Origin: an uncultured Gammaproteobacteria bacterium
GTDB taxonomy: Bacteria; Patescibacteriota; Microgenomatia; Daviesbacterales; UBA10151
Direction of reading: 5' to 3'
Length of the DNA stretch: 59,291 nt
NCBI GenBank assembly: GCA_964524895.1
Contig: CAZGFG010000004.1
Location: 20,469 to 79,759 of the forward strand
A program made the position numbers and the translations under genes. Below, one piece after another: positions 1-59,291 of the stretch. Under the pieces are notes generated by a model. That model saw only the letters and a list, made by a program, of their open reading frames with translations, was not told the origin of the DNA and did no database searches. Positions within the stretch are counted from its first letter, which is position 1. Each line of letters opens with the position of its first letter.

Positions 1-50
1 TTGAAGCTTAAGAGAATAAAGCTCTTAATTTAGAGGTCCATAAGGGTTTG

Positions 51-79
51 TTGATTAAACTTATTAACTAGTATATAAT
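51..79 (+). promoter_or_regulatory. sigma70-type promoter (TTGATT-N17-TATAAT)
   Basis: -35 at 51-56, -10 at 74-79, 17-bp spacer; followed by an imperfect hairpin (~88-131) before the ORF at 139. Confidence 0.7.
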
Positions 80-138
80 ACCAACAGCAAAGATATAGAT
101 ACCTCTTTCTCTGTCCGGTCTATCTATCTTTTAATTAT

Positions 139-369
139 ATGGATAATCTCTGCATACAATGTGGTAAACCCAGAATAGACGGTAAAACTTGGAAGGAAAA
201 AGTTGGAGCTTTTGAAGTTACCAACACCCAAACTATTTGCCCAGACCCTGCTTGTCAAAAATTAGTAGATAAAGCCATCAGTGACAGAAAAGCCAAAATG
301 CAATCCTTAATCAAAGAAAAAGAGGCCCGTTTAGCCAAGGCCAAGTTAGCTTCAGTAACCACTGCTTAA
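139..369 (+). CDS. small hypothetical protein with putative Zn ribbon and basic coiled-coil tail
   Basis: CIQC and CPDPAC Cys pairs; promoter upstream. Confidence 0.65.
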   Translation: MDNLCIQCGKPRIDGKTWKEKVGAFEVTNTQTICPDPACQKLVDKAISDRKAKMQSLIKEKEARLAKAKLASVTTA

Positions 370-401
370 TCCGTTTTCACTACATCTGATATAATCCCCG
401 C

Positions 402-881
402 GTGGGGAAAATTATTTCTAAAGGAATTAAAAATATAGTTGCCAAACTTAAGATTCAGGGAAAAAAGATAGTAATTGTAGGAGGGTGTTTTGACCTACTG
501 CACCCCGGTCACGTTATTTTTTTGGAAAAGGCTAAAGCTAAAGGAGATTTTCTGATAGTTTTGTTAGAAAGCGATGAAAGTGTTAGGCGTAAAAAAGGAA
601 AGGGAAGGCCTATCCTGTCTCAAGCAGACAGGGCTAAAGTTTTATCGGCTCTGAAGGCAGTAGATTTGGTGATAACTATACCCGTCTTAGAAGACCTGGG
701 GTATGACGAACTGATAAAGCAGATCCAACCTGATATAATTGCCACTTCCTCACAAGATCCAGGGATCAAACATAAAAAACGCCAAGCTCAAATGATAGGA
801 GCCAAACTAATTTGCGTAACTGCCAAAATTGAGGGTTATTCTACCAGTAATATTATTCAACAAACCAGGAATTTAGGTTAA
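402..881 (+). CDS. cytidylyltransferase/adenylyltransferase family protein (RfaE-II/TagD/RibL-like)
   Basis: GGCFDLLHPGH (HxGH), KG.GRP and YSTSNII motifs. Confidence 0.85.
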   Translation: MGKIISKGIKNIVAKLKIQGKKIVIVGGCFDLLHPGHVIFLEKAKAKGDFLIVLLESDESVRRKKGKGRPILSQADRAKVLSALKAVDLVITIPVLEDLGYDELIKQIQPDIIATSSQDPGIKHKKRQAQMIGAKLICVTAKIEGYSTSNIIQQTRNLG

Positions 882-985
882 ATAAGCCTTTTCTTCCCGT
901 AATCTTACCTTCTTCTACTGCTGTTTTAATCCGGGCTGGGTAAGATTTTGGTTGCAGAATTATTCTCCAGGGAGGAGGTGAGAGT

Positions 986-1237
986 ATGGGGATACTAACC
1001 TGGCTGGTGCTGGGGTTAATTGCCGGAAGTATAGCCAATTTGCTGGATCCAAGGCCTTCAACAGGAGGGCTGCTTGGGTCAATCGTACTGGGAATTTTGG
1101 GGGCTTTGATAGGTGGCTTCCTGGGCAATCTGGTTTTTGGAATTGGAATTACCGGCTTTAACTTAAGCTCGGTAATTATTGCAGCTTTAGGTTCTTTGTT
1201 GCTGCTTTTTGTAGCAAGGGCATTTAGAAGAGCCTAA
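986..1237 (+). CDS. GlsB/YeaQ/YmgE family transglycosylase-associated membrane protein (copy 1)
   Basis: Gly-rich hydrophobic 83 aa with W.ILGLIAG and GALIGGFL pattern; SD GGAGGTG upstream. Confidence 0.9.
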   Translation: MGILTWLVLGLIAGSIANLLDPRPSTGGLLGSIVLGILGALIGGFLGNLVFGIGITGFNLSSVIIAALGSLLLLFVARAFRRA

Positions 1238-1268
1238 AAAAAGGCCCCGCTTGGGGCCTTTTTCTTTT
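1236..1268. terminator. bidirectional intrinsic terminator
   Basis: AAGGCCCC-GCTT-GGGGCCTT flanked by A and T runs, between convergent genes. Confidence 0.9.
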
Positions 1269-1273
1269 TAAAT

Positions 1274-1912
1274 TTATTGATGTTCCAGCCTATTGACATC
1301 TCTGATTACCAAGAATCTACCCATTTTTTCTATCAGACCCTTTTTTTCTAATTTTTTCATCTCCAGACAGGTAGTTTCGCGGGTTAAGCCTGAAAGTGTA
1401 GCAATATCTCTGTGGGTTAAAGGCAGTGTTAATACTACATTGCTGCCATGTTTTTCCCCAAAACTCTGGGCGCAAATCAAAAGAGAAGAAGTGACTTTTT
1501 CAAAGGCCCGGCTGACCATTAGATATTCCATCCGCCCCAGCAGATTTTTAAATCTGATTAAAATATCCGTAGTAAGCTCATAGAAAATATCAGGGTTGTT
1601 TTTTAAGAAGTAATTAAAGCGTTCTTTGGAGGCAGAGTAACTTTCCAAAGAAGTAACTGATTCAAAATAATAGTTATTTTGTACCTCTATACCGGCGGTG
1701 ATGGGGAAGAGGTCAAAAGGTTTTAACAGGGCAACTGTCAGTTCTTCACCTGATTCGGAAATTGTGTATGCCCGGGCAAAACCGGATTTAATCAAAAAAA
1801 CTATCTGATTTTCATTGTCTGGATGCAATATAATTTGTCTTTTCTTAAAATTACTTATGTTTTGGGAAATAAAAAAGTCCTCTAACTTGTTTCTGCTAAG
1901 AGGGGTTATCAT
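1274..1912 (-). CDS. Crp/Fnr family transcriptional regulator
   Basis: cNMP-binding-like N-terminal domain and C-terminal HTH LTHRDIATLSGLTRETT. Confidence 0.92.
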   Translation of the reverse strand: MITPLSRNKLEDFFISQNISNFKKRQIILHPDNENQIVFLIKSGFARAYTISESGEELTVALLKPFDLFPITAGIEVQNNYYFESVTSLESYSASKERFNYFLKNNPDIFYELTTDILIRFKNLLGRMEYLMVSRAFEKVTSSLLICAQSFGEKHGSNVVLTLPLTHRDIATLSGLTRETTCLEMKKLEKKGLIEKMGRFLVIRDVNRLEHQ

Positions 1913-1914
1913 AA

Positions 1915-1932
1915 TTGTAATCTTACTTACAA
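1915..1932. promoter_or_regulatory. Crp-like palindromic operator TTGTAA-N6-TTACAA
   Basis: perfect 6-6-6 palindrome 3 bp upstream of the Crp/Fnr start codon, overlapping its probable -10. Confidence 0.6.
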
Positions 1933-1995
1933 ATTGTAAGGAATAGGGTTCTAAAATTTACAAAAAAATGTAAGAGATTAGATTTATCAGCCGTT

Positions 1996-2964
1996 ATGGT
2001 ATATAATTCATACCTTATTATGCATTTTCATCAAGAAATGGGTCTCAATCAAGAGCTGTTACAGGAACATCGACTTATACGCAAGACTATTTTAACTGCT
2101 GCTAAGGTGCAAGCTGGTATTGATAGAGGTGATTTACCTGCTGATCAGGTGCCTTTTTCGGTAAGGGCAGAGCCTTACCAGTTGATTATGAAACGGAGGC
2201 CTAATCCAAGAGATGTTGAAAGAGAGTTTGTTTTAGAAGCGCTCGATCCTAAAAGAGGACAAATTGGTCTTGAAATTGGTTCTGGTGGAGGTTTTTTAAC
2301 AGAAGCTTTGGTTAGAGCTACAGGGTCTACGGTGTTAGGAGTAGACCCTAGCTTTAGGCAACAGGGTTATTTGAATGAAATCACCCGTGAGTTGGAAGAG
2401 CCATATAATCGCTTGATATTTCCAATCTCCGTCCCACCTGATAGCCAAGGGCTTGTTAACTTTCTCCGTTACCTACGCTACGTTGAGAGGATAGATTATG
2501 CTACAAGTTTGGCCGCTTTGCACCATGTTGCAGACCAGAGGGAGCTTTTTAGAAACTATGCAGAAGTTTTAAAAGTGGGTGGGGTTGTCGTGGCGGCAGA
2601 TGTGGCCAAGGATACTAGACTCTGGAGAATGTTCACGGAATTTTTACCAAAATATGTAGTAGGAGGACATGAGGGTACTTATCTAAATAAAAAGAAGATA
2701 AAAGAGCTATGCGTAGGCACACCATTTGAGATAGAAGAAATTGAGGAAAGAGTCATGAAATGGAGACCATTTGAAGGAGAGGAAGATATGGCGGCCTTTC
2801 TTGCAGGCCTGCACGGTTTAAATTTGCCTTTTAAAGAGATAGCAAAAAGGGTCAGAAGATATTTGGATTTTGGGTATGATGAAGTAACGGGTCAGGATAC
2901 CCTCTATTGGGATAGTTTAATACGTTTTAAATTAAGAAAAACTAGAAAATGGAGTCAATCCTAG
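1996..2964 (+). CDS. class I SAM-dependent methyltransferase (start may be ATG 2020)
   Basis: LEIGSGGG motif I, ATSLAALHHV, LKVGGVVVAAD. Confidence 0.8.
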   Translation: MVYNSYLIMHFHQEMGLNQELLQEHRLIRKTILTAAKVQAGIDRGDLPADQVPFSVRAEPYQLIMKRRPNPRDVEREFVLEALDPKRGQIGLEIGSGGGFLTEALVRATGSTVLGVDPSFRQQGYLNEITRELEEPYNRLIFPISVPPDSQGLVNFLRYLRYVERIDYATSLAALHHVADQRELFRNYAEVLKVGGVVVAADVAKDTRLWRMFTEFLPKYVVGGHEGTYLNKKKIKELCVGTPFEIEEIEERVMKWRPFEGEEDMAAFLAGLHGLNLPFKEIAKRVRRYLDFGYDEVTGQDTLYWDSLIRFKLRKTRKWSQS

Positions 2965-4118
2965 AGAAAATTCATCGAGCTACTTTAAAGTTCCTAACAC
3001 CTTTAACACCGGACGAAACTTATACAATTGTTGGTCAGGAAGCTCAAAAACTTGTTGGGGGGGAGCATAGTACTATTTATCTTCTCGAAGATAGAGAATT
3101 GGTAAGAGCTTATTCTTCGCTTCCGTCTTTATTTAGAATTTCCGGCAAGGAGAGAGACATTAGATATGATGTAATCAAAAATAAAAAACCTGCAATTTTA
3201 AGCTTGAGTTTTATGAAAAAGCTAAAAAAGAAGTATCCATTTATGGGAAAGGTATATAATCGCTCGGCTCTGATGATACCACTTTCTTATAAACATGAAA
3301 CAATAGGATTGCTCTCTGTCCTAGCCTTAAAAAATACTGACTTTACTGAAGACAAATTGGAAATCTTAACATTATTCGGATCTTTAGCTAGCTTAGCAAT
3401 AAAAAAAAACCAACTCTATGATGAGACGAAAAAGGCTTTAGAGGTACGTGACCTATTTATAGCCATGGCTGCTCATGAGTTGAGGACTCCGCTTACATCA
3501 GTGAACGGTTACATCCAACTTTTATACTCCAAGCTTTCCGGAGCTGAAACCCCTGAATCAAGGTGGATTGAACAACTTTATTGGGAAGGTAACAGATTGA
3601 CAAACTTAGTAAATGAACTATTGGAGATGAATAGAATCAAATCAGGAAAACTTTCTTATTACTTGAGGGAGTGTAGCTTACGGGAAATTTTTTCTCGATT
3701 GGAAAAGAATTTTCTAATGCTCCACCCGGACCGTAAATTAATAATACAAGATGAAATAGGTAAAAGTTCGGATATTGTAATAGGGGATTATGAAAAAATC
3801 ACTCAGGTCTTCTCAAATCTTATTGATAATGCTGCAAAATTTTCTCCCGAGCATAGCCCTGTAAAAGTAATAATAAAACAAGATGATAATGATTTTATAA
3901 TCCGAATTGTTGACCAAGGAAAAGGGATACCCCAAAAAGATATTAATAAGGTCTTTCAAGGTTTTTACAGAGGTAAAGAGCAGACTGAAGAAGGTATGGG
4001 AATGGGCTTATTTTTAGTAAAAGATATAGTTAGTCGATTACATGGTAATATCAGAATAGAATCGAAACTAGGTGGCGGAACTGTTGTAGAGGTAAAATTA
4101 CCCAAGCAAAACTTATAA
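2949..4118 (+). CDS. GAF-domain sensor histidine kinase (cytoplasmic)
   Basis: AAHELRTPLT H-box, NLIDNAAKFS N-box, DQGKGI, GMGMGL G-boxes. Confidence 0.95.
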   Translation: MESILEKIHRATLKFLTPLTPDETYTIVGQEAQKLVGGEHSTIYLLEDRELVRAYSSLPSLFRISGKERDIRYDVIKNKKPAILSLSFMKKLKKKYPFMGKVYNRSALMIPLSYKHETIGLLSVLALKNTDFTEDKLEILTLFGSLASLAIKKNQLYDETKKALEVRDLFIAMAAHELRTPLTSVNGYIQLLYSKLSGAETPESRWIEQLYWEGNRLTNLVNELLEMNRIKSGKLSYYLRECSLREIFSRLEKNFLMLHPDRKLIIQDEIGKSSDIVIGDYEKITQVFSNLIDNAAKFSPEHSPVKVIIKQDDNDFIIRIVDQGKGIPQKDINKVFQGFYRGKEQTEEGMGMGLFLVKDIVSRLHGNIRIESKLGGGTVVEVKLPKQNL

Positions 4119-4138
4119 GTGGAAAAAAATTTTGATTT

Positions 4139-4810
4139 CTACTCCTTTATCATATACCCAAAGCCTCGGACAGAGTGAAGAAGCTTTTTAGGGGCATTTC
4201 CGTCAACCTTTTTCCTCAAATACCCCATATAAACATCCACCACCCGAGTTTCAATATCCTGGGAATATAACCAAACCCTATTCAATATCATCTCCCGAGT
4301 TAGTATTCTACCTTTATTATTCATCAAATACTGCAACAATTTAAATTCTTGAGGAGTAAGCTGGATCAGTTTTGTTCCTCTTTTAACCTCCAAAGTTTTA
4401 TCATTTAACTCCAAATCCCCAACTTTTAACATAGCTTCCCCGTTCATCCCCTCCCGCAGCCTGGTTTTAATCCTTGCAAGCAGCACATCTGCTACAAAAG
4501 GCTTGGTTATATAGTCATCCGCCCCCAAATTAAGCCCTTGGACAATATCGGAAACACTATCCTTGGCAGTCAAAATTATGACCGGTAGGTCAGGGTATTT
4601 TTTCCGGATCTCCATGCAAACCGATTCACCACTCATATTTGGTAACCCCAGGTCTAAAAGCACCAAGTCTGGGAGCATTTTTTCCAATGATCCTAGCGCA
4701 ATGATTCCGTCCCCGGCTGTTTGGCTAACATAGCCATTGTCCATTAACAGCTCCTTTAAGTACTTTTGGAGCCCATGGTCATCTTCCACAATCAAGATTG
4801 ATTTTGCCAT
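4139..4810 (-). CDS. OmpR/PhoB family response regulator
   Basis: IVEDD, LLDLGLP, DDYITKPF, C-terminal SVRGFGY. Confidence 0.95.
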   Translation of the reverse strand: MAKSILIVEDDHGLQKYLKELLMDNGYVSQTAGDGIIALGSLEKMLPDLVLLDLGLPNMSGESVCMEIRKKYPDLPVIILTAKDSVSDIVQGLNLGADDYITKPFVADVLLARIKTRLREGMNGEAMLKVGDLELNDKTLEVKRGTKLIQLTPQEFKLLQYLMNNKGRILTREMILNRVWLYSQDIETRVVDVYMGYLRKKVDGNAPKKLLHSVRGFGYMIKE

Positions 4811-4970
4811 GCGGCCAATTATAACAGCGTTATTAAAATTTTCTCAAGCCCTTGTGCCTATTTCTTGCGTGTTTCTTACATAAAAATTAATAGTTAAATT
4901 AGCCTTTCTTTCTCGATTCTTACCTGATTTTATTTTTTATCTTATCCGGATTGATTATGATGCGCCTATC

Positions 4971-5222
4971 ATGAATATCCTGGCTTGGATTATCTTTGGA
5001 CTGATAGCAGGGGTAGTAGCAAACATTTTAGACCCCTCTCCTTCAAAAGGCGGAATAGTTGGAGCTATGATATTGGGGATTGCCGGAGCCTTAATGGGAG
5101 GTTTCTTGGCAAATATTATATTTGGTTTTTCTATTACCGGTTTTAACCTCACCTCTTTTATTATCGCTATTTTAGGCTCACTTCTGCTTCTGTTTTTGGG
5201 CAGAGCAGTTCGGGGAACATAA
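4971..5222 (+). CDS. GlsB/YeaQ/YmgE family membrane protein (copy 2)
   Basis: clear paralog of 986..1237. Confidence 0.9.
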   Translation: MNILAWIIFGLIAGVVANILDPSPSKGGIVGAMILGIAGALMGGFLANIIFGFSITGFNLTSFIIAILGSLLLLFLGRAVRGT

Positions 5223-5264
5223 TATGAAATATACTGATACCTTTCTATGCAAGATTTGGAATTT

Positions 5265-5430
5265 AGCTGATTACAGACGGTAGGTTCCGGCAGGCGGCTA
5301 AGTCCAGATCTTACCTTACAAACAGGTTTGGGGGTAGGTATTCCAAGAGAAGACCTAGATGCTGCCTAGCCTAAGTCTAGAGATTGAAGCTTTCTACAGG
5401 CTCTCTCGGTCCTACCCTACAACTGTTATT
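5265..5430. ncRNA. candidate structured RNA made of two related tandem hairpins, family unknown
   Basis: hairpins closed by GGTAGG/CYTACC (5279-5315 and 5321-5427), each containing CTAAGTCYAGA and followed by YTACAA. Confidence 0.35.
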
Positions 5431-5442
5431 ATTTTATTAATC

Positions 5443-5643
5443 ATGGCATATCAACATACCAATTCAAAAGGACAGACATATTTTCTACACAGTAAAGATG
5501 TGACTCTTCGTGGAAGCGGCAAAAGACAAACTATCTATTTTTTTAGTAAAAGTGCTGGAGATGGAGAGTTGGAAGAGCTTCCATCGGGTTACCAAGTAGT
5601 GGAAAGCCAAAGAACCGGTTTACCGGTTTTAAAAAGGAGTTAA
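5443..5643 (+). CDS. small hypothetical protein (66 aa, MAYQHTNSKG...)
   Basis: protein-like sequence starts at ATG 5443; the in-frame extension from 5359 runs through the hairpin. Confidence 0.7.
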   Translation: MAYQHTNSKGQTYFLHSKDVTLRGSGKRQTIYFFSKSAGDGELEELPSGYQVVESQRTGLPVLKRS

Positions 5644-6410
5644 GAAACTATTAGAAGCCAAAAAGCTGCGGCTAAAATGATCCTATAAATTCCAAAGACA
5701 ATAAAGCTGTGGTTTTTTAAATAATGCAGAAATAGCTTAACTACAAACAAGGCTACAATAAAGGAGCCCACAAACCCCACTGCCAGCAAAGCATATTCAT
5801 ACGAGGAGAAGGCAAACTTACTTTTAACAAGGTCGAGGATTGTTGCAGCCAGCATAGTGGGTATTGCTAAAAGAAAGGAGAATTGAGCAGCAGTTTGTCT
5901 CGTTAATCCCAGCGACAACCCTCCTAATATAGTGGCTGCCGAACGGGAGACTCCCGGAATCATAGAAATAGATTGGAATACTCCAATTAAGAAAGCCTTT
6001 TTATTGCTGATTTCCTCCAGATTATCTACATGATGTTCTTTTTCTTTGTAAATTATCTCGAAGGCAATTAAGGCCACACCTCCTAAAAATAGGGCATAGA
6101 GGGTAACCAAAACATTTCCCAGTAAAAAAGTTTTGATTATTTTATAAAAAATTAAACCCAAAACTGCAGTTGGTAAAAAAGCAATCAAAATTTTTTTCCA
6201 AACAACAATCTTTTTGAGGGAGTTAAAGTAGAGGACTACGACAGAAAGTATTGCCCCCAGTTGGATAGCAATTTCAAAAGTTTTTACAAAATCCGTTTGG
6301 GCAATTTTTAATAAATCGGATGTAAGGATTAAATGCCCGGTAGAAGAGATAGGTAAGAACTCACTGATACCCTCTACTACGGAGAGTATGAGGGCCTGCA
6401 GAAAGTTCAT
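5640..6410 (-). CDS. uppP: undecaprenyl-diphosphate phosphatase
   Basis: VEGISEFLPISSTGH and PGVSRSAATI motifs. Confidence 0.96.
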   Translation of the reverse strand: MNFLQALILSVVEGISEFLPISSTGHLILTSDLLKIAQTDFVKTFEIAIQLGAILSVVVLYFNSLKKIVVWKKILIAFLPTAVLGLIFYKIIKTFLLGNVLVTLYALFLGGVALIAFEIIYKEKEHHVDNLEEISNKKAFLIGVFQSISMIPGVSRSAATILGGLSLGLTRQTAAQFSFLLAIPTMLAATILDLVKSKFAFSSYEYALLAVGFVGSFIVALFVVKLFLHYLKNHSFIVFGIYRIILAAAFWLLIVS

Positions 6411-6499
6411 GAGACGAGTGTATCAGGTCGGGTTGAGTTGGACAAGAATTAATACTCTATGCTAAGCTGTTTCTCGAACCCTTTTTGCTATACGTTTAA

Positions 6500-7153
6500 A
6501 TGAAGATTAGATTATTTTTCTTTCTCACAACCCTCTTTTTTCTATTTGTTTTTACAGTTTTTTCTTATTCGGTGGCCAAAGAGCATTGGCAACAAATAGA
6601 CTTTGATACAACCGTTAAATTGCAAGACCGCATCCCCCGAAAATTTGACAAATATTTTTCCTATTTCTCAATTCTCGGAAGTGCCGAAGTGACTCTAATG
6701 ATTACTTCAATTCTCGCGGGAGCCTTTTTACTGAAAAAAAGATGGCTGTCTATTTTTGGCTGGATGATGATTATACCTGCTTCCTTGGCTGAGGTTTTTG
6801 GAAAACTGGTACTTTACCATCCCGGCCCGCCGGTCTTATTCCACAGAAGCCTGATTGAGACACAGTTACCCAGCTTTTATGTCCATACAAACTTTTCTTA
6901 TCCATCCGGTCATATGACTAGGACGGTTTTCCTTCTGACAGTTTTAACCCTGCTGGCTGTGTTTTCCAAGACTGATTTGTCTTTTAAGGTGATAATTGTA
7001 CTGGGACTTGGTTTCCTGTTTTTCATGATGACACTAACCAGGGTTTATCTGGGTGAGCATTGGTTGTCAGATGTGATTGGGGGAATAATATTAGGGATTG
7101 CTTTTGGATTTTTTGCAACGGTTTTCATTCTTCCAAGAAAGCGGCCTTCCTAA
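6500..7153 (+). CDS. PAP2 family membrane phosphatase
   Basis: SYPSGH and RVYLGEHWLSDV motifs. Confidence 0.9.
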   Translation: MKIRLFFFLTTLFFLFVFTVFSYSVAKEHWQQIDFDTTVKLQDRIPRKFDKYFSYFSILGSAEVTLMITSILAGAFLLKKRWLSIFGWMMIIPASLAEVFGKLVLYHPGPPVLFHRSLIETQLPSFYVHTNFSYPSGHMTRTVFLLTVLTLLAVFSKTDLSFKVIIVLGLGFLFFMMTLTRVYLGEHWLSDVIGGIILGIAFGFFATVFILPRKRPS

Positions 7154-7231
7154 GATATTGCACCCAACTGGATCTTTGTGTAAGATAGCATCACTCCTAG
7201 ATGGAGAAAAGTGCCCGGGGGAGGTGATATT

Positions 7232-7474
7232 GTGAGCAGAAACGTTACCGTTGTAGTTATTATTTTGGTTTTAGTAGTTATAGCTGGGTATCTGGTTTGG
7301 GTGAGAAATAGGGTACAAGCTCCAGTTTCACCGGAATCCACACAGATAGAACAGCAGCTAGAGGCTTCTCCGAGTAGTTCGCCTGAAGGATCGGCGAGCC
7401 CTTCCGCCTCGCCTGCGGAGACAACCGGCTCCGCCACTCAGAAAAGTTCAACTTCTAGTTCAAAAACTAGGTAA
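7232..7474 (+). CDS. membrane-anchored Ser/Pro-rich hypothetical protein
   Basis: SD GGAGGTG before GTG 7232; one TM helix then a low-complexity tail. Confidence 0.65.
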   Translation: MSRNVTVVVIILVLVVIAGYLVWVRNRVQAPVSPESTQIEQQLEASPSSSPEGSASPSASPAETTGSATQKSSTSSSKTR

Positions 7475-7513
7475 GGGTTGATAGGTTTCCTGGTCGTACG
7501 GAGAGCTTAGGAT

Positions 7514-8476
7514 ATGGAACAAGTCAAAGTTGAGAATTTGATAATAATCGGGTCTGGCCCGGCAGGGCTGACAGCCGCAATCTATGGTGCCCGTGGAGGA
7601 TTAAATCCCCTGGTGGTATCCGGGAGGCAGGCTGGAGGCCAATTGATGCTAACAACGGATGTTGATGATTTTCCGGGTTTCCCGGAGGGTATCCAGGGAC
7701 CGGATTTGATGGCAAATATGCGCAAACAGGCCCAGCGCTTTGCCACACGTTTTATAGACGAAGACGTTATATCGGTTGATTTAACGGGCAAACCCTTTTC
7801 TGTCGCAACAGAAAGCCGGAAATTAAAGACTAACTCGCTGATTATAGCCACCGGAGCTCAAGCTATGTGGTTGGGGTTGCCTTCCGAACAAAGACTGATT
7901 GGTAAAGGGGTATCTGCTTGTGCCGTTTGCGACGGGTTATTTTTCAAGGATAAGCATGTAGCCGTTATTGGGGGAGGGGATACAGCCATGCGCGAAGCCC
8001 AATATCTTTCCAAGGTTTGTCGTCAGGTTACTATTATTCACCGTCGCGATAGCCTGCGGGCTCAACCGGCGCTGCAACAGACAGTCAAGTCAAAGCCCAA
8101 TATTGACTTTATTTGGAACGCGGTAGTGGAGGAGATTTTGGGAGAGGAGAAGGTAACCGGAGTTAGGATAAAGGATCTAAAAAGTGAAGAAGTGAAAGAT
8201 ATCCAGCTTGATGGGGTGTTTGTAGCAATAGGCCACAAACCAAACACGGCCTTTTTAAAAGGGCAGATAGAATTGGATGAAAAAGGTTATATTGTAGCCA
8301 AAGGGGAAACCCAAACTTCAGTGGAAGGGGTATTCCACAGTGGTGATGTTTCCGATATCAGGTATAAACAAGCGGTGACAGCTGCCGGAGCAGGTACTAA
8401 AGCGGTTTTTGATGTTGAGGAATATTTAGAAAAAGTGAAATTGCCTACAGCAGGGGAGGTTAATGATGGCATATAA
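7514..8476 (+). CDS. trxB: thioredoxin-disulfide reductase
   Basis: GSGPAG, CAVCDG, GGGDTA motifs. Confidence 0.96.
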   Translation: MEQVKVENLIIIGSGPAGLTAAIYGARGGLNPLVVSGRQAGGQLMLTTDVDDFPGFPEGIQGPDLMANMRKQAQRFATRFIDEDVISVDLTGKPFSVATESRKLKTNSLIIATGAQAMWLGLPSEQRLIGKGVSACAVCDGLFFKDKHVAVIGGGDTAMREAQYLSKVCRQVTIIHRRDSLRAQPALQQTVKSKPNIDFIWNAVVEEILGEEKVTGVRIKDLKSEEVKDIQLDGVFVAIGHKPNTAFLKGQIELDEKGYIVAKGETQTSVEGVFHSGDVSDIRYKQAVTAAGAGTKAVFDVEEYLEKVKLPTAGEVNDGI

Positions 8477-8945
8477 TATTCCTATGTTTACTGGATTGAT
8501 CAAACTTCTGCCTGCAAAAGAAGTTTTTGCCCACTGCGATATTCCTTGTGGGATTTATGATCCGCATGAAATGCAATTGGCGGCCCATACAATCTTAAGA
8601 ATGGTTAATCTGATAAATGAAGCCGGTTCAGATGTTCATAAGGTTGCCAGGCTGACTAAAGTGAAGGAAGAACATGCAGAGAAAGTAAAGCATGAAGTAA
8701 GGGTTATTTGGGGAGATTATTTTAAAGAAGAGCACTTAAAAGATTATCCAAACCTGCATGAGTTGGTTTTTAGGATTATGAAACTTGCTTCTAAAGCCAA
8801 ACAAGAAGTTAGTGTTGAGGCAGCCGATGAGCTTTTAGAAAATACTCAAAAATTTGCCGAGATTTTTTATAAGACGAAAGGATTAGAACCGATTAGAATC
8901 AAATCTCCTTATCCGACAGCAGGTGAAATTGTTTCTTACAAGTGA
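8463..8945 (+). CDS. sodN: nickel superoxide dismutase precursor
   Basis: Ni-hook HCDIPCGIYDP after a short pro-sequence. Confidence 0.95.
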   Translation: MMAYNIPMFTGLIKLLPAKEVFAHCDIPCGIYDPHEMQLAAHTILRMVNLINEAGSDVHKVARLTKVKEEHAEKVKHEVRVIWGDYFKEEHLKDYPNLHELVFRIMKLASKAKQEVSVEAADELLENTQKFAEIFYKTKGLEPIRIKSPYPTAGEIVSYK

Positions 8946-9217
8946 AAGTATTTCCTCTCTCCCGTTTTATAGTCCAAGGCCACAGTATGCTGCCGGTCTT
9001 AAAGCCCGGACAAAACATTCTGGTTTGGCATTGGTTTTTAATGCCCAAAGCAGGAGATTTGGTGGTTTTTCAAAAAGAAGGCAGAAGTATTGTTAAAAGG
9101 GTAAAGGAGATAGAAGATAAAAAGCTATGGGTAGCAGGGGATAATGCTGGGGATAGTAAAGATTTTGGTTGGCTTAACAGATCAGAGGTTCTGGGCAAAG
9201 TTGTCTGGATAGGTTAA
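8942..9217 (+). CDS. sodX: NiSOD maturation protease (S26 family)
   Basis: GHSMLP, IVKRV, GDN..DS; overlaps the sodN stop. Confidence 0.88.
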   Translation: MKVFPLSRFIVQGHSMLPVLKPGQNILVWHWFLMPKAGDLVVFQKEGRSIVKRVKEIEDKKLWVAGDNAGDSKDFGWLNRSEVLGKVVWIG

Positions 9218-9891
9218 TAACCATCAAAAGAATCTTGTCTGATATCAGTTTCATCTATACCAAGCTGCCCCAATATTTTAGTGAGATTTTCTACCATAGC
9301 AGGTGCTCCGGCTAGGTAGAATGTAGAAGGCAGAATGTAGAATGTAGAAACGATCTTTTCCAGTAGCTGTTTGTTTAGGCGTCCTTTTGTGCTACTTACG
9401 TGGTAAATGATCCGAAGGTTAAGCAATTGTTTTTTCCATCTAGCTAACTCTTTTTTAAAGACAAAATTGCTATCCGAATTAGAATAGATAAGGGTCATTT
9501 GTGTATTTAATTTTTGATCCAAGACATATTTAATCATGCTCCTAAAAGGAGTAATGCCAATCCCTCCGGCAATAAATATGGCAGGCTCGCTCTCGTCTAA
9601 AGTAAAGGTCCCGGCTGGATGAGCCGAGGAGATTACCTGCCCCGTTTTTAGCCGATGCATAGTTTTTTTAAAATCACTGATGCCCGTTTTAGTGGTTAAC
9701 ATTAGGAAATCTTCACTGGGGGAGGAAGCTATTGTAAAGTTTCTGTCCTTACCCCTTTTATCCTTGTCATCAAACTCGAGTTTAATGTCCAGATATTGAC
9801 CGGGGTAAAAAGTAAAACCTTTCGGTTTTTCCAAGATTAGGCTGAAAGATCCGACAGCTTCTTTCCTAATCTGTTTAATGGTGAAATTCAT
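9214..9891 (-). CDS. FAD/NAD(P)-binding ferredoxin reductase-like oxidoreductase
   Basis: RNFTIASSP, AGGIGITPF, AGAPAMV, DSFDGY. Confidence 0.9.
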   Translation of the reverse strand: MNFTIKQIRKEAVGSFSLILEKPKGFTFYPGQYLDIKLEFDDKDKRGKDRNFTIASSPSEDFLMLTTKTGISDFKKTMHRLKTGQVISSAHPAGTFTLDESEPAIFIAGGIGITPFRSMIKYVLDQKLNTQMTLIYSNSDSNFVFKKELARWKKQLLNLRIIYHVSSTKGRLNKQLLEKIVSTFYILPSTFYLAGAPAMVENLTKILGQLGIDETDIRQDSFDGY

Positions 9892-9971
9892 TTGCCTGGC
9901 TATGTTAAACTAACAGCTTAAACAGATCAAGAGTAGTGAAAAAAGTCAGAAGTTTATGAGATAATGGGAGC

Positions 9972-10316
9972 ATGGATTCTGCTCAAAAGATAGACCAACA
10001 GTCCAAAGAAGCAATAGCTAAAAACTTGCAGGCTGCCGGCCATAATATCACAGCAGATCAGCTGGCTCCCAATACAGCAGAAACACCCGTTCCAGAAAGT
10101 GAGGATATGAAAGCAGTCCAAGCTCACAGGGTGGGGGATGAACAGATGTCTATCAGCGCGGAGGATTTAAACTATGCTAAAGATACGGTTGAGCATGCTC
10201 TGACAGGTAAAAGTATTTGGTATAGACTTGGGCAAGGTTTTAAAGGTTTGGGGATTTTAAAATCCAAACTTCGTAAAAAGGTTCAAACAACCAATAAGGA
10301 ACCTGTAGAGATATAA
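9972..10316 (+). CDS. hypothetical protein
   Basis: 114-aa ORF immediately upstream of the ATPase; no motif recognised. Confidence 0.55.
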   Translation: MDSAQKIDQQSKEAIAKNLQAAGHNITADQLAPNTAETPVPESEDMKAVQAHRVGDEQMSISAEDLNYAKDTVEHALTGKSIWYRLGQGFKGLGILKSKLRKKVQTTNKEPVEI

Positions 10317-10324
10317 CTTGTAAT

Positions 10325-12667
10325 ATGGAAGTAACGCAAAGTAATTCACCCGATTATGTAGGTTTAATCATGGCGGTGGTAGCTGCTTTATCGGTTCTGG
10401 CTGTTTTTTTAGGGCTGACTATTTATTTAAGGAAATTCCTTGTCGGGTGGCTTAAATACCGCAATCGCGAGAAGAACTCCTTACAGTTTGTATTACTTCA
10501 GATAAAAGTGCCGCGAGGGAATGAAATTAAGATAGACGCAGCAGAACAACTTTTTGCAACATTTGCAGCTTTGAGAAAATCCGGCGGCTTTTTTGGGGCT
10601 TTCAAACCTCAACCACATCTTTCTTTTGAGATAGTGGCTTTACATGAATCAATTAAATTTTATGTATCCTGTCATAAATCACATCAGGATTTGGTAGAAA
10701 AACAGATTAATGCGGCTTACCCTGATGCCGAGATCAAGGAGGTACCGGAATACAATATTTTTAGTGAAAACGGCAGTACGGCTTATACTTCTCTGAAGCT
10801 AAAGAATGCTGACCACTTTCCGATTAAGACCTTTAGGGATTTACCTACAGATTCTCTCTCGGCAATAACTTCTGCCTTAGCCAAGATGCAACCCGGTGAA
10901 GGAGCTGCCATACAACTTTTGATCTCTCCGGCAGATAGCAAATGGAAGGATAAGGGCAAGGATTGGCTGAAGAAAGAAAAAGACCCGGGTAAACCGGATG
11001 CCCCTAAGGCTGCGCCGGATGCCAAGCAAATAGAAGCGGTGGAGAATAAAGTTGTCCGTTCAGGATTTTTTACAACAATTCGGATAGTTACTTCTTCCAA
11101 CTCGCCCGAGAATGCCAAGGCGCATTTGAGCAACCTGAAATCTGCCATAGAACAATTTAGCGGTCCGTACAACAGTTTTACCGGCGGGAAGGTTTATTCG
11201 GAGAAAGCTTTCATGACTGATTTTATATATAGATACCAACCCAAATTTGGAAACCCATCGGTACTGACACCGGATGAACTTGCCTCGGTTCTCCACCTTC
11301 CTAATAAGTCGGTTGAGACTCCATATATTGTTTGGCTGGATGCCAAAAAGGCACCGGCCCCCGATAAAATTCCTTCTTCCGGTTTGTATCTTGGCAAATC
11401 CCTTTTTAGAGGGGTTACCAGGCCAATTTATATTGGGGAAGAAGATCGCCGCCGTCATATGTATATTGTTGGTAGGACCGGTATGGGGAAAACACAACTC
11501 TTGCTCCAGCTTATCTTACAGGATATCTATGCAGGCAAAGGAATCTGTTTTATAGACCCCCACGGTGATGCGGCGGAAGATTTATTGGCCTTGATTCCTC
11601 CAAATAGGGCGGAAGATGTCATTTATTTTGATCCTTCGGATTTGGCCCGTCCTTTTGGTTTGAACATGTTGGAGGCTTCAACCGAACAGGAAAAGCATTT
11701 TGTTACAGCCTCTATTATAGGATTGATGTATAAGTTGTTTGATCCCAATAAGACCGGTATTATTGGCCCCAGGTTTGAACACGGTGTTAGGAACGCCATG
11801 TTAACGGTTATGTCTATACAGGGGGCTACCTTCGTAGAAGTGATGCGGGCAATGCAAGATCCCGAGTTTATTAAGGAGATTTTGCCCCATGTTACCGATC
11901 CGGTGGTCAGACGGTATTGGACAGACCAGATTGCCCAGACCACTGACTTTCATAAGTCCGAGGTACTGGATTATACGGTTTCCAAATTTGGGAGATTTGT
12001 CACAAATAAAATGATGAGAAATATTATTGGCCAGTCCTATTCTTCTTTTAACTTGCGCCAGGTTATGGATGAGGGCAAGATACTGATAATGAATCTATCA
12101 AAAGGTAAAATGGGGGAGGAAAACTCAAACTTCTTGGGCCTTATCTTGGTTCCTAAACTCCTGCAGGCTGCCATGTCCCGCTCCAGTGTGCCGATGGAGC
12201 AGCGGCGGGATTTTTACCTCTATGTTGACGAGTTTCAAAATTTTGCTACGGAAACCTTTGCAGAAATTCTTTCCGAGGCCCGCAAATATAGGCTCAATTT
12301 AACTGTAGCAAACCAATTTATCGGCCAGATTGGGGAAGATTTAAAGAATGCGGTTTTTGGAAACGTAGGTACATTGATTGCCTTCCGGGTGGGGGTAACA
12401 GATGCCAACTACCTGCAGCATGAGTTTTCACCTATTTTTTCCGAGCGGGATTTAATTAATGTAGAGATTTTTAATGCTTATATCAAAACCATAGTAAATG
12501 GTGAACCGGTGGTACCGTTTTCTATCAATACCATGCCTGATTTTAAAAAGATGGGGTCACTTAAGAATCCGCAAGTTGCTCAAGCTATTAAAGAGCTGTC
12601 AAAGCTCAAATACGGTCGGGATGTTACGCAAGTAGAAGCCGAGATTATCCAAAGAGCCAAGTTATAA
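10325..12667 (+). CDS. VirD4/TrwB/HerA-like coupling ATPase with N-terminal membrane anchor
   Basis: GRTGMGKT Walker A, FIDPHGD, LYVDEFQNF Walker B, EARKYRL. Confidence 0.88.
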   Translation: MEVTQSNSPDYVGLIMAVVAALSVLAVFLGLTIYLRKFLVGWLKYRNREKNSLQFVLLQIKVPRGNEIKIDAAEQLFATFAALRKSGGFFGAFKPQPHLSFEIVALHESIKFYVSCHKSHQDLVEKQINAAYPDAEIKEVPEYNIFSENGSTAYTSLKLKNADHFPIKTFRDLPTDSLSAITSALAKMQPGEGAAIQLLISPADSKWKDKGKDWLKKEKDPGKPDAPKAAPDAKQIEAVENKVVRSGFFTTIRIVTSSNSPENAKAHLSNLKSAIEQFSGPYNSFTGGKVYSEKAFMTDFIYRYQPKFGNPSVLTPDELASVLHLPNKSVETPYIVWLDAKKAPAPDKIPSSGLYLGKSLFRGVTRPIYIGEEDRRRHMYIVGRTGMGKTQLLLQLILQDIYAGKGICFIDPHGDAAEDLLALIPPNRAEDVIYFDPSDLARPFGLNMLEASTEQEKHFVTASIIGLMYKLFDPNKTGIIGPRFEHGVRNAMLTVMSIQGATFVEVMRAMQDPEFIKEILPHVTDPVVRRYWTDQIAQTTDFHKSEVLDYTVSKFGRFVTNKMMRNIIGQSYSSFNLRQVMDEGKILIMNLSKGKMGEENSNFLGLILVPKLLQAAMSRSSVPMEQRRDFYLYVDEFQNFATETFAEILSEARKYRLNLTVANQFIGQIGEDLKNAVFGNVGTLIAFRVGVTDANYLQHEFSPIFSERDLINVEIFNAYIKTIVNGEPVVPFSINTMPDFKKMGSLKNPQVAQAIKELSKLKYGRDVTQVEAEIIQRAKL

Positions 12668-12676
12668 CTTACTGGT

Positions 12677-12988
12677 TTGTCGTTCCGAGTGAAACGAGGA
12701 ATCTCAAGATTGAAAAGCTATTGGGTCTATATTTTAGCCAGTAAAACTGGAATGCTCTATGTAGGAGTAACTAATAATTTAGAAAAAAGGATGTATGAAC
12801 ATAAGAACAAATTGATTTCAGGGTTTACTGCAAAATACCGTATAGACAGATTAATGTATTATCAGGAATTTAATTATATAGAACAGGCTATAGAGATGGA
12901 AAAGAGGATCAAGGGATGGACCAGAAAGAAGAAAACAGACTTAATAAAAACTATTAATCCTGATGTGAAAGATTTAGCAGAAGGTTAA
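12677..12988 (+). CDS. GIY-YIG nuclease (UPF0213/YhbQ-like); start may be TTG 12710
   Basis: YWVYIL...LYVGVTNNL.KR..EH, A...EK.IKGW.R.KK. Confidence 0.9.
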   Translation: MSFRVKRGISRLKSYWVYILASKTGMLYVGVTNNLEKRMYEHKNKLISGFTAKYRIDRLMYYQEFNYIEQAIEMEKRIKGWTRKKKTDLIKTINPDVKDLAEG

Positions 12989-13021
12989 ACCTAGAGATGT
13001 TTCGCCACGCTCAACATGACA
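12678..13021 (+). mobile_element. REP-like element whose two 28-bp arms enclose a GIY-YIG gene
   Basis: left arm TGTCGTTCCGAGTGAAACGAGGAATCTC (12678-12705); right arm GAGATGTTTCGCCACGCTCAACATGACA (12994-13021); arms are imperfect inverted repeats. Confidence 0.65.
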
Positions 13022-13030
13022 AACTGTCTT

Positions 13031-13099
13031 TGTCGTTCTAAGGCGAGGCCGAAGAAGCTCATGTTAATCTAGAGATTCTTCACTAAGTCTAGGATGACA
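13031..13099. repeat. empty copy of the TGTC-tagged palindromic element
   Basis: TGTCGTTC...GCTC, 11-bp spacer, GAGATTCTT...GATGACA. Confidence 0.8.
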
Positions 13100-13131
13100 G
13101 GTAGAGTCGGCTTTGTTATAATTCCAATCAC

Positions 13132-13205
13132 GGGCGGATAGCTCAATTGGTTAGAGCATCAATCTTATACATTGAACGTTCCTGGTTCGAGTCCAGGTCC
13201 GCCCA
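13132..13205 (+). tRNA. tRNA-Ile (anticodon UAU)
   Basis: cloverleaf: GGGCGGA/TCCGCCC acceptor, TCAAT-CT TAT AC-ATTGA anticodon arm, TTCGAGT T-loop; extended -10 TGTTATAAT at 13114-13122. Confidence 0.93.
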
Positions 13206-13281
13206 CAGCAAATACATGATTTAATGTGATAAAAGATCGACCCACCCCTAGTGGTTTTTCAGGTTCAGGTCCCATACTAAT

Positions 13282-14154
13282 TTATAACTCTTCTAATTTG
13301 ATCTTGCCTTCGCCGGCTTGGCCTTGCAAAAATTGCAGATATCTTTCAGTAGTTGATAACCTCTTATGCCCTGCCAATTTGGAAACTACTAGTAGGGAAG
13401 TACCGGATTGAAGTTGGTGGGCCACCCAGGTATGGCGCAAATCATTAACCTTGGCCCCTTTAATACCGGCAATTCTGAAATATCTGTCAATGGCAGTCCG
13501 GATATTTCTGATAAGAAGTGGTTTGCCGGTTTTGGTAATAAACAATGAATGGGATTGGGTTTTTGGCCTAATCTCCAAATATTTACCTACAGCTTCTGCT
13601 GCAGGTTTATTTAGAGGAATTATCCTTTCGTTGGCACCTTCAAAAGGGGGAACATGCAAAGTTGCAGATTCTGTTAGGTTAACATCTTCCACTCTAAGTT
13701 TGGAAAGCTCTCCAATCCTGATACCGGTTTGCAAAAGCAGCTCTATAACAGCCAACATCCTGATATCTGCTCTGGCAGCGTCTCTTAATGCCCGATATTC
13801 AAGCTTTGAGAGGATCCTGGGGGGTTTATTTTCAAATTTAGGGTGTTCTAAACCGGTGGCCGGGTCCTCATTGGTTATACCTGAAGATTTTAAGAATTTG
13901 AAAAAGGTTTTAGTAGAATTGGTTTTACGGGAGATGGATTTTGGGGTGTAGTTTTCTTTGGCTAGTTTGTCCATAAAAGCCTGCAGATCCTCGGTAGTAA
14001 CCTGATTTGGTTCGTTCTTTCCCAACCCCTCTAAGAACTTAACAAGTTGATCGATGTCCTTCCCGTAGGCTAAAATAGTAGCGGATGCGCGTGACCTACC
14101 TTTTAAATGTCCTATAAATTGCTGATGTGCATCTTTCAAAGATATCATTGGCAT
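13282..14154 (-). CDS. XerC/XerD-like tyrosine recombinase
   Basis: N-terminal SAM-like domain, TGIRIGE, DLRHTW, LAGH...TTERY; promoter TTGACA-N17-TACAAT just upstream. Confidence 0.92.
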   Translation of the reverse strand: MPMISLKDAHQQFIGHLKGRSRASATILAYGKDIDQLVKFLEGLGKNEPNQVTTEDLQAFMDKLAKENYTPKSISRKTNSTKTFFKFLKSSGITNEDPATGLEHPKFENKPPRILSKLEYRALRDAARADIRMLAVIELLLQTGIRIGELSKLRVEDVNLTESATLHVPPFEGANERIIPLNKPAAEAVGKYLEIRPKTQSHSLFITKTGKPLLIRNIRTAIDRYFRIAGIKGAKVNDLRHTWVAHQLQSGTSLLVVSKLAGHKRLSTTERYLQFLQGQAGEGKIKLEEL

Positions 14155-14208
14155 ATATTGTAAGTTTATAGGATATTGTTGTCAAGTAGAAAGGCACAAA
14201 TTAAAGCT

Positions 14209-14559
14209 ATGTTTAAAAAATTTGGGCTGGTAATAGTAACTATTTTGGTATTGGTAATTATTTACAACTTGATATCCCGAATTATAGATGCTGTTAAATC
14301 TGGAGAAAGGCTAAGCCAGTCTGCACAGCAGTTGCAAAAATTGGAAACGGAAAATAAGGAACTCAAAGAAAGATTGGAAGAGGTAAAATCCCAACTTTTT
14401 ATAGAAGAACAGGCCCGAAATAAATTGGGATTTTCCAAAAAAGGGGAAACCCTGGTCATTATTCCGGAGGAGAAGATTAAGCAAATATTAGGAGCTAGCC
14501 AATCTGCTCAACTTCGTTTACCCAACTGGCAAGGCTGGTTAAAACTATTTTTTCAGTGA
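14209..14559 (+). CDS. septum formation initiator (FtsL/DivIC family)
   Basis: TM helix, coiled coil, EEQARNKLG..KKGE motif. Confidence 0.85.
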   Translation: MFKKFGLVIVTILVLVIIYNLISRIIDAVKSGERLSQSAQQLQKLETENKELKERLEEVKSQLFIEEQARNKLGFSKKGETLVIIPEEKIKQILGASQSAQLRLPNWQGWLKLFFQ

Positions 14560-14566
14560 GTCTGTG

Positions 14567-14832
14567 TTGCGGGGGTGGGAGTTGAACCCACTGCCTCAAG
14601 ATTATGCTCCTACCCTGATTACTCAAGGGGTTGGACTATATCATCACCCCGACATTAGTCGGGGGCCCGGCGTGTAGTCTCTACGGGGTCCTTCGACTAT
14701 GCTCAGGACTTCCCTCGGATATTGTCCTAAATGTTTAGGGTGTCTACCGATATAGCCAGGTTTGCTCCGACAATTACTCATCGGAGGGCCCACTTCTACT
14801 AGCCTTGTGTGCAACCGTTACACTTCCCCGCG
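14567..14832 (-). tRNA. initiator-type tRNA-Met (CAU) interrupted by a group I intron; exons 14801-14832 and 14567-14606
   Basis: spliced product CGCGGGG...CAAGG CT|CAT AA TCTTG...GTGGG TTCAACT CCCAC CCCCGCA A, with the C1:A72 mismatch typical of initiators. Confidence 0.9.
14607..14800 (-). ncRNA. group I self-splicing intron, 194 nt, IC3-like, inserted between U33 and C34
   Basis: P1 GGCU/GGCC with U.G at the splice site, P2 with GUAA loop, P3 CCUGGC/GCCGGG, R GUAGAGACUA, S GAUAUAGUCC, P8, P9 with GUAA loop, terminal G. Confidence 0.92.
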
Positions 14833-14844
14833 ATAACATTAGGT

Positions 14845-14908
14845 ATTCTATGCCCAAGTTATCTTTATGTCAAGCTTTCTTGACATTTAATAAATACTAT
14901 TGTAGTAT
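14845..14908. promoter_or_regulatory. back-to-back divergent sigma70 promoters
   Basis: minus strand TTGACA-N17-TAGAAT (14873-14845) for the tRNA; plus strand TTGACA-N17-TAGTAT (14880-14908) for the HTH gene. Confidence 0.8.
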
Positions 14909-14929
14909 GTAAATATATCCCATTAATCA

Positions 14930-15610
14930 ATGATTCGTAAATTCAAAGAACACCAAAAAGCTTTATTTCTAAGACAGAATGGTAAAAGCATTCGGCAAAT
15001 AGCAAAGTTACTCAAAATAAGCCCTAGCACTGCTAGCAAATGGTGTAAACATATTAAGCTATCTCCTAAACAACAAGAATTTTTATTAAATAGTGAATCT
15101 AGAACCTCTCATTTAAGACGCCTAGCAAAACAATCTCATAGGAATAAATTGTTGAGGGTTAAAGAGTTAACTAGTGAAGCTAAAGCTGAAATTAAGCATC
15201 TTAATAAAAACGAACTATTTTTAACCGGTTTAGCACTTTATTGGGCAGAGGGATTTAAAAGTTTGAAGGAAGGGAGAGTGGGTTTCTGTAACTCAGATCC
15301 TAAAATGATTAAGTTTTTTATTAAATGGCTTAAAAGATCTTTTGATATAAAGCCGGAAGATTTAATTTTAAGGGCAGAATTTAATGAGTCTCATGAGTAT
15401 CGTAAGGAAGAGATAGAAAAGTTTTGGTCAAAAACTACTAGGATTCCGAAAGAACAGTTTGAGAGGTCTTTTTACCACAAATCTATATGGTTGAAGAGAT
15501 ATGAGAATCCAGAAAATTACTATGGAGTGTTAAGGATAAGAGTGCGTAAAAGCAGCGAGTTGCTGACTAGAATTAGAGGATGGATTGACGGTCTTAGATA
15601 TGCAGCCTAA
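14930..15610 (+). CDS. HTH + single-motif LAGLIDADG-like protein
   Basis: N-terminal HTH (SIRQIAKLLKISPSTASKW), LTGLALYWAEG, FCNSDP.MI.FF, YGVLRIRV. Confidence 0.7.
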   Translation: MIRKFKEHQKALFLRQNGKSIRQIAKLLKISPSTASKWCKHIKLSPKQQEFLLNSESRTSHLRRLAKQSHRNKLLRVKELTSEAKAEIKHLNKNELFLTGLALYWAEGFKSLKEGRVGFCNSDPKMIKFFIKWLKRSFDIKPEDLILRAEFNESHEYRKEEIEKFWSKTTRIPKEQFERSFYHKSIWLKRYENPENYYGVLRIRVRKSSELLTRIRGWIDGLRYAA

Positions 15611-15731
15611 GTTATAAGTAAACTTACATGCTAAAGCGATCTTTTTAAGTAACAGGTTCTAACAACTTGCAGCCCACAACAAATTCATTTTAGTCCTTGA
15701 AAAGTACTGAAATTGGTGATATCATAGCCTC

Positions 15732-15995
15732 ATGATTACCCAACAAGCTCAAATAAAAATAAATCTTCCGCTAGCTCTTAAAGAATTTTTGGAAAGTAAG
15801 GCTGGTAAATTTGGTATGCCTTTAGCAGGGTACATTAAACATTTAATGCTTAAAGATGTTGAAAATATGGATTATCCTGCCTTTGTACTCTCTGACAAGT
15901 CTGAAAGAGCCTTAAAAAAAGCCTTGAAGGAAAAAGATAAAGCTGTCCTTATTAAAAACAAGGAAGAGTTAGATAAGTTCTTTAAGGATCTGTGA
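15732..15995 (+). CDS. antitoxin-like ribbon-helix-helix protein
   Basis: QIKINLP..LKEFL...A...G...YIKHL; overlaps the downstream toxin gene. Confidence 0.7.
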   Translation: MITQQAQIKINLPLALKEFLESKAGKFGMPLAGYIKHLMLKDVENMDYPAFVLSDKSERALKKALKEKDKAVLIKNKEELDKFFKDL

Positions 15996-16333
15996 AACCT
16001 CTCAAGTTTAGTCCTGATGTATATAAAAAACTAAAGGAAATTCAACTTAAGAACGTAACTTTACATAAAAGAATTCAGAAACAACTATATTTGTTCATAA
16101 ACAATCCTCGCCATAAATCACTCCGTCTTCATAAAATCGAAAGGCGTGACAGCTTAAGTATTTGGAGTATCTCCATCGATAAAAGCTATAGAATGCTATA
16201 TAAAGAAAACGAAGTGATTTACTTCTTTGGTATAGGAACTCATGACGAAGTTTATAAGCGAAGCTTGAAGGCATCGCCGAAAGCTGAACTTTCAGGCTCT
16301 GCCTATAAGCGAGCTAGAAAGGTTTCCTTATAG
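15992..16333 (+). CDS. RelE/YafQ-like type II toxin with a C-terminal extension
   Basis: SLRLHKI, WSISI..SYR, IGTHDEVY. Confidence 0.8.
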   Translation: MKPLKFSPDVYKKLKEIQLKNVTLHKRIQKQLYLFINNPRHKSLRLHKIERRDSLSIWSISIDKSYRMLYKENEVIYFFGIGTHDEVYKRSLKASPKAELSGSAYKRARKVSL

Positions 16334-16337
16334 GAAG

Positions 16338-16371
16338 AATAGGTTCTAAAAGCATTCCTCCCTCGCAACCA
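16338..16371 (+). repeat. 34-bp direct repeat, copy 1 (tRNA-3'-end-like, att-like)
   Basis: AATAGGTTCTAAAAGCATTCCTCCCTCGCAACCA, identical to 21557-21590. Confidence 0.9.
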
Positions 16372-16464
16372 CGAACCACTCACTTTGTTCGGGTTCATGG
16401 CTACGCCACTTAATAAAAGTGACCTAGTATGTTTAGATAACTTTAATAGTTTGAGTGGTGAGGC

Positions 16465-16498
16465 AGGGGTGCACCGTCTGGTGCGCCCCTTCTTTTTT
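16465..16498 (+). terminator. intrinsic terminator
   Basis: AGGGGTGCACC-GTCT-GGTGCGCCCCT followed by TCTTTTTT. Confidence 0.8.
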
Positions 16499-16513
16499 GG
16501 CTAAAATATACTT

Positions 16514-16780
16514 GTGAATTTCTACTATGTTTATGTACTTCAAAGTCTGAAGCTAGATTGGATTTATGTAGGATCCACATCTGATCTTCGTCAAAGATTT
16601 AAAAGTCATAATAATGGAGAAAATTTATCTACTAAGGGATACAAACCGTTTAAATTGATTTTCTATGAAGCTTATTTAAGTAAGAAAGATGCCTTAAGAA
16701 GAGAAGAATATTTTAAAACCTCTAAAGGTAAAACTACTTTAAAAACTATGTTAAAAGAATATTTTTCTGGAAAATATTAA
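16514..16780 (+). CDS. GIY-YIG nuclease (second subfamily)
   Basis: YYVYVLQS..., YVGST.DL..R...HN.G, A..RE.YFK. Confidence 0.9.
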   Translation: MNFYYVYVLQSLKLDWIYVGSTSDLRQRFKSHNNGENLSTKGYKPFKLIFYEAYLSKKDALRREEYFKTSKGKTTLKTMLKEYFSGKY

Positions 16781-16789
16781 ACTAAATTT

Positions 16790-17377
16790 GTGATAAATAA
16801 ATTCAAAAAGCTCTCCCTGCCCGTAAAAATGATTTTCGTTGTTGCTATAGCTCTACTCTTCATTGCCATTTTATTCATTGGGCTAATTGCCTATGATTTA
16901 TACAATGAACCATGGGAACATAATCGGCTACCAGCACTACTTACAAACAGTATAAAGATGACTGTGGTTGATAGTAGTCTTTATCAAGATCCCCAGTATG
17001 CCAACGGAGATAACTGCACACCTGACCAACTTGAGGTTATATTTAAGTATGTAACAGAACCTTCTGGTAAAACTTATGGAAAAGCTGGTCCGTATCCTAG
17101 ATGTTTAAGATATTCAGTAGAAAAAGGTGCTTTTTATTGGTTAGAGCCAAGACCAGGTTTTGAATATGTTATTTATGAAAAACCTTCCGGTGACCGTTTA
17201 TTAGCTATTCATGACAATGGATTGTATGGAAAAGATCGTAATGATATAGGAGGGCTAAATGGAAGCTATTATCCAGGTACGAGCTCTTTCAACATGCTAG
17301 GTAATAGAAAAAATGTGATTTTTGTCTATACAGGATGGAATAATCCTGAAAAAATCATCAAGCTGTCAATTAATTAA
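16790..17377 (+). CDS. membrane-anchored hypothetical protein
   Basis: N-terminal TM helix then a soluble domain with two Cys. Confidence 0.6.
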   Translation: MINKFKKLSLPVKMIFVVAIALLFIAILFIGLIAYDLYNEPWEHNRLPALLTNSIKMTVVDSSLYQDPQYANGDNCTPDQLEVIFKYVTEPSGKTYGKAGPYPRCLRYSVEKGAFYWLEPRPGFEYVIYEKPSGDRLLAIHDNGLYGKDRNDIGGLNGSYYPGTSSFNMLGNRKNVIFVYTGWNNPEKIIKLSIN

Positions 17378-17559
17378 ACTTTGGGAAAATAAAAATTTCT
17401 AATATCCTGCAAACCCCGCAACACTTCGACTGGCTACGCTCGCTCAGGGCTAAAGCTATGTATTTTAGCCTTAAATTTCTTCCATAGGGATTGGACATCC
17501 GAGCTTGATTAAGACTTATAGTTTTGGTATTTATCTTTCATTGTTTTATAATCTCATAT

Positions 17560-18570
17560 ATGGAAAGACAATTTACCGGAATATATTACGGACCCAACAC
17601 AACGAGAACTGCCGAACAATATGCTTCAGAATGGAGAAGTACTGGATTAGGTACAATTGATGATTTGATCTTAGAACAACTTCAAATTGCGGATACTTCG
17701 GGTCGGCAAGTTGTCCGACTTTTAGACATCGGTAGCGAGAGGTTTGCTACAGCACTACGAGGTTTAGTTAGAAATCCAAAAGACCTGCCTCAATCACGTC
17801 AATTCATGCAGACTCATTCTAGTTTGAGTTTGGACTTAATTGGTCTAACTGACACCTCATCGAATTTTGAGTTTGGTACTCCAGTATTTGTACAAGATTC
17901 AACTGATCCAAACTTTGATGCTTCCTTAAGAATAACCCCCTACACTTTAAGTGCGAAGCAGTCTTTAAATGACTTTTTAAATCAACAGGGCAAAAGAGAT
18001 ATTCAAATAGCCACAGCTATCTGGAGTTTGGCCTATATGGGGCCAAATACTTTTTCAGAAGTTTTATCAAATGTAAGTCAAGCTTTAACACAAAATGGTT
18101 TGTTCGTAGGTGTAGGTTATGCAGAGGCAGTGGCAGGATTGGGTTTTAATGTTATTTTTGATTTATATCCTGAGCTAGCCTATTTGCAAAGAAAAAATTC
18201 ACTTCTTACCCCATCTAATTGGAGAGATATTCTGGGTAAATCAGAAAAACAGCCAATTGAACTAGATAATCAGAGATTAGCGGAAACTAAAGTGACTCTA
18301 AGTCAAAGCATTAGCACTCTATTAAGAACTAATATCATTAATTCTAGTGTTGCCAGACAATTAGAAGAAAGTATCTGGACAAGTTCAGGTATTAATGATT
18401 TAGCTTTGGTGGGTTCAGAGTTACAAATTCCTCTTTTTGAGTTATGGAAGAAGAAATTTAGTCTTTTAAAAGAAAAAAAAGATGCTAAAATACGCTCATT
18501 AACTGAGAATTCAAATGATATTATCGTTACAACCGATTTCCAACAGACAATTGTTGTTGAAAAAAAGTAA
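17560..18570 (+). CDS. divergent class I SAM methyltransferase-fold protein
   Basis: VRLLDIGS, AIWSLAY, ALTQNGLFVGV; start at ATG 17560, 7 nt after TATAAT. Confidence 0.55.
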   Translation: MERQFTGIYYGPNTTRTAEQYASEWRSTGLGTIDDLILEQLQIADTSGRQVVRLLDIGSERFATALRGLVRNPKDLPQSRQFMQTHSSLSLDLIGLTDTSSNFEFGTPVFVQDSTDPNFDASLRITPYTLSAKQSLNDFLNQQGKRDIQIATAIWSLAYMGPNTFSEVLSNVSQALTQNGLFVGVGYAEAVAGLGFNVIFDLYPELAYLQRKNSLLTPSNWRDILGKSEKQPIELDNQRLAETKVTLSQSISTLLRTNIINSSVARQLEESIWTSSGINDLALVGSELQIPLFELWKKKFSLLKEKKDAKIRSLTENSNDIIVTTDFQQTIVVEKK

Positions 18571-18949
18571 CATTTCTGAGCGGTTAAAACAAAAAATTCC
18601 TTTATTCACTAATATCGATCGTGGTTTATATTCAATACTTGATTTATCAGGTTTTATCATTCCTGAAGGAATAATTGAACTTTATAGATCAGAATTAGAG
18701 GCAAAATTAGGGCACTATGTTGTTAGTTATGACGCGGAAATCTGCAATTTAGAAGTACCATTAGAAGCTCACTTATGTGCTCGAGTGAAGGATGCTGATC
18801 TAAATCCAGAACAAAAAAAAGTCTTAAAATCCTATGAGAACTTATCCAAACCATTAGGAGTAACATTTGTGGTTTATCAAAATCCGATTGAATATATTGA
18901 TCCTTATAAAAGTGCAATTTATTCTCTATATCAAGAGAAAGCTAAATAA
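18515..18949 (+). CDS. hypothetical protein (start uncertain)
   Basis: 144-aa ORF in an operon-like run; its stop overlaps the next start. Confidence 0.5.
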   Translation: MILSLQPISNRQLLLKKSNISERLKQKIPLFTNIDRGLYSILDLSGFIIPEGIIELYRSELEAKLGHYVVSYDAEICNLEVPLEAHLCARVKDADLNPEQKKVLKSYENLSKPLGVTFVVYQNPIEYIDPYKSAIYSLYQEKAK

Positions 18950-19614
18950 TGAAAAAAAAGATTTATGCGATTTGTTTTAGTGGGGGAAAAGACTCAATGT
19001 TGGCTCTGGATCGAGCAATCAGGAATGATCTAAGTGTTAAATATCTAGTTAACATTTATGATACTGGTACTGAAAGAGTGAGATTCCATGGATTTAAAAA
19101 AGAACTTCTAAAAAAACAAACAGATGCTCTAGGACTTGAATTAGTGCAGGCTGGATCAACTGGAGAAAATTTCGAACAGGTTTTTATGGATGGATTGAAA
19201 ACCTTAAAGAGAAAAGGTGTGAATGGGGTTATTTTTGGGGATATTCATTTGCAGGATGTCAAAAGTTGGTTTGAAGAGAGAACTACTGGAATGGGTTTTG
19301 AGCATGTCGAACCTCTATGGCTGGTACCTCCACTTGAATTAGTCTCAGAAGTAGTCGCGCGAGGATATAAGATTACACTAACTAGTTTGGATTTAGAGAA
19401 AACAAATCCAGAATGGTTAGGAAAACAAATCACACCTAAGTTAATTAAAGAGTTTGTTGCAAAAGGGATAGATCCATGTGGTGAAAATGGAGAATATCAC
19501 TCATTTGTTAGCGATGGTCCGCTTTTTAAACAGCAAATTGAATTTAAACTGGGAACTATCCGCAAAACTCCGACTCATGCGGTAATTGATGTTATTATAA
19601 AAGACTCTAAATAA
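18949..19614 (+). CDS. diphthine-ammonia ligase (Dph6/MJ0570)-family PP-loop ATPase
   Basis: FSGGKDS, IFGDI, EPLW, DPCGENGEYHSFV.DGPLF. Confidence 0.92.
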   Translation: MKKKIYAICFSGGKDSMLALDRAIRNDLSVKYLVNIYDTGTERVRFHGFKKELLKKQTDALGLELVQAGSTGENFEQVFMDGLKTLKRKGVNGVIFGDIHLQDVKSWFEERTTGMGFEHVEPLWLVPPLELVSEVVARGYKITLTSLDLEKTNPEWLGKQITPKLIKEFVAKGIDPCGENGEYHSFVSDGPLFKQQIEFKLGTIRKTPTHAVIDVIIKDSK

Positions 19615-20555
19615 TGGAAAGTATTAGACAGCCTTCGATGAAAGTTGGTATTGTTTTATCTTTGGGTCAGCTTGAACATCGAGGGTCACCATTGACATAC
19701 CTAGAACTGCGTGATCGGGCCCAGCAAGCTGAAAGTTTGGGATTTGATTCTTTGTGGGTGTATGATCACTTGTTAGAACGATACCCTGGTAAAGAAACTG
19801 TTGGTTTCAAAGAATCCTGGACGATTTTATCCGCCTTGGCTGAAGTAACCCAAAAACCAGAGCTTGGTACTGGGGTACTAAGTACGACATTTCGTAATCC
19901 GGCATTACTCGCTAAAATGGCTGATACTCTAGAAGAGGTAAGTAATGGCAGGTTAATTTTGGGTTTAGGTGCTGGTTGGCATAAGCCAGAATTCAATGTG
20001 TTTGGATTCGAATATAATAATCGAGCTTCCCGTTTTGAAGAGGCACTGCAAATAATTAAACCTTTATTGCGTGATGGATATGTTGATTTTAGAGGCAAAT
20101 ATTATCAAGCTCAGGATTGTGAATTAAAACCGCATACAAAAATAAGAGAGGGTGGCCCTCCCTTAATGATAGCCTCCTTCCAGCCTAAAATGTTACACTT
20201 GACTGCGCAATATGCTCAGGGGTGGATTACCGATTGGTTAGGGGGGAAAGAACACTTTAACGAAAGAAAGCAAGCGATCATTAATGCTTGTTTGGAGGTG
20301 GGGAGAAACCCTCCAACATTGGAACTAATTGGTGGAGTAACTATCGCATACCCTGAATTGGGCCCATTACCATCTTGGATGACAAGTTCTGATCAATATT
20401 TTTCTGGATCTCCGCAGGATATTGCTAAAAGTTTGGATACTTATCGAAAATGGGGTGTGTCACATATTATGTGCTCTTATTATCCGGATATACCTCAATC
20501 TCTGAATCAGCTAGGCCAAGCATTAGATATCTTTCGAACTAGCCAATTGGATTAA
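19614..20555 (+). CDS. LLM-class flavin-dependent oxidoreductase
   Basis: GFDSLWVYDH, FRNPALLAKMA.TL, SNGRLILGLGAGW. Confidence 0.93.
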   Translation: MESIRQPSMKVGIVLSLGQLEHRGSPLTYLELRDRAQQAESLGFDSLWVYDHLLERYPGKETVGFKESWTILSALAEVTQKPELGTGVLSTTFRNPALLAKMADTLEEVSNGRLILGLGAGWHKPEFNVFGFEYNNRASRFEEALQIIKPLLRDGYVDFRGKYYQAQDCELKPHTKIREGGPPLMIASFQPKMLHLTAQYAQGWITDWLGGKEHFNERKQAIINACLEVGRNPPTLELIGGVTIAYPELGPLPSWMTSSDQYFSGSPQDIAKSLDTYRKWGVSHIMCSYYPDIPQSLNQLGQALDIFRTSQLD

Positions 20556-20556
20556 T

Positions 20557-21558
20557 GTGAAGATCGAATTAGACATTAAAAGTGACGCGTCACTCAGGGT
20601 TTTAAATTCAATAAAGGTCGTTCTTAATGATAAAAAAGCTGACGCTTTGTTACTTAGTGGCGGGATAGATTCAAGTATTCTGGCAGGACTCGATCCTGCT
20701 ACTCCAGCAATAACTGTAGGAATTGAGAATGAATCATCAGATCTTCTTTATGCTCAGAAAGTAACTGAAAGATTAAATATGCCTTGGCATCATGTCCAGG
20801 TTTCAAGAGGTCAAGCTTTACGCGCTGTAAGTGATGTTATGATCCTCATAAACACTTATGATTTGGGAATTTTTAATATGGCTGTTGAGTATCTCGGTTT
20901 CAGATATGCTAGTTCTTTAGGTTATCAAACTATTAGAACAGGAGATTTTGCTGATGAGTTATTCCGAGGATATAGTTTTCTTTATACTCAATCAGACGAA
21001 GAGCACAAAAATCATCTAACTGATCTCTATCCACACGTCAGATTACCATCCTCAATAATCGCACAGGCTTTAGGAGTAAAAACAGATTTTCCCTATTTAA
21101 AGCTCCCAACTTTTGATGCAGCTCTCTCTGTATCGAAATCGGACTTGGTTGTAGATGTTGAAACAAATCATGCAGGAGATATTTATGAAGCTGAACGAGA
21201 TGAAAATACTTCTCCAACAAGGACATGGAGTAAACTCGCTCTTCGACAAGCTGGACTTGGTATGCTTCCTTTAGATGTAGTATTTAGGCAAAAAACTCAT
21301 GTGGAGTATGGTTCAGGTTTTAAAAATCTAGAAAATGAAGTAGCTGACTCTATAACTGATAAAGAAGTTGAAGATTTGAAGATCGAGAAAAGATTTTTTG
21401 ATAAAGTGCATGCAGGACTATATAAAATGTATAAAAACTTAGGTCTTAGTCCCACGTTCCCAAAAGATAATCAATACGCTTGTTCGTGGTGTGGAGGTGG
21501 TGTTAATACTGGGCGAAATCATTGTTCAACATGCGGAGGCTATCCTTCAAATAGCTAA
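20557..21558 (+). CDS. asparagine synthase C-terminal (PP-loop) domain protein with a C-terminal Zn ribbon; no glutaminase domain
   Basis: LLSGGIDSS, GDFADELFRGY, W.K..LR, CSWC...CSTC. Confidence 0.85.
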   Translation: MKIELDIKSDASLRVLNSIKVVLNDKKADALLLSGGIDSSILAGLDPATPAITVGIENESSDLLYAQKVTERLNMPWHHVQVSRGQALRAVSDVMILINTYDLGIFNMAVEYLGFRYASSLGYQTIRTGDFADELFRGYSFLYTQSDEEHKNHLTDLYPHVRLPSSIIAQALGVKTDFPYLKLPTFDAALSVSKSDLVVDVETNHAGDIYEAERDENTSPTRTWSKLALRQAGLGMLPLDVVFRQKTHVEYGSGFKNLENEVADSITDKEVEDLKIEKRFFDKVHAGLYKMYKNLGLSPTFPKDNQYACSWCGGGVNTGRNHCSTCGGYPSNS

Positions 21559-21590
21559 TAGGTTCTAAAAGCATTCCTCCCTCGCAACCA
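21557..21590 (+). repeat. 34-bp direct repeat, copy 2
   Basis: identical to 16338-16371. Confidence 0.9.
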
Positions 21591-21685
21591 ACTTGGAAGA
21601 CCTTCGCAAGCCACATTTTATCAGATTATAGGCTTGTCTGCTAATATTTGTTTGGAGATTATTTTTCTGGTACACTTAGGCTCAC

Positions 21686-21756
21686 GGCAGTGTAGCTTAA
21701 CGGCAAAGCAGTGCCCTCATAAAGCACGGATGAAGGTTCGACTCCTTCCATTGCCA
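21686..21756 (+). tRNA. tRNA-Met (CAU), probably elongator
   Basis: GGCAGTG/CATTGCC acceptor, GTGCC-CT CAT AA-AGCAC arm (31:39 C.A mismatch), GAAGG-TTCGACT-CCTTC T arm. Confidence 0.88.
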
Positions 21757-21788
21757 CTAGAGATTAGAAAGCTGTAAAGGTTAACAAA

Positions 21789-22994
21789 GTGATTTTATAC
21801 GAATTTGAAGGCAAAAAACTTCTTTCTCAAGCCGGGATAAATATTCCCAAAAGTGAGTTATTAGAGTTTGCAGATGGGCAAATAACCATCAGTAACCCCC
21901 TTATTTTAAAAGCTCAAGTTCTATCCGGTGAAAGGGCACAGGCAGGAGGAATTATTCGAATTCAGAATTCAGAATTCAGAATTATGGATGAAGTACAGAA
22001 ATTATTCGGAAAAATTATCAACAAAGAAAAAGTAGAAAAGATTTTGGTGGAGGAGATGGTTAATTTTGAAAAGGAGTTTTATGTTTCCCTTTCTTATGAT
22101 ACTGATACCAGGGGTCCGATTCTGACTATTTCACAGCAAGGGGGAACCGGAATAGAGGAGCGGGATGTTAAAATTTTTCCGATTGATCCACTAACCGAAT
22201 CTGTCATTCCGAGTAATAGCGAGGAATCTCAAAACTTAAATCAGGAGATTTTTCACTTTGTTCGAAATGATATAACTAAAAAATTGGTTAGTCTGTTTTT
22301 CAAGCAGGACTGCCTTCTTTTGGAGATAAATCCACTGGTTCTAACAAAGGGTGGAATTTGGATGGCTTTGGATGCCAAGATTAAACTGGATGATGATGCC
22401 CGTTCCCGCCACCCGGAGTGGGACTTTGCCCCCAGGGGTGTCCCCGGCTATACACCTACCCCCAGCGAGATTGCCGCCAAAAAAATTGATGAAGGAGATT
22501 ATAGAGGAGTAGCCGGTTCGACCTATTTCGACCTCCCCGGCAATATTGCCATTATGTCTTCCGGAGGGGGAGTATCCCTGACAGCTATGGATGCCCTGAT
22601 TGCTGCAGGGGGAAAGCCTGCCAATTTTACCGAATATTCAGGTAATCCGCCCAAGGAAAAGGTGACTAAATTAACCAAGATAGTTTTAAACAAGCCTGAT
22701 ATTGCTGGACTTTGGGTCATTGGGACAGTAGCAGCCAATTTTACAGATATTTATGAAACTTTGTCGGGTTTAATTGAAGGCCTTCGACAAGCTCAGGCTG
22801 AACTTGGTACCAAGTTCAAGTTCCCAATAGTAATTAGAAGGGGAGGACCAAGGGACGAGGAAGCTTTTGGAATGTTAAAACAAGTTAAAGACTTTGATTT
22901 ACATCTGCAAGGCAAGGAGACAACTATTACTCAATCAGCCCAAACAATGGCACGACTGGCAGCAGAATTTGCTCAAAAAGGAGAAGAAAAATGA
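21789..22994 (+). CDS. ATP-citrate lyase/citryl-CoA synthetase beta-like subunit (ATP-grasp plus citrate-binding-type domain)
   Basis: LYEFEGK, LEINPL, LDAK, SGGGVS, ANFTEYSGNP, ANFTDI. Confidence 0.8.
   Translation: MILYEFEGKKLLSQAGINIPKSELLEFADGQITISNPLILKAQVLSGERAQAGGIIRIQNSEFRIMDEVQKLFGKIINKEKVEKILVEEMVNFEKEFYVSLSYDTDTRGPILTISQQGGTGIEERDVKIFPIDPLTESVIPSNSEESQNLNQEIFHFVRNDITKKLVSLFFKQDCLLLEINPLVLTKGGIWMALDAKIKLDDDARSRHPEWDFAPRGVPGYTPTPSEIAAKKIDEGDYRGVAGSTYFDLPGNIAIMSSGGGVSLTAMDALIAAGGKPANFTEYSGNPPKEKVTKLTKIVLNKPDIAGLWVIGTVAANFTDIYETLSGLIEGLRQAQAELGTKFKFPIVIRRGGPRDEEAFGMLKQVKDFDLHLQGKETTITQSAQTMARLAAEFAQKGEEK
22202..22272. repeat. TGTC-tagged palindromic element inserted within the coding sequence
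   Basis: TGTCATTCCGAGTAATAGCGAGGAATCTC-N14-GAGATTTTTCACTTTGTTCGAAATGATA; left arm nearly identical to 12678-12705. Confidence 0.85.
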
Positions 22995-23893
22995 GCCTAC
23001 TTTTGCCAGTTGGGGCCAAAATAATCGGTCAGGGAATTACCGGAGGAGAGGGGTCCAAGATGTTGCCAAAGATGCTTTCTTACGGCACCAATATTGTTGC
23101 CGGAGTAACCCCCGGTAAAGGGGGACAACAGCTTGAGGGCGTACCGATATTTAACTCTATCAAAGAAGCTATAGAAGTAGTTGGGGCAGTTGACGGATCT
23201 GTCCAATTTGTTCCTCCACAGTTTGTTAAAGCCGCTACCCAGGAAGCCATAGAAAGTGGAATTAAATTTATTTTAATCGGAGCAGAAAAGGTTCCTACCA
23301 AAGATGCTGCCTACATTTATGCTTTAGCCAAAAAAGAAGGAGTTTCTATCATAGGTCCAAACTCGGTTGGGTTAATCTCTCCTCATCGCCATTTTAGGAT
23401 TGGGCTAATTGGAGGAATGGTTTCCGAAAATGTGTTTGCAGACGGGCCTATTGCAGTTATTTCCAAATCCGGCAGTATGACAGCGGAGATTAGCCTGATT
23501 TTGAAAAATGCAGGGTTGGGGGTTTCCTGGGCAGTAGGGATAGGTGGGGACCGGATAATCGGCACTGATTATGTGGATTTCCTACTGGAGCTGGAAAACG
23601 ACCCTGCAACCAAGGCTTCGGTGATTTTTGGGGAACTGGGAGGAACTTATGAAGAAAGAGTGGCAGAATATATTAAATCCGGAAAAATAAAAAAGCCGGT
23701 GGTAGCATTTATTGGAGGGGAGTTTACCCTAAAATTGCCTTCGGAGGTGCAATTTGGGCATGCAGGAGCTATTATAGAAGGCAGTAGAGGCTTACCTGAT
23801 CACAAAAGACAGGTGCTTAAGGAAGCAGGGGTTAAAGTTGCTGAAAGTTTGGATGATATTGGTACACTAGTAAAGGAATCTTTAAATGGCTAA
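22991..23893 (+). CDS. SucD/AclA-N-like CoA ligase alpha subunit
   Basis: QGITGGEG, AGVTPGKGG, IGPNSVG, SKSGS, FGHAGA phospho-His. Confidence 0.88.
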   Translation: MSLLLPVGAKIIGQGITGGEGSKMLPKMLSYGTNIVAGVTPGKGGQQLEGVPIFNSIKEAIEVVGAVDGSVQFVPPQFVKAATQEAIESGIKFILIGAEKVPTKDAAYIYALAKKEGVSIIGPNSVGLISPHRHFRIGLIGGMVSENVFADGPIAVISKSGSMTAEISLILKNAGLGVSWAVGIGGDRIIGTDYVDFLLELENDPATKASVIFGELGGTYEERVAEYIKSGKIKKPVVAFIGGEFTLKLPSEVQFGHAGAIIEGSRGLPDHKRQVLKEAGVKVAESLDDIGTLVKESLNG

Positions 23894-24569
23894 AACAATA
23901 ACTCATAAAATCGGAAACGACGAGACAACTACTGCCATGTTTGGGGATCAGGATCACCTGGAATATGCTCAAGGTCACAGTTTTTCCCAAACTATTTTTG
24001 AGGCTTTAGTTGAAAGGCAGCCTTCGGAAAACGAGACAAAGCTTTTGGATCTAATCCTCAATCTCTCTTTTGACCATGGTCCAAATTCTCCTTCCTCCTC
24101 CAAGACTATAGAAGAAGCTAAAGAAGGGGAAGCTATGGGTGAGGCTGTCGGGGAGGGGATTGAGCAGATAAATGAGCATCATGGAGGCGCAGGAGAGCCT
24201 TTGATGGAGGCACTTTATAGAATTAAGAATGAGGAATTCAGAATTCAGAATTATGTTGAGCAGAATATACAGGGAGGAAAGAGGGTTCCGGGGTTGGGGC
24301 ATAGGGTATACAAAGATAAAGACCCCAGGGCCGAGTTGATAATGGAAAAAGCTTTGCAGCTTGGGGTAGGGGGGGATTTTATAGGGGTAATAAGGGAGAT
24401 AAGGGGAGAGGTAGAAAAACAGACAGGTAAAAGTTTAGCGGTCAATATTGATGGGGCTATAGCAGCGGTTTTTTGTGGGTTTGGTTTGGAGCCCAAAGCT
24501 GCAACCGCAATATTTATAATTGCCCGAACTGTAGGATTAACTGCTCACTATATGGACAGTTCTAAGTAG
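23886..24569 (+). CDS. citryl-CoA lyase / citrate synthase-like protein
   Basis: DHGP, HGGA, VPGLGHRVYK..DPR, NIDGAIAA, ARTVGL.AH. Confidence 0.88.
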   Translation: MAKTITHKIGNDETTTAMFGDQDHLEYAQGHSFSQTIFEALVERQPSENETKLLDLILNLSFDHGPNSPSSSKTIEEAKEGEAMGEAVGEGIEQINEHHGGAGEPLMEALYRIKNEEFRIQNYVEQNIQGGKRVPGLGHRVYKDKDPRAELIMEKALQLGVGGDFIGVIREIRGEVEKQTGKSLAVNIDGAIAAVFCGFGLEPKAATAIFIIARTVGLTAHYMDSSK

Positions 24570-24632
24570 GTCGAGTAAAATGGTATAATAGCTTTGTTTA
24601 AATCCCGCAGAGGGATATTTTTTTGAGAATTT

Positions 24633-24815
24633 ATGGTTACTCCAGAAACAAGTAAAACGAGCGAGCGCCCAGTAAGAGCACCGGATCTTGCAGGAATGGA
24701 TCATGCGGAGACTAACCAAAGGCTCGCGGATTTCTTTAGCAGAGTACACGAGCAGCGTATGGTGGAATTAAAAGCTTCCATAGTATCTATGCAACAGTCT
24801 AAGCAGAAAATTTGA
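24633..24815 (+). CDS. small hypothetical protein
   Basis: 60-aa ORF downstream of a TGGTATAAT promoter-like motif. Confidence 0.4.
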   Translation: MVTPETSKTSERPVRAPDLAGMDHAETNQRLADFFSRVHEQRMVELKASIVSMQQSKQKI

Positions 24816-24908
24816 TTTATTCGTTGTATCTGTTATAATAGACCCATAGTTAAAAACTATTTTCATGGCTTGACAAAGAAGAAGGAATCGATTAATTTAA
24901 GGACAGTT

Positions 24909-24992
24909 ATGAGCTATAGTTTTTGTATTAAATCTAATTGGAACCGTAATCTTCCTATGACAGGGAGTGGTTCCGATGGGTATAGTTCTTAA
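24909..24992 (+). CDS. putative 27-aa leader peptide MSYSFCIKSNWNRNLPMTGSGSDGYSS
   Basis: between a TTGACA promoter (24870) and alternative hairpins; SD-like AGGA upstream. Confidence 0.5.
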   Translation: MSYSFCIKSNWNRNLPMTGSGSDGYSS

Positions 24993-25012
24993 AAGAAAGA
25001 ATATACCCACGG

Positions 25013-25036
25013 AACCCCCAGAATCGGGGGTTTTTT
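25013..25036 (+). terminator. attenuator terminator upstream of ORF 25049
   Basis: AACCCCC-AGAATC-GGGGGTT followed by a T run. Confidence 0.8.
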
Positions 25037-25048
25037 ATTGGAGAAAAT

Positions 25049-25402
25049 ATGATACCTGTAGAAATATTAGAAACTATAAGAAATGCACAAACGCCGGATA
25101 AGGCGGGGTCTGATAATAGTTTAGCTCTTCCTGGGGTAGAGGTTGGTGGAACAATCCTTGCTGTTGGACCTATAGAACAAATGGATGTGAGCCAAAGAGA
25201 GGTAAGAGCTTACAAAATTATTGGGCTAGAAGACGGTCTGATTTATCTAGAGCAGGGAGGCAATAGGTTCCCTACTTCGCTAGAGTGTGCAATGACATAT
25301 GGCAATATAACTGAACCACAAGGAACGTTTGTGGTTGCAAGGTACAGAGATCCTTTGAGAATGGCAAATGATGCTTCTGGTCAATGGTGTTTGCCTGGAT
25401 AG
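25049..25402 (+). CDS. hypothetical protein
   Basis: 117-aa ORF directly after the attenuator. Confidence 0.55.
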   Translation: MIPVEILETIRNAQTPDKAGSDNSLALPGVEVGGTILAVGPIEQMDVSQREVRAYKIIGLEDGLIYLEQGGNRFPTSLECAMTYGNITEPQGTFVVARYRDPLRMANDASGQWCLPG

Positions 25403-25442
25403 TTTGGATCTAGAAGGGCATTTGGTAGAATATGGTTGACAA

Positions 25443-25736
25443 TTAAATAATAAAGGCATTGAGGGAATTGATTGGGATTCCTGAGCCGATTGGGCTGTCT
25501 TGAGTGAACCGAATGAGTCGAAGGAATGTCCAGTACAGAGGCGAAACTGTAAAAGTCTTGCAATGCGTGTCGAAAGTTTCGGAGCGCATCATGAATAAGA
25601 TTTCTGCATGATGTGTCCCGCACCGCGGACATTTTTTGTAGAAGTAGTGCAAGGTGGCACCGTCCTTAGTCGTAAAGGTTATAATCCTGAGCGCAGTCGA
25701 AGGAGCCCTTGTGGAGGCGCTACTTAGTAGTCCCAC
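25443..25736 (-). CDS. possible small CxxC protein, doubtful; the 5' part is a repeat hairpin
   Basis: KKCPRCG motif; repeat CCTTCGACTGCGCTCAGG at 25686-25703. Confidence 0.25.
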   Translation of the reverse strand: MGLLSSASTRAPSTALRIITFTTKDGATLHYFYKKCPRCGTHHAEILFMMRSETFDTHCKTFTVSPLYWTFLRLIRFTQDSPIGSGIPINSLNAFII

Positions 25737-25784
25737 AAGGGTTTTTTAGTGAAAAGAAGCAGATAAATATGTATAATGAACAGG

Positions 25785-26780
25785 ATGAAACGTGTACTTA
25801 CAGGGGATAGGCCGACATCTGATAGTTTCCATTTGGGAAACTATATCGGCTCGCTTAAAAATAGGGTTAAATTGCAACAGGAGTATGAGATGTTTATACC
25901 CCTGGTGGATTTACATGCTTTAACCACCCACTTTGACAGAACGGAAAGCCTTGAAAAAAATATTAGAGGTTTAATGCTTGGTTACCTATCGGTCGGTTTA
26001 GATCCTAATAAGGTAACCTTTTTTATACAATCCAAGGTCCCCGAAGTGTTAGAATTGGCGTATCTTTTAAGTACTATCACCCCCAGGCCTTTAGTGGCCC
26101 GGCAGCCTGCATTGAAAGAAAAATTAGATCAAGGTTCGGAAGATACCGTAGCCCTTTTCTATTATCCGGTTTTAATGGCAGCCGATATCCTCTTGCCAAA
26201 AGCCAATTTAGTGCCTGTGGGAAAAGATCAAAAAGCTCACGTAGAGTTGGCCAGGGATTTGGCAATTAAGTTTAATAATTTATACGGCGAAGTTTTTCCG
26301 ATTCCGGAACCTTTAATTGGTGAAGTTCCGACCTTACCTGGGACTGATGGCCAGGCCAAAATGGGGAAGTCCTTAGGAAATGCAATTTTTTTAACCGATT
26401 CGCCGGAAGAGGTAGAAAAAAAAGTGATGAATATGTATACCGATCCTAAAAGGATTCATCTAACTGACCCGGGAACTGTGGAAGGAAACCCTGTTTTTAT
26501 TTATCTTGATGCTTTTACAAAAGACCCAGAAAAATCTACTATAGACGATTTGAAAAAGCGCTATAGGTCAGGCCAAGTGGGGGATATTGAGGTAAAAAAG
26601 TATCTGGCCAAAATTCTGAATGAATTCCTGGAGCCGATCAGAAACAAACGGGCAGAATACGAAAAACAACCAGAGCTGGTTGATGAAATCCTTGAAAAGG
26701 GAACAGAAAAGGCTAGAGCAGAAGCCCAAAAAACCTTGGCAGAGGTAAAAAAGGCGATGAAGATAGATTATTTCACATGA
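25785..26780 (+). CDS. trpS: tryptophan--tRNA ligase
   Basis: TGDRPT, HLGNY (HIGH), VPVGKDQ, KMGKS (KMSKS). Confidence 0.96.
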   Translation: MKRVLTGDRPTSDSFHLGNYIGSLKNRVKLQQEYEMFIPLVDLHALTTHFDRTESLEKNIRGLMLGYLSVGLDPNKVTFFIQSKVPEVLELAYLLSTITPRPLVARQPALKEKLDQGSEDTVALFYYPVLMAADILLPKANLVPVGKDQKAHVELARDLAIKFNNLYGEVFPIPEPLIGEVPTLPGTDGQAKMGKSLGNAIFLTDSPEEVEKKVMNMYTDPKRIHLTDPGTVEGNPVFIYLDAFTKDPEKSTIDDLKKRYRSGQVGDIEVKKYLAKILNEFLEPIRNKRAEYEKQPELVDEILEKGTEKARAEAQKTLAEVKKAMKIDYFT

Positions 26781-27100
26781 TTACCATTGATGATTTTGCC
26801 AAAATTGAATTAAAGGTTGGCACTATTTTGGAAGCAGAGAAGATTGCCGAGTCTGATAAATTGATTAAGCTGCAAGTTGATTTAGGAGAGGAACAACCTA
26901 GACAAATCTTGGCCGGAGTAAAACAGTGGTATGAAGGTGAAGATTTAATAGGTAAACAGGTCATAGTTGTGGCCAATTTGGAGCCCAAAAAATTGATGGG
27001 GTATGATTCTGAAGGTATGTTACTTGCTGCCAGTTGTGAAGATAGGCCAGTATTTTTAACTGTTTCCCAACCTACCCCAAACGGGGCAAAAATCCGCTAA
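26777..27100 (+). CDS. tRNA-binding OB-fold protein (MetG C-terminal/CsaA/Trbp111-like)
   Basis: ITIDDFAKIELKVG, VVANL.PKKLMG..SEGMLLA. Confidence 0.9.
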   Translation: MITIDDFAKIELKVGTILEAEKIAESDKLIKLQVDLGEEQPRQILAGVKQWYEGEDLIGKQVIVVANLEPKKLMGYDSEGMLLAASCEDRPVFLTVSQPTPNGAKIR

Positions 27101-27125
27101 ATTAGCTGGTAATTGATCCCATAAT

Positions 27126-28994
27126 GTGATAGAATTCGAGCTTATGCCAAACGGTAAAAAAAGATTTACCAAAATCCCCAAAAATAGGTTTATATCGGTA
27201 GCCAAAGGTCTGGCAGTTTACATACTGGTAGCTTTGGCAGCTATGATCTTTTTCTACCAGATTTCCGGCCCTGCCCCCCAAGGTGAACAAGTACCTATTT
27301 CTAAAATAGTTACTGAAGCAAAAGAAGGCAATCTTAATAAAATTTCCCTGGAAGGGGATAAAGTAGTAGCCGAGGTTAAGGGTTCAGATCAAAAGCTGGT
27401 TTCCCATAAGGAAGCTGGGGAGTCAATCTATAAGATTTTGGAGTCAAGCAATATTGACCCCACCAATTTTACAATTGAGATAAAAGATACCTCAATCCAG
27501 CAGGCTTGGTTGGGGATTTTAGGGGCTGTTTTGCCAATCCTTCTGATGGTAGTTTTTTTCTTTTTCTTATTCAGACAGGCTCGGGATGCGGGACAGGGGA
27601 TTTTCTCCTTTGCTCAAAGCAAGGCCAGGTTATTTACCAAAGATCAACCCCAGATTAAGTTTTCAGATGTAGCCGGTGCAGATGAAGCCAAAAGAGAGCT
27701 ATCTGAAGTTGTAGAGTTTTTAAAAACTCCGGATAAATTTAAAGCATTAGGAGCCAGGATTCCCAAAGGAGTATTACTCGTGGGTCCAGCTGGTACCGGA
27801 AAAACTTTAATTTCGCGCGCAGTGGCAGGGGAAGCTGGAGTACCGTTTTTTTCTATAGCTGGATCAGAATTTATGGAAATGTTAGTAGGAGTTGGAGCAG
27901 CAAGAGTAAGGGATATGTTTGCTCAAGCTAAGAAAGCAGCCCCAGCTATTATTTTTGTGGATGAAATTGAATCAATAGGCAGGCAACGGGGTATGGGGAT
28001 TTCCGGCGGGCATGATGAGCGTGAACAAACTTTAAACCAGATTTTGGTTGAAATGGATGGATTTACTCCTAATGAAAGGGTAATAATAATTGCTGCGACT
28101 AATCGTCCAGATTTATTGGATGCAGCGCTGGTTAGGCCCGGCAGGTTTGATCGAAGAGTAGTCTTGGGGCTGCCGGATTTGGAAGAGCGCAAAGCAATCA
28201 TTGAACTTCATATGAAAGGTAAACCTTTTACTCAAGATGTCAGTATAGAAAAATTAGCCAGAAGAACAGTAGGGTTTTCCGGTGCGGACTTGGCAAATAT
28301 GCTCAATGAGGCAGCGATTTTGGCAGCCAGAGAGGGCAAAAGTGCAATTGATAATAAAGATTTGGAAGAAGCTGCCACTAAAGAAAAAATGGGGCCGCAG
28401 CGGAAAAGAATGCAAAGTGAGGCAGACCGCAAACTGGCTGCTTACCATGAGGCAGGACACGCTATAGTAGGTCACTTTTTACCGGCGGTGGATCCGGTGC
28501 ATAGGATCAGTATAGTTTCTCGAGGGGTGACTGGCGGGCACACTCTTTTTCCTCCAACCGAAGACAGGTCTAATGAAAGTAAGTCGCGTTTGATGCAACA
28601 AATAAGTGCTGCTTTGGGAGGCCAAGCTGCGGAGGAGTTAATGTTTAAAGATATCTCAACCGGTGCAGCTTCTGATATCCAGGTAGCTACCAATATTGCC
28701 AGACAAATGGTAACTCAATATGGGATGTCAGATTTGGGTCCTATTAATCTGCAGTCCAGAAGTATGTTTGGAATATGGAAAGCGGAAGAAGGGGAAGAGA
28801 TGTCTCCTGATCTGCATAACGCTGTAGATAAAGAGATCAGAAAGATCATGAACGAAGCTTTTAAACAGGCTCAAGCTTTGCTTAAAAAGCATAAGACCAA
28901 ACTGGATAAAGTGGCCAAGGAGCTGCTGGTCAAGGAAACCTTGGAATCTGACGAATTTGAAAAATTTGTGGGTAAAAAAAGGATAGTGATTTGA
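27126..28994 (+). CDS. ftsH: ATP-dependent zinc metalloprotease FtsH
   Basis: 2 [28 protein letters not shown]. Confidence 0.97.
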
Positions 28995-29090
28995 CAAAGT
29001 TATCGTATCAGGTATAAACTACTTTTGGTTAACTTCTCTCATATCAAAGTTAGAAAGTGACCCGTAAAAGGCATTACGCGTACCCAAACA

Positions 29091-29216
29091 ATGAATACTC
29101 TTAAAGATCCAACACTATCGGGATTAAAATTAACTCTTTTTAAAAGGGGTAATTTTTCTACCAAAGGTAGAGGATTAGGGGTCTTGGCAAAGATGATATG
29201 GAGATTAAAGCGATAA
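29091..29216 (+). CDS. putative 41-aa cationic leader peptide
   Basis: MNTLKDPTLSGLKLTLFKRGNFSTKGRGLGVLAKMIWRLKR, between a promoter (TTGACA 28991) and a terminator. Confidence 0.4.
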   Translation: MNTLKDPTLSGLKLTLFKRGNFSTKGRGLGVLAKMIWRLKR

Positions 29217-29245
29217 ATTGACTTCACAAATTATATTTTCTTTTC

Positions 29246-29269
29246 AAGCCCCGAGAGATCGGGGTTTTT
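29246..29269 (+). terminator. attenuator-like terminator just upstream of the ABC transporter
   Basis: GCCCCGA-GAGA-TCGGGGT followed by a T run. Confidence 0.75.
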
Positions 29270-29271
29270 AA

Positions 29272-31074
29272 ATGCCCAAAATGCCTAGAGAGGTGATTAT
29301 GATACGATCAAAACATAAACGTATGAACTTTTTAGAAAAAATATGGAAACTACTTCAGCCTTTTCATAAGGACTTGTACCTTATTGTCTTTATCACTACT
29401 GTTTTCCAGATTTTGAGGATGGGCGCTCCTTATATGTTTGGGAAAATATTGGATTTACTCATCTCTTCCCAAGGTTTATTAGATATCAAAACAGCCGCCT
29501 TCATTATCGGTGGATTAATAGGAGTAAGAATCATGTCTTTGGTAATTGATTATATCTTAGATATTGTTTTGGTGGGGTTATTGTGGAAATCAGAGCAATA
29601 TGTTTCCAGGACAACATTTAATAAATTGCTTCAGTTATCTCTTGATTATCATGAGAAAGAAAATACAGGTAATAAGATCAATATTGTTAATAAAGGGCGA
29701 GATAAGCTAATTGATTTACTGGCTACTTATGGCTGGAATTTTCAACCTGTGGTGATCCAATTAATAGTCAGCGCCGTGTTAATGATCTTTGTAGATTTAA
29801 TTTTTGGGCTTATCTTTACTGCTTCCCTAATTCCTTTTGTAGTTAATATGTTTATTACCTACAAAAAGACTTCAGAGTTAAGAGCTCAACGCCATGACGC
29901 CTATGAAACATCAAGTGGGGAGATAGGGGATACGATCGCCAATATTACAGTAGTTAAGGCTTTCGCTCAGGAGAATCGTGAATCACATGCTTTTGCTTCT
30001 ATTTGGGATACGATCAAAAGTTTATCAGTGAAAGAGTTTAAGCTTCATATGAGCAACGGTTTTTTGAGAAGTTTAAGTGTCGAGATCATCTATGCAGTTT
30101 TGCTGATTGTAGGTATTTATGAGATTAAAGCTGGTTTAATTACAGTAGGAAGCTTAGTCTTTTTGATCAGCTTAACTGAACGGGCCTATTCAAATATCTT
30201 TCAACTGGGTTGGATTTACGAAAGGGCAGTAGATGCATCCGAGCCTGTTAATAGGGTAATCTCTTTGTTGTCTAGAAAACCAAGTATTGAAAACTCACCT
30301 CATGCCATAGTTCCGGCAGAGATCAAAGGTAAGATCAGTTTTAAACATCTGACCTTTGCCTATAATAGAAAAAGGGTTTTAAGAAATATCAGTTTTACTA
30401 TCCCGGCCGGTTCTTTTACTGCTTTGGTGGGTAAATCAGGATCTGGAAAATCAACTGTTGCTAAGCTTTTAAGCCGCTACTATGACCCCAAAAGCGGAAG
30501 TATAGTTATTGACGGCAGATATGATTTAAGAGATTTGGATATAGACACTTATAGACAAAATACGGCAGTAGTTTTTCAGGATTCTCCTGTTCCCAATAGA
30601 AAAATTTGGGAAATTATCGCCTATGCTGCGGGAAGGGTAGAATTTAGTGCTGTTAGAAGCAGAGTTTTAAATGCTGCCAAGAATGCCTATGCAGATGAAT
30701 TCATCAAAGAATTACCAGATGGATATCAAACTCAAGTAGGGGAAAGAGGAGTAAAGCTATCAGGTGGACAACGGCAAAGGTTGGCCATTGCCAGGGCTTT
30801 GTTTGCAGAACCCAGGATATTAGTTATGGATGAGCCCACCAGTCACTTGGATACTCATTCTGAAAGTCTGATCCAGCAAGCTTTAAAGGATTTATCAAAA
30901 GAAAGGTCTTTTACCAAAATTATTATCGCCCATAGGTTATCTACGGTTCGACAAGCAGACCAGATCTTAGTCATGGAAAAGGGGAGGGTTGTTGAGAAAG
31001 GTACACATACCCAACTCTTACGAAAGAACGGAGTTTATGCTTCCATAGTCCATCAGAGTGAACTTAAAGGCTAA
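29272..31074 (+). CDS. ABC exporter, fused TMD + NBD (MdlB/MsbA-like)
   Basis: GKSGSGKS, LSGGQRQR, LVMDEPTSHLD, IAHRLST. Confidence 0.95.
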   Translation: MPKMPREVIMIRSKHKRMNFLEKIWKLLQPFHKDLYLIVFITTVFQILRMGAPYMFGKILDLLISSQGLLDIKTAAFIIGGLIGVRIMSLVIDYILDIVLVGLLWKSEQYVSRTTFNKLLQLSLDYHEKENTGNKINIVNKGRDKLIDLLATYGWNFQPVVIQLIVSAVLMIFVDLIFGLIFTASLIPFVVNMFITYKKTSELRAQRHDAYETSSGEIGDTIANITVVKAFAQENRESHAFASIWDTIKSLSVKEFKLHMSNGFLRSLSVEIIYAVLLIVGIYEIKAGLITVGSLVFLISLTERAYSNIFQLGWIYERAVDASEPVNRVISLLSRKPSIENSPHAIVPAEIKGKISFKHLTFAYNRKRVLRNISFTIPAGSFTALVGKSGSGKSTVAKLLSRYYDPKSGSIVIDGRYDLRDLDIDTYRQNTAVVFQDSPVPNRKIWEIIAYAAGRVEFSAVRSRVLNAAKNAYADEFIKELPDGYQTQVGERGVKLSGGQRQRLAIARALFAEPRILVMDEPTSHLDTHSESLIQQALKDLSKERSFTKIIIAHRLSTVRQADQILVMEKGRVVEKGTHTQLLRKNGVYASIVHQSELKG

Positions 31075-31120
31075 TTTCGGTTGACATTAGATATCTTCCC
31101 CAACTACTATTAGGGGGTAC

Positions 31121-31882
31121 ATGCGTATTTTGGTTGGTTTGACCATTTCTTTCTTACTGTTTTTTTTAGTGGGAAACGCTTTTGCCCAAAGCTCCTCCTT
31201 TCCCTCTGCCCAACCTACCCAACTGATGACCGATTTAAAATATCCGGACCCCATACAAATTGGCCAGGCTCAACTATATCCTTCAACCCCTTTATATTCT
31301 CTAAAAACAATCAGAGAAGGTATAGAGCTTAAGTTTTCAGCTACCCCCAGAGTTAAATTAATCCGTTATTTTGAATTTTCTGTAAGAAGGCTAAGGGAAG
31401 TTGAAGCTTTGATTTCGAAAGATAAACAAGGGTGGATTGAGCCAACGTTGGTGAGTTACCGTCAGGATGTGGATACTTTATATGATCTAGCTGCTGAAGA
31501 CACTGATATTTGGGTAGCAGATAGGTTGGGTGAGCAACTGAATTGGCTGGTTAACCGCTATGATAAGTTAAAGGATCCACGGGCACAATTGGCTGCCCGG
31601 GCCAGTATTGAAAGGTTAGTAAAGCATAACAGCCGGATGCTTGCTAACCCCAAAATAGATCAAGGACAATTAATTGGGAAAATTGCTTTGGACCAGTCTT
31701 TGGGCTGTTTATTTTTGATTAAGGAAGCAACTAATTCGGCTTTAACCCAAGCAGAAAGGGTTCTGATAGGGGATGATGCTACGAGTTGTTTGGAAGATAT
31801 AAATGGCCCGCTATCTGGGCAGCTTAAAGATACCTACTTTAGGCAGATTATATCCGGCGGTTCGCCAACGAGCCCATTTTGA
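31121..31882 (+). CDS. secreted DUF5667-like protein
   Basis: signal peptide; P.TPLYSLK..RE and RRLRE motifs. Confidence 0.7.
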   Translation: MRILVGLTISFLLFFLVGNAFAQSSSFPSAQPTQLMTDLKYPDPIQIGQAQLYPSTPLYSLKTIREGIELKFSATPRVKLIRYFEFSVRRLREVEALISKDKQGWIEPTLVSYRQDVDTLYDLAAEDTDIWVADRLGEQLNWLVNRYDKLKDPRAQLAARASIERLVKHNSRMLANPKIDQGQLIGKIALDQSLGCLFLIKEATNSALTQAERVLIGDDATSCLEDINGPLSGQLKDTYFRQIISGGSPTSPF

Positions 31883-31901
31883 GGTAAAATATCCTAACTG
31901 T

Positions 31902-32651
31902 ATGAAATTCGTTGATTTGGCGATTATCATCCCCACACTAAACGAGGAGTATTTTATAGGAGATTTATTGGATTCTGTTGCACAGCAGAGCATACAACCC
32001 AGGGAAATAATAGTAGTAGATGCATATTCACAAGATGGTACTATAGCTCAAGTTAAGAATCGACAGAAAATTTTGCCTCGACTGCGGTTTTACCAAATAC
32101 CCAGAAAAACAGTAGCTTCCCAGAGAAATTTCGGTGCTTCTAAAGCTACTGCGGCACACCTGTTGTTCTTAGATGCGGATACAATATTACAAGATCAAAA
32201 TACTTTAAAAAAATATTTGTCGGAAGTTGAAAGAAAAAAGCCGGATTTGGCTGCTGCCCCTATTCGGCCCCTCTCCAGCTATTGGAAAGATAAGATATAT
32301 TTTAAGGGTATAAATATTGCCCATAGATTGGCCAAACCGGTTTGGCCAATGGCATTGGGGATCAATATCTATTTTAAGAAACGGTCTTTCCAAAAGGTTG
32401 GAGGTTTTGATGAGAGGATTATAGTAGGGGAAGACCATGAATTAGTGCAAAGGTCTGTAAAGAAAGGCTGTAAGTTTGCACTGCTTAAACAACCCGGCAT
32501 TTATACATCAGTGAGAAGATTGGAAAAAGAGGGTAGAAGAAAATTTACCTTAAAAATGATGAGGTCTTTAGTGAATGTCTTATTATATGGGTATAGAAAT
32601 AATCCGATTGAATATGAGTTCGGGAAATTTAAGCCTAAAGGTTTAAATTAG
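31902..32651 (+). CDS. glycosyltransferase family 2
   Basis: IIIPTLNEE, QRNFGA, LFLDAD, GGFDE..GEDH. Confidence 0.92.
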   Translation: MKFVDLAIIIPTLNEEYFIGDLLDSVAQQSIQPREIIVVDAYSQDGTIAQVKNRQKILPRLRFYQIPRKTVASQRNFGASKATAAHLLFLDADTILQDQNTLKKYLSEVERKKPDLAAAPIRPLSSYWKDKIYFKGINIAHRLAKPVWPMALGINIYFKKRSFQKVGGFDERIIVGEDHELVQRSVKKGCKFALLKQPGIYTSVRRLEKEGRRKFTLKMMRSLVNVLLYGYRNNPIEYEFGKFKPKGLN

Positions 32652-32694
32652 TCTTTACGTTGTATTTGTCCACTTTTTCCACTACAATTTACGC

Positions 32695-34950
32695 ATGAAA
32701 CGCTTAGTTCTGGTAGACGGGAATGCTCTGCTGCATAGAGCTTATCATGCCACCCCACCTCTCACTACCTCCAAAGGAGAATTGGTTAACGCGGTGTATG
32801 GCTTTAGCTCTATGCTTTTGCGTTCTATTAATGAGCTGGCTCCTGATTTTATTGCTGTGGCCTGGGATAAAAAAGGGCCTACATTTCGCCACCAGGTTTT
32901 TACTCAATATAAAGCTACCCGTGGTCCTGCAGATGACGGGTTATCTACCCAATACAAACGGGTTTTTGAAGTGGTAGATACTTTAAACATCCCCGAATTT
33001 TCCCTAGCCGGTTATGAAGCTGATGATTTAATTGGAACACTGGCAAAGCAAGCAGTTGAGAAAGAAAAAAATCTGGAGGTAATAATACTGACAGGGGATA
33101 GGGATATCATGCAGACAATAGGTAAAAATGTTAAGGTTTTAATGCCTAAGAAAACTTTGCAGGATGTCGGGCTTTACGGAATAGAGGAATTTGTAGCTAG
33201 GTATGGTTTTGATCCGGTGAATTTAGTGGACTATAAGGCCCTAGCAGGGGATGCTTCAGACAACATTCCTGGTGTTTCTGGAATCGGGGATATTTCTGCT
33301 ACAAAATTGGTTCAGCAATTTGGCACGATTGAAAAAATTTACAACCCAAAAAATCTGAAAACTTTACCGGAAAGGACGCAAAAGCTTTTGGCAGAGGGGG
33401 GGGAGTCGGCGGTGATGAGCAAAAGTCTGGCTATGTTGGATTTAAATGCCCCTATCAAACTGGATTTGGTTGCCTGCAGAGTTCATGATTATAATCACGA
33501 GAAAGCGGTTGAATTATTCCAAGAGCTGGAGTTTAAAAGCTTGATCCCCAGGTTGCCTGGAGATGCTCGGGGTCCTGCCGGCTCGGTTTCCCAGCGTGCA
33601 TCCTCGATCGCTTCCGCTCCTGCGGCTACGCGCCGGGACCCCTCTTCGCCGTCACCCCTCGCCGGCTCAAACTTCGCCGGCCCAAATACTACTGATTTAG
33701 ACCTGGAAGTTACTCCTGTTTTGGAACAGATGAGTAGAAACGGAGTAATGGTAGATTTGAAGTTTTTGCAAAAAATGGGCAAGGATTTAAAGGCCAAGTT
33801 GCAAAAGTGTGAGCAGGAGATTTATCAAAAAGTTGGGCATGAGTTTAATATCAACAGCCCCAAACAGCTTTCCCAGATCCTTTTTGATGATTTAAAATTA
33901 CCAGTGGTCAGAAAAACCAAAACAGGCCGTTCAACAGATGAGGCAACCCTGCTGCAACTACATGATGCCCATCCGGTGGTACCGTTAATTTTGCAGTACC
34001 GCCAGATGTTTAAGTTAATCTCAACTTATATTGATGCTTTGCCCAAATTTGCAGATAAAAATAACCGGATTCATTCTACTTTTAATGTAGAAGGAGCTGC
34101 TACCGGCAGGCTCTCTTCGCAGGACCCGAACGTGCAAAATATCCCAATCAGAGGACAATTAGGATCGGAAATCAGAAAAGCTTTTATAGCTCCAAAAGGG
34201 AAGGTACTTTTGGCAGCCGATTATTCCCAAATTGAGCTTAGGATTTTGGCTCACTTATCCGGGGACCCCAATTTGGAAAAAGCGTTTAAAGAGGGGATAG
34301 ATATTCACGTTTTAACTGCCTCCAAGATTTTTAAGATACCGGTTGAAAAGATAAATAAACAGCAGCGGATGGTAGGTAAAACTATGAATTTTGCCACCCT
34401 TTACGGCCAGGGCCCGCATGCTCTTTCCCAGCAATTGGGTATTGATTATCAAACTGCCCGCCAATATATCAATGAATATTTTGAACAGTTTCCTAAAGTG
34501 CGACAGTGGATGGCTACTGTTTTGGAGCAGGGGTATCAAAAAGGATATGTAGAAACAATCTGGGGCAGGAAAAGATATATCCCGGAGCTGCAAGCTTCCA
34601 ACAGGATGCTGAAAGCATTTGGGGAACGGGCTGCGGTAAACCATCCTATTCAGGGGACCCAGGCGGATATGATCAAAAAAGCGATGATAGAGATAGATAA
34701 AGAACTAGAAACTAGGAATAAGAAATTAGGTAAGACCAAGCCTAGTTCTTCCAACCTAGCTCCTAGTTCCTGCAGCCTGATCTTGCAAGTTCATGATGAG
34801 CTTTTATTTGAATGTGACCCAAAACTTATTAAAGAAATAGGTAAAATGGTTGGTGAGAAAATGGAAAATGCTATCAAGCTTTCGGTGCCGGTGAAAGTGG
34901 ATTTAAAGGTTGGCAAAAATTGGGGCGAAATGGAGCCGCTTAAGGTATGA
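32695..34950 (+). CDS. polA: DNA polymerase I lacking the 3'-5' exonuclease domain
   Basis: LVDGNALLHRAYHA, GYEADD, ADYSQIELR, KTMNFATLYG, LQVHDEL. Confidence 0.96.
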   Translation: MKRLVLVDGNALLHRAYHATPPLTTSKGELVNAVYGFSSMLLRSINELAPDFIAVAWDKKGPTFRHQVFTQYKATRGPADDGLSTQYKRVFEVVDTLNIPEFSLAGYEADDLIGTLAKQAVEKEKNLEVIILTGDRDIMQTIGKNVKVLMPKKTLQDVGLYGIEEFVARYGFDPVNLVDYKALAGDASDNIPGVSGIGDISATKLVQQFGTIEKIYNPKNLKTLPERTQKLLAEGGESAVMSKSLAMLDLNAPIKLDLVACRVHDYNHEKAVELFQELEFKSLIPRLPGDARGPAGSVSQRASSIASAPAATRRDPSSPSPLAGSNFAGPNTTDLDLEVTPVLEQMSRNGVMVDLKFLQKMGKDLKAKLQKCEQEIYQKVGHEFNINSPKQLSQILFDDLKLPVVRKTKTGRSTDEATLLQLHDAHPVVPLILQYRQMFKLISTYIDALPKFADKNNRIHSTFNVEGAATGRLSSQDPNVQNIPIRGQLGSEIRKAFIAPKGKVLLAADYSQIELRILAHLSGDPNLEKAFKEGIDIHVLTASKIFKIPVEKINKQQRMVGKTMNFATLYGQGPHALSQQLGIDYQTARQYINEYFEQFPKVRQWMATVLEQGYQKGYVETIWGRKRYIPELQASNRMLKAFGERAAVNHPIQGTQADMIKKAMIEIDKELETRNKKLGKTKPSSSNLAPSSCSLILQVHDELLFECDPKLIKEIGKMVGEKMENAIKLSVPVKVDLKVGKNWGEMEPLKV
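33563..33683. repeat. GC-rich palindromic insertion in the polA linker
   Basis: GGGGTCC/GGACCCC (33569-33642) and GCCGGC/GCCGGC (33661-33681) hairpins; encodes low-complexity A/S/P sequence. Confidence 0.7.
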
Positions 34951-34965
34951 TAGAATAAGCAGCTT

Positions 34966-35787
34966 ATGAAAACACTTGTTACACATATTAACCCGCATTT
35001 GGATGATATTGCAGCTATCTGGCTGTTTAAAAAGTTTCATCCGGACTTTGCCGATGCCAAAATAGAATTTATCTCCGCTTCGCAAGGCAACAAACCAATA
35101 GAGAAGAGTGAGGAGAAAGTATTTTTGGGGGTAGGAAGGGGAAAATTTGATGAGCACAAAGGAGATTTGGAAGATTGTGCCGCTTCTTTGGTGTGGAAAA
35201 ATCTTAAAGGAGAAGGTTTAACCCCAAAAGATGAAGCGGAAGCTAATGCTTTAACAGAATTGGTGGAGTGGGTAAGGCTGGGGGATCTGGGAAGATTGCC
35301 TATTGAGAAGTTTGATGACTTTACTGTCCCCTCTTTTATCCGGGTTTTTGGTAGTGAGCAAGCCGCTACTTCATTGGAAAATACGGATTTGGGTCTTAAG
35401 ATTTTAGACCGGATTTACAGAGGTTTAATAAACAAACATAAAGCAGAGAAGGATTGGGAGGTAAGAGTGGAGTTTGAAACTAAATGGGGAAAGGGAGTGG
35501 CTGTAAAATCTGCCTTTGTAAACAGAGGTTTTTGTAAAAATAAAGGTGTGGATATTTGTTTAATGGTTGATCCCAGGTACGGTTCCGTCCAATTTTTTAC
35601 ACCTAAACCTAAAAATGAAGGTGATTTAGAGCCTATTTATAGGAAAGTGAAAGAATTAGACCCGCAAGCTACCTGGTTTTTGCACCAGTCTCACCATATG
35701 GTAATTTGTGGTTCGGGTTCTGCCCCTGATTCTAAAAGAACCAAATTGTCTTTTGATCAGCTTATAGAGGTTGCCAAAAATCCTTGA
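34966..35787 (+). CDS. DHH/MYG1-like phosphoesterase-fold protein
   Basis: VTHINPHLDD, GRGKFDEH, WFLHQSHHM. Confidence 0.55.
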   Translation: MKTLVTHINPHLDDIAAIWLFKKFHPDFADAKIEFISASQGNKPIEKSEEKVFLGVGRGKFDEHKGDLEDCAASLVWKNLKGEGLTPKDEAEANALTELVEWVRLGDLGRLPIEKFDDFTVPSFIRVFGSEQAATSLENTDLGLKILDRIYRGLINKHKAEKDWEVRVEFETKWGKGVAVKSAFVNRGFCKNKGVDICLMVDPRYGSVQFFTPKPKNEGDLEPIYRKVKELDPQATWFLHQSHHMVICGSGSAPDSKRTKLSFDQLIEVAKNP

Positions 35788-36496
35788 GACTAAATTGAAC
35801 AAATCTCATCAAGAGCTTTTAATTCGGATTCAAGAGTCGTCCGGGGTTAACAAACGGACTTGGGGTGCCGGTTACCTAGGCAGTAATCACTTGTATTACT
35901 CACTTTCTTCTCCGCTGAGACGGCAGTTGGCAAAAGATTGGGCCCGTCAGTACAAAAACATCACGGCCGTAGAGTTTTTGTCAGTGCTCGATGACCTTTT
36001 TAAGGGAAAATCTTATGAAGAGAAAACTATTGCTCCCAGACTTTTGGAATATTTGCCAAAGCAGAGGTTTCTGATTGAACCTGCAAAAATAGATCTATGG
36101 TTGGATGATTTGCAGGGATGGGCAGAGGTAGACTCACTTTGCCAAGGTATCTTTAGTGATAAAGAGTTGTTAGGCAACTGGAAGAAGTGGGAATTACTTC
36201 TTAAGAAACTAAATGAATCTGATGAGGTGAGTAAAAGAAGAGCTTCTTTGGTGCTTTTGACAGGCCCGCTGTCGCATTCAGATGATCCAAGAATGGCTGA
36301 TTTGGCTTTTGCAAACATTAACAACTTGAAAGAGGAAAAAGATATTTTAATCACCAAAGCTATCTCCTGGCTTTTAAGAAGCCTTATTAAAAATCACCGG
36401 AGTAGGGTGGAGGAATATTTAAGAAAAAATCAAGATACTTTGCCTAAAATTGCTGTGCGTGAGGTGAGACGCAAACTTCTTACCGGGCGGAAATAA
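35771..36496 (+). CDS. DNA alkylation repair protein (AlkD-like)
   Basis: WAEVDSLC, RRASLV, KAISWLLR, AVREV. Confidence 0.85.
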   Translation: MPKILETKLNKSHQELLIRIQESSGVNKRTWGAGYLGSNHLYYSLSSPLRRQLAKDWARQYKNITAVEFLSVLDDLFKGKSYEEKTIAPRLLEYLPKQRFLIEPAKIDLWLDDLQGWAEVDSLCQGIFSDKELLGNWKKWELLLKKLNESDEVSKRRASLVLLTGPLSHSDDPRMADLAFANINNLKEEKDILITKAISWLLRSLIKNHRSRVEEYLRKNQDTLPKIAVREVRRKLLTGRK

Positions 36497-36515
36497 TTTC
36501 TGCTACAATTTATGC

Positions 36516-37616
36516 ATGAAAGTCGCATTAGTACATGATTTTTTAGTTGAATATGGAGGAGGGGAAAGGGTGTTGGAGGCTTTGCACCAGATTTTTCCGG
36601 AAGCTCCCATATACACCGCATATGTGGATCTTTCGGGAATGGGGCCACACAAAGATAGATTGAAAAATTGGGATATCCGCTCCTCTGCAGTACAAAAAAT
36701 CCCTTTTGCCAAAAGGTTTATCTCCCCTTTTCGCATCTTTGCTCCAAAGATTTTTGAAAGCTTTAATTTATCAGAGTATGATCTAATAATCTCCTCCTGC
36801 AACTCATATTTTGCCAAAGCAGTTAGAACTACCCCTAGACAGCTGCATTTAAGCTATATTCATACTCCGCCCAGGTATCTTTATGGTTATGCCACTTCTT
36901 TTAACTATAAAAAACACTGGTGGACCAGGATTGGAGGAGAGGTAGCCAATCACTTTTTAAGGCTGACCGATTTTGAAACCAGCCAGCGGCCGGATGTTTT
37001 AATAGCAAACTCAAAAGAGGTCCAAAGAAGGATTAAAAAGTTCTACCGGCGGGACTCGGTGTTAATTTATCCTCCGGTTAATTTAGAGGAGTTTAGGGAA
37101 GTTAAAAAAGCTAAAGGAAAATATTTTTTGTCACTTAATAGGTTAGTCAGAGGGAAGGGGACAGAGGTGGTAGTAGTAGCTTGCAGCCAGCTTAATTTAC
37201 CTTTGAAAGTAGCAGGTAGTGGTCCGGAGCTGAAGAGATTACAAGGGTTGGCCAAGAAATCCGTAGAATTTTTAGGGGAGGTAACGGATAAAGAAAGGGT
37301 GGAGCTTTTAGCAGGGGCCAAAGCTGTGATTGTAGCCTCTGAAGATGAGGATTTTGGGATTACGGCTGTGGAAGCTCAAGCTGCAGGGACACCGGTGATC
37401 GCGGTACGGGCAGGAGGGTATTTGGAAACGATCGAAGAGGGGGAAACAGGGGCATTTTTCAATGAACCAACAACACCGTCTTTGATGGGGATCCTGGAGA
37501 CTTTTGATGAAAGTAAATTTAAAGCAGAGAATTGCCGCCAAAATGCCGAAAAATTTTCTCAAGAAAAATTCAAAAAGGAGATTTTAGATTTAATAGGTGA
37601 AAATTTAAGGGGTTGA
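36516..37616 (+). CDS. glycosyltransferase family 4
   Basis: GGGERV, YIHTPPRY, EDFGITAVEAQAAGTPVI. Confidence 0.93.
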   Translation: MKVALVHDFLVEYGGGERVLEALHQIFPEAPIYTAYVDLSGMGPHKDRLKNWDIRSSAVQKIPFAKRFISPFRIFAPKIFESFNLSEYDLIISSCNSYFAKAVRTTPRQLHLSYIHTPPRYLYGYATSFNYKKHWWTRIGGEVANHFLRLTDFETSQRPDVLIANSKEVQRRIKKFYRRDSVLIYPPVNLEEFREVKKAKGKYFLSLNRLVRGKGTEVVVVACSQLNLPLKVAGSGPELKRLQGLAKKSVEFLGEVTDKERVELLAGAKAVIVASEDEDFGITAVEAQAAGTPVIAVRAGGYLETIEEGETGAFFNEPTTPSLMGILETFDESKFKAENCRQNAEKFSQEKFKKEILDLIGENLRG

Positions 37617-37646
37617 CAGGTAGGTCTATAGTATTAAACTAAGGAT

Positions 37647-38030
37647 ATGACTATAGAAGCAGATATGGTGATCAATCGTACCGGGCAAGTCAAAGCCGAA
37701 GAAGCGCCCCCAAGACTTGATGAGATATTATGGTTTAGGGATCTAATGAATAGGTCAGGGTCAGTGGATGCAGCAAGTTCTCGATTAACAGGAGATGAGT
37801 TAAGGATAGCTGTGAACGGGGGGTTTGAACTATTCGCCTTACAGATAGGAGGTATTTTTGGTTCTAATAGGAACGGTAGGGAAGGGGATGGGTACCAAGA
37901 TGAAATAGGGCCAATCCAAATTCCCCCCAGGTCTCTTGCGCAGCGCTTAAGAGAGACTGCAAGTAAAATTAAAGATGGAATAGTTAATTTTTGTAAATTT
38001 GATCCTGATCGGGATAATGCTGAATGGTAA
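37647..38030 (+). CDS. hypothetical protein
   Basis: own TTGACA/TAAACT promoter; no motif recognised. Confidence 0.5.
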   Translation: MTIEADMVINRTGQVKAEEAPPRLDEILWFRDLMNRSGSVDAASSRLTGDELRIAVNGGFELFALQIGGIFGSNRNGREGDGYQDEIGPIQIPPRSLAQRLRETASKIKDGIVNFCKFDPDRDNAEW

Positions 38031-38067
38031 TTTTCTACCCCATTTAGCTTCTTAACACTTAACCTCT

Positions 38068-38952
38068 ATGCCAGAATTACCGGAAGTTGAGATTATAAAG
38101 TTGGGCCTGCAAAAAAAGATTATTGGTCAAAGGATAAAAACTATACGGATCCTAAATCCTAAAACTTTCCAGGATAGTAATGGAAAGCCCTTCAAGTTTG
38201 CTCAAGGACTACGTGGTCAAAAAGTACTGAATGTTTGGAGAAGGGCCAAGATATTAGGGATAGATTTATCTGGTGATTTAATTTTACTTTTCCATCTTAA
38301 AATGACGGGACAATTAGTATGGATGAAAAGCGAGAATAGATTTGTGGGCGGGCACCCTACCTCTGATATGTTGGGGAATTTACCTAATTCCCATACCAGA
38401 GTCATCTTTGAATTCTCAGATGGTAGCAAATTGTATTTTAATGATCAGCGTCGTTTTGGTTGGATTAAGATGAGCTCAAAGTTAGAATTTCGAAGTGAAA
38501 AGTTTTTTGAAAAGCTTGGACCAGAACCACTGGAAAAAGGATTTAGCCAGAAAATCTTAAAAGAGAACTTACTAAAACACCTTAGTATGCCTATTAAGGT
38601 AGCTATTATGGATCAAACTGTAGTGGCCGGTGTTGGCAATATCTATGCCTCTGAAGCCCTGTTTTTAGCCCAAATCCACCCCGGCAAGAAAGTTGGGCTA
38701 TTAAGTGATCTGGAAATCAAAAAACTCCACAAAGGGATTATTAAATCCCTTCAAGATGGCATAGCCTACAGGGGTTCCACGATGACTCATTTTAAGGATA
38801 CCGAAGGCAAGAAAGGAGATTTTTTGAGCCATGCGTTTGTTTACCGCCGGGAGGGCCAAAAATGCAAAAAATGTAAGCTTACGATAAAGAAATTTAAAAT
38901 TGCCGGTCGAGGTACATACTTTTGTCCTAATTGTCAGGACGGTGTAAAATGA
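38068..38952 (+). CDS. mutM: formamidopyrimidine-DNA glycosylase
   Basis: MPELPEVE, HLKMTG, AGVGNIYASE, C-terminal Zn finger with RGTYFCPNCQ. Confidence 0.97.
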   Translation: MPELPEVEIIKLGLQKKIIGQRIKTIRILNPKTFQDSNGKPFKFAQGLRGQKVLNVWRRAKILGIDLSGDLILLFHLKMTGQLVWMKSENRFVGGHPTSDMLGNLPNSHTRVIFEFSDGSKLYFNDQRRFGWIKMSSKLEFRSEKFFEKLGPEPLEKGFSQKILKENLLKHLSMPIKVAIMDQTVVAGVGNIYASEALFLAQIHPGKKVGLLSDLEIKKLHKGIIKSLQDGIAYRGSTMTHFKDTEGKKGDFLSHAFVYRREGQKCKKCKLTIKKFKIAGRGTYFCPNCQDGVK

Positions 38953-38970
38953 CTAACAGCCCCAAAGCTT

Positions 38971-40344
38971 ATGTCTAGAACAAGCTCTTTCTCGCAGGTT
39001 ATCCAAAACAGGGGTTTTTTAAATTTATGGACCAATCAGCTATTGGTCCAGCTTTCTTATAATTCCTTAAATTTTGCTTTAATTATTTGGGTTTTTAGGC
39101 TAACCGATTCCAATACCGCTGTTTCCGCTCTGCTGTTTGCAATTTATCTGCCTGCCGTAGTGTTTAGCTTGTTTGCCGGAGTGCTGGTTGATATTACCGA
39201 CCGTAGGTTAATTATCAGGACGATCAATATATTGTTGTCTATAGCTTTTTTTAGCCTTATCTTTTTAAAGATGAATTATGCAGCCATACTTTTAATAGTT
39301 TTTTTTGCCAACAGCTTGGCCCAATTTTATGTCCCGGCAGAATCTTCTGCTATCCCGATCGTAACTAAAAAATATCAATTATTAATGGCTAATGCTATTT
39401 TTACCACAACTTTATATGTCAGTTTTCTGTTGGGATTTGGTCTGGCCGGGCCCCTGATTTCCCATTTGGGACTAGATTTTGTCTTTGGGTTTGGGGGAGT
39501 TTTACTGATGCTGGCCTTTTTATTGTCTTTTCTTTTCCCACCAATTAGAAGTAAAGCAGGTCTTGAAGGTAAGAAGTTAATCAGGGCTATAAGAGTTCGG
39601 GATTTAGAGGTGTTTTATCAGGTAGCCGTTTCTGAAATCAAACAAACCCTGCGTTTAATCCGCGGAAAGTTACTCGTACTTTCTTCCATAATGATTTTGG
39701 CCGGAGTGCAGATGGTAATTGGGGTGCTAGCTGTCTTAACACCGTCTTTTTTGGAGAAAACTTTGCAAATTACGGCTACCGATGCTTCTTATGTTTTGGT
39801 AGTACCCTTGGGAGTAGGGATGGTGTTAGGGGGATTTTTGATGGCAAAGGCCGGGCATTTGCTTCCCAGAAGGAGGATAGTAGGCTCGGCTATCACCATT
39901 GGCGGGTTACTTTTTGTTTTGATGGGATTGGCTCCCGTTTTGTGGCCGGCGATCCAGCATTTTCACCGCCCTAGGCCGCTACCGTTTTTCTACCAATTGC
40001 CCCTTTCCAAAATAATGGCAATGGGTTCTTTTTTGCTGGGGATTACTATGGTGTCTGTGATAGCTCCTGCCCAAACAGTACTGCAGGAAAATACCCAAGA
40101 GCATAACCGGGGAAAGATCTTTGCGGTTTTAGGGGTTATGATGGCCGGATTATCTTTGCTCCCTGTACTTATTTCCGGTATCCTGGCAGACTTTTTTGGA
40201 GCAGGAACTATTTTTATTGCCGTTGGGGTGATCATTCTCTTAATAGGACTATTTACCTTAAGCCCCAGCCTATTTTTTAAAGAAGGCCAATTGCCGTTTG
40301 AAGTTAGGGAGTTTTTAGGGTTAGGACATTGGAGGAGGGAGTAG
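38971..40344 (+). CDS. MFS transporter (DHA3/EntS-like)
   Basis: about 12 TM segments; AGVLVDITDRR motif A. Confidence 0.9.
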   Translation: MSRTSSFSQVIQNRGFLNLWTNQLLVQLSYNSLNFALIIWVFRLTDSNTAVSALLFAIYLPAVVFSLFAGVLVDITDRRLIIRTINILLSIAFFSLIFLKMNYAAILLIVFFANSLAQFYVPAESSAIPIVTKKYQLLMANAIFTTTLYVSFLLGFGLAGPLISHLGLDFVFGFGGVLLMLAFLLSFLFPPIRSKAGLEGKKLIRAIRVRDLEVFYQVAVSEIKQTLRLIRGKLLVLSSIMILAGVQMVIGVLAVLTPSFLEKTLQITATDASYVLVVPLGVGMVLGGFLMAKAGHLLPRRRIVGSAITIGGLLFVLMGLAPVLWPAIQHFHRPRPLPFFYQLPLSKIMAMGSFLLGITMVSVIAPAQTVLQENTQEHNRGKIFAVLGVMMAGLSLLPVLISGILADFFGAGTIFIAVGVIILLIGLFTLSPSLFFKEGQLPFEVREFLGLGHWRRE

Positions 40345-40355
40345 GTGTATAGCTC

Positions 40356-40498
40356 GCAGCGGCAAAACTTGTTCTCCAACTCGGCTTCCTCACTTTGTTC
40401 GGAACCGGTTAGATTCGGCTCGTGCACGTCAAGGCTTGTGCTCTCGCTACGAATCTCACCTGCCTCGGACAGTTGAGAACTGTGTTTTGTTCATCTGC
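40356..40498. repeat. 143-bp imperfect inverted-repeat (MITE-like) element
   Basis: GCAG..CAAAAC..GTTCTC.AACT arm pairs with AGTTGAGAAC..GTTTTG..CTGC; internal CTCACTTTGTTCGG shared with 16379-16392. Confidence 0.65.
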
Positions 40499-40519
40499 TC
40501 GCTTTTAGGAATAGAAAAT

Positions 40520-41578
40520 ATGCTTTTGAAGAAGTTAAACTTATTAAATTTTAGAAATTACTCGAATCTGCTCCTTACCTTTGAACAGCGGCCGACTGTT
40601 TTGGTGGGGGATAATGCCGAGGGGAAATCTAACTTATTGGAGGCGATATATCTGTTGTCTACCTCCAAATCAGCCCGGGCAGAGATGGAGAGAGAGTTGG
40701 TTAAAAAGGGTGAAAATTTTTGTCGGGTGGAGGGATTGGTTACGTCCGGAGAGAATGAGGAAACGCAACTTACTGTAATTATCCAATCCGATGAAGAGGA
40801 ACTTTTTAGGAAACGGGTACTGGTTAACGGAGTTGGCAGGAGAGTAGTGGATTTTATTGGTAATTTGCCGGCAGTAATTTTCTACCCTCAAGATATTAAT
40901 ATGGTGACAGGGCCGCCCTCGCTGCGCCGCTGGCATTTGGATTTGGTGCTTGCGCAAATTGACCCTCAATATAAAAGATCCCTGACTTTATATGAACAGT
41001 TTCTAACGGCCCGAAACAGAGTTTTAAAAAGGATTAGAGAAGGAGAGGGGAAAAAAGACGAGCTGGACTATTGGACTCAAGGTTTACTTGATTTAGCACG
41101 GGTGATTTTGGAAAAACGGAAGCAGTTTTTTGAATTTATAGAATCTCTTACCAAACCTTTGGGAGAATTCACCTTTTCCTATAATCAAAGTGTTATCTCC
41201 AAGCAACGACTGGAAGAGTTAAACGGTCGGGAAGTAGCTTCAGCTACTACTCTAGTCGGGCCACACCGGGACGATTTTTCCATAGAACTTGCGGGACGGA
41301 ATTTGTCCAGCTTTGGATCAAGGGGAGAACAGCGCACTGCCACTTTGGCTTTTAAATTAGCCCAGTTGGAGTTTATGGAGAAAGTGACCGGAAAAAGACC
41401 GCTACTCCTGCTGGATGAGATCTTTTCCGAACTGGATGCTTCCCACAGGGCTCACATTGTGGATATTGTGGGGAAACAACAGACCATTATAGCCACGGTG
41501 GAACTGGAAAATATACCAAAGCAGTTTTTAAATTCTGCAAGGGTTCTAAAAGTGGAGAATGGTCAGGTTATTTCTTAA
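40520..41578 (+). CDS. recF: DNA replication/repair protein RecF
   Basis: NFRNY, GDNAEGKSN, GPHRDD, GSRGEQR, LLLDEIFSELD. Confidence 0.95.
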   Translation: MLLKKLNLLNFRNYSNLLLTFEQRPTVLVGDNAEGKSNLLEAIYLLSTSKSARAEMERELVKKGENFCRVEGLVTSGENEETQLTVIIQSDEEELFRKRVLVNGVGRRVVDFIGNLPAVIFYPQDINMVTGPPSLRRWHLDLVLAQIDPQYKRSLTLYEQFLTARNRVLKRIREGEGKKDELDYWTQGLLDLARVILEKRKQFFEFIESLTKPLGEFTFSYNQSVISKQRLEELNGREVASATTLVGPHRDDFSIELAGRNLSSFGSRGEQRTATLAFKLAQLEFMEKVTGKRPLLLLDEIFSELDASHRAHIVDIVGKQQTIIATVELENIPKQFLNSARVLKVENGQVIS

Positions 41579-41837
41579 CGTTTAATTTGGCGGCCAGTTT
41601 GGAGAGTTGGTATGTAACCAAAACTGCAAAAAGAGTGATTATTAAAGCATATAAAAATTTGGTAATCACCCCCGATTGAGAAGAGAAAAAGCGGTTAATA
41701 TATTCTTTGACAAAAGTCTGGATGGCGTCATTCCAAGCTAAAGCTGCTACCAAACCAAAGCCGGATGTAGATAGAGCCACAAGTTGATGCACCAATTCTT
41801 GCCTGAATGATTTTTCTTTTTGAGCTTTGGTAGCCAT
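41568..41837 (-). CDS. DUF5654-like small membrane protein
   Basis: SGFGLVAALAWNDAI and FLYALIIT motifs. Confidence 0.8.
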   Translation of the reverse strand: MATKAQKEKSFRQELVHQLVALSTSGFGLVAALAWNDAIQTFVKEYINRFFSSQSGVITKFLYALIITLFAVLVTYQLSKLAAKLNVKK

Positions 41838-41963
41838 AGTTTTAGCTCCTTCTCCAGCTTTGCCGGATCAGGATGACATTAAGGATTTATTATTTTATCC
41901 TTAATGTCAATTTTAGCATATTGACATTACTTGCCAAATTCCTTAAATTAGCAATAATTTGCC

Positions 41964-42017
41964 ATGAAAATTAAAAGGATTGCAAATATACTTAATATAA
42001 AACCAAAGACCGCCTGA
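41964..42017 (+). CDS. putative pyrL-like leader peptide (MKIKRIANILNIKPKTA)
   Basis: between TTGACA promoter 41921 and the terminator; stop codon lies in the terminator hairpin. Confidence 0.45.
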   Translation: MKIKRIANILNIKPKTA

Positions 42018-42032
42018 AGGGGCGGTTTTTTT
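42005..42032 (+). terminator. attenuator terminator upstream of pyrB
   Basis: ACCGCC-TGAAGG-GGCGGT followed by a T run, 8 bp before the pyrB ATG. Confidence 0.8.
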
Positions 42033-42040
42033 AAGAACTT

Positions 42041-42970
42041 ATGAGTAGCTTTAAGGGCCGGGATATTATCGATATAAATGATTTTTCCAAAGAAGAGTTG
42101 TGGCATATCCTTAAACTTACCAAAAAATTTGACCCCTTTTTTGTGAAAAGAACCAATAAAGCCAATTTTTATTTGCTGACTGGGAAGATTGCGGGACTGC
42201 TTTTTTTTGAACCGTCTACCCGTACAGAGCAGTCTTTTAGGTCGGCTGCCCAAAGAATAGGTGCAGGTCTAATTGGTTTTAATGATCCAATCACTACCTC
42301 AATTCAAAAAGGTGAGACTTTTTCCGACACCATCAGAATCATGGAATCATATGCAGATGTGTTAATTATCAGACACCCCAAGCCCGGTTCTGCCAAAGAA
42401 GCTGCAGAAACCGCTTCTATCCCGGTGATTAATGCCGGAGACGGCCCAAACCAGCACCCCACCCAAACTATCCTTGACCTTTATACTATTTGGAAAAGGT
42501 TTGGCAGGCTAAATAATTTAAAGGTTGCTTTAGTAGGCAATCAAAAACACTACCGCACCATGCACGCACTCTCGGTAGCTCTATTCAAATTTGGCAATAA
42601 TAAAGTCTACGGAATTTCACCAATCGGGCTGGAGATGCCCAACAAATTCAAACACAAAGATTATATCGATGTACCGATTAATATGAGTGAACTAAACCAA
42701 ACTCTAAAAGAGATCTCTCCGGATGTAGTGTATGCCGGCAGGATTCCGAAAGAATATATGGATGGCGATGCAAAACAATACACTTATCAAATAAATATTA
42801 AAACAATGGATAGTTTACCCCAACATACGATCATCATGCACCCGTTACCGCGGGTAGACGAGGTTGACGCTGACTTGGACAAGCATCCTAATGCTATTTA
42901 TTTCCAACAAGCCAAGAATGGTTTATATGTCAGGGAAGCGTTACTTGCCTTGGTGTTAGGGAAGGTATGA
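42041..42970 (+). CDS. pyrB: aspartate carbamoyltransferase catalytic subunit
   Basis: FFEPSTRT, RHP, NAGDG..QHPTQ, MHPLPR. Confidence 0.96.
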   Translation: MSSFKGRDIIDINDFSKEELWHILKLTKKFDPFFVKRTNKANFYLLTGKIAGLLFFEPSTRTEQSFRSAAQRIGAGLIGFNDPITTSIQKGETFSDTIRIMESYADVLIIRHPKPGSAKEAAETASIPVINAGDGPNQHPTQTILDLYTIWKRFGRLNNLKVALVGNQKHYRTMHALSVALFKFGNNKVYGISPIGLEMPNKFKHKDYIDVPINMSELNQTLKEISPDVVYAGRIPKEYMDGDAKQYTYQINIKTMDSLPQHTIIMHPLPRVDEVDADLDKHPNAIYFQQAKNGLYVREALLALVLGKV

Positions 42971-44013
42971 AAGCTAGATTAATTTTGGTTGACGGGACAA
43001 TGTGGGAAGGTGAATCCTTCGGTGCTCCGGTCAACTCCTCTGGTGAAGTAGTTTTTAATACCGGGATGAGTGGATATCCGGAATCCCTAACAGACCCTTC
43101 CTATTTTGGACAAATCTTGGTTTTAACCTACCCCTTAGTAGGTAATTATGGTATCCCTCAAGAAAAGTTTTTAGAATCAGGTAGAGCTCAAATTAAAGCT
43201 TTAATAGTCCAAAATTATATTGATAAGCCTTCTCATTTTGAGAGCAAACAAACATTGGGCAGTTGGCTTAAAAAAGAAGGAGTTCCGGCATTATTTGGAG
43301 TTGATACCAGACAGTTGACCAGAAAATTAAGACATAGCGGGGTGATGCTGGGGAGAATAGAATTCAAAGTTCAGAATTCAGAATTAAATACCTATGATCC
43401 AAATAAGGAGAATGTTTTGCCTTATGTATGTATCAAGCATCCTAAAGTTTATGGTGAGGGAAAGAAGCATATTGTTTTAATTGACTGCGGAGCCAAAGAC
43501 AATATTTTGCGCTCTCTTTTAAAAAGAGGAGTACGAGTCAGTATTGTGCCGCATGACTTTGATCCTATTGAAAATAAATTAGATTTTGACGGGGTTCTAG
43601 TCTCAAATGGGCCCGGTGATCCTAAAAAAGCTTTGCCTACAACCAAGATTATCAAAAAACTTTTGCAACAAAACTTTCCAATTTTTGGAATATGCCTGGG
43701 TAGTCAACTTTTAGCTTTGGCAACCGGCGCCGATACCTATAAGCTAAGATTCGGCCATCGGGGCCAAAATCAACCGGTTCAAAATTTAATAAGTCAGCGG
43801 GCCTTAATAACCAGTCAGAACCACGGTTTTGCCATAGATCCTAAAACTCTGAAAGACGGCTGGAAAGAGTGGTTTATTAATTTAAATGACAACACAAATG
43901 AAGGTATAAGACACAAAAACAAGCCGTTTATGAGCGTTCAGTTTCACCCGGAATCAAATCCCGGGCCAAGAGAAGCAGAATATCTTTTTGATGAATTTAT
44001 CGGTTTACTATGA
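42967..44013 (+). CDS. carA: carbamoyl-phosphate synthase small subunit
   Basis: GEVVFNTGMSGY, SNGPGDP, GICLG, QFHPE. Confidence 0.97.
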   Translation: MKARLILVDGTMWEGESFGAPVNSSGEVVFNTGMSGYPESLTDPSYFGQILVLTYPLVGNYGIPQEKFLESGRAQIKALIVQNYIDKPSHFESKQTLGSWLKKEGVPALFGVDTRQLTRKLRHSGVMLGRIEFKVQNSELNTYDPNKENVLPYVCIKHPKVYGEGKKHIVLIDCGAKDNILRSLLKRGVRVSIVPHDFDPIENKLDFDGVLVSNGPGDPKKALPTTKIIKKLLQQNFPIFGICLGSQLLALATGADTYKLRFGHRGQNQPVQNLISQRALITSQNHGFAIDPKTLKDGWKEWFINLNDNTNEGIRHKNKPFMSVQFHPESNPGPREAEYLFDEFIGLL

Positions 44014-47000
44014 AAAAGATGAAAAAAGTTTTGGTTCTTGGTTCAGGAGCATTGAAAATAGGGGAAGCCGGCGAGTTTGATTATTCGGGTTCTCAAGCCC
44101 TCAAAGCCCTGAAAGAAGAGGGTTTGAAAACGGTTTTAATAAACCCCAATATAGCTACTATTCAAACATCACAGGCTTTAGCGGATAAGATTTATTTTTT
44201 ACCGGTGACTGCCTACTTTGTAGAGGAAGTTATTAAAAAAGAACATCCGGACGGGATATTCCTAAGCTTTGGTGGCCAGACTGCTTTAAATTGCGGTTTA
44301 GCTTTGGCTGGATCCGGTGTCTTTAAAAAATATAACGTTGAAGTTTTGGGTACTCAAATTGGATCAATTAAGACTACCGAAGACAGGGAGATGTTTGCCC
44401 GTGAACTTGAAAAAATACAGGTTAAAGTTCCCAAAGGAGGTTTTGCAAGCAATTTGGTCCAAGCTAAAAAGCTGGCGCTAAAATTAGGTTTCCCCTTACT
44501 CGTCAGATCTGGTTACTCTCTTGGCGGATTGGGTTCGGGTGTAGTTTATAACCAAGATGAGTTGGGGAAGCTGGTCACTTATTCTCTCAAACATGCTCCG
44601 CAGATTGCTATAGAAGAATATTTAAAGCATTGGAAGGAGATAGAGTATGAGGTGGTGCGCGACAATGCCGGGAACAAAATCACGGTTTGTAATATGGAAA
44701 ATATGGATCCTTTAGGTATTCATACCGGTGAAAGTATCGTAGTTGCTCCTTCCCAAACCCTTAATAATTACCAATATCACTTTTTACGCAACTTATCCCT
44801 GAAAGTAATTGAACATTTAGCAGTAGTGGGGGAATGTAATATACAATTTGCTTTAAACCCCCTGTCCAATGATTACCGGGTAATAGAAGTAAATGCCAGA
44901 TTATCTCGTTCTTCTGCTCTTGCCTCCAAAGCCACCGGTTATCCCCTTGCCTATATAGCGGCCAAGTTGGCTTTGGGAAAAACTTTGCTTGATCTTAAAA
45001 ATAGTGTTACCAAGACAACTTCTGCTTTTTTTGAACCGGCTCTAGATTATATTGTGGTCAAAATCCCCAGGTGGGACCTACAGAAATTTGCCGGAGCCGA
45101 AAATGTCATAGGGTCAGAGATGAAAAGTGTAGGGGAGGTTATGGCTATTGGCCGTAGTTTTCCGGAAGCTTTGCAAAAAGCGATTAGATCTTTGGAGACT
45201 GGCCAGGATGGTTTACTAAACGGCAGAAAAAAAGATCAGCAAAGTAATGGTAAAAGATATCTTGCTCCCAGTACTCAACGCTTATTTGAAGTTGCCGAGG
45301 AGTTGGCAGAAGGTGTTTCAACAGTCGAGATTTATCAAGCTACAGGGATCGACTTTTGGTTTTTGTGCCAACTGGAGGAAATAGTTGAGTTTGAAAAAGA
45401 TTTGGGAAGTAAAAAGCTTAAATTGGATAAAGAGACTTTGCTGCAGGCCAAAAAACTGGGTTTTTCCGATGAGATAATAGCCAGAGGATTTAATACGACT
45501 GCTCAAAGAATTAGGCAAGCAAGAAAGAGGTGGTCAATCTTGCCAAAAGTTAAGCATATAGATACCCTGGCAGCAGAATACCCGGCGAAGACAAACTATC
45601 TTTATCTTACTTATCACGGGGAAGAGAGTGAAGAGGAAGAGGGAGTATTGGATAAAGTGATTGTATTGGGATCAGGCCCTTACCGAATCGGCTCTTCGGT
45701 AGAATTTGATTGGTGCAGCGTCACAGCTGCGCAGACCTTTAGAAGCAAGGGATTTCAGACAGTGATTATAAACTGTAATCCGGAAACGGTTTCAACCGAT
45801 TTTGACTTGGCAGATAAGCTCTATTTTGAAGAACTTACTTTAGAACGGGTACGCGATATTTACGAAATAGAGAAATCTGCCCAATTGGTTATGGCTTTTG
45901 GTGGGCAAATCCCCAATAACCTGGCTTTAAGTTGTTACCAGGCAGGAATGAAAATTTTGGGGACTGATCCGAAAAGCATAGATTTGGCGGAAAACCGCCA
46001 TAAGTTTAGTCGACTTCTGGATACGTTGGATATAGAGCAACCGGCTTGGGAACAACTCAAAAGTTTAGCCGACGCGGCAAACTTTGCCCGCCGGATAGGA
46101 TTTCCGGTGATGGTCAGGCCCTCTTATGTGCTCTCCGGCAGTGCTATGAATGTTGCCTATTCTCCCAGAGAGCTTAAAACCTATTTGCAAGATGCAGTCC
46201 AGGTATCCCAGAAGTATCCGGTGGTAATATCGAAATTTGTTGATAACGCCAAAGAGATAGAGATTGATGGAGTAGCTTCAAAGGGGGAGCTAATAATTTA
46301 TGCCATATCGGAACATGTAGAAAATGCCGGTGTCCATTCGGGTGATGCGACTTTGGTTTTACCACCCCAAAGGTTATACTTGGAGACTGTCCGCCAGATC
46401 AAGACTGCCAGCAAGAAAATTATTAAGGCCCTAAATATCAGTGGACCCTTTAATATCCAATTTTTAGCCAAAGATAATCGGGTCATGGTGATAGAGCTAA
46501 ATTTGCGGGCTTCACGGTCTTTCCCTTTTGTATCTAAAGTCACCGGTTATAATTTTGTAGAGATGGCCTGCAAAATAATGTTGGCAGAAGAGGTAAAGGG
46601 TGACTTCAAAACTATTGATATAGATTATGTAGGAGTAAAAGCTCCTCAATTTTCTTTCAATCGGATTAAAGGGGCAGATCCTAAATTGCGGGTAGAGATG
46701 CTTTCCACAGGCGAGGTTGCTTGTTTTGGTCATGATTTGGATGAGGCTTATTTAAAATCGCTTTTATCAACCGGATTTAAGAAACCGAGCAAAAGCGTTT
46801 TTTTGTCTATCGGAGGGGATGAAAATAAAATGGATTTTTTACCTAGCGCCCAAGCATTGTCACATATGGGGTTAAAAATTTATGCCACAGAACACACCTC
46901 CCAATCTTTAACTCAAAACGGTATTAAAAATACCAGAGTGTACAAAATTTCCGAGGGCAAACACCCTTCGGTGGTAGATTTAATGCATCAAGGAAAGATC

Positions 47001-47204
47001 GAGCTGGTAATCAATATTAGCCTTGGCAATAGCAAAGGTATGTCGGGAGATGGATTTATAATCAGGCGCACCTGTGTAGATTTAGGTATACCCCTGCAAA
47101 CTAACCTTCAGGCGGCAATTGCCCTAAGTCATGCTTTGTCTAACAAAAGCTTGGAAGATCTTAAAATTAACCCCTGGGATCATTATTTGGCTGCAGGCAG
47201 ATAG
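44010..47204 (+). CDS. carB: carbamoyl-phosphate synthase large subunit
   Basis: GEFDYSG, two ATP-grasp halves, GSSVEFDW, MGS-like C-terminus. Confidence 0.97.
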   Translation: MKKMKKVLVLGSGALKIGEAGEFDYSGSQALKALKEEGLKTVLINPNIATIQTSQALADKIYFLPVTAYFVEEVIKKEHPDGIFLSFGGQTALNCGLALAGSGVFKKYNVEVLGTQIGSIKTTEDREMFARELEKIQVKVPKGGFASNLVQAKKLALKLGFPLLVRSGYSLGGLGSGVVYNQDELGKLVTYSLKHAPQIAIEEYLKHWKEIEYEVVRDNAGNKITVCNMENMDPLGIHTGESIVVAPSQTLNNYQYHFLRNLSLKVIEHLAVVGECNIQFALNPLSNDYRVIEVNARLSRSSALASKATGYPLAYIAAKLALGKTLLDLKNSVTKTTSAFFEPALDYIVVKIPRWDLQKFAGAENVIGSEMKSVGEVMAIGRSFPEALQKAIRSLETGQDGLLNGRKKDQQSNGKRYLAPSTQRLFEVAEELAEGVSTVEIYQATGIDFWFLCQLEEIVEFEKDLGSKKLKLDKETLLQAKKLGFSDEIIARGFNTTAQRIRQARKRWSILPKVKHIDTLAAEYPAKTNYLYLTYHGEESEEEEGVLDKVIVLGSGPYRIGSSVEFDWCSVTAAQTFRSKGFQTVIINCNPETVSTDFDLADKLYFEELTLERVRDIYEIEKSAQLVMAFGGQIPNNLALSCYQAGMKILGTDPKSIDLAENRHKFSRLLDTLDIEQPAWEQLKSLADAANFARRIGFPVMVRPSYVLSGSAMNVAYSPRELKTYLQDAVQVSQKYPVVISKFVDNAKEIEIDGVASKGELIIYAISEHVENAGVHSGDATLVLPPQRLYLETVRQIKTASKKIIKALNISGPFNIQFLAKDNRVMVIELNLRASRSFPFVSKVTGYNFVEMACKIMLAEEVKGDFKTIDIDYVGVKAPQFSFNRIKGADPKLRVEMLSTGEVACFGHDLDEAYLKSLLSTGFKKPSKSVFLSIGGDENKMDFLPSAQALSHMGLKIYATEHTSQSLTQNGIKNTRVYKISEGKHPSVVDLMHQGKIELVINISLGNSKGMSGDGFIIRRTCVDLGIPLQTNLQAAIALSHALSNKSLEDLKINPWDHYLAAGR

Positions 47205-47262
47205 ATTTTTTGCGGGGAATATGCAAGAATTGGATTTAGAGGAAGAAAACTTTTCCTAATCT

Positions 47263-48339
47263 ATGTTTGTCCCAAAATATACAATTACAAATTCCATTTT
47301 AAAAAATATTGGCAGGATAGATGCTGCCAGAGAGGTAATTATAAATGCTCCGTTGGTGCCTGCTTGGGAAGCCAAATTCCGCAAAGAAGCAGCCGAGAGG
47401 ACAATCCACCATGGAACTCACCTTGAAGGAAATCCTTTAACCCAAGAAGAGGTTAATGATGTTCTGGAAGGGGAAGAGGTAGTGGCTCGGGACCGGGATA
47501 TCCAAGAGATTTTAAACTACCGAAATGTCTTAAAGTTTATTGATACTATTGCGTCCCAAATAGGCAATGAGGGCAGGTATGCATTAAATGTTGAGACTAT
47601 TTTGGAGAGTCATAGATTAACTACAGAGAAGATTTTATCGCAGGAGTCCAGTGGTAAGTTTAGGGTTAGGCAGGTAGTAATTAGAAATACCAAAACCGGG
47701 CTGATCTCTTATACCCCTCCACCGGCCGTGGAAGTGCCTTATTTAGTTGAGGATTTGGTGAACTGGATCAATTCGGAGGAGGCAAAGGAAATGCATCCGG
47801 TTATCAAAGCGGGAATCATCCATTATGAGTTGGCCAGGGTTCACCCCTTTGTAGACGGAAATGGCCGGGTAGCCCGGGCTGTGGCTACTTTAGTTATGTT
47901 TTTGGACAGCTACGATATCCGTAAATTCTTTTCCTTTGAGGAATATTTTGACGAAAACCCGATTGATTATTACCTGACGCTGCAGGCTGTTTCCAATCAA
48001 CTGGTTATGGATACTCATGAAAGGGACTTAACCCCCTGGCTGGAATATTTTGTGGAAGGGGTAGCAATAGAGTTAAATCGGGTTAAGGAAAAGGTGCAGA
48101 GAATCTCTATTGATGCCAAGGTAAAGGATAAATTGGGAGAACAATTGATGTTAAATGAGCGCCAGATGTTGATTATGGAGTATTTACATAAGCATAAAAG
48201 CATGCAGAATAAAGATTTTAGGAAGATCTTTCCGGAATTTTCCGATGATACGGTTTTACGGGAGCTTAAGTTTTTGAAGGGAAAAGGGTTGGTTAAAAAG
48301 ATGGGCGGCACCAAAAAAGCTACTTACCTTTTGAAGTAG
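47263..48339 (+). CDS. Fic family protein with a C-terminal HTH
   Basis: canonical HPFVDGNGRVAR; N-terminal THLEGN inhibitory-type motif. Confidence 0.93.
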   Translation: MFVPKYTITNSILKNIGRIDAAREVIINAPLVPAWEAKFRKEAAERTIHHGTHLEGNPLTQEEVNDVLEGEEVVARDRDIQEILNYRNVLKFIDTIASQIGNEGRYALNVETILESHRLTTEKILSQESSGKFRVRQVVIRNTKTGLISYTPPPAVEVPYLVEDLVNWINSEEAKEMHPVIKAGIIHYELARVHPFVDGNGRVARAVATLVMFLDSYDIRKFFSFEEYFDENPIDYYLTLQAVSNQLVMDTHERDLTPWLEYFVEGVAIELNRVKEKVQRISIDAKVKDKLGEQLMLNERQMLIMEYLHKHKSMQNKDFRKIFPEFSDDTVLRELKFLKGKGLVKKMGGTKKATYLLK

Positions 48340-48595
48340 ATTTAGGCAAAGTATGATCTGGGTGGTCTGGTACATATTCATGAGCCAGAGTGTGCAATGT
48401 CTCTAATTCTTGTAGCTCACCAGCTATTAATGCCTGCCTTCTATTCGGAAGTTGGTGGGCAAGGTCTATTAGAATTCCATATACATCTCTGCTGGTTTGG
48501 ACAAGAGTAGCTGTTTGTTCTGGCTCGAGTGTTGGGGCTTTTGTTTTAGTAGGTTTCTCTACTTCCCATAATGCCTCTACTGGTTTCATAAGCAT
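48320..48595 (-). CDS. hypothetical protein (start probably 48589)
   Basis: TGATATAAT 6 nt upstream of ATG 48589. Confidence 0.45.
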   Translation of the reverse strand: MLMKPVEALWEVEKPTKTKAPTLEPEQTATLVQTSRDVYGILIDLAHQLPNRRQALIAGELQELETLHTLAHEYVPDHPDHTLPKSTSKGK

Positions 48596-48701
48596 ATTAT
48601 ATCAAATTTGAGCCTGAAGTTACAACAAATTTATAAACAGGATAGGTTATAGGATGTTTGGACATCTGTACCACTGGCTTAAGTGATTCAAATCATTTTA
48701 A

Positions 48702-49028
48702 CTAGTGGTTTTCTTCCTGAGGATTGGACAACATTTGGGCCTGATCCTGCATATATTTTGCAATACTCTCATCTGAAAACCCATCCATGCCCTTAAACTC
48801 CTCTGCAGCCATAATCAGTTGTCTTCTGGTTTCCTCTAGCAACTCCTCATAAGAGAACTTGGATCCATCTGTATGCCTCTTGTCCTCATATCCTTTATAT
48901 GGTCTCTTAACATACTTTCTTAACCATTCGCCAAACTTGTCAGGATCATTTATGTCGGGTGTTGGTATGTCAAGTTTACTAGGATTATGCTCTGCTGAAG
49001 GCTGATTTGGATCTTGGAAATTTTCCAT
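48702..49028 (-). CDS. hypothetical acidic protein
   Basis: TTGACA-N16-TAAAAT 6 nt upstream of the ATG. Confidence 0.55.
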   Translation of the reverse strand: MENFQDPNQPSAEHNPSKLDIPTPDINDPDKFGEWLRKYVKRPYKGYEDKRHTDGSKFSYEELLEETRRQLIMAAEEFKGMDGFSDESIAKYMQDQAQMLSNPQEENH

Positions 49029-49094
49029 AGACCTATTTTACTAGGTTAGCTATGCTTGTCAACCCTATAAGAATAAATTACAATTCTGATTGAT

Positions 49095-50834
49095 ATGATT
49101 TTTGAGGAGCTGACTGAATATTTTGAGAGGTTGGAAAAAACTTCCTCCAGGCTTTCTTTAATTGATATCTTAGCTGAACTTTTTTCCAAAGTAGATAAAA
49201 AGGAAGTAGCTAAGGTTTCTTATCTAATCCAAGGACGGGTAGCCCCTTTTTACGAACCTATCGAGATTGGGATGGCGGAAAAAAGTGTAGCGGCCTCAAT
49301 TGCGCGTGCTTATGGGGTAGAGCGTCCGGAAGTTTTAAAAATGTATGGAAAATTAGGAGATTTAGGGTTGGTTGCAATGCAGCTAAGTAGTAAAGGGAAA
49401 AGAATAAGAGGGAAGTTGCCTGTAACAGAAGTTTTTGAGGAATTGAGGAAAATTGCCTCTTTTTCCGGCAGCGGTACAGTGGAAAATAAAATTTCTGCCT
49501 TAACTAACTTATTGAGTAAATCCACTCCGGTAGAGGCAAAACATTTGGTCCGTATCCCCTTGGGGACTTCTCGGTTGGGGATAGGAGATCCGACTATTTT
49601 GGACGCTTTTGCCAAACTTAAACTGGGGGAAAAGTCCAAGAGAAAACTTTTGGAAGGAGCTTACAATAAGGTTTCCGATTTGGGGTTGATTGGAGAAACT
49701 TTGTGGTCAAGGGGATTGAAAGGAGTAGAGGGTTTGGATGTAGCGGTAGGCAGACCTTTGAGGTCAGAACTGTGTGAAAGGATCACTGACCCTAAACAAA
49801 TTCTGGAAAAATTTAGAGGGGAAGCCCATGTTCAATATAAATATGACGGATTCCGTGTCCAAATTCACAAAGATGGTAGTAAAGTTAGGCTTTTTTCTAG
49901 AAATTTAGAGGAAACTACCCCGATGTTTCCAGATATTGTTGAAGGAGTCAAAAAACAGATTAAGGCTAAATCAGCTATTTTAGATGCCGAGGCTTTGGCG
50001 TTTAATCCAGAGTCAGACGAGTTTCTGCCTTTTCAGGAGACCACCAAAAGAAGGAGGAAGTATGGGATCGAAGAGATGGCCAAAAAATTGCCTCTAAAGG
50101 CCTTTGTCTTCGATATTATGTATATAGACGGTAAATCCTTAATTGAGCTGCCTTTGGTTGAGCGTATGAAGCACTTGGCAAAAGCCATAGATGGAAGTGA
50201 GGTATTGATTGAGCAGCCGGGAGAGCTGGTAAAAAAAGCAGACAGGATCCAGCAGTTGTTTGATGATGCTTTAACTAAAGGGTTGGAGGGGTTAATTGTA
50301 AAAAGACCGGATTCTTTATATGAAGCAGGAGCCAGAAATTTTAATTGGATAAAATTAAAAAGGCATTCCTCCGGAGAACTGCAAGATACTGTAGATTGTG
50401 TGATTTTGGGTTATATTTATGGGCGGGGTAAAAGGGTATCGTTTGGTGCAGGAGCACTTTTGGTAGGAATCTATGACAGCGATAAAGATGAGTTTGTGAC
50501 TGTTTCTAAAATAGGCACAGGTTTATCGGATCAGGAGTGGAGGGAGATCCACAAAAGAGCAGATAAAATAAAAGTGGATAAGAAACCTGCCCGGGTTAAT
50601 TCTATTTTAGAACCCAGTGTGTGGATCAAACCGGAAATAGTGATTGAGGTTTTAGCAGACGAGATTACCAAATCTCCGGTTCATACTGCCGGTCGAAACG
50701 GGGAAGAGGTAGGTTATGCTTTACGGTTCCCTCGTTTAGTCCGTTTTAGAGAGTCCGACAAAAAACCGGAAGATGCCTCCACGGTTTCCGAACTAAAAAG
50801 AATGTACGATCAACAGTTTGGTAAGAGGTCTTGA
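49095..50834 (+). CDS. ATP-dependent DNA ligase (LigI/archaeal type with DBD)
   Basis: KYDGFR, ILDAE, FDIMY, EGLIVK, WIKLK, LRFPR. Confidence 0.96.
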   Translation: MIFEELTEYFERLEKTSSRLSLIDILAELFSKVDKKEVAKVSYLIQGRVAPFYEPIEIGMAEKSVAASIARAYGVERPEVLKMYGKLGDLGLVAMQLSSKGKRIRGKLPVTEVFEELRKIASFSGSGTVENKISALTNLLSKSTPVEAKHLVRIPLGTSRLGIGDPTILDAFAKLKLGEKSKRKLLEGAYNKVSDLGLIGETLWSRGLKGVEGLDVAVGRPLRSELCERITDPKQILEKFRGEAHVQYKYDGFRVQIHKDGSKVRLFSRNLEETTPMFPDIVEGVKKQIKAKSAILDAEALAFNPESDEFLPFQETTKRRRKYGIEEMAKKLPLKAFVFDIMYIDGKSLIELPLVERMKHLAKAIDGSEVLIEQPGELVKKADRIQQLFDDALTKGLEGLIVKRPDSLYEAGARNFNWIKLKRHSSGELQDTVDCVILGYIYGRGKRVSFGAGALLVGIYDSDKDEFVTVSKIGTGLSDQEWREIHKRADKIKVDKKPARVNSILEPSVWIKPEIVIEVLADEITKSPVHTAGRNGEEVGYALRFPRLVRFRESDKKPEDASTVSELKRMYDQQFGKRS

Positions 50835-50861
50835 CTGCGTAAGTTGTGGTAAAATCCGGGC

Positions 50862-52136
50862 ATGGCGTATGTAGCGGATCTTCATATCCATTCCCGGTTT
50901 TCCAGGGCTTGTTCACCCCAACTTACCATTCCCAATTTGGCAGAGGCTGCCAAACTAAAAGGAATAAAGCTTTTAGGTACAGCCGACTTTTTACATCCTC
51001 TTTGGTACTCGGAGTTAAAGCGTGATTTAAAAGAGGAGGGGAATGGGTTATTTGCTCATAACGGAATCAAATTTATCCTTTCCACAGAAGTTTCTTTAAT
51101 ATATTCGCATAATGGCAAAGGCCGGAGGATTCATCTTTTAGTGATGCTTCCTTCTTTTGAGTCGGCAGAAAAACTGCAGCATCAGTTGTATCAAAGACAG
51201 GCCAAACTTTCTTCCGACGGCAGGCCTATCCTTGGTATGTCAACCCAAGCTTTTTGCGAGATAGTCTTCAACATTGAGTCTAAAGCTATCTTGATTCCGG
51301 CTCATATATGGACGCCTTGGTTTGGCATGTTTGGCTCACAGTCAGGTTATGATTCTTTTAATGAATGCTTCGGTCCCTTTTCAGAAAATATTTATGCTAT
51401 TGAAACGGGGATGTCTTCTGACCCGGCGATGAACTGGCGGGTTGGGCAACTGGATTCAAAGTCGATTGTTTCTTTTTCAGACCCGCATTCTTTGCCAAAA
51501 ATGGGTAGGGAAGCAACAATCTTTGCTGGAGAATTAAGTTACCCGGGTCTCTTAAGTGACTTAAAGGAGCAGGGAATTGAGGGTACAATTGAGTTTTACC
51601 CGGAGGAGGGAAAATACCATTTTGACGGTCACAGAAATTGCCAATTTTCCCAACCGCCCCAACAAACCAGGAAAGCGGGTACTGTTTGCCCCAAATGCGG
51701 GCGGGATCTAACAGTGGGAGTTATGTACCAGGTAGATAAATTAGCAACCAGGGACAGTCAGGAGCTAGGAATTAAGAGTCAAGAAGGCTGGGTGATTAGT
51801 GAGACTTTAAATAGGCCAAAATACAGAATGTTGGTGCCGCTGATGGAAATAATAGCAGAAGCGTTTAATGTTGGTGTAGCAAGCCAAAAGGTAGATTCTG
51901 AATACAAAAAACTCATAACCTCTTTGGGAGATGAAATCTCTATTTTGACGCAAATAAATATAGAAGAAATAGCCAAAACCGGTGGTGCAAAAATAGCGGA
52001 GGGAATAAGTAAAGTCAGAAGCGGGGATTTAGTTATAGAACCTGGTTATGATGGAGTATACGGGGTAGTTAAAATTTGGAATGAAGAGGAAGACAATGGT
52101 CAGGAATCTGTTCCACAGCTTGGGTTATTTGATTAA
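50862..52136 (+). CDS. endonuclease Q family protein (PHP domain plus Zn finger)
   Basis: DLHIHSRFSRA, IPAHIWTPW, IETGMSSD, SFSDPHS, GKYHFDGH, CPKCG. Confidence 0.9.
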   Translation: MAYVADLHIHSRFSRACSPQLTIPNLAEAAKLKGIKLLGTADFLHPLWYSELKRDLKEEGNGLFAHNGIKFILSTEVSLIYSHNGKGRRIHLLVMLPSFESAEKLQHQLYQRQAKLSSDGRPILGMSTQAFCEIVFNIESKAILIPAHIWTPWFGMFGSQSGYDSFNECFGPFSENIYAIETGMSSDPAMNWRVGQLDSKSIVSFSDPHSLPKMGREATIFAGELSYPGLLSDLKEQGIEGTIEFYPEEGKYHFDGHRNCQFSQPPQQTRKAGTVCPKCGRDLTVGVMYQVDKLATRDSQELGIKSQEGWVISETLNRPKYRMLVPLMEIIAEAFNVGVASQKVDSEYKKLITSLGDEISILTQINIEEIAKTGGAKIAEGISKVRSGDLVIEPGYDGVYGVVKIWNEEEDNGQESVPQLGLFD

Positions 52137-52205
52137 ACGGTCTATTTTTAATTTGTAAGCTTTGCCCTATTGGCAGTCAGGGTCTAATTTATTAGAATAT
52201 CTCCG

Positions 52206-52805
52206 ATGAAGATTCTAGTTGGTTTGGGTAATCCGGAGGAAAAATATAGTGGTACAAGGCATAATTTGGGCTTTGAGGTAGTGGATGAATTTAGAAGGAA
52301 ACTCAATTTGGGAGATTGGGGATATGAGAGACAATTTAAGTCAGAAACTTTAAAATTTAGCTATAGCCTAAGCCCTAAACCCTTAACCCTAATTTTAGTT
52401 AAACCTCGAACCTATATGAACCTTTCTGGTTTAGCTGTAGTTTCTTTAGTCCGTTTCTACAGAGTTGCTCCGGAGGATATCATTATTGTGCATGATGAGT
52501 TGGACCTACCTTTGGGGAAAATTAAGGTTCGTCTTGGCGGAGCAGCAGCTGGACATCATGGGGTAGAGTCTGTGATAAATGAATTGGGGAGTGATCAATT
52601 TATTAGGGTGAGGCTGGGGATAGGAAATTTAAAATCCCACAGCGGGGAGCATAAAAGGATCTCCTTCTCTGCTGAAAAATTTGTACTGGAGCCTTTTTTG
52701 CAAAGTGAGCATTCGGAAGTTAAACATATGGTTAAGAAAGCGCTGGGGGCAATCGAGTTAATTTTGGATAAGGGTTTGGAAACTGCCAAAAACCAATTTA
52801 ATTAG
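52206..52805 (+). CDS. pth: peptidyl-tRNA hydrolase
   Basis: VGLGNP..Y..TRHNLGF, TYMNLSG, HDELD, GHHG. Confidence 0.96.
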   Translation: MKILVGLGNPEEKYSGTRHNLGFEVVDEFRRKLNLGDWGYERQFKSETLKFSYSLSPKPLTLILVKPRTYMNLSGLAVVSLVRFYRVAPEDIIIVHDELDLPLGKIKVRLGGAAAGHHGVESVINELGSDQFIRVRLGIGNLKSHSGEHKRISFSAEKFVLEPFLQSEHSEVKHMVKKALGAIELILDKGLETAKNQFN

Positions 52806-52854
52806 ATAAATTTGGGGTTGACAGCTTCTTTCTTTTTCACTAAACTGATCTAAC

Positions 52855-53598
52855 ATGGAAAAGACAAACTCCTTTTTAACAATCCCGGTGGCTATCCTTA
52901 TAGGTTCGGTAGTTATTGGTTTATCACTTATGATTAGCAGCGGAGTGATTAAACTAGGCAGCGCCGGTTCTTACCAGGCTCCAGCTCCTACCGCTCCAAC
53001 CGGGCAGGCTCCAAGCGGCCAAGCTGTAGCCAAAACCGAAGCGGATATTATTAAAGGCTTAAAAGATTTAGCTAAAAATTTGGGATTGGACCAGAATAAG
53101 TTCAGCAGCTGTCTAGATTCAGGATCAAAAGCGGATTTGGTAAAAGCCGATTTGGACGAGGGGAGCAAAGTTGGAGTAAATGGTACTCCGGGCTTTTTTG
53201 TCAATGGCCGGACTTTAAGCGGTGCCCAACCCTATGCCCAGTTTAAAACTATCATAGATGAAGAGCTTTCAGGGAGTGCTCCGGCAAACACTCAACGCCA
53301 AAATGTCCCGGTCGGCAATTTACCGGTTTTGGGAAATCCTAATGCTCCTGTAACCATCATTGAATTTTCCGATTACCAATGTCCGTTCTGTGAAGCTTTT
53401 TTCACCCAGACCGAACCTCAAATTAAAAAAGACTATATAGATTCGGGCAAAGTGAAGTTTTATTATCGGGATTATCCTCTTTCCCAAATTCATCCTGGTG
53501 CTCAAAAAGCTGCAGAAGCGGCAAGGTGTGCCGGGGACCAAAACAAATATTGGCAATATCATGATTCGGTCTTCCAAAACCAAAAGACTCTCTTCTAA
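52855..53598 (+). CDS. membrane-anchored DsbA/BdbD-family oxidoreductase, circularly permuted
   Basis: GVNGTPGFFVNG segment precedes EFSDYQCPFC segment. Confidence 0.85.
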   Translation: MEKTNSFLTIPVAILIGSVVIGLSLMISSGVIKLGSAGSYQAPAPTAPTGQAPSGQAVAKTEADIIKGLKDLAKNLGLDQNKFSSCLDSGSKADLVKADLDEGSKVGVNGTPGFFVNGRTLSGAQPYAQFKTIIDEELSGSAPANTQRQNVPVGNLPVLGNPNAPVTIIEFSDYQCPFCEAFFTQTEPQIKKDYIDSGKVKFYYRDYPLSQIHPGAQKAAEAARCAGDQNKYWQYHDSVFQNQKTLF

Positions 53599-53601
53599 CC
53601 T

Positions 53602-54018
53602 TCATCGGCAATTATGGCAAACTCCGAAGAACTCTAAAGAGTGGCCGATCGGTTTAAAGTCCAATTTTTTCATAATCTGCATCTCTTTCATATCCAGATC
53701 TTTTTCCATGGGTATATCAACTACTTTTTGACAGTTGATGCAGATGATGTGGTGATGATGGCTACCTGCTATTTCATACCGCTTCCTGCCTTCTCCAAAA
53801 TCAACTTCCTGTAGAATCTTCTGTCCTTGTAGAAAATCTACCTCTCTGTAAACAGTACTTTTATTTGGTTCCAATCCCTTCTTGGATAAAATTTTAAGCA
53901 GGTCGGTTGTAGAGAGCGGAGAGTCGGCGTTAAATAAAATTTCCACCAAAGCCTGCCTGATTTTTGTACTTTTGTGCCCTCTCAACTTTAAGTTTTCCAT
54001 AATTTTTTTGTTATCCAT
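53602..54018 (-). CDS. Fur family regulator (Zur-like)
   Basis: STVYR, HHHHIICINC, GVCHNC; start probably MDNKK at 54018. Confidence 0.9.
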   Translation of the reverse strand: MDNKKIMENLKLRGHKSTKIRQALVEILFNADSPLSTTDLLKILSKKGLEPNKSTVYREVDFLQGQKILQEVDFGEGRKRYEIAGSHHHHIICINCQKVVDIPMEKDLDMKEMQIMKKLDFKPIGHSLEFFGVCHNCR

Positions 54019-54045
54019 AATCCCGATACAATTATAGCATCTATA

Positions 54046-54073
54046 CATTTATATTACGACCGTGATATAAATG
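54046..54073. repeat. 28-bp palindromic site 1 (CATTTATATTA-CGACCG-TGATATAAATG)
   Basis: 11-6-11 inverted symmetry; overlaps the start of the PaaX-like gene. Confidence 0.75.
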
Positions 54074-54601
54074 AAGGGAATGAAAACTAGAGGGGCAATC
54101 AGTACCAAGAAAAACCTTACCAATTTTATTTTGCTGGCTTTGGAGAAGACGGTTGATGGGTATGTAAGGCTAGAAGACTTTGCTTATAACCCTGGATATT
54201 ATGCTTATGGAGATGGTTGGGATTTCCCTTTAAAGAAGGCCTCCTTATCTCAAGCTTTAAAAAGGCTAAGAGAAAATGGGCTGGTGGATCTTGTAGATAA
54301 TGAAAAGTTGATTTTGAGGCTAACTGATCGTGGCAGAGAAAAAGCAGTTTTGGCAAAGATTAAATTTGACAGTCAAAAGTGGGATGGTAAATGGAGGTTG
54401 GTAATATTTGATATTCCAGAGAAAAAACGATCGGTGAGGGATCTTTTAAGGTCCAAACTCAAACAGTGGGATTTTGTATATTTGCAGCAAAGTGTCTGGG
54501 TTTCCAAGAAGGATTGTACTGAAGTTTTAAGAAACTTTATCAAAAGTGTGGGAATAGAGGATTGGGTAATGGTTATTGAATCCGACAACACTGGCCTTTG
54601 A
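54071..54601 (+). CDS. PaaX-like protein (wHTH plus Cas2/VapD-like ferredoxin fold)
   Basis: LTDRG, WDGKWRLVIFDIPEKKR..RD.LR..L, LQQSVW. Confidence 0.85.
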   Translation: MKGMKTRGAISTKKNLTNFILLALEKTVDGYVRLEDFAYNPGYYAYGDGWDFPLKKASLSQALKRLRENGLVDLVDNEKLILRLTDRGREKAVLAKIKFDSQKWDGKWRLVIFDIPEKKRSVRDLLRSKLKQWDFVYLQQSVWVSKKDCTEVLRNFIKSVGIEDWVMVIESDNTGL

Positions 54602-54603
54602 TG

Positions 54604-54631
54604 CATTTATGCTACGGTCGTATGATAAATG
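54604..54631. repeat. 28-bp palindromic site 2 (CATTTATGCTA-CGGTCG-TATGATAAATG)
   Basis: same arms as site 1 with the central hexamer reverse-complemented; starts 3 bp after the stop. Confidence 0.75.
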
Positions 54632-54665
54632 AAAATAGTTAAGATGAAAATGTTTGTCCCTTGAC

Positions 54666-54684
54666 AATGCAACCTAGTTGCGTT
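54666..54684. promoter_or_regulatory. candidate Zur/Fur operator AATGCAAC-N3-GTTGCGTT
   Basis: 8-3-8 palindrome between TTGACA (54661) and the -10 of the ZIP gene. Confidence 0.55.
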
Positions 54685-54697
54685 TTAATACCAGGTA

Positions 54698-55447
54698 ATG
54701 GGGACATTGTTTTATATTCTGTTATTTTCCTTTATCGGATCGGTAGTATCACTGGTTGGAGGAGTTTTATTGTTATTTAGGGAAAAATTGGCCCTTAAAA
54801 TCTCCCATTATTTGTCCTCTTTTGCAGCCGGGACATTGCTGGGAACCGCTTTTTTTGACCTGTTACCGGAGGCTGCAGATCAAGCTAAAGGGGAAGCTGT
54901 TTTTCAATGGACACTAGCAGGTTTGTTAATCTTTTTTCTGCTTGAGAGGTTTATCCATCATCACCACGACAGCCCCAAAGAAGATGCGGTGGTGCCCTTG
55001 ATTGTGATTGGTGATAGTATCCATAATTTTATTGACGGTGTGGCTATGGCAGCTACTTTCTTGGTATCAATTCCCTTGGGGATTGTAACTTCTTTGGCTG
55101 TGGCTGCCCATGAAATTCCCCAGGAGATAGGAGACTTTGGCTTAATGCTGCATAAAGGTGTTGCCAGGAAGCGGGTATTGTTAATTAACTTTTTGAGTGC
55201 CTTGGCTGCAATGGCCGGAGCTATATTAACCTATCTGGAGAAGGATAGGATAGAAGGGTTATTACCGGCAGTTTTAGGCCTAACTGCAGGATTTTTTATC
55301 TATATTGCAGCTTCCAACTTAATTCCGGAGATTCATAATAGGGAAAACCAGCAAATGGCTTTTTGGGAGACAGTTGTGCTTCTTTTGGGAGTATTGGTAA
55401 TCTTTATTGCTATCTCTACCCTGGAGACTTTGGCCTTACCACATTAA
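54698..55447 (+). CDS. ZIP family metal transporter (ZupT-like)
   Basis: FAAGTLLG..FFDLLPE, HHHH loop, DSIHNFIDG, HEIPQEIGDF. Confidence 0.94.
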   Translation: MGTLFYILLFSFIGSVVSLVGGVLLLFREKLALKISHYLSSFAAGTLLGTAFFDLLPEAADQAKGEAVFQWTLAGLLIFFLLERFIHHHHDSPKEDAVVPLIVIGDSIHNFIDGVAMAATFLVSIPLGIVTSLAVAAHEIPQEIGDFGLMLHKGVARKRVLLINFLSALAAMAGAILTYLEKDRIEGLLPAVLGLTAGFFIYIAASNLIPEIHNRENQQMAFWETVVLLLGVLVIFIAISTLETLALPH

Positions 55448-55507
55448 ATAAAGTTGTGGGAATACGCTTGTTTTTGAGACTAACTTATTATACAATCCTT
55501 CAAATCT

Positions 55508-56470
55508 ATGCCTGAAACAGACAAACTAGCATATAAAGCATATCCCTTAGGATTTTGTGCAGGAGTGGCCTGGTCTATTAGGAATGCCGAACAGGCTTTG
55601 GCAGATGGCCCAGTAGTAGGGTTGGGTAATCTGGTTAATAATTTTCCTGTTGTCAGAGATTTAGAGAGCCGAGGGATGACTTTTGTGGAAACAGTTGCAG
55701 AAATAAAGCCTGGGTCTACTGTAATGATTAGTGCCCATGGATTATCAGAGCGGGAGCGGCAAAGATTGGCAGAAAAAGGGACTAAAGTAATTGATAGTAC
55801 CTGTCCGCTAGTGGCCAGTGTGCATTCAAGAATAAAGCGAGCGCGTGAACTTGCAGAGAGTATGGGGCGCGATTGGGAAGTTTTGTATATATGTAAGGAT
55901 CTACAACATCGAGAACCTCACGGAGTAATTGACGAAGCTCCTGGAAACGTTACACCTATCAGGACAGAGGAGGATATAAAAAACTTTGCCCCAGTAGCAG
56001 GTAGGTTATATTTTATAGATACTCAAACTACCTTAAACATGGGTAAGGCAACTGTTTGGATTCAGCAAATCAAGGATAAAATACCAGATGTAAAAGTTCC
56101 TCCTTTAGGTGACGTTTGTTTTGCGACCAAAAATAGACAAGGAGCTCTAAGCCTTGTTTTGGCAGAGAAACCACAGGTTCTGTTGGCGTTTGGCTCCAAG
56201 ATCAGTTCCAATACCGGAGAATTGGTTAAAATGGGGAAGGCAGCCGGGGCAGAAGTCTTTTTGGTAGAAACTGTAGACGAAGTTAAATTAGAACTAGTAG
56301 CAGGAAAAGCTAAAGTTGCTGTTACAGCCGGTGCTTCTGCAAATCCTGCAGGACCAGATGCCTGTATGGAGTTATTAGATTCTTTGGGGTACAAAAGAAT
56401 GGATATGGTTTTTGGCAGACCTGAACCTTCTTATTTTGACACAACTCCTTTTACCGAAGATTTTAGATAA
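55508..56470 (+). CDS. ispH: 4-hydroxy-3-methylbut-2-enyl diphosphate reductase
   Basis: GFCAGV, SAHG, DSTCPLV, TQTT, VCFATKNRQ, SSNT, TAGAS; all three Fe-S Cys present. Confidence 0.92.
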   Translation: MPETDKLAYKAYPLGFCAGVAWSIRNAEQALADGPVVGLGNLVNNFPVVRDLESRGMTFVETVAEIKPGSTVMISAHGLSERERQRLAEKGTKVIDSTCPLVASVHSRIKRARELAESMGRDWEVLYICKDLQHREPHGVIDEAPGNVTPIRTEEDIKNFAPVAGRLYFIDTQTTLNMGKATVWIQQIKDKIPDVKVPPLGDVCFATKNRQGALSLVLAEKPQVLLAFGSKISSNTGELVKMGKAAGAEVFLVETVDEVKLELVAGKAKVAVTAGASANPAGPDACMELLDSLGYKRMDMVFGRPEPSYFDTTPFTEDFR

Positions 56471-56476
56471 ATAGGT

Positions 56477-57028
56477 GTGAATATGGCAAACCAACAAATA
56501 ATTCTAGCTTGTGATGAGTCAGGTAAATTCACAGGTGAATACATCCCGAAAGAAGTAGGGCATACAGGTGAGGGGAAGAGGCATTTGGCTATTGCGGTTT
56601 TAATTTATAACTCCAAAGGGGAAGTATTGCTACAAAAGAGAAAACACAAAGTCTTTGATGATATTTGGGATGTAACTGGTGCCACACACCCTCTCCATAA
56701 AAAAGACGGAACTGATGAGACTTTAGAGGAGGCAACTTTAAGGTGTTTGGAAGTTGAATATGGAATAGAGCGGGAAGATGTTAAGGGTTTAAGAAATGAG
56801 GGTGCATTTAATTATTTTGCCAAATATGAGGGTTTATGTGAAAATGAACACTGTTTCCAATTTATTGGAGAATATAATGGAAAGCTTAAGCTAAATCCAA
56901 AAGTTGGATATGGGTATAAGTGGATGGATAAAAAAGAGTTTTTAAAAGATATAGAAGCAAACCCTCAAAATTATTCCCCCTGGGCAGTTGCAGGAGTTGA
57001 AATTTTGAGGGGAAATAATTTCTTCTAA
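56477..57028 (+). CDS. type 1 isopentenyl-diphosphate isomerase-like NUDIX protein
   Basis: GH...RHLAIAV, LLQKR, THP, ENEHC, SPW; Ala at the position of the catalytic Cys. Confidence 0.75.
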   Translation: MNMANQQIILACDESGKFTGEYIPKEVGHTGEGKRHLAIAVLIYNSKGEVLLQKRKHKVFDDIWDVTGATHPLHKKDGTDETLEEATLRCLEVEYGIEREDVKGLRNEGAFNYFAKYEGLCENEHCFQFIGEYNGKLKLNPKVGYGYKWMDKKEFLKDIEANPQNYSPWAVAGVEILRGNNFF

Positions 57029-57558
57029 TGTCCGAAGTAGATGAAATCTTAGAAATTGTAAATAAATCCAACAGGATAATTGGCCAAAGAACCAGAGGAG
57101 AAATTTACAAGAATGGTTTTCTTCATAGAGCTGTTTCTGTTTTTATTGTTAACTCAAAAGGACAGATTTTTCTTCAGCAAAGATCTAAATTAAAGATGAA
57201 ATATCCACTTGCCTGGGATGTTTCTGCAGCAGAGCATGTTAAGGTAGGGGAGAGTTATGAAGATGCTGCTTTAAGAGGGATTCAGGAAGAGTTGGGGATT
57301 GATACCAAACTTAAAAAAGTTAGGGGGGTACACCTTCAGCACAATGGACATGCCAGTAAAAAAGATAAAATTATTGATGATGAATTTGTAGTCACTTTTA
57401 TAGGAGTTTATGATGGAAGAATTAACCTTGATTCTGAAGAAGTAAATGATGGAAAATTTTTTCAGATAGATAAGATTAACAAGATGATTGATTCTGGAAA
57501 GACAGAGTTTACAACCTGGTTCTTGGATGACTGGAGATATTTAATTGAGAATCTGTAA
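57028..57558 (+). CDS. second IDI-like NUDIX hydrolase
   Basis: LHRAVSVFI, QQRS..K..YP..WD, GESYEDAALRGIQEELGI. Confidence 0.85.
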   Translation: MSEVDEILEIVNKSNRIIGQRTRGEIYKNGFLHRAVSVFIVNSKGQIFLQQRSKLKMKYPLAWDVSAAEHVKVGESYEDAALRGIQEELGIDTKLKKVRGVHLQHNGHASKKDKIIDDEFVVTFIGVYDGRINLDSEEVNDGKFFQIDKINKMIDSGKTEFTTWFLDDWRYLIENL

Positions 57559-57576
57559 AAGGGTATAATTGTCTGA

Positions 57577-57792
57577 ATGATCCCAGAGTTAACTGAAATA
57601 AAAGCTGGAGTTGGAGCGTTAATTATAAATCCTGACGGAAAATTTCTTGCAATAAGAGAAACGATCCAAGATTATTATGAGTATCTACGAAGTCCGGCTG
57701 ATTATGTTCCCAGAATTCATGCTCAAGTTTCAGGAAAAATTCCACTAGAAATATTTGATTTTTTAGAGGAGTATAAGGAAGAAGAACATTAA
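57577..57792 (+). pseudogene. internally deleted NUDIX paralog of 58534..59217
   Basis: N-terminus resembles the N-terminus and C-terminus resembles the C-terminal third of ORF 58534; Nudix box absent. Confidence 0.55.
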
Positions 57793-57794
57793 CA

Positions 57795-58526
57795 ATGCTT
57801 CACAATACCCATGCTTATTTGGCATCAAAGTTATATAAATCAGAAGATGCTCTTTTGCTAACAGGAAGCATCCTCCCGGATATAGCCGTTACAAAAATTA
57901 TAACCTGGGATAAAGGACTTCATGGAAAAGAAAACTTTGAAAGTTTTTTTAAGTTTGTAGAAAAAAATTATCCTGATTTTTTGAATTTAAACAAAGGCAT
58001 ACTTGCACACAATATAGTGGATGATTTTACTCACAAAGATTATTTTGGGGGGATAGGCTATGCATATCAAAATAATAAAGAATTGTCTAAATTGGTTAGT
58101 AAATACTATGGTCTAGATGAAAAAAGAGCAGAGGGGATTGCTCATAATTATATAGAAAGTGGGGTAGATATACTGCTACTTAGGGAACATCCGGATATTC
58201 AGAAGCAGATTAGGGAAGCTGTTGGGCGGATAAACAAAAAAGATCTGGCGGATCTTTTAAGTGACTATTTCAAGGGGGATAAAAGTAAATTTTTTGCCGC
58301 TTTGTTGCAATTTTTAGATCTCTTTACTAAATATGATTTTGCTAAAGGAGATAATTGGATTTTATTTTGGGGAGATTTAGAGAAGCTACTTTCTTTGAGG
58401 GATATTGGGGTTCAACACAGGAAAGTATTACTTAATAAATCGGTGAACATAGTTAAGAATACCCACAAAGACTTTATAAATTATTCTATAAAAGAAGGTT
58501 TGAAAAAATCCTATAGTGGGGTATAA
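57795..58526 (+). CDS. zinc-dependent phospholipase C-like metal-binding protein
   Basis: N-terminal HNTHAY, GSILPD, H..D..TH, H.YIE pattern. Confidence 0.55.
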   Translation: MLHNTHAYLASKLYKSEDALLLTGSILPDIAVTKIITWDKGLHGKENFESFFKFVEKNYPDFLNLNKGILAHNIVDDFTHKDYFGGIGYAYQNNKELSKLVSKYYGLDEKRAEGIAHNYIESGVDILLLREHPDIQKQIREAVGRINKKDLADLLSDYFKGDKSKFFAALLQFLDLFTKYDFAKGDNWILFWGDLEKLLSLRDIGVQHRKVLLNKSVNIVKNTHKDFINYSIKEGLKKSYSGV

Positions 58527-58533
58527 TAATTAA

Positions 58534-59217
58534 ATGATTGACCAGAAAGCAGAGTTGGTTGCAGGAGTTTGCCCGCTTTTATTTAAGCAAGAACAGCCGG
58601 AAACGGTATTAGTGGTCCATGAGTTAACAGCAAAGAAAATTACTGGAAAATATGTAGGTATGTGGGGTTTAGGATATGAAACAGTCGAAGCAGGGGAGAC
58701 CCACAGGCAAGCAATTGACCGTTATTTTCAAGAAGAAGTGAGAGTAATCCAAGGCCAAGTTTTTACCCCGGAGGACTTAGAGGCTTCAAAATTATGTATA
58801 GTGAGGATTTCTCCTCCGGAGATGGAAGCCTGGGTACACGCATATCCTTATCCAGTATCAAAAGACTTTGCGGTAGAAAGAGGAGATTTTAAGGATGAAA
58901 TAGGCAGATCGGCTTGGGTAGATGCTACTAAAGTCCTGGAACTAGAAGGCAGTAGAAATGGCATTATTTTTCGTCCAGGTACATATGAAATTATCCGCGC
59001 TCATTTAGAAAAACTTTTGCAACCAGATTCATTTGTTACAAGAATACACGCTACACCCTCAAATTTACCAAACTGGGACCTTTTTAGATTACTAGAAGAG
59101 GGTTTCAATCAAATAGAAGCTTTGTACCATTTGGGGATTGACCCAACCCTTTTATCAAATTCCCCTGATTCAATCCGCTCATTATCATTACCTGAATCCC
59201 CAAGAGCCCTCTTTTAA
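58534..59217 (+). CDS. divergent NUDIX hydrolase
   Basis: WGLGYETVEAGETHRQAIDRYFQEE, a degenerate Nudix box. Confidence 0.65.
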   Translation: MIDQKAELVAGVCPLLFKQEQPETVLVVHELTAKKITGKYVGMWGLGYETVEAGETHRQAIDRYFQEEVRVIQGQVFTPEDLEASKLCIVRISPPEMEAWVHAYPYPVSKDFAVERGDFKDEIGRSAWVDATKVLELEGSRNGIIFRPGTYEIIRAHLEKLLQPDSFVTRIHATPSNLPNWDLFRLLEEGFNQIEALYHLGIDPTLLSNSPDSIRSLSLPESPRALF

Positions 59218-59291
59218 TTTCTAATATTTTCCCTTTCATTCCTCCTGTAACATCATGTGGATTATTTGCAGTGATCCCTTCTAAAACCTGC
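59105..59291 (-). CDS. isopentenyl phosphate kinase-like amino-acid-kinase family protein, C-terminal fragment (truncated by the window; not in the ORF track)
   Basis: manual translation QVLEGITANNPHDVTGGMKGKILEIKRGLLGIQVMIMSGLNQGNLIKGLGQSPNGTKLLFD*; DVTGGM..K and terminal GT motifs. Confidence 0.75.
   Translation of the reverse strand, partial: QVLEGITANNPHDVTGGMKGKILEIKRGLLGIQVMIMSGLNQGNLIKGLGQSPNGTKLLFD

Follow-up and report, generated by a model that had tools for sequence, protein, structure and literature searches.

The GIY-YIG gene that lies between two palindromic arms in the DNA analyzed here (a stretch of 59,291 nt, called the window below) very probably forms with these arms a CPR member of the Ssn/SRM system, a partnership between a nuclease and its repeats that has already been described (Chenal et al., Nat Commun 2025, PMC11893778); this assignment was made by comparing sequences. 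In that system, the enzyme SsnA of Neisseria meningitidis (NMV_0044, a 94-aa single-domain GIY-YIG protein, CDD cd10448) binds an oriented repeat, NTS (CGTCATTCCCGCGMAVGCGGGAATCYRG), as single-stranded DNA only, does not bind RNA, and cuts a few nucleotides upstream of NTS, leaving double-stranded DNA, RNA, and the reverse strand uncut (Chenal et al. 2025). Mutations of its residues Y6, Y17, and E64 abolish cleavage, and, within NTS, the GTC that precedes the stem is critical for cutting and the C that follows it for binding (Chenal et al. 2025). The same authors found Ssn-related motifs (SRMs) near 71% of homologous genes, on both sides in 42%, and a homolog encoded in 81% of the genomes holding more than 200 SRMs; the sole demonstrated biological role of the system is that, in Neisseria, it lowers transformation by repeat-bearing DNA. 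In the window, the candidate gene and the repeats are distributed as follows:

12678..12705 (+): left arm, TGTCGTTCCGAGTGAAACGAGGAATCTC; 28 nt, with a TGTC tag, the stem GTTCC/GGAAT, tandem GA, G-TGAAA-C, and a CTC tail
12710..12988 (+): putative ssn gene; 92-aa single-domain GIY-YIG nuclease, read from its likely TTG start
12994..13021 (−): right arm, reverse complement TGTCATGTTGAGCGTGGCGAAACATCTC; 28 nt, with the stem ATGTT/AACAT
13031..13099: empty doublet, made of an arm at 13031–13060 (+), a spacer, and an arm at 13072–13099 (−), with the TGTC tags outward
22202..22272: empty doublet within an ATP-grasp ORF, made of an arm at 22202–22230 (+), a spacer, and an arm at 22245–22272 (−)
40386..40404 (−): possible decayed arm core (TTCC-GA-ACAAAGT-GA-GGAA), weak and without a TGTC tag
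41843..41878 (−): solo arm with an enlarged inner hairpin (TCCGGCAAAGCTGGA)

From the TTG at 12677, the ORF that holds the nuclease is 103 aa long and takes in the left arm; its residues 15–86 match Pfam PF01541 (E 7e-17). Because homologs begin at the position of the TTG at 12710, the gene is placed at 12710–12988, with MKSYWVYIL... as the likely beginning of its 92-aa product, and, counted from there, the PF01541 match spans residues 4–75. The one other Pfam match on the protein covers the same stretch and is to T5orf172, a GIY-YIG-related family, and searches of NCBIfam and PADLOC returned no specific family for it. The Shine-Dalgarno sequence, GAGGAA, is provided by the 3′ half of the left arm, 8 nt before the start codon. 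A preliminary description of this DNA had the arms flanking the ORF exactly; a 28-nt arm does stand on each side, but the left one falls inside the ORF when this is read from TTG 12677, and from TTG 12710 gaps of 4 nt (end of the left arm to start codon) and 5 nt (stop codon to start of the right arm) separate the gene from its arms.

The link to the characterized enzyme is through a gonococcal ORF of 94 aa, to which the window protein is 44% identical over 85 aa (BLASTP, E 1e-23). Sixteen NTS copies lie around this ORF, all within 3.2 kb, and this setting, together with the length of the ORF and the way in which the mutated residues are numbered, suggests that it is the SsnA ortholog; Y6, Y17, and E64 of SsnA have Y7, Y17, and E64 as their aligned counterparts in the window protein. 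When the window protein was searched by tblastn in a 7.3-Gb collection, the gonococcal match, found alongside others, had an E value of 3e-14, below the 1e-10 that Chenal et al. (2025) adopt for homology to Ssn. The record holding this match is a chromosome filed as a plasmid, and two N. gonorrhoeae records of about 2.17 Mb, NZ_CP119140.1 (L090) and NZ_CP119142.1, are filed in this way while evidently being chromosomes. Close relatives of the window protein number in the hundreds, and several annotated homologs start with MSFRVKRGISRL or finish with LEILHSVQDD, which are translated arms.

The window holds one Ssn-type copy. A second small GIY-YIG gene, at 16514–16780 (+), encodes 88 aa (Pfam 2.9e-17) and belongs to a non-Ssn group; its product is 35% identical to the gonococcal putative SsnA ortholog over 66 aa, and it has no intact arm beside it, only a decayed arm-like core upstream, at 16379–16391. 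By sequence, the nearest solved structures to the ssn product are 1ZG2 (BH0048) and 1YWL (EF2693), with E 1e-8. These UPF0213, or prokaryotic Slx1-like, stand-alone GIY-YIG proteins (Dunin-Horkawicz et al. 2006, PMC1564403) resemble it in being minimal GIY-YIG domains without a DNA-binding domain, but they are far more distant in sequence and have no reported association with repeats. A full-text literature search with the arm sequence gave nothing relevant, and neither did searches for COG2827, UPF0213, and YhbQ.

Turning to the repeats, we built a covariance model, R1, from the collected arms; the left and right arms of ssn belong to its training set and score 41.7 and 40.1 bits, respectively. 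Among the arms outside the training set, R1 gives 32.8 bits (E 1.6e-6) and 26.5 bits (E 8e-5) to the two arms of the 22202–22272 doublet, at 22202–22230 (+) and 22245–22272 (−), 18.9 bits (E 0.01) to the arm at 13072–13099 (−), 14.5 bits (E 0.15) to the solo arm at 41843–41878 (−), and 11.7 bits (E 0.8) to the arm at 13031–13060 (+). By this model, the 59-kb window thus totals seven arms at four sites; the core at 40386–40404 gets 18.3 bits for a partial match, to model positions 6–24. Both empty copies of the preliminary description are present where it had placed them, with spacers of 11 nt in the first doublet (13061–13071), as it had stated, and 14 nt in the second (22231–22244), the first doublet being nine nucleotides away from the right arm of ssn. 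What had been described as a lone right end at 41868–41878 is there as well, but it turns out to be the tagged end of a whole arm, 41843–41878, whose inner hairpin is enlarged. This solo arm lies directly upstream of, and on the same strand as, a DUF5654 gene at 41568–41837 (−), and a GGAG from its 3′ half stands 9 nt before the ATG of that gene; in the mRNA, the hairpin could mask this ribosome-binding site.

Each arm folds on itself into a hairpin and is not the mere half of a palindrome. The left and right arms of ssn are only about 61% complementary by count, a repeat search left them unpaired, and the right-arm stem ATGTT/AACAT is a fully compensated change relative to the left-arm stem GTTCC/GGAAT. 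Across the family, an arm opens with (T/C)GTC and the first strand of a 5-bp stem, followed by tandem GA, a GNA loop on a 2-bp stem, GA, the complementary strand of the 5-bp stem, and CTC. So as not to force pairing, we collected from the fetched loci the distinct 28-mers that match the unpaired anchors alone (TGTC, GA, GA, and C), and in 82 of these 87 sequences the 5-bp stem has no more than one mismatch. In 83 of them, distinct arms from unrelated genomes, 97.4% of cells are paired under the proposed structure, against 82% in shuffled sequences and 19–50% in controls with shifted partners; two-sided compensatory changes occur in all seven pairs, with 107 doubly changed cells versus 25 in shuffles, and G-T pairs are few. 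GCGAAGC and GTGAAAC are the typical inner elements. A GNA triloop of the GCGAAGC type and tandem GA are classic features of unusually stable DNA mini-hairpins, and their combination here points to a DNA rather than an RNA structure. The DNA fold of the right arm (12994–13021) reproduces the model structure, and that of the solo arm (41843–41878) has an energy of −5.8 kcal/mol (z −1.7); with nearest-neighbor DNA folding, however, single AT-rich arms of the window fold no better than shuffled sequence, and the case for a hairpin therefore rests on covariation, the energy argument having been dropped. At gathering scores, Rfam contains no family for the arms of the window and of 14 related loci; the snoRNA, CRISPR, and miRNA matches of a permissive Rfam scan were judged spurious, and a reading of the CUGA...GAA core as a hammerhead or other ribozyme was ruled out by inspection, the core being a misfit.

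The association of such arms with ssn-like genes extends far beyond the window. A protein-based scan of one genome per species yielded 80 loci, which span CPR bacteria, Chloroflexota, Acidobacteriota, Planctomycetota, Ignavibacteria, Deinococcota, and others, and in which the arms are concentrated within 200 nt of the homologous gene. The commonest layout, seen in 31 of the 80 loci, is that of the window, with a forward arm upstream and a reverse arm downstream. A rule-based search of the fetched loci and the window detected 320 arms, compared with 13 in shuffled copies, and the arms are not chance matches. Looser arm rules gave an excess of false matches, and a stricter rule was used with the covariance model instead; a scan for arms in long ORFs of GC-rich loci was swamped by spurious ORFs. 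The preliminary description had proposed a specific partnership between a GIY-YIG nuclease and a palindromic repeat: the pileup of arms within 200 nt in the 80 loci bears this out, as does the ability of an enzyme of the family to bind and cut such hairpins as single-stranded DNA (Chenal et al. 2025).

Convergent arm pairs fall into two modes of spacing, of 10–19 nt for gene-free doublets and of 280–390 nt for pairs that hold a gene. Within an element, left and right stems are identical in 14 of 40 cases when 6.4 would be expected, a count reached in none of 2,000 shuffles, and short doublets are nearly always heterodimers (identical stems in 3 of 42). Arms can also occur far from the gene, with 37 lying more than 1 kb away across the 80 loci, that is, an estimated one per 14 kb. 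For a reverse test, we scanned metagenome contigs with the arm consensus, so as to sample arms regardless of genes. Of the 122 seed arms obtained, 63 sit in tag-outward doublets, 53 are single, and 6 sit in tag-inward doublets. For 77 arms, the contig extended 500 nt or more in each direction, and only 4 of these arms had an Ssn-like ORF within 500 nt, the other 73 having none. On this basis, gene-free copies would outnumber filled ones by about 20 to 1, in agreement with the filled and empty architecture that had been put forward from the window alone. Several Ssn-like copies can coexist in one genome (e.g. L002 and L004 of one assembly). In Acidobacteriota, tandem arrays of arms were seen upstream of Ssn genes, at 2692–3331 of L056 (ten copies with a period of 68 nt) and 4324–4897 of L077 (period of 78 nt); the whole unit is repeated in these arrays, which are hence not CRISPR-like.

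Compared with the published system, the window protein is like SsnA a single-domain GIY-YIG enzyme, with 92 versus 94 aa and the Y6/Y17/E64 positions kept, and its arms are like NTS in being 28 nt long, inverted around the gene, and bounded by the outer frame GTCATTCC...GGAATCT. NTS and the arms share a tag of the form (C/T)GTC, the outer stem ATTCC/GGAAT, and a tail that begins with C; gene-free repeat copies occur elsewhere in both systems, and they are probably many here as they are in Neisseria. The most conserved arm positions, namely the GTC before the palindrome and the C after it, are those critical for the cutting and binding of NTS, respectively. Like SRMs, which are hairpin-forming repeats of 20–50 nt, the two arms of the filled copy stand inverted on either side of ssn. 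The inner part is different, with tandem GA and a 2-bp stem carrying a GNA triloop in the arms versus a continuous CGCG stem in NTS, and so is the host, a CPR bacterium here versus Pseudomonadati for the published Ssn. The SRM pattern, HGTCWYN(0-2)YYVSBRHN(0-5)WNVSBRGN(0-2)RNCYNB, is matched by the canonical NTS but by none of the 83 arms and no window arm, because the tandem GA breaks its required S/B positions, and R1 in turn gives the Neisseria NTS about 7 bits. This pattern failure and the score of about 7 bits imply that specificity differs and that the cutting of the arms is an extrapolation. The arms, which keep the outer frame and length of NTS while failing the SRM pattern, therefore form a variant hairpin class.

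Two other families of repeats deserve comparison. The CGTC/TGTC-tagged REP superfamily of Di Nocera et al. (2013, PMC3733652), which includes dRS3 of Neisseria and RPE-4 and RPE-6 of Rickettsia, had no known dedicated enzyme according to its authors, a gap that SsnA (Chenal et al. 2025) likely fills. The arms resemble these REPs in their terminal tag, their AT-starting stems, their 3-nt tail, their in-frame intragenic copies, and their one preferred dimer orientation with frequent heterodimers, whereas these REPs have stems of 8–9 uninterrupted bp and loops of 4–5 nt and are found mainly in Alphaproteobacteria. With REP/RAYT systems, Ssn shares a low-copy, vertically inherited nuclease gene flanked by hairpins that are recognized as single-stranded DNA, and dispersed inverted doublets. 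Yet, RAYT has an unrelated fold, and its HUH chemistry goes through a covalent tyrosine intermediate able to rejoin DNA, unlike GIY-YIG hydrolysis. With a gene that is GIY-YIG and not HUH of the IS200/IS605 type, and a tag that is TGTC and not GTAG, the pair of the window falls outside REP/RAYT, which is an analog only of the Ssn–arm pair. The idea of a REP-like mobilizer, which the preliminary description had advanced, is reasonable, and the analogy had already been drawn by Chenal et al. (2025), who likened NTS-ssnA-NTS to an insertion sequence and to REP/RAYT, holding mobility as a hypothesis only.

As regards mobility, the comparison of related genomes offers traces of past insertions next to signs of stability. 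The doublet at 22202–22272 is read through in frame (SVIPSNSEESQNLNQEIFHFVRND) within ORF 21789–22994, a citryl-CoA/succinyl-CoA-synthetase-like ATP-grasp gene, where the insert falls in a surface loop. Orthologs of this gene include some that are insert-free and several whose same surface loop contains peptides derived from arms. Comparison of the DNA shows one insertion junction common to the window and L087, an empty L089, and, in L088, an insertion with a different position and a different frame, which implies at least two independent entries of doublets into this loop. Some arm copies have thus landed in frame within genes. We saw no target-site duplication at doublet ends or at intragenic insertions. 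The ssn site itself is syntenic in two further Daviesbacteria-like contigs (L084 and L085), with a DUF8128/VirD4-like ATPase gene on one side and a tRNA gene and a tyrosine recombinase gene on the other, and the empty doublet at 13031–13099 is kept in both. Between the syntenic genomes, Ssn is 80% identical, when DUF8128 and the recombinase are 75% and 79% identical, respectively. In the near-identical strain contigs L081–L083, we found no presence/absence polymorphism in this region. In L084 and L085, the spacer of the empty doublet reads CTC-AAGATTAATCTA-GAG, and it equals the junctions of the ORF in the filled copy (CTC-AAGA-TTG ... TAA-ACCTA-GAG), which places ssn exactly at the palindromic center of the doublet frame. 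The 11-nt spacer of the window doublet at 13031–13099 agrees with these junctions too (CTC-AAGATT ... TAA-xCTA-GAG). Taken together, these observations argue for doublets that moved in the past and for an ssn gene that is nonetheless a resident, host-like gene of the Daviesbacteria-like lineage.

By analogy with the Neisseria and Wolbachia enzymes, the nuclease of the window would recognize the arm only as single-stranded DNA that has folded into a hairpin and runs in the forward sense (TGTC to CTC); it would nick a few nucleotides 5′ of the TGTC tag and would be expected to spare duplex DNA, RNA, and the reverse strand. As the arms are inverted, the predicted cuts would fall just left of 12678 on the + strand and just right of 13021 on the − strand. 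The arms themselves would constitute a dispersed repeat family, present mostly as gene-free tag-outward doublets or as singles. In this CPR lineage, since the gene stays at one syntenic site and diverges as host genes do, the pair is most likely a domesticated one, which may act on single-stranded DNA during uptake, recombination, or replication rather than being currently transposing. We also entertain, quite tentatively and as something that may well not hold, a stronger version of the variant-class idea, according to which the arms make up a distinct and uncatalogued Ssn hairpin class (TGTC, 5-bp stem, tandem G.A, GNA mini-hairpin, loop of up to 60 nt) in CPR bacteria, Chloroflexota, Acidobacteriota, Planctomycetota, and others, with a new cleavage specificity and with doublets that would still be mobile, including by in-frame entry into essential genes, the doublet with ssn at its center being the autonomous form.

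Other scenarios can be weighed against this one. The arm-ssn-arm unit could be a selfish, autonomous transposable unit whose nuclease excises and spreads itself together with the gene-free doublets, as RAYT may do for REPINs. The inverted arms do enclose the gene as insertion-sequence ends would, the predicted cuts would lie just outside both of these ends, and the doublet, with a spacer equal to the ORF junctions, looks like an element that has lost its ORF; the repeated entries into one ATP-grasp loop at differing positions and frames, the several Ssn-like copies of genomes such as that of L002 and L004, and the tandem arrays of arms are also what such a unit could leave behind. Yet, we consider this scenario rather unlikely, given that GIY-YIG enzymes hydrolyze DNA and have no known joining or strand-transfer step, that no target-site duplication was seen, and that the window holds a single Ssn copy, at a single syntenic site, as conserved as its neighbors and without presence/absence differences among near-identical strains. 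For the authors who raised it, mobility was itself only a hypothesis (Chenal et al. 2025).

If the repeats were instead spread by other means, ssn could be a parasite that inserted at the center of a doublet and thereby destroyed its own target, in the way of homing endonuclease genes. The position of the ORF exactly at the palindromic center (AGATT|AATCT when empty versus CTC-AAGA-TTG...TAA-ACCTA-GAG when filled) and the roughly 20-fold excess of gene-free over filled doublets would fit such an invasion, but the position is based on one ancestral event common to three syntenic genomes, 28-nt arms would offer very short homology for repair copying, and SsnA spares duplex DNA and cuts outside the hairpin, not at the doublet center (Chenal et al. 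2025), all of which makes this scenario improbable. Least credible to us, to the point of being a very slim prospect, is the notion that the arms work at the RNA level, as transcript stabilizers, attenuators, or masks of ribosome-binding sites (as proposed for REPs), next to a nuclease that would be incidental. It draws on the Shine-Dalgarno sequence that the left arm supplies to ssn, on the GGAG that the solo arm at 41843–41878 supplies to the DUF5654 gene on the same strand, and on the translation of arms within ORFs; against it stand the variable orientation of arms relative to the neighboring gene, the DNA mini-hairpin type of the loop, the rarity of G-U pairs, and the binding of the motif by the family enzyme as single-stranded DNA and not RNA (Chenal et al. 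2025), and it leaves unexplained the cross-phylum enrichment of arms around ssn.

The basic picture drawn by Chenal et al. (2025) is unchanged by these results, which make a modest addition to it: a variant hairpin that escapes the published pattern and occurs in CPR bacteria and several other phyla, and a clear in-frame intragenic case. The results bring a CPR genome and many little-studied phyla within range of a new class of enzymes wanted for the cutting of single-stranded DNA, and, since the published SRM pattern misses a whole class of hairpins, pairs of Ssn and repeats have probably been under-counted. The REPs tagged with TGTC or CGTC, reported as lacking an enzyme, would also gain a likely partner, and the in-frame doublets of the ATP-grasp gene provide in CPR bacteria a case that resembles the RPEs of Rickettsia.

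Several features of the neighborhood can finally be mentioned. The tRNA gene (anticodon TAT) that follows the element, at 13132–13206, occupies the same position in the window, L084, and L085, but its sequence in the window is very unlike the other two copies, which suggests a replacement of the tRNA gene. Further on, at 14612–14891 (−), lies a group I intron (Rfam, 52.9 bits). Its 3′ flank on that strand resembles a tRNA T-arm and acceptor end (GTGGGTTCAACTCCCACCCCCGCA), and a tRNA gene interrupted by the intron may thus have been missed by ARAGORN. Beside the intron, ORF 14930–15610 (+) encodes 226 aa with an N-terminal helix-turn-helix (Pfam HTH_23) and a LAGLIDADG-like stretch (LTGLALYWAEGFK), and it may be a free-standing homing endonuclease gene; in the syntenic L085, its position holds another GIY-YIG gene. 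At 15732–16333 (+), there are two small ORFs with a 4-nt overlap; the downstream one is weakly ParE-like (Pfam E 0.004), and together they form a probable toxin–antitoxin pair.

Follow-up and report, generated by a model that had tools for sequence, protein, structure and literature searches.

A probable 194-nt group I intron in an initiator-type tRNA gene of a Daviesbacteria-like bacterium, with a divergent neighbouring gene as candidate partner

The window analysed in this study is the whole stretch of DNA presented above, 59,291 nt (59 kb) in length. The feature of interest is situated on its minus strand and consists of two tRNA exons (exon 1, 14832..14801, 32 nt; exon 2, 14606..14567) separated by a putative intron of 194 nt (14800..14607). 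An ORF that co-occurs with the intron begins 98 nt from the tRNA, upstream of it and in divergent orientation. The components of the locus are as follows, with coordinates given as positions in the window.

14801..14832, minus strand: tRNA-fMet exon 1, positions 1–33 (acceptor 5′ strand, D arm, anticodon-stem 5′ strand, C32 and U33), as delimited by an in-silico splice that ARAGORN accepts and by colinearity with intronless genes
14804..14801, minus strand: exon strand of P1, GGCU, the last four bases of exon 1
14607..14800, minus strand: predicted group I intron, 194 nt, without a credible ORF, identified by matches to Rfam RF00028 and to model R1 (scores below) and as a clean block against intronless orthologues
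14567..14606, minus strand: tRNA-fMet exon 2, from C34 A35 U36 to the discriminator A73, with CCA not encoded
14606..14604, minus strand: exon strand of P10, CAU, at the start of exon 2
14845..14873, minus strand: candidate promoter of sigma-70 type, TTGACA-17 nt-TAGAAT, its end lying 12 nt before the first base of the tRNA
14930..15610, plus strand: divergent neighbouring gene, 226 aa, with an N-terminal helix-turn-helix (Pfam HTH_23) and a C-terminal domain containing an invariant motif

The promoter-like site preceding the intron-bearing tRNA agrees with the consensus at 11 of 12 positions, and its assignment is that of a consensus match. Housekeeping genes for FtsH, PolA, CarB, TrpRS, TrxB, SucC, IspH, DivIC and a XerC-type protein are also found in the window. 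The XerC-like, VirD4-like, DivIC, SucC/D and TrpRS proteins are 64–84% identical to, and their genes syntenic with, loci in MAGs of Candidatus Daviesbacteria. On the basis of this protein identity and synteny, the host is assigned to a Daviesbacteria-like bacterium (Microgenomates, Patescibacteria/CPR). Sequencing runs SRR12113385, SRR12113383 and SRR4343435 contain identical proteins. A phage origin of the window was considered and rejected, as no match was obtained in the phage collection and the genes are those of cellular housekeeping.

Removal of the 194 nt in silico yields a product of 72 nt, which ARAGORN accepts as a tRNA-Met(CAT) with a C1:A72 mismatch. This application of a tRNA finder to the spliced sequence, a check that the first-pass annotation had itself proposed, bears out the boundaries (14607–14800, with the strand unstated), the CAU anticodon and the C1:A72 mismatch given there. 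It had also been anticipated that tRNA finders might overlook the gene, and this proved to be the case: ARAGORN, its intron mode included, reported no tRNA for the unspliced gene, and the Rfam tRNA model was likewise blank at that position. The predicted ligated exons read GGCU-CAUAA or, in a longer form, AAGGCU-CAUAAUCUUGAGG.

The acceptor stem of the spliced product, CGCGGGG...CCCCGCA-A, contains C1:A72, G2-C71, C3-G70 and G4-C69 and, together with the CAU anticodon, is that expected of a bacterial tRNA-fMet. Other initiator features are missing. Of the three consecutive G-C pairs (29-41, 30-40 and 31-39) of the initiator anticodon stem only G30-C40 is found, the stem being composed of C-G, A-U, A-U, G-C and G.U; in place of A11:U24 (purine 11 : pyrimidine 24) there is U11:A24; and position 8 is an A. 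The atypical anticodon stem is shared by the relatives described below and by 115 or more intronless genes belonging to the same lineage. Since these peculiarities are common to the whole lineage, intronless genes included, the missing G-C pairs, U11:A24 and A8 are taken to be lineage traits rather than signs of decay. The earlier designation of the tRNA as an initiator thus stands as regards C1:A72, the fMet-type acceptor stem and the anticodon, and does not extend to the three G-C pairs or to A11:U24. With that qualification, the sequence supports the identification of the interrupted gene as that of an initiator-type tRNA(CAU).

The single G-C pair remaining of the canonical three and the U:A at 11:24 would be compatible with a different assignment, in which the interrupted gene encodes an elongator tRNA-Met or a tRNA-Ile2 (lysidine). 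This is considered highly unlikely. The C1:A72 mismatch and the acceptor stem are of the bacterial fMet type, the same atypical stem is found in the intronless genes of the lineage, and the other two roles are filled within the window by a separate elongator-type tRNA-Met(CAU) with G1-C72 (21686-21757) and a tRNA-Ile(UAU) (13132-13206), both identified by ARAGORN and the Rfam tRNA model. No second initiator-type tRNA was found within the 59-kb window using ARAGORN, the Rfam tRNA model or the covariance model R1.

The putative intron was analysed with covariance models, as the first-pass annotation had suggested. Rfam RF00028 gave a match at 14891..14612 on the minus strand with a score of 52.9 bits, just above its gathering score of 50 (E value 1.3e-10). 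In that alignment the core is placed correctly, while the 5′ end is misplaced, with the P1/P2 part of the model set on a hairpin in the promoter region. Relatives score 59–81 bits against RF00028. A dedicated model, R1, was constructed from 16 relatives with the window left out, and produced a single match in the 59-kb window (14808..14599, minus strand), which was full length and had a score of 152.9 bits and an E value of about 7e-50. By R1 score the window ranks 21st of the 23 core members, for which the range is 145–202 bits. The single-sequence minimum-free-energy (MFE) fold, at −69.3 kcal/mol (z = −3.1), reproduces P2–P6, P8 and P9. The ORFs overlapping the intron are all of 56 aa or less, in agreement with the earlier description of it as ORF-less. 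The elements of the structure are listed below.

14787..14793, minus strand: internal guide sequence GUG-GGCC, with P1 paired in 23/23 family members and U.G in 23/23
14790..14787, minus strand: guide GGCC, pairing with exon GGCU to form P1, with a U.G wobble at the 5′ splice site
14793..14791, minus strand: guide GUG, pairing with 3′-exon CAU to form P10
14765..14786, minus strand: P2 hairpin, 9 bp, with a GUAA tetraloop (14777..14774), present in the MFE fold and with compensatory changes in 9/9 pairs
14755..14760, minus strand: 5′ strand of P3, CCUGGC (partner 14671..14666), with compensatory changes in 4/6 pairs and 99.3% of cells paired
14666..14671, minus strand: 3′ strand of P3, GCCGGG, from pair counts in the 23-member alignment
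14685..14750, minus strand: P4-P5-P6 domain, from the R1 alignment, pair counts and MFE fold
14750..14747 with 14718..14715, minus strand: P4, UCGG/CCGA
14739..14735 with 14730..14726, minus strand: P5, CCUAA/UUAGG
14714..14705 with 14692..14685, minus strand: P6, GGG..GUCCU/AGGAC-CCC
14675..14681, minus strand: 5′ strand of P7, G-A(bulge)-GACUA, within the conserved element GUAGAGACUACACG, its 6 pairs invariant in 23/23 and aligned to the Rfam core
14647..14664, minus strand: P8 hairpin, CCCCGAC-UAAU-GUCGGGG, from the MFE fold and pair counts
14633..14646, minus strand: J8/7 (UGAUGAUA) and the 3′ strand of P7, UAGUCC (14638..14633), an invariant GA.AUAGUCC block
14607..14628, minus strand: P9 hairpin, CCUUGA-GUAA-UCAGGG (14628..14613), the 3′ tail and the terminal omega G (14607), with compensatory changes in 5/6 P9 pairs

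It is apparent that all of the helices of a group I core are there, in the form of the P3-P8 and P4-P6 domains and the P3/P7 pseudoknot. The end of the 5′ exon pairs with the guide (GGCU/GGCC), with U.G at the splice site. P10 is formed by CAU with (A/G)UG across the family, its inner two pairs being found in 23/23 members and its outer pair in 15/23. The elements GUAGAGACUA and AUAGUCC are invariant in 23/23, and no family member lacks the G that precedes CAUAA. Guanosine binding by P7 is established group I biology, and P7 is expected by analogy to be the guanosine-binding helix here. The elements named in the first-pass annotation (P1 with U.G, P2 and P9 with GUAA loops, P3 as CCUGGC/GCCGGG, P7 as G-GACUA/UAGUCC, P8 as CCCCGAC/GUCGGGG and the terminal G) were all recovered. 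The window intron has some weaker points as well: P1 is only 4 bp, intron position 1 is an A (giving an A.G mismatch) as against a pairing C in most relatives, an extra U is situated in the region of the P4 3′ strand, and there are few peripheral elements beyond the two tetraloop contacts. In its compact architecture the intron is IC3-like (Azoarcus type): there is one P2, P5abc and P7.1/P7.2 are absent, and P2 and P9 are each capped by a GNRA loop.

Pairing across the family was counted in an alignment of 23 members against a structure set by hand, with P10 and the P3/P7 pseudoknot among its elements. Standard pairs occupy 95.4% of cells, and compensatory changes were observed in 25 of the 49 pairs. 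None of 500 shuffles matched any of the observed pairing measures, and sliding the 3′ partners by 1–3 columns caused pairing to fall to 33–45%. The covarying pairs are in P2 (9/9), P3 (4/6), P9 (5/6), the base of P8 (3/3) and P5. P1 and P7 (six pairs) never vary and are fully paired. Fitting of the counted alignment to the model biases it towards the structure; 21 covarying pairs were, however, already present when MAFFT was used without a model. A GUAG/CUAC hairpin proposed by RNAalifold was rejected as false, the P3/P7 pseudoknot being beyond that program, and P7 was used in its place.

Loops L2 and L9 of the window intron are both GUAA. Among the relatives, GAAA in L9 occurs with P5 of the CCUAA..UAUGG type, and GUAA in L9 with P5 of the CC:GG type. 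By analogy, this co-variation of L9 and P5 fits the L9-P5 and L2-P8 docking of the Azoarcus intron (PMC2813881). The two states follow two clades, so a single evolutionary event may explain the pattern of loops and receptors.

To this evidence may be added the distribution of the intron. Genomes, one per species, were scanned for the P7 3′ element followed, after 30–60 nt, by the T arm and acceptor end of an fMet-type tRNA, and at least 120 loci were obtained, about half of which are chance matches in intronless genes. In at least 55 species genomes, in-silico splicing gave a tRNA-Met(CAT) accepted by ARAGORN. Two insertion sites are represented among these intron-bearing loci: of those listed, 32 have the intron at U33|C34, as in the window, and 23 at U36|A37, the latter mostly labelled Saccharibacteria and Parcubacteria. 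The family of the window's intron is found in Daviesbacteria, Woesebacteria, Shapirobacteria, Chisholmbacteria and other Microgenomates. Several third-party MAGs labelled Gammaproteobacteria or Pseudomonadales also contain a family intron, and their genes look like Microgenomates genes.

Lengths within the family range from 183 to 266 nt, and 8 of 23 relatives have introns shorter than 194 nt (183, 184, 184, 186, 188, 189, 189 and 193 nt); five further family introns, found by way of the neighbour protein, are 187–237 nt long. The length of 194 nt is therefore typical of a family of very small introns. The claim that the ribozyme is unusually compact is valid in relation to the classical model introns and does not apply within its own family. 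The window intron is an ordinary member of a large and barely described family, i.e. of a large clade of a known kind of intron.

Uninterrupted versions of the tRNA gene were collected by a scan of metagenomes for its D arm (AGTGTA...GCAC) and anticodon loop (AGGCU-CAUAAUCU), which provided at least 120 loci. The spliced sequence from the window is colinear with one of these uninterrupted genes, L166, and identical to it at 69 of 72 positions, one of the differences being a compensated T-stem pair. For three other intron-bearing loci (L071, L072 and L034), the spliced sequence is 100% identical to that of an intronless locus (L142, L233 and L215, respectively). Intronless loci L220, L150, L166 and L184 share the XerC(-)/DivIC(+)/tRNA(-) neighbourhood of the window, and alignment of the window with these four reveals one clean block of 194 nt. 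As this single block is the difference from syntenic intronless loci, the junction is exact, and the intron is optional at the orthologous locus. The position of the intron at U33|C34 and the junction GGCU-CAUAA, both as first annotated, are thereby corroborated. From these sequence comparisons the intron appears to be an optional element, present in some and absent from other copies of the initiator tRNA gene.

A decaying remnant would be another way of accounting for the locus; splicing would no longer occur, the tRNA gene would be dead, and another initiator gene elsewhere would do the work. The 59 kb of visible genome, the position of the window at the low end of the family scores, the extra U in the region of the P4 3′ strand and the A at intron position 1 could all be accommodated by it. 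Set against these are the intactness of all helices and invariant core blocks, exons that are 69/72 identical to functional-looking intronless genes with the T-stem difference compensated, the retention of a near-consensus promoter, and the lack of any other initiator-type tRNA within the window. Such decay is regarded as very improbable indeed.

The sequence, the helices and their covariation, the colinearity with intronless genes and the membership of a family argue strongly for the group I reading, catalysis itself being inferred. We conclude that a working group I intron very probably splits the initiator-type tRNA between U33 and C34. In the proposed mechanism, transcription of the tRNA gene would start at its own promoter, and the intron would fold into P1–P9, with the guide GGCC pairing with the exon end GGCU and so placing U33 in the U.G wobble. 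Free guanosine, held in P7, would then attack after U33. P10 would next form between the adjoining guide bases GUG and the CAU at the start of exon 2. The P7 pocket would be entered by the terminal G (14607), and U33 would attack after that G, so that ligation as GGCU-CAUAA would produce a normal anticodon loop. As in the Azoarcus intron, docking of L2 into P8 and of L9 into P5 is most likely for the two GUAA loops.

It is conceivable that such an intron, though real, needs a protein helper in the cell, either the neighbouring 226-aa protein acting as a maturase or a general RNA chaperone. The very short P1 and the scarcity of peripheral elements beyond the two tetraloop contacts would be in keeping with this. 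LAGLIDADG proteins can act as maturases; the neighbouring gene co-occurs with the intron, and the C-terminal domain of its product weakly resembles the LAGLIDADG enzyme I-DmoI. However, about two-thirds of the intron-bearing loci listed are without the neighbouring gene beside the tRNA, so that gene is not generally required. The similarly small Azoarcus intron, moreover, self-splices. Dependence on a helper is viewed as unlikely.

The neighbouring gene was examined further. Its product is one of a family that numbers at least 263, all hypothetical proteins of Patescibacteria, in which the block LFLTGLALYWAEGFK...GFCNSDP is invariant. Searches of Pfam and NCBIfam gave N-terminal matches of helix-turn-helix or transposase type only, and comparison of a profile of the protein with PDB sequences identified nothing, i.e. 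no known nuclease family by sequence. The LFLTGLALYWAEGFK portion of the block resembles the LAGLIDADG motif, a helix with an acidic catalytic residue; there was no match to any Pfam LAGLIDADG model, even at E values up to 10. The predicted structure has a pLDDT of 86.5 over its full length and of 92.2 for the C-terminal domain. Fold searches with the full length and with the domain, against PDB and viral models, produced no match at an E value of 0.001 or below. I-DmoI recurs among the weak matches to the model of the C-terminal domain, with the highest probabilities (0.80-0.90; TM 0.40-0.45, rmsd 2.8-5 Å, E values 0.2-0.4), and the strand order of the domain includes an extra helix by comparison with the alpha-beta-beta-alpha-beta-beta-alpha fold of LAGLIDADG proteins. 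The likeness of the modelled domain to I-DmoI is accordingly treated as a lead only. Small GIY-YIG ORFs were considered as a general nuclease partner of the helix-turn-helix gene and were set aside, since no more than 3 of about 30 loci have one adjacent and such ORFs are just as frequent at intronless loci.

The association between the intron and the neighbouring gene was assessed in those listed loci for which 900 nt or more of sequence upstream is available. Homologues, always divergent, lie 56–287 nt upstream at 19 of 54 intron-bearing loci, with both insertion sites represented, and at 2 of 76 intronless loci listed (Fisher's exact p = 6e-7). For the core family only, the figures are 9 of 23 versus 2 of 76 (p = 2e-5). 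In both comparisons the two sets of loci come from different collections, and the tests ignore relatedness. Three intronless loci (L022, L190 and L227) carry the neighbouring gene. In an independent check, all five loci retrieved by means of family proteins alone have an R1-family intron in tRNA-fMet, 92–119 nt from the ORF. L247 and intronless L220 form a matched pair, with identical tRNA exons and the same flanking genes. Exactly two insertions distinguish them: an intron of 200 nt, and a block, about 1 kb in size, in which the neighbour ORF is situated and which starts some 12 nt upstream of the tRNA. The arrangement resembles that of collaborative homing, with a free-standing gene directly beside the target and both elements optional and co-occurring.

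By analogy, the 226-aa protein may be a free-standing homing endonuclease or a splicing helper, and is regarded as a candidate for either role. We suggest tentatively, as something somewhat short of an even chance, that the intron spreads or persists together with the neighbouring gene. An endonuclease encoded next door would cut uninterrupted tRNA-fMet genes, and the intron would protect its own copy. The more specific proposal, that the 194-nt intron and the 226-aa helix-turn-helix gene constitute a collaborative-homing pair that is sweeping through the initiator tRNA genes of Patescibacteria, is offered with slightly greater reserve. It would require the protein to be a free-standing endonuclease, highly diverged and perhaps of LAGLIDADG descent, with the anticodon-loop DNA of uninterrupted initiator tRNA genes as its substrate. 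Minimal ORF-less introns, whether at U33|C34 or at U36|A37, would destroy that target.

The same linkage might, however, reflect shared ancestry or local synteny, with the 226-aa protein an ordinary regulator or a transposase remnant and the intron inherited vertically and occasionally lost precisely. We place this not far below an even chance. It would agree with N-terminal matches restricted to helix-turn-helix and transposase types, with the failure of any nuclease fold to appear at an E value of 0.001 or below, with the neighbouring gene at three intronless loci, and with association counts that ignore phylogeny. It accords less well with a link that spans two unrelated insertion sites and several classes of Patescibacteria, with the intron in 5/5 of the loci found protein-first, and with the matched pair L247/L220, which differs by both elements.

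Since standard tRNA finders miss the gene and Rfam misplaces the boundaries of these introns or misses them, many genomes of Patescibacteria will appear to be without an initiator tRNA. The family provides dozens of natural, covarying group I introns of 183–200 nt, none of them larger than the classical minimal model from Azoarcus. From clade to clade there is natural variation in the type of GNRA loop and of its receptor. Such introns are useful material for studies of folding and for engineered splicing or RNA circularisation. With near-identical alleles that have or lack the intron, two insertion sites and a co-occurring gene, the mobility of ORF-less introns becomes directly testable in a cellular lineage. 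If the homing pair is real, the sole initiator tRNA of many ultra-small bacteria would depend on a ribozyme of 183–200 nt. Anything new in kind could lie in the neighbouring gene, if it does act as a free-standing partner.

In the searchable literature on Patescibacteria, rRNA introns are described and tRNA group I introns are mentioned only in passing, in a remark that some tRNAs have group I introns that hinder their detection (PMC8172020). Precedents come from other systems, group I introns having long been known in the anticodon loops of bacterial tRNAs. Among the cyanobacteria, Synechocystis PCC 6803, Dermocarpa and Scytonema have such an intron in tRNA-fMet (Biniszkiewicz et al. 1994, as cited in PMC1995217 and PMC5733544). 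That of Synechocystis has a length of 655 nt and encodes internally the PD-(D/E)XK endonuclease I-Ssp6803I (PMC1995217; PMC3984707). The cyanobacterial and window introns are alike in their initiator tRNA host, their place in the anticodon loop, their self-splicing group I type (predicted for the window intron) and their sporadic distribution, which in the cyanobacterial case suggests both gain and loss. They differ in that the former is found in Cyanobacteria and, at 655 nt, contains a nuclease, whereas the latter belongs to Patescibacteria, has 194 nt and is without an ORF; any endonuclease serving it would be free-standing next door and not, as in Synechocystis, inside the intron.

The cyanobacterial tRNA-Leu intron, of about 250 nt, is similarly situated in the anticodon loop, is ORF-less, and uses the 5′ strand of the anticodon stem in P1. 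It interrupts a different tRNA, at U34|A35, and an ancient, largely vertical inheritance has been proposed for it; the window intron, in contrast, is present or absent among near-identical alleles.

The Azoarcus intron, of 205 nt and inserted after U36, is again small and ORF-less, occurs in a tRNA with a CAU anticodon and has the same P1–P9 set of helices. Its core is nearly identical to the window element GUAGAGACUA..ACG, and the U36|A37 class of Saccharibacteria and Parcubacteria loci shares the Azoarcus insertion site. In Azoarcus, P2 and P9 end in GNRA loops that are turned towards P8 and P5 (PMC2813881). These loops are GAAA as against GUAA in the window intron, which is also lower in G+C content (51%) and is inserted after U33.

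The closest parallel to the arrangement as a whole is the collaborative homing described for F-CphI, the gene of which lies beside the intron-bearing psbA of cyanophage S-PM2 (Zeng, Bonocora & Shub 2009, as cited in PMC6083498). There, cleavage and protection were demonstrated experimentally in a phage, whereas the present case is read from sequence, in a cellular genome and with a tRNA as target. Common to both are an ORF-less group I intron in a conserved target, an optional free-standing gene adjoining it, and the joint presence or absence of the two.

Intron-bearing tRNA-fMet genes and homologues of the HTH gene, a candidate homing endonuclease gene, co-occur across the Patescibacteria. 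It is apparent that in the window the HTH gene is divergent to the interrupted tRNA gene, with small reading frames nearby:

12677-12988 (+), GIY-YIG-domain ORF, 103 aa
14845-14908 (both strands), back-to-back promoter-like sites
14930-15610 (+), 226-aa ORF with an N-terminal HTH and a C-terminal domain of no recognised family
15992-16333 (+), ParE-like ORF, a weak match
16514-16780 (+), GIY-YIG-domain ORF, 88 aa

A LAGLIDADG-like motif was observed in the 226-aa protein, as was a weak structural resemblance of this protein to I-DmoI. The promoter-like sites, TTGACA-17-TAGAAT toward the tRNA (- strand) and TTGACA-17-TAGTAT toward the HTH gene (+ strand), have in common a palindromic TGTCAAG...CTTGACA hairpin, which was wrongly taken for P1 in the Rfam group I match. 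The two GIY-YIG ORFs flank the tRNA region, and similar ORFs abut the HTH gene in three related loci (L244, L246 and L247); no general linkage of GIY-YIG ORFs to the HTH gene was found among the loci compared.

The initiator-type tRNA of this lineage (window 14567-14832, - strand, and relatives L004-L243) is atypical. Position 8 is A, or U in relatives; position 1 is C, U or A among relatives; a U11:A24 pair is present; and two of the three canonical G-C pairs are missing from the anticodon stem. Two other relevant tRNA genes were identified in the window:

13132-13206 (+), tRNA-Ile with a UAU anticodon
21686-21757 (+), elongator-type tRNA-Met(CAU), mismatched at C31:A39

These two genes and the interrupted one jointly serve AUA, AUG elongation and initiation; a lysidine tRNA would therefore be unnecessary.

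Two further genes were also noted in the window:

32695-34950 (+), PolA, 751 aa, with 5'-3' exonuclease and polymerase domains; no 3'-5' exonuclease domain was detected
49095-50834 (+), ATP-dependent DNA ligase of the archaeal/eukaryotic type

Microgenomates-type tRNA-fMet introns and neighbour genes were also found in third-party MAGs labelled Gammaproteobacteria or Pseudomonadales (L007, L009, L014, L017, L023, L033, L034, L040, L085 and L099), among them a 615-kb 'chromosome'. Because the introns and neighbour genes are of the Microgenomates type, these labels look wrong.

Other group I introns were observed in tRNA genes. Three near tRNA-fMet loci were placed by eye after U35 of tRNA-Asp(GUC):

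L080, 1234-1478 (+)
L092, 263-514 (-)
L088, 5517-5763 (+)

A different, longer tRNA-fMet intron occurs in Mollicutes- and Clostridia-labelled MAGs (L028, L073 and L100), with an HNH-like reading frame inside that of L028 (about 1600-1850). A second class of Patescibacteria tRNA-fMet introns, with a GUG guide sequence (23 loci among the matches listed, including L005, L010, L013, L015, L018, L021 and L032), is inserted between U36 and A37, which is the Azoarcus site; a Kaiserbacteria-type group inserted between U33 and C34 (L084, L106 and L079) has an Azoarcus-like core.

Follow-up and report, generated by a model that had tools for sequence, protein, structure and literature searches.

The locus described here raises the question of what a free-standing gene is doing beside a tRNA gene that is itself interrupted by an ORF-less intron. 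It lies in a stretch of DNA of 59,291 nucleotides (the window) from an uncultured, ultra-small groundwater bacterium. A first reading, made from the letters alone (the sequence-only reading), had proposed that gene and intron are partners, either in collaborative homing or through a trans-acting maturase, or else that the gene is a domesticated regulator linked to the tRNA. We examined the two genes of the locus, the family to which the protein belongs and the distribution of both gene and intron in related genomes.

The open reading frame is intact and opens with an ATG, the first start codon past an in-frame stop. It stands back-to-back with an initiator-type tRNA(CAU) gene (14567-14832, minus strand), with 97 nt between the start of the ORF and the 5' end of the tRNA (Table 1). 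The description of a free-standing gene transcribed away from a tRNA with an ORF-less intron was therefore borne out, as the ORF is intact, conserved and divergent from the initiator tRNA. Near-consensus divergent promoters had also been claimed within about 65 bp, and two such sites were indeed predicted, together spanning 64 bp. Position 14845, at which the sequence-only reading let its feature begin, belongs to the -10 box on the tRNA side and lies outside the ORF.

Table 1. Features of the locus, numbered from the first nucleotide of the window.
Feature	Position	Strand	Details
tRNA(CAU) exon 2	14567-14606	-	begins CAUAA
Group I intron	14607-14800	-	194 nt, without ORF; in the anticodon loop between U33 and C34
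tRNA(CAU) exon 1	14801-14832	-	tRNA positions 1-33, last base U
Promoter-like site, tRNA side	14845-14873	-	TTGACA (14873-14868)-17-TAGAAT (14850-14845); 11/12 consensus matches
Inverted repeat	14867-14886		perfect, 8 bp, ATGTCAAG-cttt-CTTGACAT; comprises the two divergent -35 boxes
Promoter-like site, ORF side	14880-14908	+	TTGACA (14880-14885)-17-TAGTAT (14903-14908); 10/12 consensus matches
ORF	14930-15610	+	226 aa; N-terminal HTH, long linker helix and 136-aa uncharacterised C-terminal domain
HTH	14957-15046	+	residues 10-39; Pfam HTH_23, E 2.9e-7, above the curated cut-off; matched in 22/22 paralogs tested
C-terminal domain	15200-15607	+	residues 91-226; without Pfam model; AlphaFold a-b-a-b-a-b-b-a, pLDDT 91.7, pTM 0.85
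LAGLIDADG-like motif	15221-15259	+	LTGLALYWAEGFK, residues 98-110; E107, G108 and K110 invariant
Invariant N-S-D-P	15290-15301	+	residues 121-124, end of first strand
Decayed tRNA-fMet 3'-end remnant	15655-15682	+	GGTTCTAACAACTTGCAGCCCACAACA, in ORF orientation; stubs in L012, L014 and L007

The intervening sequence in the tRNA gene matches the group I intron model of Rfam (RF00028, 52.9 bits against a cut-off of 50). Pairing of the 3' end of exon 1 (GGCU) with the guide sequence GGCC of the intron could form P1 with its U.G pair, and the last base of the intron is a G. The spliced product is a tRNA of 74 nt with the anticodon CAU, which is initiator-like because of its C1xA72 mismatch. Unsplit copies of this tRNA, 84-99% identical, are found in 27 related genomes and thereby confirm the exon boundaries, and the exon sequence flanking the intron site is identical between split and unsplit alleles. 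ARAGORN misses the initiator tRNA in the window because the intron splits it, and the exons were read by hand for the initiator tRNA only. The ARAGORN labels of intron-bearing tRNAs (Leu-CAA, Asp, Thr) are unreliable since an intron at site 37/38 is assumed. RNA data were available as metatranscriptome contigs of relatives only; one joint in these skips exactly the 194-nt intron, a spliced RNA being indistinguishable from a transcript of an intronless allele. Another joint in the RNA contigs, from 14831 to 15687, had the appearance of an empty site and was rejected, as it represents the two ends of one 5-kb contig.

Turning to the protein, the N-terminal HTH noted in the sequence-only reading is real, as it is recognised by Pfam (Table 1), and NCBIfam gave weak matches to transposase N-termini besides the HTH. 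Five of its residues (R15, G18, S20, S36 and W38) are invariant in an alignment with 21 distant paralogs. The motif LTGLALYWAEG...FCNSD, from which a LAGLIDADG protein had been proposed, is likewise present, its second part being FCNSDP at residues 119-124. When 34 orthologs and 21 distant paralogs were aligned, Y104, E107, G108, K110, N121, D123 and P124 were found to be invariant, and W166, F177, G199 and G217 are further invariant residues of the C-terminal domain in the alignment with the distant paralogs. Judging from sequence, E107, G108, K110, N121 and D123 form a candidate active site.

The C-terminal domain is LAGLIDADG-like in motif only. The motif LxGLALYWAEG places a conserved acidic residue and a glycine (E107-G108) at the C-terminal end of a predicted helix (93-107), and together with the following lysine, a strand ending in NSDP and a further helix it resembles a LAGLIDADG unit. 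A helix ending in (D/E)-G followed by a strand is a feature in common with the LAGLIDADG enzymes (I-DmoI, I-CreI; PF00961, PF03161, PF14528), as is a following helix with the pattern hydrophobic-x-x-W/L-L, whereas the N-terminal HTH and the extra invariant NSDP set the ORF apart from them. I-DmoI was the top match in sequence searches of the PDB made with one single sequence and three profiles, although it was never significant (with the family profile, E 0.023 at full length and 0.5 for the domain alone). In this match E107 aligns on the glutamate of the second I-DmoI motif (YVAEGDK...NKNKALLEIVSRWL), which we take to be the catalytic E117.

More sensitive comparisons did not raise this resemblance to significance. 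At E<=10, hmmscan returned HTH models only and no match to PF00961, PF03161, PF14528 or PF14527. Against alignments built from the same genomes, hhalign gave P 0.025-0.048 for the CPR LAGLIDADG_3 family and P 0.06-0.19 for LAGLIDADG_1, with a probability for LAGLIDADG of <=2%, whereas LAGLIDADG_1 against LAGLIDADG_3, the positive control, gave E 2.2e-5. Two weak profile matches are collinear, a1-b2-a2 with LAGLIDADG_3 and YGVLRIRVRKSSELL with b4-a3 of LAGLIDADG_1; neither is significant.

Predicted structure was compared using two AlphaFold models (pLDDT 88 and 91.7) and three Foldseek searches. The predicted topology is a-b-a-b-a-b-b-a as against a-b-b-a-b-b-a for the canonical LAGLIDADG domain, with strands three and four separated by a helix and the first hairpin missing. 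LAGLIDADG proteins were absent among the top 50 PDB matches, and no match reached E<1e-3; the best ones were OmpA-like/YfiB and IspF folds at TM ~0.4 (OmpA-like ~0.44). The BFVD search returned several viral proteins that bear inteins or endonucleases (TM 0.35-0.48, none significant), the best of them at TM 0.48 with an rmsd of 2.8 A over 123 columns. The LAGLIDADG fold suggested in the sequence-only reading is thus unproven on the evidence of Pfam, hhalign and Foldseek. From the models, the C-terminal domain may be a LAGLIDADG derivative that lost the first hairpin and gained an inserted helix, or it may have a different fold.

The protein belongs to a very large CPR (Patescibacteria) family without a Pfam model, whose members combine an HTH with the conserved 136-aa domain and its invariant E-G-x-K ... 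N-S-D-P signature. A total of 263 close homologs were found, nearly all of 226 aa and with 50-66% identity; those with a named source come from Patescibacteria, Daviesbacteria or Microgenomates, and none carries a functional name. A profile of the C-terminal domain matched 5047 cluster representatives at E<=1e-3 and 3130 at E<=1e-10 among 1.84 billion, which puts the family at about 5000 clusters at 50% identity. Proteins of 424-576 aa with two copies of the domain are among these matches. Pfam gave no match outside the HTH in ten of these long relatives, and for the ORF, 21 paralogs and the 10 long relatives the C-terminal domain found no match in Pfam, NCBIfam or PHROGs, the HTH alone being recognised. 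PADLOC also gave no match, tblastn found no family copy in the 50,697 phage records of INPHARED, and no description of the family turned up in a literature search. It may turn out to be a family of new endonucleases.

Where the members of this family sit was surveyed in 96 genomes of the same order, in which all copies were taken with their flanks and scanned for tRNAs and introns. We found 98 copies in 56 of the 96 genomes, from none to five per genome, some of them with internal stops. At least 88 of the 98 copies abut a tRNA gene, an adjacency for which our own estimate of the chance expectation is ~0.3% per ORF. Most of them (75 copies) lie directly 5' of a tRNA on the same strand, with the stop codon between -79 and +41 nt from the tRNA 5' end, so that these tandem frames often read into the tRNA. 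The 14 orthologs of the window ORF are divergent from their tRNA and lie 65-141 nt from its 5' end; one of them (L005, genome G049) also has a tandem tRNA-Met and is included in both counts. There is one subfamily per tRNA species, with Met, Arg-TCT, Arg-CCT, Lys, Ile-TAT, Trp, Val-GAC, Gly, Gln, Ala, Ser and Pro being represented, and intron-split Asn and Thr tRNA genes likewise. A group I intron adjoins only 22 of the 98 copies and a family copy adjoins only 22 of the 148 introns; it is primarily tRNA genes, rather than introns, with which the family is associated.

The division into one subfamily per tRNA species would also suit a tRNA-directed toxin or defence gene, that is, a nuclease acting at the RNA level and kept beside a resistant or spare tRNA copy, and a toxin-antitoxin-like pair lies directly downstream of the ORF (15732-16333; a sequence impression with no Pfam or PADLOC match). 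However, PADLOC has no match, the HTH points to DNA binding and the adjacency follows an insertion-site logic in which ORF ends overlap tRNA 5' ends and stubs and empty sites occur, and we regard a toxin as very unlikely.

The empty site was found in genome G085, where the tRNA begins 24 nt after a gene of 458 aa. In two relatives (G084 and G074) about 790 nt are inserted at this point, made up of the ORF on the other strand and the promoter palindrome. The left flank and the tRNA leader are common to G085 and these two genomes, and the intron is present in G084 and G074. The sequences become homologous again from the -10 box onwards, ~16 nt short of the tRNA +1, and an essential gene therefore receives a new -35 box from the cassette; in the relatives the tRNA-side -35 box and spacer lie inside the cassette, and the -10 box and leader are those also present at empty sites. 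The inserted unit is thus a cassette of ~0.8 kb, consisting of the ORF and a bidirectional promoter and placed in the promoter of the single initiator tRNA gene. At its other side, intact stubs of the tRNA-fMet 3' end (positions ~54-74) follow the stop codon of the ORF at three loci (L012, L014 and L007, in genomes G084, G002 and G082). The decayed remnant in the window (Table 1) is probably this far end of the cassette; the contig of a relative reads ...CATCCCACCCCCGCAAC directly before 15683. The 3' stubs behind the ORF are not accounted for by a simple homing model.

Stubs of the other end of the tRNA were found at tandem loci. The 5' part of the cognate tRNA is left over upstream of the ORF, 46-211 nt away, in 12 of the 75 tandem loci; these stubs are 18-46 nt long, outscore every control alignment and mostly span tRNA position 1 to 34-36, and they are absent from most loci. 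An example is a paralog on another contig of the window's own genome, where a 35-nt stub of tRNA-Val(GAC) (positions 1-35) is followed by the ORF and then by the full tRNA-Val, into which the ORF reads for 34 nt. The stub junction lies in the anticodon loop, at the place where group I introns are inserted in tRNA genes. A junction at this place is the remnant expected of a one-sided repair of a break there.

Insertions of this kind might be the work of a site-specific element that does not home at all, its HTH and C-terminal domain making up a transposase- or recombinase-like protein that inserts its own gene at tRNAs, with the link to the intron arising because only certain alleles tolerate the insertion. 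Matches to HTH_23, HTH_7 and the N-termini of IS630, IS21 and IS3 place the HTH among those of transposases and resolvases, the insertion point relative to the tRNA 5' end is precise, the duplicated tRNA 5' part flanks the ORF at 12 of the 75 loci and the C-terminal domain is without a match to a known nuclease fold. Yet neither terminal inverted repeats nor a target duplication of fixed length were seen, the stubs ranging over 18-46 nt, and the cassette holds the ORF and its promoter and nothing more. In addition, a clean empty site with flanking homology is the product expected of repair-mediated homing. An insertion element of this type is therefore an unlikely explanation in our view.

The subfamily of the window differs from the wider family in its relation to the intron. 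Co-occurrence with intron-bearing and intronless tRNAs, which the sequence-only reading had put forward as a check, was followed through the 96 genomes: all 14 orthologs (50-72% identity, 11 genera) stand beside an intron-split initiator tRNA, including the G049 ortholog with its two internal stops, and none stands beside any of the 27 unsplit alleles (Fisher 2e-5, with the kinship of the genomes ignored). L005 of G049 had appeared to be an ortholog beside an intronless tRNA, and this was rejected; the tRNA downstream of its ORF is an elongator tRNA-Met and not the initiator, and a divergent intron-split initiator tRNA is present too. The split allele without an adjoining ORF was found in 16 further genomes, and all three states of the initiator locus are present within a single genus (g61). 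It had been said beforehand that homologs which sit beside tRNAs regardless of introns and show no nuclease or maturase activity would tell against a partnership. The first half of this applies to the wider family, which does sit in this way, whereas the window's own subfamily is found at split alleles only, and the proposed intron/endonuclease partnership therefore stands as a property of this subfamily and not of the family as a whole.

The strict intron neighbourhood of the subfamily could also suit a trans-acting maturase that aids splicing of the ORF-less intron, and LAGLIDADG proteins can act as maturases. This part of the sequence-only reading is disfavoured. The introns of the 16 genomes without an adjoining ORF are sister to ORF-linked ones, and three genomes (G026, which is 100% complete, G075 and G091) carry the intron but lack the family altogether, so that the intron is independent of the protein; moreover, most subfamilies adjoin intronless tRNAs. 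We consider a maturase to be highly improbable.

Joint inheritance was addressed with trees of the ORF and the intron. ORF-linked and ORF-less introns are fully intermixed on the intron tree (8 changes, as in label shuffles). The ORFs of G000 and G049 are sisters while their introns fall into different clades (99/99 support), and the same conflict was observed for G086 and G066. The ORF and the intron were therefore not simply inherited as one cassette, and their travelling together was rejected as a strict rule; the tie between them is a constraint rather than strict co-inheritance. The simplest constraint would be immunity, in which an enzyme that cuts the unsplit gene could persist only where the intron splits its site.

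Another possible role for the protein is that of a domesticated, non-catalytic regulator, which would bind the palindromic -35/-35 region and control both the tRNA gene and itself. The perfect inverted repeat between the two genes (Table 1) is a possible operator for the HTH, and the layout of palindrome and promoters is kept in those orthologous loci that were read. The HTH is conserved, and the orthologs are of constant length and under strong purifying selection. Against this, the gene is dispensable, as 82 of the 96 genomes have no ortholog and 27 have the same tRNA without the gene, the cassette is inserted into the tRNA promoter where it is present, and some copies, such as that of G049, contain internal stops. 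Nor would a regulator need a second domain in which E, K and D residues stay unchanged from one subfamily to the next, when these subfamilies serve at least 13 different tRNAs. We hold a purely regulatory role to be improbable. Some homing endonucleases, such as I-TevI, double as autorepressors, and binding to the palindrome is therefore compatible with the homing reading as well.

We prefer the reading that the ORF is a free-standing, homing-endonuclease-like selfish gene that persists only where the intron shields the tRNA gene, as in collaborative homing, and we consider the chances of its being right or wrong to be about evenly balanced. The family behaves like a mobile selfish gene that settles site-specifically at tRNA genes, each tRNA species having a subfamily of its own. 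The protein would be a DNA endonuclease, its domain having either diverged far from LAGLIDADG or representing a new fold, and would cut in or near the anticodon-loop DNA of intronless initiator-tRNA genes. As the intron splits this putative target site, the only initiator tRNA gene of the host would be immune. A cut intronless allele would be repaired with an occupied one as template, whereby the intron would be copied together with the ORF ~50 bp away, and frequent later loss of the ORF would leave intron-only alleles. Free-standing endonucleases are established agents of both collaborative and intronless homing (PMC3984707). This reading is favoured by the tRNA linkage, the patchy distribution, the clean empty site, the restriction of the ORF to split alleles, the 5' stubs and the candidate active site. 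Against it count the lack of any statistically significant link to a nuclease family, the predicted topology, the conflict between the ORF and intron trees, the 3' stubs, the absence of copies from the phage records and a uniformity of the orthologs (226 aa, 50-66% identity) that is unusual among genes for homing endonucleases.

The locus has several features in common with collaborative homing in phages (PMC3984707), namely a gene that is found only with intron-bearing alleles, an intron that would split the site of the enzyme and so protect the host gene, and the presence of empty, intron-only and intron-plus-gene alleles among close relatives. It differs in that the host is a cellular CPR bacterium and the target a tRNA gene, in that the protein is not a recognised GIY-YIG, HNH or LAGLIDADG enzyme and would be an endonuclease by inference, and in that the phylogenies of the ORF and the intron disagree. 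A group I intron in a cyanobacterial tRNA-fMet gene is described in PMC3984707, on the authority of Bonocora & Shub 2001, as encoding the endonuclease I-Ssp6803I. The gene for that enzyme lies inside its intron, whereas the 194-nt intron of the window is ORF-less and the candidate gene lies outside it and is divergent. I-Ssp6803I is of the PD-(D/E)XK class. In phage T4, SegB is a free-standing GIY-YIG enzyme encoded in the tRNA gene cluster, where it promotes the inheritance of its own tRNA region. The likeness to SegB consists in a free-standing selfish nuclease gene, putative in our case, among tRNA genes; on the other hand, the family described here belongs to cells throughout the CPR and is divided into one subfamily for each tRNA species, and its members adjoin the 5' end of the tRNA or run into it.

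A broader proposal, which we put forward tentatively and regard as more doubtful than not, is that the 136-aa domain represents an unrecognised homing-endonuclease family, of new fold or diverged from LAGLIDADG, that is spread over thousands of CPR lineages, each member reading the DNA of one tRNA species and cutting the anticodon-loop region. Two modes of survival could then be distinguished. Tandem subfamilies would carry a replacement for the 5' part of the tRNA and leave 5' stubs behind, and the subfamily of the window would be paired with a group I intron that shields the single-copy initiator tRNA gene.

If the protein is an endonuclease, the locus would provide a cellular example of collaborative homing, which has so far been described in phages, and this on a single essential initiator tRNA gene. 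It would also account for the spread and mobility of very small ORF-less tRNA introns in Patescibacteria. The cassette rewires the transcription of the tRNA through its new -35 box, so that an essential gene now has a putative selfish gene built into its promoter. The pattern of one subfamily per tRNA suggests a naturally occurring set of compact DNA enzymes with sequence specificity and, should the family be an unrecognised family of nucleases, it would amount to a large natural library of compact nucleases that are programmable by paralogy.

In several orthologous loci the stop codon of the ORF is closely followed by a piece of the 3' end of tRNA-fMet, which lies in the orientation of the ORF and of which the window copy is decayed. 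This fragment is left unaccounted for by the simple homing model; it could be a remnant of an ancestral layout with ORF and tRNA in tandem, or of an inversion. The paralog at tRNA-Val(GAC) in the same genome, which is 36% identical to the window ORF, is preceded by a 35-nt stub of this tRNA (positions 1-35) and its ORF enters the full tRNA-Val gene over 34 nt; this suggests that an insertion junction lies within the anticodon.

Features at the initiator tRNA locus and elsewhere in the genome (L, fetched loci; G000, the window's own genome; C, contigs)
Feature	Location	Strand or orientation	Remarks
tRNA-Ile(UAU), XerC/D-type tyrosine recombinase, DivIC-like septum protein	window 13132-14559		recombinase: Phage_integrase, E 5e-28
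Initiator-type tRNA	window 14567-14832	-	intron-split
tRNA-fMet 3'-end fragment	window 15655-15682; L012 2181-2201; L014 2178-2198; L007 2185-2195	as ORF	T-loop to discriminator base
Promoter-like element	window 15687-15726		TTGAAA-17-TATCAT, with TG; upstream of gene pair
Overlapping gene pair	window 15732-16333		87 aa and 113 aa
Free-standing GIY-YIG domain protein	window 16514-16780	+	88 aa; Pfam E 2.9e-17
tRNA-Val(GAC) stub	L002 (G000, C5) 1405-1439
Paralog ORF	L002 1471-2187
Full tRNA-Val	L002 2153-2227
Further group I introns (three)	G000:C11:23669-24793; G000:C4:11249-11533		outside window
LAGLIDADG_1 ORF	G000:C11:24491-24793		canonical; 82.7 bits; adjoins one group I intron

The C-terminal domain occurs twice in some family members of 376-576 aa (P0121-P0128, P0145 and P0188), part of which also contain two HTHs. 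These proteins could be tandem fusions comparable to the double-motif endonucleases, or gene-calling fusions of adjacent copies.

In the spliced initiator-type tRNA of the window the D arm is unusual (AAGUGUAACGGYUGCACA), and the three successive G-C pairs that bacterial initiators typically have in the anticodon stem are missing. A version with a canonical D arm, likewise split by an intron, was found in two related genomes (G002 and G032).

The initiator tRNA locus is a rearrangement hot spot, with the gene order around it scrambled across the genus. The segment made up of a mini GIY-YIG gene, (the ORF) and the initiator tRNA has opposite orientations in L133 and L140, from the related genomes G073 and G086, while the flanking 458-aa gene and DivIC-like gene are the same in both. 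On its 3' side the initiator tRNA is flanked by tRNA-Ile(UAU) together with the Xer and DivIC-like genes, and as the latter two keep this position in most relatives they are chromosomal neighbours lying outside the cassette of ORF and bidirectional promoter.

The overlapping gene pair downstream of the ORF looks like an antitoxin-toxin pair and has no match in Pfam or PADLOC. Its 40-nt promoter-like element turns up at high depth in many unrelated metatranscriptome contigs. In addition to the free-standing GIY-YIG gene of the window, relatives carry another mini GIY-YIG gene (MWYLYILLCKDGSLYTG...), divergent and only about 28 nt from the 5' end of the initiator tRNA, at empty and occupied loci (those without and with the ORF) alike. 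The GIY-YIG gene is a second nuclease-type gene at this locus.

Finally, one of the three further group I introns in the genome, which probably sits in an rRNA gene, is adjoined by a LAGLIDADG_1 ORF; ordinary LAGLIDADG genes are thus present in this genome alongside the family of the ORF.

Follow-up and report, generated by a model that had tools for sequence, protein, structure and literature searches.

In classical tRNA-associated islands and prophages, the integrase gene is carried inside the element, usually beside the tRNA-proximal att site. Integron cassettes end in attC sites, imperfect palindromes of 57-141 nt that fold as single strands; clusters of attC sites without an integrase (CALINs) are acted on in trans. 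Among Xer-dependent elements, the dif modules of Acinetobacter and IMEX are small modules devoid of recombinase genes, often carrying toxin-antitoxin (TA) pairs, that are bounded by sites of ~28 bp, moved by host Xer in trans and shuffled between replicons; in pdif sites the dyad is of the 11-6-11 type, and successive sites alternate in orientation (PMC13141974, PMC6449649). In Prochlorococcus, tycheposon-seeded islands occupy a tRNA-adjacent hot spot where serial insertions are split by partial tRNA copies, and contain degenerated element remnants, extra partial tRNAs and element-associated inversions (bioRxiv 10.1101/2020.12.28.424599).

Here we describe a 6.9-kb accessory stretch within a window of 59,291 nucleotides (the whole stretch of DNA analysed). 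It is made of small gene modules, each with a terminal 26-nt site, a pattern also found in dozens of related genomes. As in tycheposon islands, the hot spot lies at the side of a tRNA gene and successive insertions are separated by partial tRNA copies; as in classical islands and prophages, direct repeats match the 3′ part of the target tRNA. Unlike both types of element, which carry their own tyrosine recombinase, the arrays contained none: the internal integrase of classical islands is missing, and no tycheposon-type tyrosine recombinase or other hallmark gene was found near the sites. The locus further differs from tycheposon islands in its CPR host, in the size of its modules (0.7-4 kb, mostly one to five genes) and in a conserved arm of 10-13 nt, common to unrelated cassettes and to lineages with different tRNAs.

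Small, mostly co-oriented cassettes with diverse, TA-rich cargo and a terminal site each are shared with integrons and CALINs and, as in integrons, a divergent tyrosine recombinase gene borders the array on one side. However, unlike attC, the site is 26 nt long and tRNA-derived, with neither a dyad nor detectable secondary structure. Also unlike in integrons, the anchor is a tRNA 3′ end rather than attI, the TA cassette and an operon have promoter-like sites of their own, and no IntI-type integrase adjoins the array, the neighbouring protein scoring far below integron-integrase models. Dif modules resemble the present ones in being small, recombinase-free, inclusive of TA pairs and bounded by short sites. 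In contrast to pdif, the sites described here are direct repeats and copies of a tRNA end, and lack a dyad; the locus shows no GC-skew switch. The Xer, DivIC and tRNA-fMet genes are adjacent in 21 genome loci, and the Xer is a candidate for recombining the sites.

A variable region anchored on the initiator-tRNA gene

The window comes from an uncultured CPR bacterium that resembles Daviesbacteria. One gene order is shared by 21 related species: Xer recombinase, DivIC, tRNA-fMet, variable region, tRNA-Met, ATP-citrate-lyase (ACL). The variable region spans ~40 bp to ~7 kb between conserved flanks; the distance from tRNA-fMet to tRNA-Met grows from ~40 bp in locus L070 through 1.4 kb in L033 to 6.9 kb in the window. 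Modules are thus clearly present in some relatives and absent from others at this locus; a lack of such variation would have told against the initial annotation of an accessory island. The segment from 14.9 to 21.7 kb is the local form of this hypervariable hot spot of Daviesbacteria-like CPR bacteria. The tRNA-Met gene at its right border is syntenic in relatives, upstream of the ACL-like gene (Table 1).

The "fMet" gene with which the repeats had originally been compared is a real tRNA-fMet gene, split by a group I intron (Rfam RF00028, 52.9 bits versus a gathering score of 50). The unspliced gene was missed by ARAGORN, which called a 73-nt tRNA-Met(CAT) with a C1xA72 mismatch from the spliced exons. 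The 3′ end of the gene, CCCACCCCCGCAAC, is the sequence copied by the sites. In the window, the gene occupies the minus strand, with the array on the plus strand at the 5′ side of the tRNA. This divergent arrangement, also present in L063 and L145, is not predicted by simple integration at a tRNA 3′ end. In about 17 related loci, the sites lie downstream of tRNA-fMet and are co-oriented with it, as in classical islands and prophages.

Nearest to tRNA-fMet on the array side, and divergent from it, is the gene for a protein designated HTH226. Its homologues number 263, the named ones coming from Patescibacteria/Daviesbacteria. A fold search with its AF2 model (pLDDT 87) produced no match at E<0.01. 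In six loci the gene lies 96-119 nt from an intron-bearing tRNA-fMet gene, and its linkage to such genes is strict. In most Daviesbacteria loci, GIY-YIG genes occur beside tRNA-fMet or sites. Both associations would suit a mobility driven by nucleases, with GIY-YIG or HTH226 cutting the tRNA-fMet end or the sites, or DNA close to them, and double-strand-break repair copying neighbouring genes in; a precedent has been documented in SegB, a free-standing homing endonuclease from the tRNA cluster of phage T4 (PMC2330249). Such a process is an improbable source of the arrays, given that homing makes no direct repeats of its target, that the GIY-YIG proteins (88-103 aa) consist of the catalytic domain without a DNA-binding domain, and that HTH226 has no recognisable nuclease fold. 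Furthermore, homology to the window genes revealed neither GIY-YIG nor HTH226 on the contig of the tRNA-Gln array described below.

Table 1. Features of the hot spot and its borders in the window.
Feature	Position	Strand	Evidence or remark
Xer-like tyrosine recombinase, 290 aa; candidate trans-acting enzyme	13282..14154	-	Pfam Phage_integrase 5e-28; SAM-like N-terminal domain
Initiator tRNA-Met(CAT) gene	14567..14832	-	Group I intron of 194 nt (14607-14800); exons read from sequence
HTH226, 226 aa; N-terminal HTH, C-terminal domain without recognised fold	14930..15610	+	Pfam HTH_23 2.9e-7
Site 1, degenerate, 2 nt shorter; core CCCACAAC	15650..15680	+	R1 15650-15675, E 5.5e-3; gapped alignment to consensus
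TA cassette: antitoxin, 87 aa (15732-15995); RelE/ParE-like toxin, 113 aa (15992-16333)	15697..16333	+	
Site 2, left copy of exact 34-bp repeat	16338..16371	+	R1 E 7.2e-5
tRNA-fMet trailer-like segment, ending in intrinsic terminator GGGGTGCACCGTCTGGTGCGCCCC then T run	16372..16497	+	Terminator scan
Small GIY-YIG nuclease-domain protein, 88 aa	16514..16780	+	Pfam GIY-YIG 2.9e-17
Predicted membrane protein, 195 aa, without family match; last gene before site 3	16790..17377	+	
Possible decayed site between GIY-YIG and membrane-protein genes; weak	16796..16829	+	65% identity to 34-mer; gapped alignment
Site 3, nearest to family consensus	17389..17424	+	R1 34.8 bits, E 8.4e-10; PWM 45 bits
Trailer-type segment ACTTCGACT...CGCTCAGGGC, terminator-like hairpin	17425..17472	+	
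Five-gene operon with own promoter-like site	17524..21558	+	
Site 4, right copy of 34-bp repeat (21557-21590)	21556..21591	+	R1 E 2.6e-5
tRNA-Met(CAT), taken as elongator; conserved right border of hot spot	21686..21757	+	ARAGORN; Rfam 63.6 bits

A conserved 26-nt site at the end of each module

The starting observation of the initial annotation, a 34-bp direct repeat (AATAGGTTCTAAAAGCATTCCTCCCTCGCAACCA) at 16338-16371 and 21557-21590, proved exact, with both copies on the plus strand and 5219 bp apart from start to start. None of 100 shuffled sequences contained a match, even with up to 3 mismatches allowed. Its likeness to the tRNA, in which CCTCCCTCGCAAC matches CCACCCCCGCAAC at 11 of 13 positions, was also correct. 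The motif TTCTAA-N12-20-CNCAAC occurs on the plus strand at 15657, 16344, 17397 and 21563. In all, the window contains five matches to this motif against 0.46 expected; the fifth, at 8814, is antisense within an ORF and looks like chance.

A sequence-only model, R1, was derived from 43 instances, all of them outside the window and in other genomes. Searching the window with filters off returned exactly the four sites, at E-values of 8e-10 to 5e-3, and the tRNA-fMet 3′ end (14563-14580, minus strand, model positions 20-37, E 1.4e-3); the next best match had an E-value of 0.27. Recovered in this way were both degenerate copies that had been placed at about 15653-15681 and 17396-17424 (sites 1 and 3). 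The core of site 3, CCCCGCAACAC (17414-17424, plus strand), has the same sequence as the 3′ end of the resident tRNA-fMet, which lies on the minus strand; this bears out the 11-bp identity previously seen in inverted orientation. All four sites are co-oriented, each 4-40 nt past a stop codon. Site 2 begins 5 nt past that of the toxin gene (16331-16333), and the R1 match of site 4 overlaps that of the last gene of the operon. Relatives show the same co-oriented arrangement, and a same-strand stop codon precedes the site by 1-35 nt in most scored cases. The possible decayed site scored 2.3 bits with the PWM, compared to a shuffle maximum of 8.5, and alone is not significant.

The site, fixed at 26 nt in length, reads TTCTAACAKC-N7-CCCCGCAAC. 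The arm, (A/G)GGTTCTAACAKC, is followed by a copy of the terminal 14-16 nt of tRNA-fMet, ...TCCNNCCCCGCAAC, which forms the right half. The match to the tRNA-fMet 3′ end covers the last 14-18 nt of each site, and the core common to sites and tRNA end is CCCCGCA-A/G-C. Conservation stops at the right edge of the core, an unusual trait in a two-armed tyrosine-recombinase core site and one that counts against a reading based on cassette integration. Apart from GGTT/AACC, no dyad is visible by eye in the consensus AGGTTCTAACATCATTCCACCCCCGCAAC. No common RNA structure was detected among the sites (folding z-scores -1.4 to +2.4), none of them was identified as a terminator in the terminator scan, and no phage or plasmid attP with the site was found in IMG/VR. 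When R1 was applied to 1.29 Mb of related loci, all matches fell within the DivIC-to-tRNA-Met hot spot; these comprised 11 near-full-length matches as well as arm-only fragments and tRNA-fMet 3′ ends. The repeat is tightly tied to the tRNA, and in Daviesbacteria also to a tyrosine recombinase in synteny.

Sites 2 and 4 show the same departures from the family consensus and end in ...GCAACCA, the resident tRNA gene ending in ...GCAACAC. Their identity, shared derived deviations included, indicates that they are copies of one another, and the 34-bp repeat could conceivably have arisen by local segmental duplication or gene conversion, with the weaker copies due to chance and no cassette system at all. 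This account is most improbable: a model trained on external instances recovers all four copies, the two 34-mers have unrelated flanking DNA, and dozens of independent contigs contain the family at this hot spot. The sites are members of a conserved, cassette-borne family, not decaying relics of the resident tRNA. Of the earlier view that they are relic att sites left by repeated integration, the part concerning repeated insertion is supported by shared flanks and variable neighbours; the part concerning decay is not, the family being conserved.

A toxin-antitoxin cassette with fixed boundaries and differing neighbours

The modules have the contents originally assigned to them, namely a TA pair, GIY-YIG and membrane-protein genes, and a five-gene operon. 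The TA toxin matches NCBIfam RelE_StbE (3.5e-5) and Pfam ParE_like, and a promoter scan identified a promoter-like TTGAAA-17-TATCAT sequence in this cassette. Homologues of the TA cassette follow sites in L060, L063, L080, L083, L123 and L141. Homology to L060 and L063 starts 3-8 nt past the CAAC of site 1; such boundaries, from 3-8 nt past CAAC to a site, are kept amid differing neighbours in the window, L060, L063, L080, L083 and L141. The order of modules varies as well, being HTH226, TA, trailer in the window versus HTH226, trailer, TA in L063.

Homologues of the trailer-like segment behind site 2 directly follow the genuine tRNA-fMet in L106, L066 and L060, and a site in L067 and L139; the hairpin shows compensatory changes among them. 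Likewise, the sequence class of the segment behind site 3 occurs after the genuine tRNA-fMet in L062 and L074 and after sites in L032, L068, L106 and L160. The genuine tRNA-fMet 3′ end and the sites share these classes of downstream sequence, with homology beginning at the core and absent to its left. Membrane-protein homologues were found upstream of a site in L074, L060 and L123. The operon specifies two unknown proteins, a Dph6-like ATP pyrophosphatase, an LLM/F420-type oxidoreductase and an Asn-synthase-like protein, and has no homologue in any related locus mapped. Across arrays, the cargo includes methyltransferases, DJ-1, S26 peptidase, NUDIX, Macro, PIN, Fic and RelE.

Between L122/L154 and L141, a methyltransferase cassette shows 94% identity, compared with ~65% for the adjoining GIY-YIG genes; the left boundary of the cassette coincides with the GIY-YIG stop codon, where no core is present. 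The high identity and the coreless boundary fit homologous exchange, and homologous recombination appears to contribute to at least one cassette exchange outside the window, to judge from these alignments. Extended to all arrays, the argument would make the sites (retained for some unrelated reason), the tRNA, the trailers and the ubiquitous GIY-YIG genes short portable homologies, through which related genomes exchange cassettes by RecA-type recombination after DNA uptake, without a dedicated site-specific recombinase. The lack of any recombinase in or near the arrays besides the core-syntenic Xer, and the poor fit of tRNA orientation and window array topology to simple integration, point the same way. 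Nonetheless, we regard this extension as unlikely. Homologies of 26-34 bp are marginal for RecA, and direct repeats of a tRNA 3′ end that adjoin a conserved arm on the element side are the hallmark of att junctions made by integrases. Moreover, the arm is kept between lineages with different tRNAs, and no other function of the sites is apparent (no shared RNA fold, no terminator).

A candidate recombinase and a model for cassette accretion

As the initial annotation had stated, no integrase is found inside the island: there is no recombinase between 14.9 and 21.7 kb, the Xer-like gene lying just outside. Neither a tyrosine-recombinase profile nor a Pfam census disclosed a recombinase within any array; the profile, run on 3003 ORFs, matched only the syntenic Xer and two unrelated genes. 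The Xer-like protein does not reach the cut-offs of the XerC, XerD and XerA models of NCBIfam, to which it is closer than to those of integron integrases (TIGR02249, 68.6 bits, cut-off 265; NF011946, 35.6, cut-off 435). Its gene has no paralogue in the window, also adjoins the near-empty hot spots of L070 and L033, and is missing on the contig with the tRNA-Gln array. It is the only recombinase candidate in view.

We favour, with a probability of roughly 60%, a model in which integrase-less cassettes accrete in tandem at the tRNA-end core through a recombinase encoded elsewhere and acting in trans. The hot spot would have been assembled from small cassettes without an integrase, of which at least the TA cassette and the operon carry promoter-like sites, and the terminus of each cassette would be the conserved 26-nt site, combining a cassette-borne arm with a copy of the tRNA-fMet end. 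The external site-specific recombinase would join the core of a circular cassette to the tRNA 3′ end or to an existing site. Such core-to-core insertion would cause cassettes to pile up in tandem; any two co-oriented cores could release the intervening DNA, and sites 2 and 4 would delimit one unit of 5219 bp. Direct observation covers the site family, its confinement to the hot spot, the changing module content and the flanks common to tRNA and sites; the circular intermediates, the crossover position and the enzyme are inferred, and action in trans is deduced from the absence of recombinases in the arrays. Neither a circular junction nor a within-species pair of empty and occupied sites was recovered, and same-species Logan k=31 contigs break at the 34-mer.

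More tentatively, the accretion model may extend to an integron-like system of gene capture in CPR bacteria, in which cassettes bearing 26-nt mimics of a tRNA 3′ end are inserted at CCCCGCA tRNAs by a chromosomal Xer-family enzyme, or another unrecognised one, in trans. If so, capture and shuffling would take place at the 3′ ends of tRNA-fMet in Daviesbacteria and of tRNA-Gln in another lineage, with some cassettes self-promoted, and recombination of this kind between inverted cores would invert the tRNA gene. In this second CPR lineage, and in favour of the accretion model itself, four sites with the same arm lie behind tRNA-Gln(CTG), whose acceptor strand, CCCCGCA, is the same as that of tRNA-fMet; behind the last of them comes a copy of the sequence that flanks tRNA-Gln downstream.

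Sites in the window and their distribution

The 34-bp direct repeat AATAGGTTCTAAAAGCATTCCTCCCTCGCAACCA is identical at positions 16338-16371 and 21557-21590; no such match appeared in 100 shuffles, not even with 3 mismatches permitted. The pattern TTCTAA-N12-20-CNCAAC occurs five times, against 0.46 expected: on the + strand at 15657, 16344, 17397 and 21563, and on the minus strand at 8814-8840, where the match lies antisense within an ORF and was taken as chance rather than as a site. To avoid circularity, R1, a sequence-only model of the site, was built from 43 instances in other genomes only, and the window was searched with filters off. R1 recovered the four + strand copies (sites 1 to 4) and the tRNA-fMet 3' end, the next-best match in the window having an E value of 0.27. 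Thus, the four copies recognized in the initial annotation are all genuine members of one family.

Features of the tRNA-fMet/tRNA-Met interval and its flanks (window positions)
Feature	Position	Strand	Remarks
tRNA-Ile(UAU)	13132-13206	+	
Xer-like tyrosine recombinase (Xer)	13282-14154	minus	
DivIC	14176-14559	+	in conserved core order
tRNA-fMet, intron-split	14567-14832	minus	exon 1 14832-14801, intron 14800-14607, exon 2 14606-14567
tRNA-fMet 3' end		minus	R1 E 1e-3
Divergent promoter-like sites	about 14845-14908		promoter scan
HTH226 (226-aa protein, N-terminal HTH)	14930-15610	+	followed by site 1
Site 1	15650-15675	+	R1 E 5e-3
RelE/ParE-type toxin-antitoxin (TA) pair	between sites 1 and 2		own promoter
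Site 2	16338-16371	+	R1 E 7e-5
126-nt segment	right of site 2		ends in strong intrinsic terminator
GIY-YIG gene, then membrane-protein gene	between 126-nt segment and site 3		
Site 3	17389-17424	+	R1 E 8e-10
Short hairpin segment	right of site 3		ahead of five-gene operon
Five-gene operon	17524-21558	+	followed by site 4
Site 4	21556-21591	+	R1 E 3e-5
tRNA-Met, taken as elongator	21686-21757		right of site 4
ATP-citrate-lyase (ACL)/citryl-CoA-like three-gene set	21789-24569	+	ATP-grasp, CoA-ligase, citrate-synthase domains

An exact-pattern scan of metagenome contigs yielded 71 loci, roughly 50 with a low-GC, CPR-like context. The site consensus is aATAaaaG-TTCTAACATCATTCCACCCCCGCAAC-ac, with a constant distance of 26 nt from TTCTAA to CAAC. 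Aligned to the tRNA, the site corresponds to the last 27 nt of the tRNA plus two insertions, GGTTC[T]AAC[ATCA]TCCCACCCCCGCAACAC; it can be described as an arm of 10-13 nt joined to a 14-16-nt copy of the tRNA end, the core. A same-strand ORF terminates 1-35 nt upstream of the site in most scored cases, and no conserved sequence was found right of the core. Sites 2 and 4 end in ...GCAACCA, like the tRNA-fMet genes of some relatives, whereas the resident tRNA-fMet gene ends in ...GCAACAC; therefore, these two sites were not copied from the resident tRNA end. Between the GIY-YIG stop codon and an ATG at 16829, the probable true start of the membrane protein, there is also a weakly site-like stretch, AATAAATTCAAAAAGCTCTCCCTGCCCGTAAAAA (16796-16829, +). 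By itself this stretch is not significant; it may be a decayed cassette boundary.

Applied to 1.29 Mb of ACL-flank loci, R1 returned 11 near-full-length sites, a handful of fragments with the arm alone, and tRNA-fMet 3' ends, every match falling within the hot spot, the variable interval between DivIC/tRNA-fMet and tRNA-Met. These results, together with those from the window, contradict an origin of the sites by local duplication and chance, which is hardly credible. The site was also considered as an RNA element, but no Rfam family was found even at E<=1, no fold was shared and stability was not significant. It is not a terminator either, terminators being found 22-95 nt further downstream. 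Three site-pattern scans of IMG/VR for a phage or plasmid attP gave chance matches in coding regions, or none.

A variable locus between conserved flanks

The best relatives of the ACL-like protein belong to Daviesbacteria and other Microgenomates MAGs (identity <=65%). Window proteins, tRNAs and the motif were mapped onto 80 loci. The order found in 21 species is T4SS-like ATPase, tRNA-Ile(UAU), Xer (-), DivIC (+), tRNA-fMet (on either strand in relatives, frequently with an intron), variable region, tRNA-Met, ACL. The variable region contains mostly GIY-YIG genes, an HTH protein, TA pairs and mixed cargo; its length ranges from about 40 bp in L070 (L numbers designate contigs or loci from other genomes) through 1.4 kb in L033 to 6.85 kb in the window. 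Content thus varies between conserved flanks, in keeping with the earlier proposal that att-like repeats divide an accessory island into integrase-less modules acted on in trans. Across Microgenomates, the ACL-like gene set adjoins the hot spot.

In the window, G+C is 32-37% over 15-19 kb, versus about 41% elsewhere. Of the five operon genes, two encode unknown proteins; the others specify a Dph6-like ATP pyrophosphatase, an LLM/F420-type oxidoreductase and an Asn-synthase-like protein whose C-terminal tail is Cys-rich. No homologues of the operon were found in the 80 loci. Samples containing this species are SRR12113383-SRR12113430, SRR4343430 and SRR4343435. For the ACL-like, Asn-synthase-like, HTH226 and DivIC proteins, every same-species Logan k=31 contig with an exact match ends at the 34-bp repeat or at tRNA-Met and therefore carries no signal on empty or occupied variants; neither a variant within the species nor a circular junction was recovered. 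The Xer and GIY-YIG proteins, looked up as exact sequences, gave zero matches. One Logan contig, from SRR4343435 (L001:1), begins 16 nt right of site 4 and has A for the window's C at 21607, a variant that hints at an alternative sequence leftward in that sample.

Evidence that cassettes join at the tRNA-like core

A few classes of sequence occur to the right of CCCCGCAAC; depending on the genome, each class follows a genuine tRNA-fMet or a site. A trailer-plus-terminator ahead of GIY-YIG follows the tRNA in L106, L066 and L060, and a site in the window (site 2), L067 and L139. The ACTTCGACT...CGCTCAGTGCAGGC class follows the tRNA in L062 and L074, and a site in the window (site 3), L032, L068 and L106; ACAGTGGTAGTTTAGATTG plus a hairpin follows the tRNA in L032 and L083, and a site in L074, L068, L110, L122 and L152. 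In the fourth class, GIY-YIG starts directly. Alignment showed that homology extends rightward from the core, the left side being either tRNA body or cassette arm. In the window, L060 and L063 the gene ahead of the TA cassette is different each time, and the cassette begins 3-8 nt past CAAC; its other end is formed by a site in the window as well as in L080, L083 and L141. Module order is HTH226, TA, trailer in the window versus HTH226, trailer, TA in L063. The cargo genes near sites are varied, with many TA genes among them: PIN, Fic/DOC, YafQ, MazE, RelE, methyltransferases, DJ-1, S26 peptidase, NUDIX, Macro and Nramp; no recombinase families were found among this cargo. A profile search of 3003 ORFs for a hidden tyrosine recombinase in the arrays returned just the syntenic Xer and two unrelated genes.

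This comparative anatomy of cassettes and sites is directly observed; our inferences from it concern a circular intermediate, the position of the crossover and the enzyme. We favor, with a probability of about 0.6, a tandem accretion in which cassettes devoid of integrase would be added at the tRNA-end core by site-specific recombination, catalysed by an enzyme supplied in trans. The Xer-like gene is a candidate for this enzyme, on purely positional and syntenic grounds. An alternative, which we consider unlikely, is that homologous recombination shuffles the cassettes, with the sites as portable homology. It fits a 645-bp methyltransferase cassette with 94% identity between L122/L154 and L141 (L122:3442-4085, L141:511-1155), against about 65% for the GIY-YIG genes beside it (L122 vs L141). 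The left boundary of this cassette is the GIY-YIG stop codon, where the core is absent; therefore, homologous exchange probably also occurs. The sequences point to a recent transfer of the cassette with one boundary off-site. Copying driven by a nuclease activity of the GIY-YIG or HTH226 proteins appears quite improbable.

CPR/Patescibacteria genomes are tiny and, to our knowledge, few mobile elements have been described in them; little is understood of how these bacteria acquire accessory genes. Cassette boundaries at one predictable locus are marked by a conserved 26-nt site that is easy to spot. It would aid in cataloguing the flexible gene pool of CPR, in which TA genes, methyltransferases and small enzymes abound at this locus, and would help to find the recombinase and to ask if a housekeeping Xer doubles as cassette integrase. 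Should these organisms become genetically tractable, such a site, att-like and precise, could also provide a landing pad.

The same arm at tRNA-Gln and departures from the common arrangement

L161, L104 and L100 represent a different low-GC, CPR-like lineage, in which sites follow tRNA-Gln(CTG) between ftsEX and obg. Four sites sharing the arm AAACAGGTTCTAACATCGTCC delimit four stacked cassettes (L161:7043-10160). The 3' part is tRNA-Gln-like (AGCCCCAGC) in three of the four and a fMet-type core in the other, the acceptor strand CCCCGCA being common to both tRNAs. After the last site comes a copy of the sequence that flanks tRNA-Gln downstream. No Xer homologue was found on this contig. Since the same arm is present at tRNA-Gln, the arm is cassette-borne and the core tracks the local tRNA.

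Sites lie downstream of, and co-oriented with, tRNA-fMet in about 17 loci; in the window, L063 and L145 the array is on the 5' side of tRNA-fMet and points away from it. This reversed topology could possibly have arisen if the DNA between the tRNA core and an inverted site core was flipped, if the 5' acceptor strand, read as its reverse complement (CCCCGCG), served as a pseudo-core, or if any existing site can seed an array.

Intergenic repeats of the types TTCGAC...GCTCAGTGCAGGC, TTCGACT...CGCTCAGTGCAGGC and TTCGCCACGCTCAACATGACA occur in the window (12990-13110 and 17425-17450) and in L141 (~480-520). In L141, a repeat copy of ~27 nt splits a site between arm GTTCTAAC and core CCCCCGCAAC; the near-identical site of L122 is intact. 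TTCGACT-type repeats may be miniature insertion elements.

Relation to known systems

As in the tycheposon-seeded islands of Prochlorococcus (bioRxiv 10.1101/2020.12.28.424599), arrivals stack at a tRNA with partial tRNA copies between them; here, by contrast, the elements are integrase-free and a conserved arm is part of the junction. Integrons and CALINs also have site-terminated cassette arrays, TA-rich cargo and a divergent tyrosine recombinase adjoining, but here a 26-nt tRNA mimic without detectable structure takes the place of attC, and the recombinase does not resemble IntI. Acinetobacter dif modules are likewise small and recombinase-free, and host Xer may be used here too; however, the present sites are direct repeats with no dif-like dyad. 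Because of these differences, we assign the array to none of the three systems. The idea that Xer is an integron integrase was rejected on model scores. The locus was also considered as a replication terminus or as holding a dif-like site, and this was rejected, GC skew being positive throughout the window; inspection revealed no palindrome between tRNA-Ile and the Xer gene.

The tRNA-fMet intron and neighbouring genes

The tRNA-fMet gene, not called by ARAGORN in its intron-split form, contains an ORF-less group I intron of 194 nt (Rfam, 52.9 bits) in the anticodon loop, after position 33 (CU|CAUAA). The joined exons form a 73-nt tRNA-Met(CAT) carrying a C1xA72 mismatch. An intron is present in about 13 of the ~30 related tRNA-fMet genes scored. 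HTH226, a family so far confined to Patescibacteria-type sequences, was found in L057, L063, L072, L130, L230 and L022 besides the window. It always lies 96-119 nt upstream of, and divergent from, an intron-containing tRNA-fMet (6-7 of ~13), and beside none of the 17 intronless ones; the protein may be an intron-associated factor. Its AF2 model is confident (pLDDT 87), but structural searches of PDB and BFVD gave nothing at E<0.01, and the C-terminal domain corresponds to no known fold. Identification as a LAGLIDADG homing endonuclease was unsupported, as Pfam, PHROGs and PDB sequence searches returned HTH only. Finally, tRNA-Ile(UAU) is syntenic ahead of the Xer gene in at least 15 relatives, and its conservation suggests that AUA is read without lysidine in this lineage.
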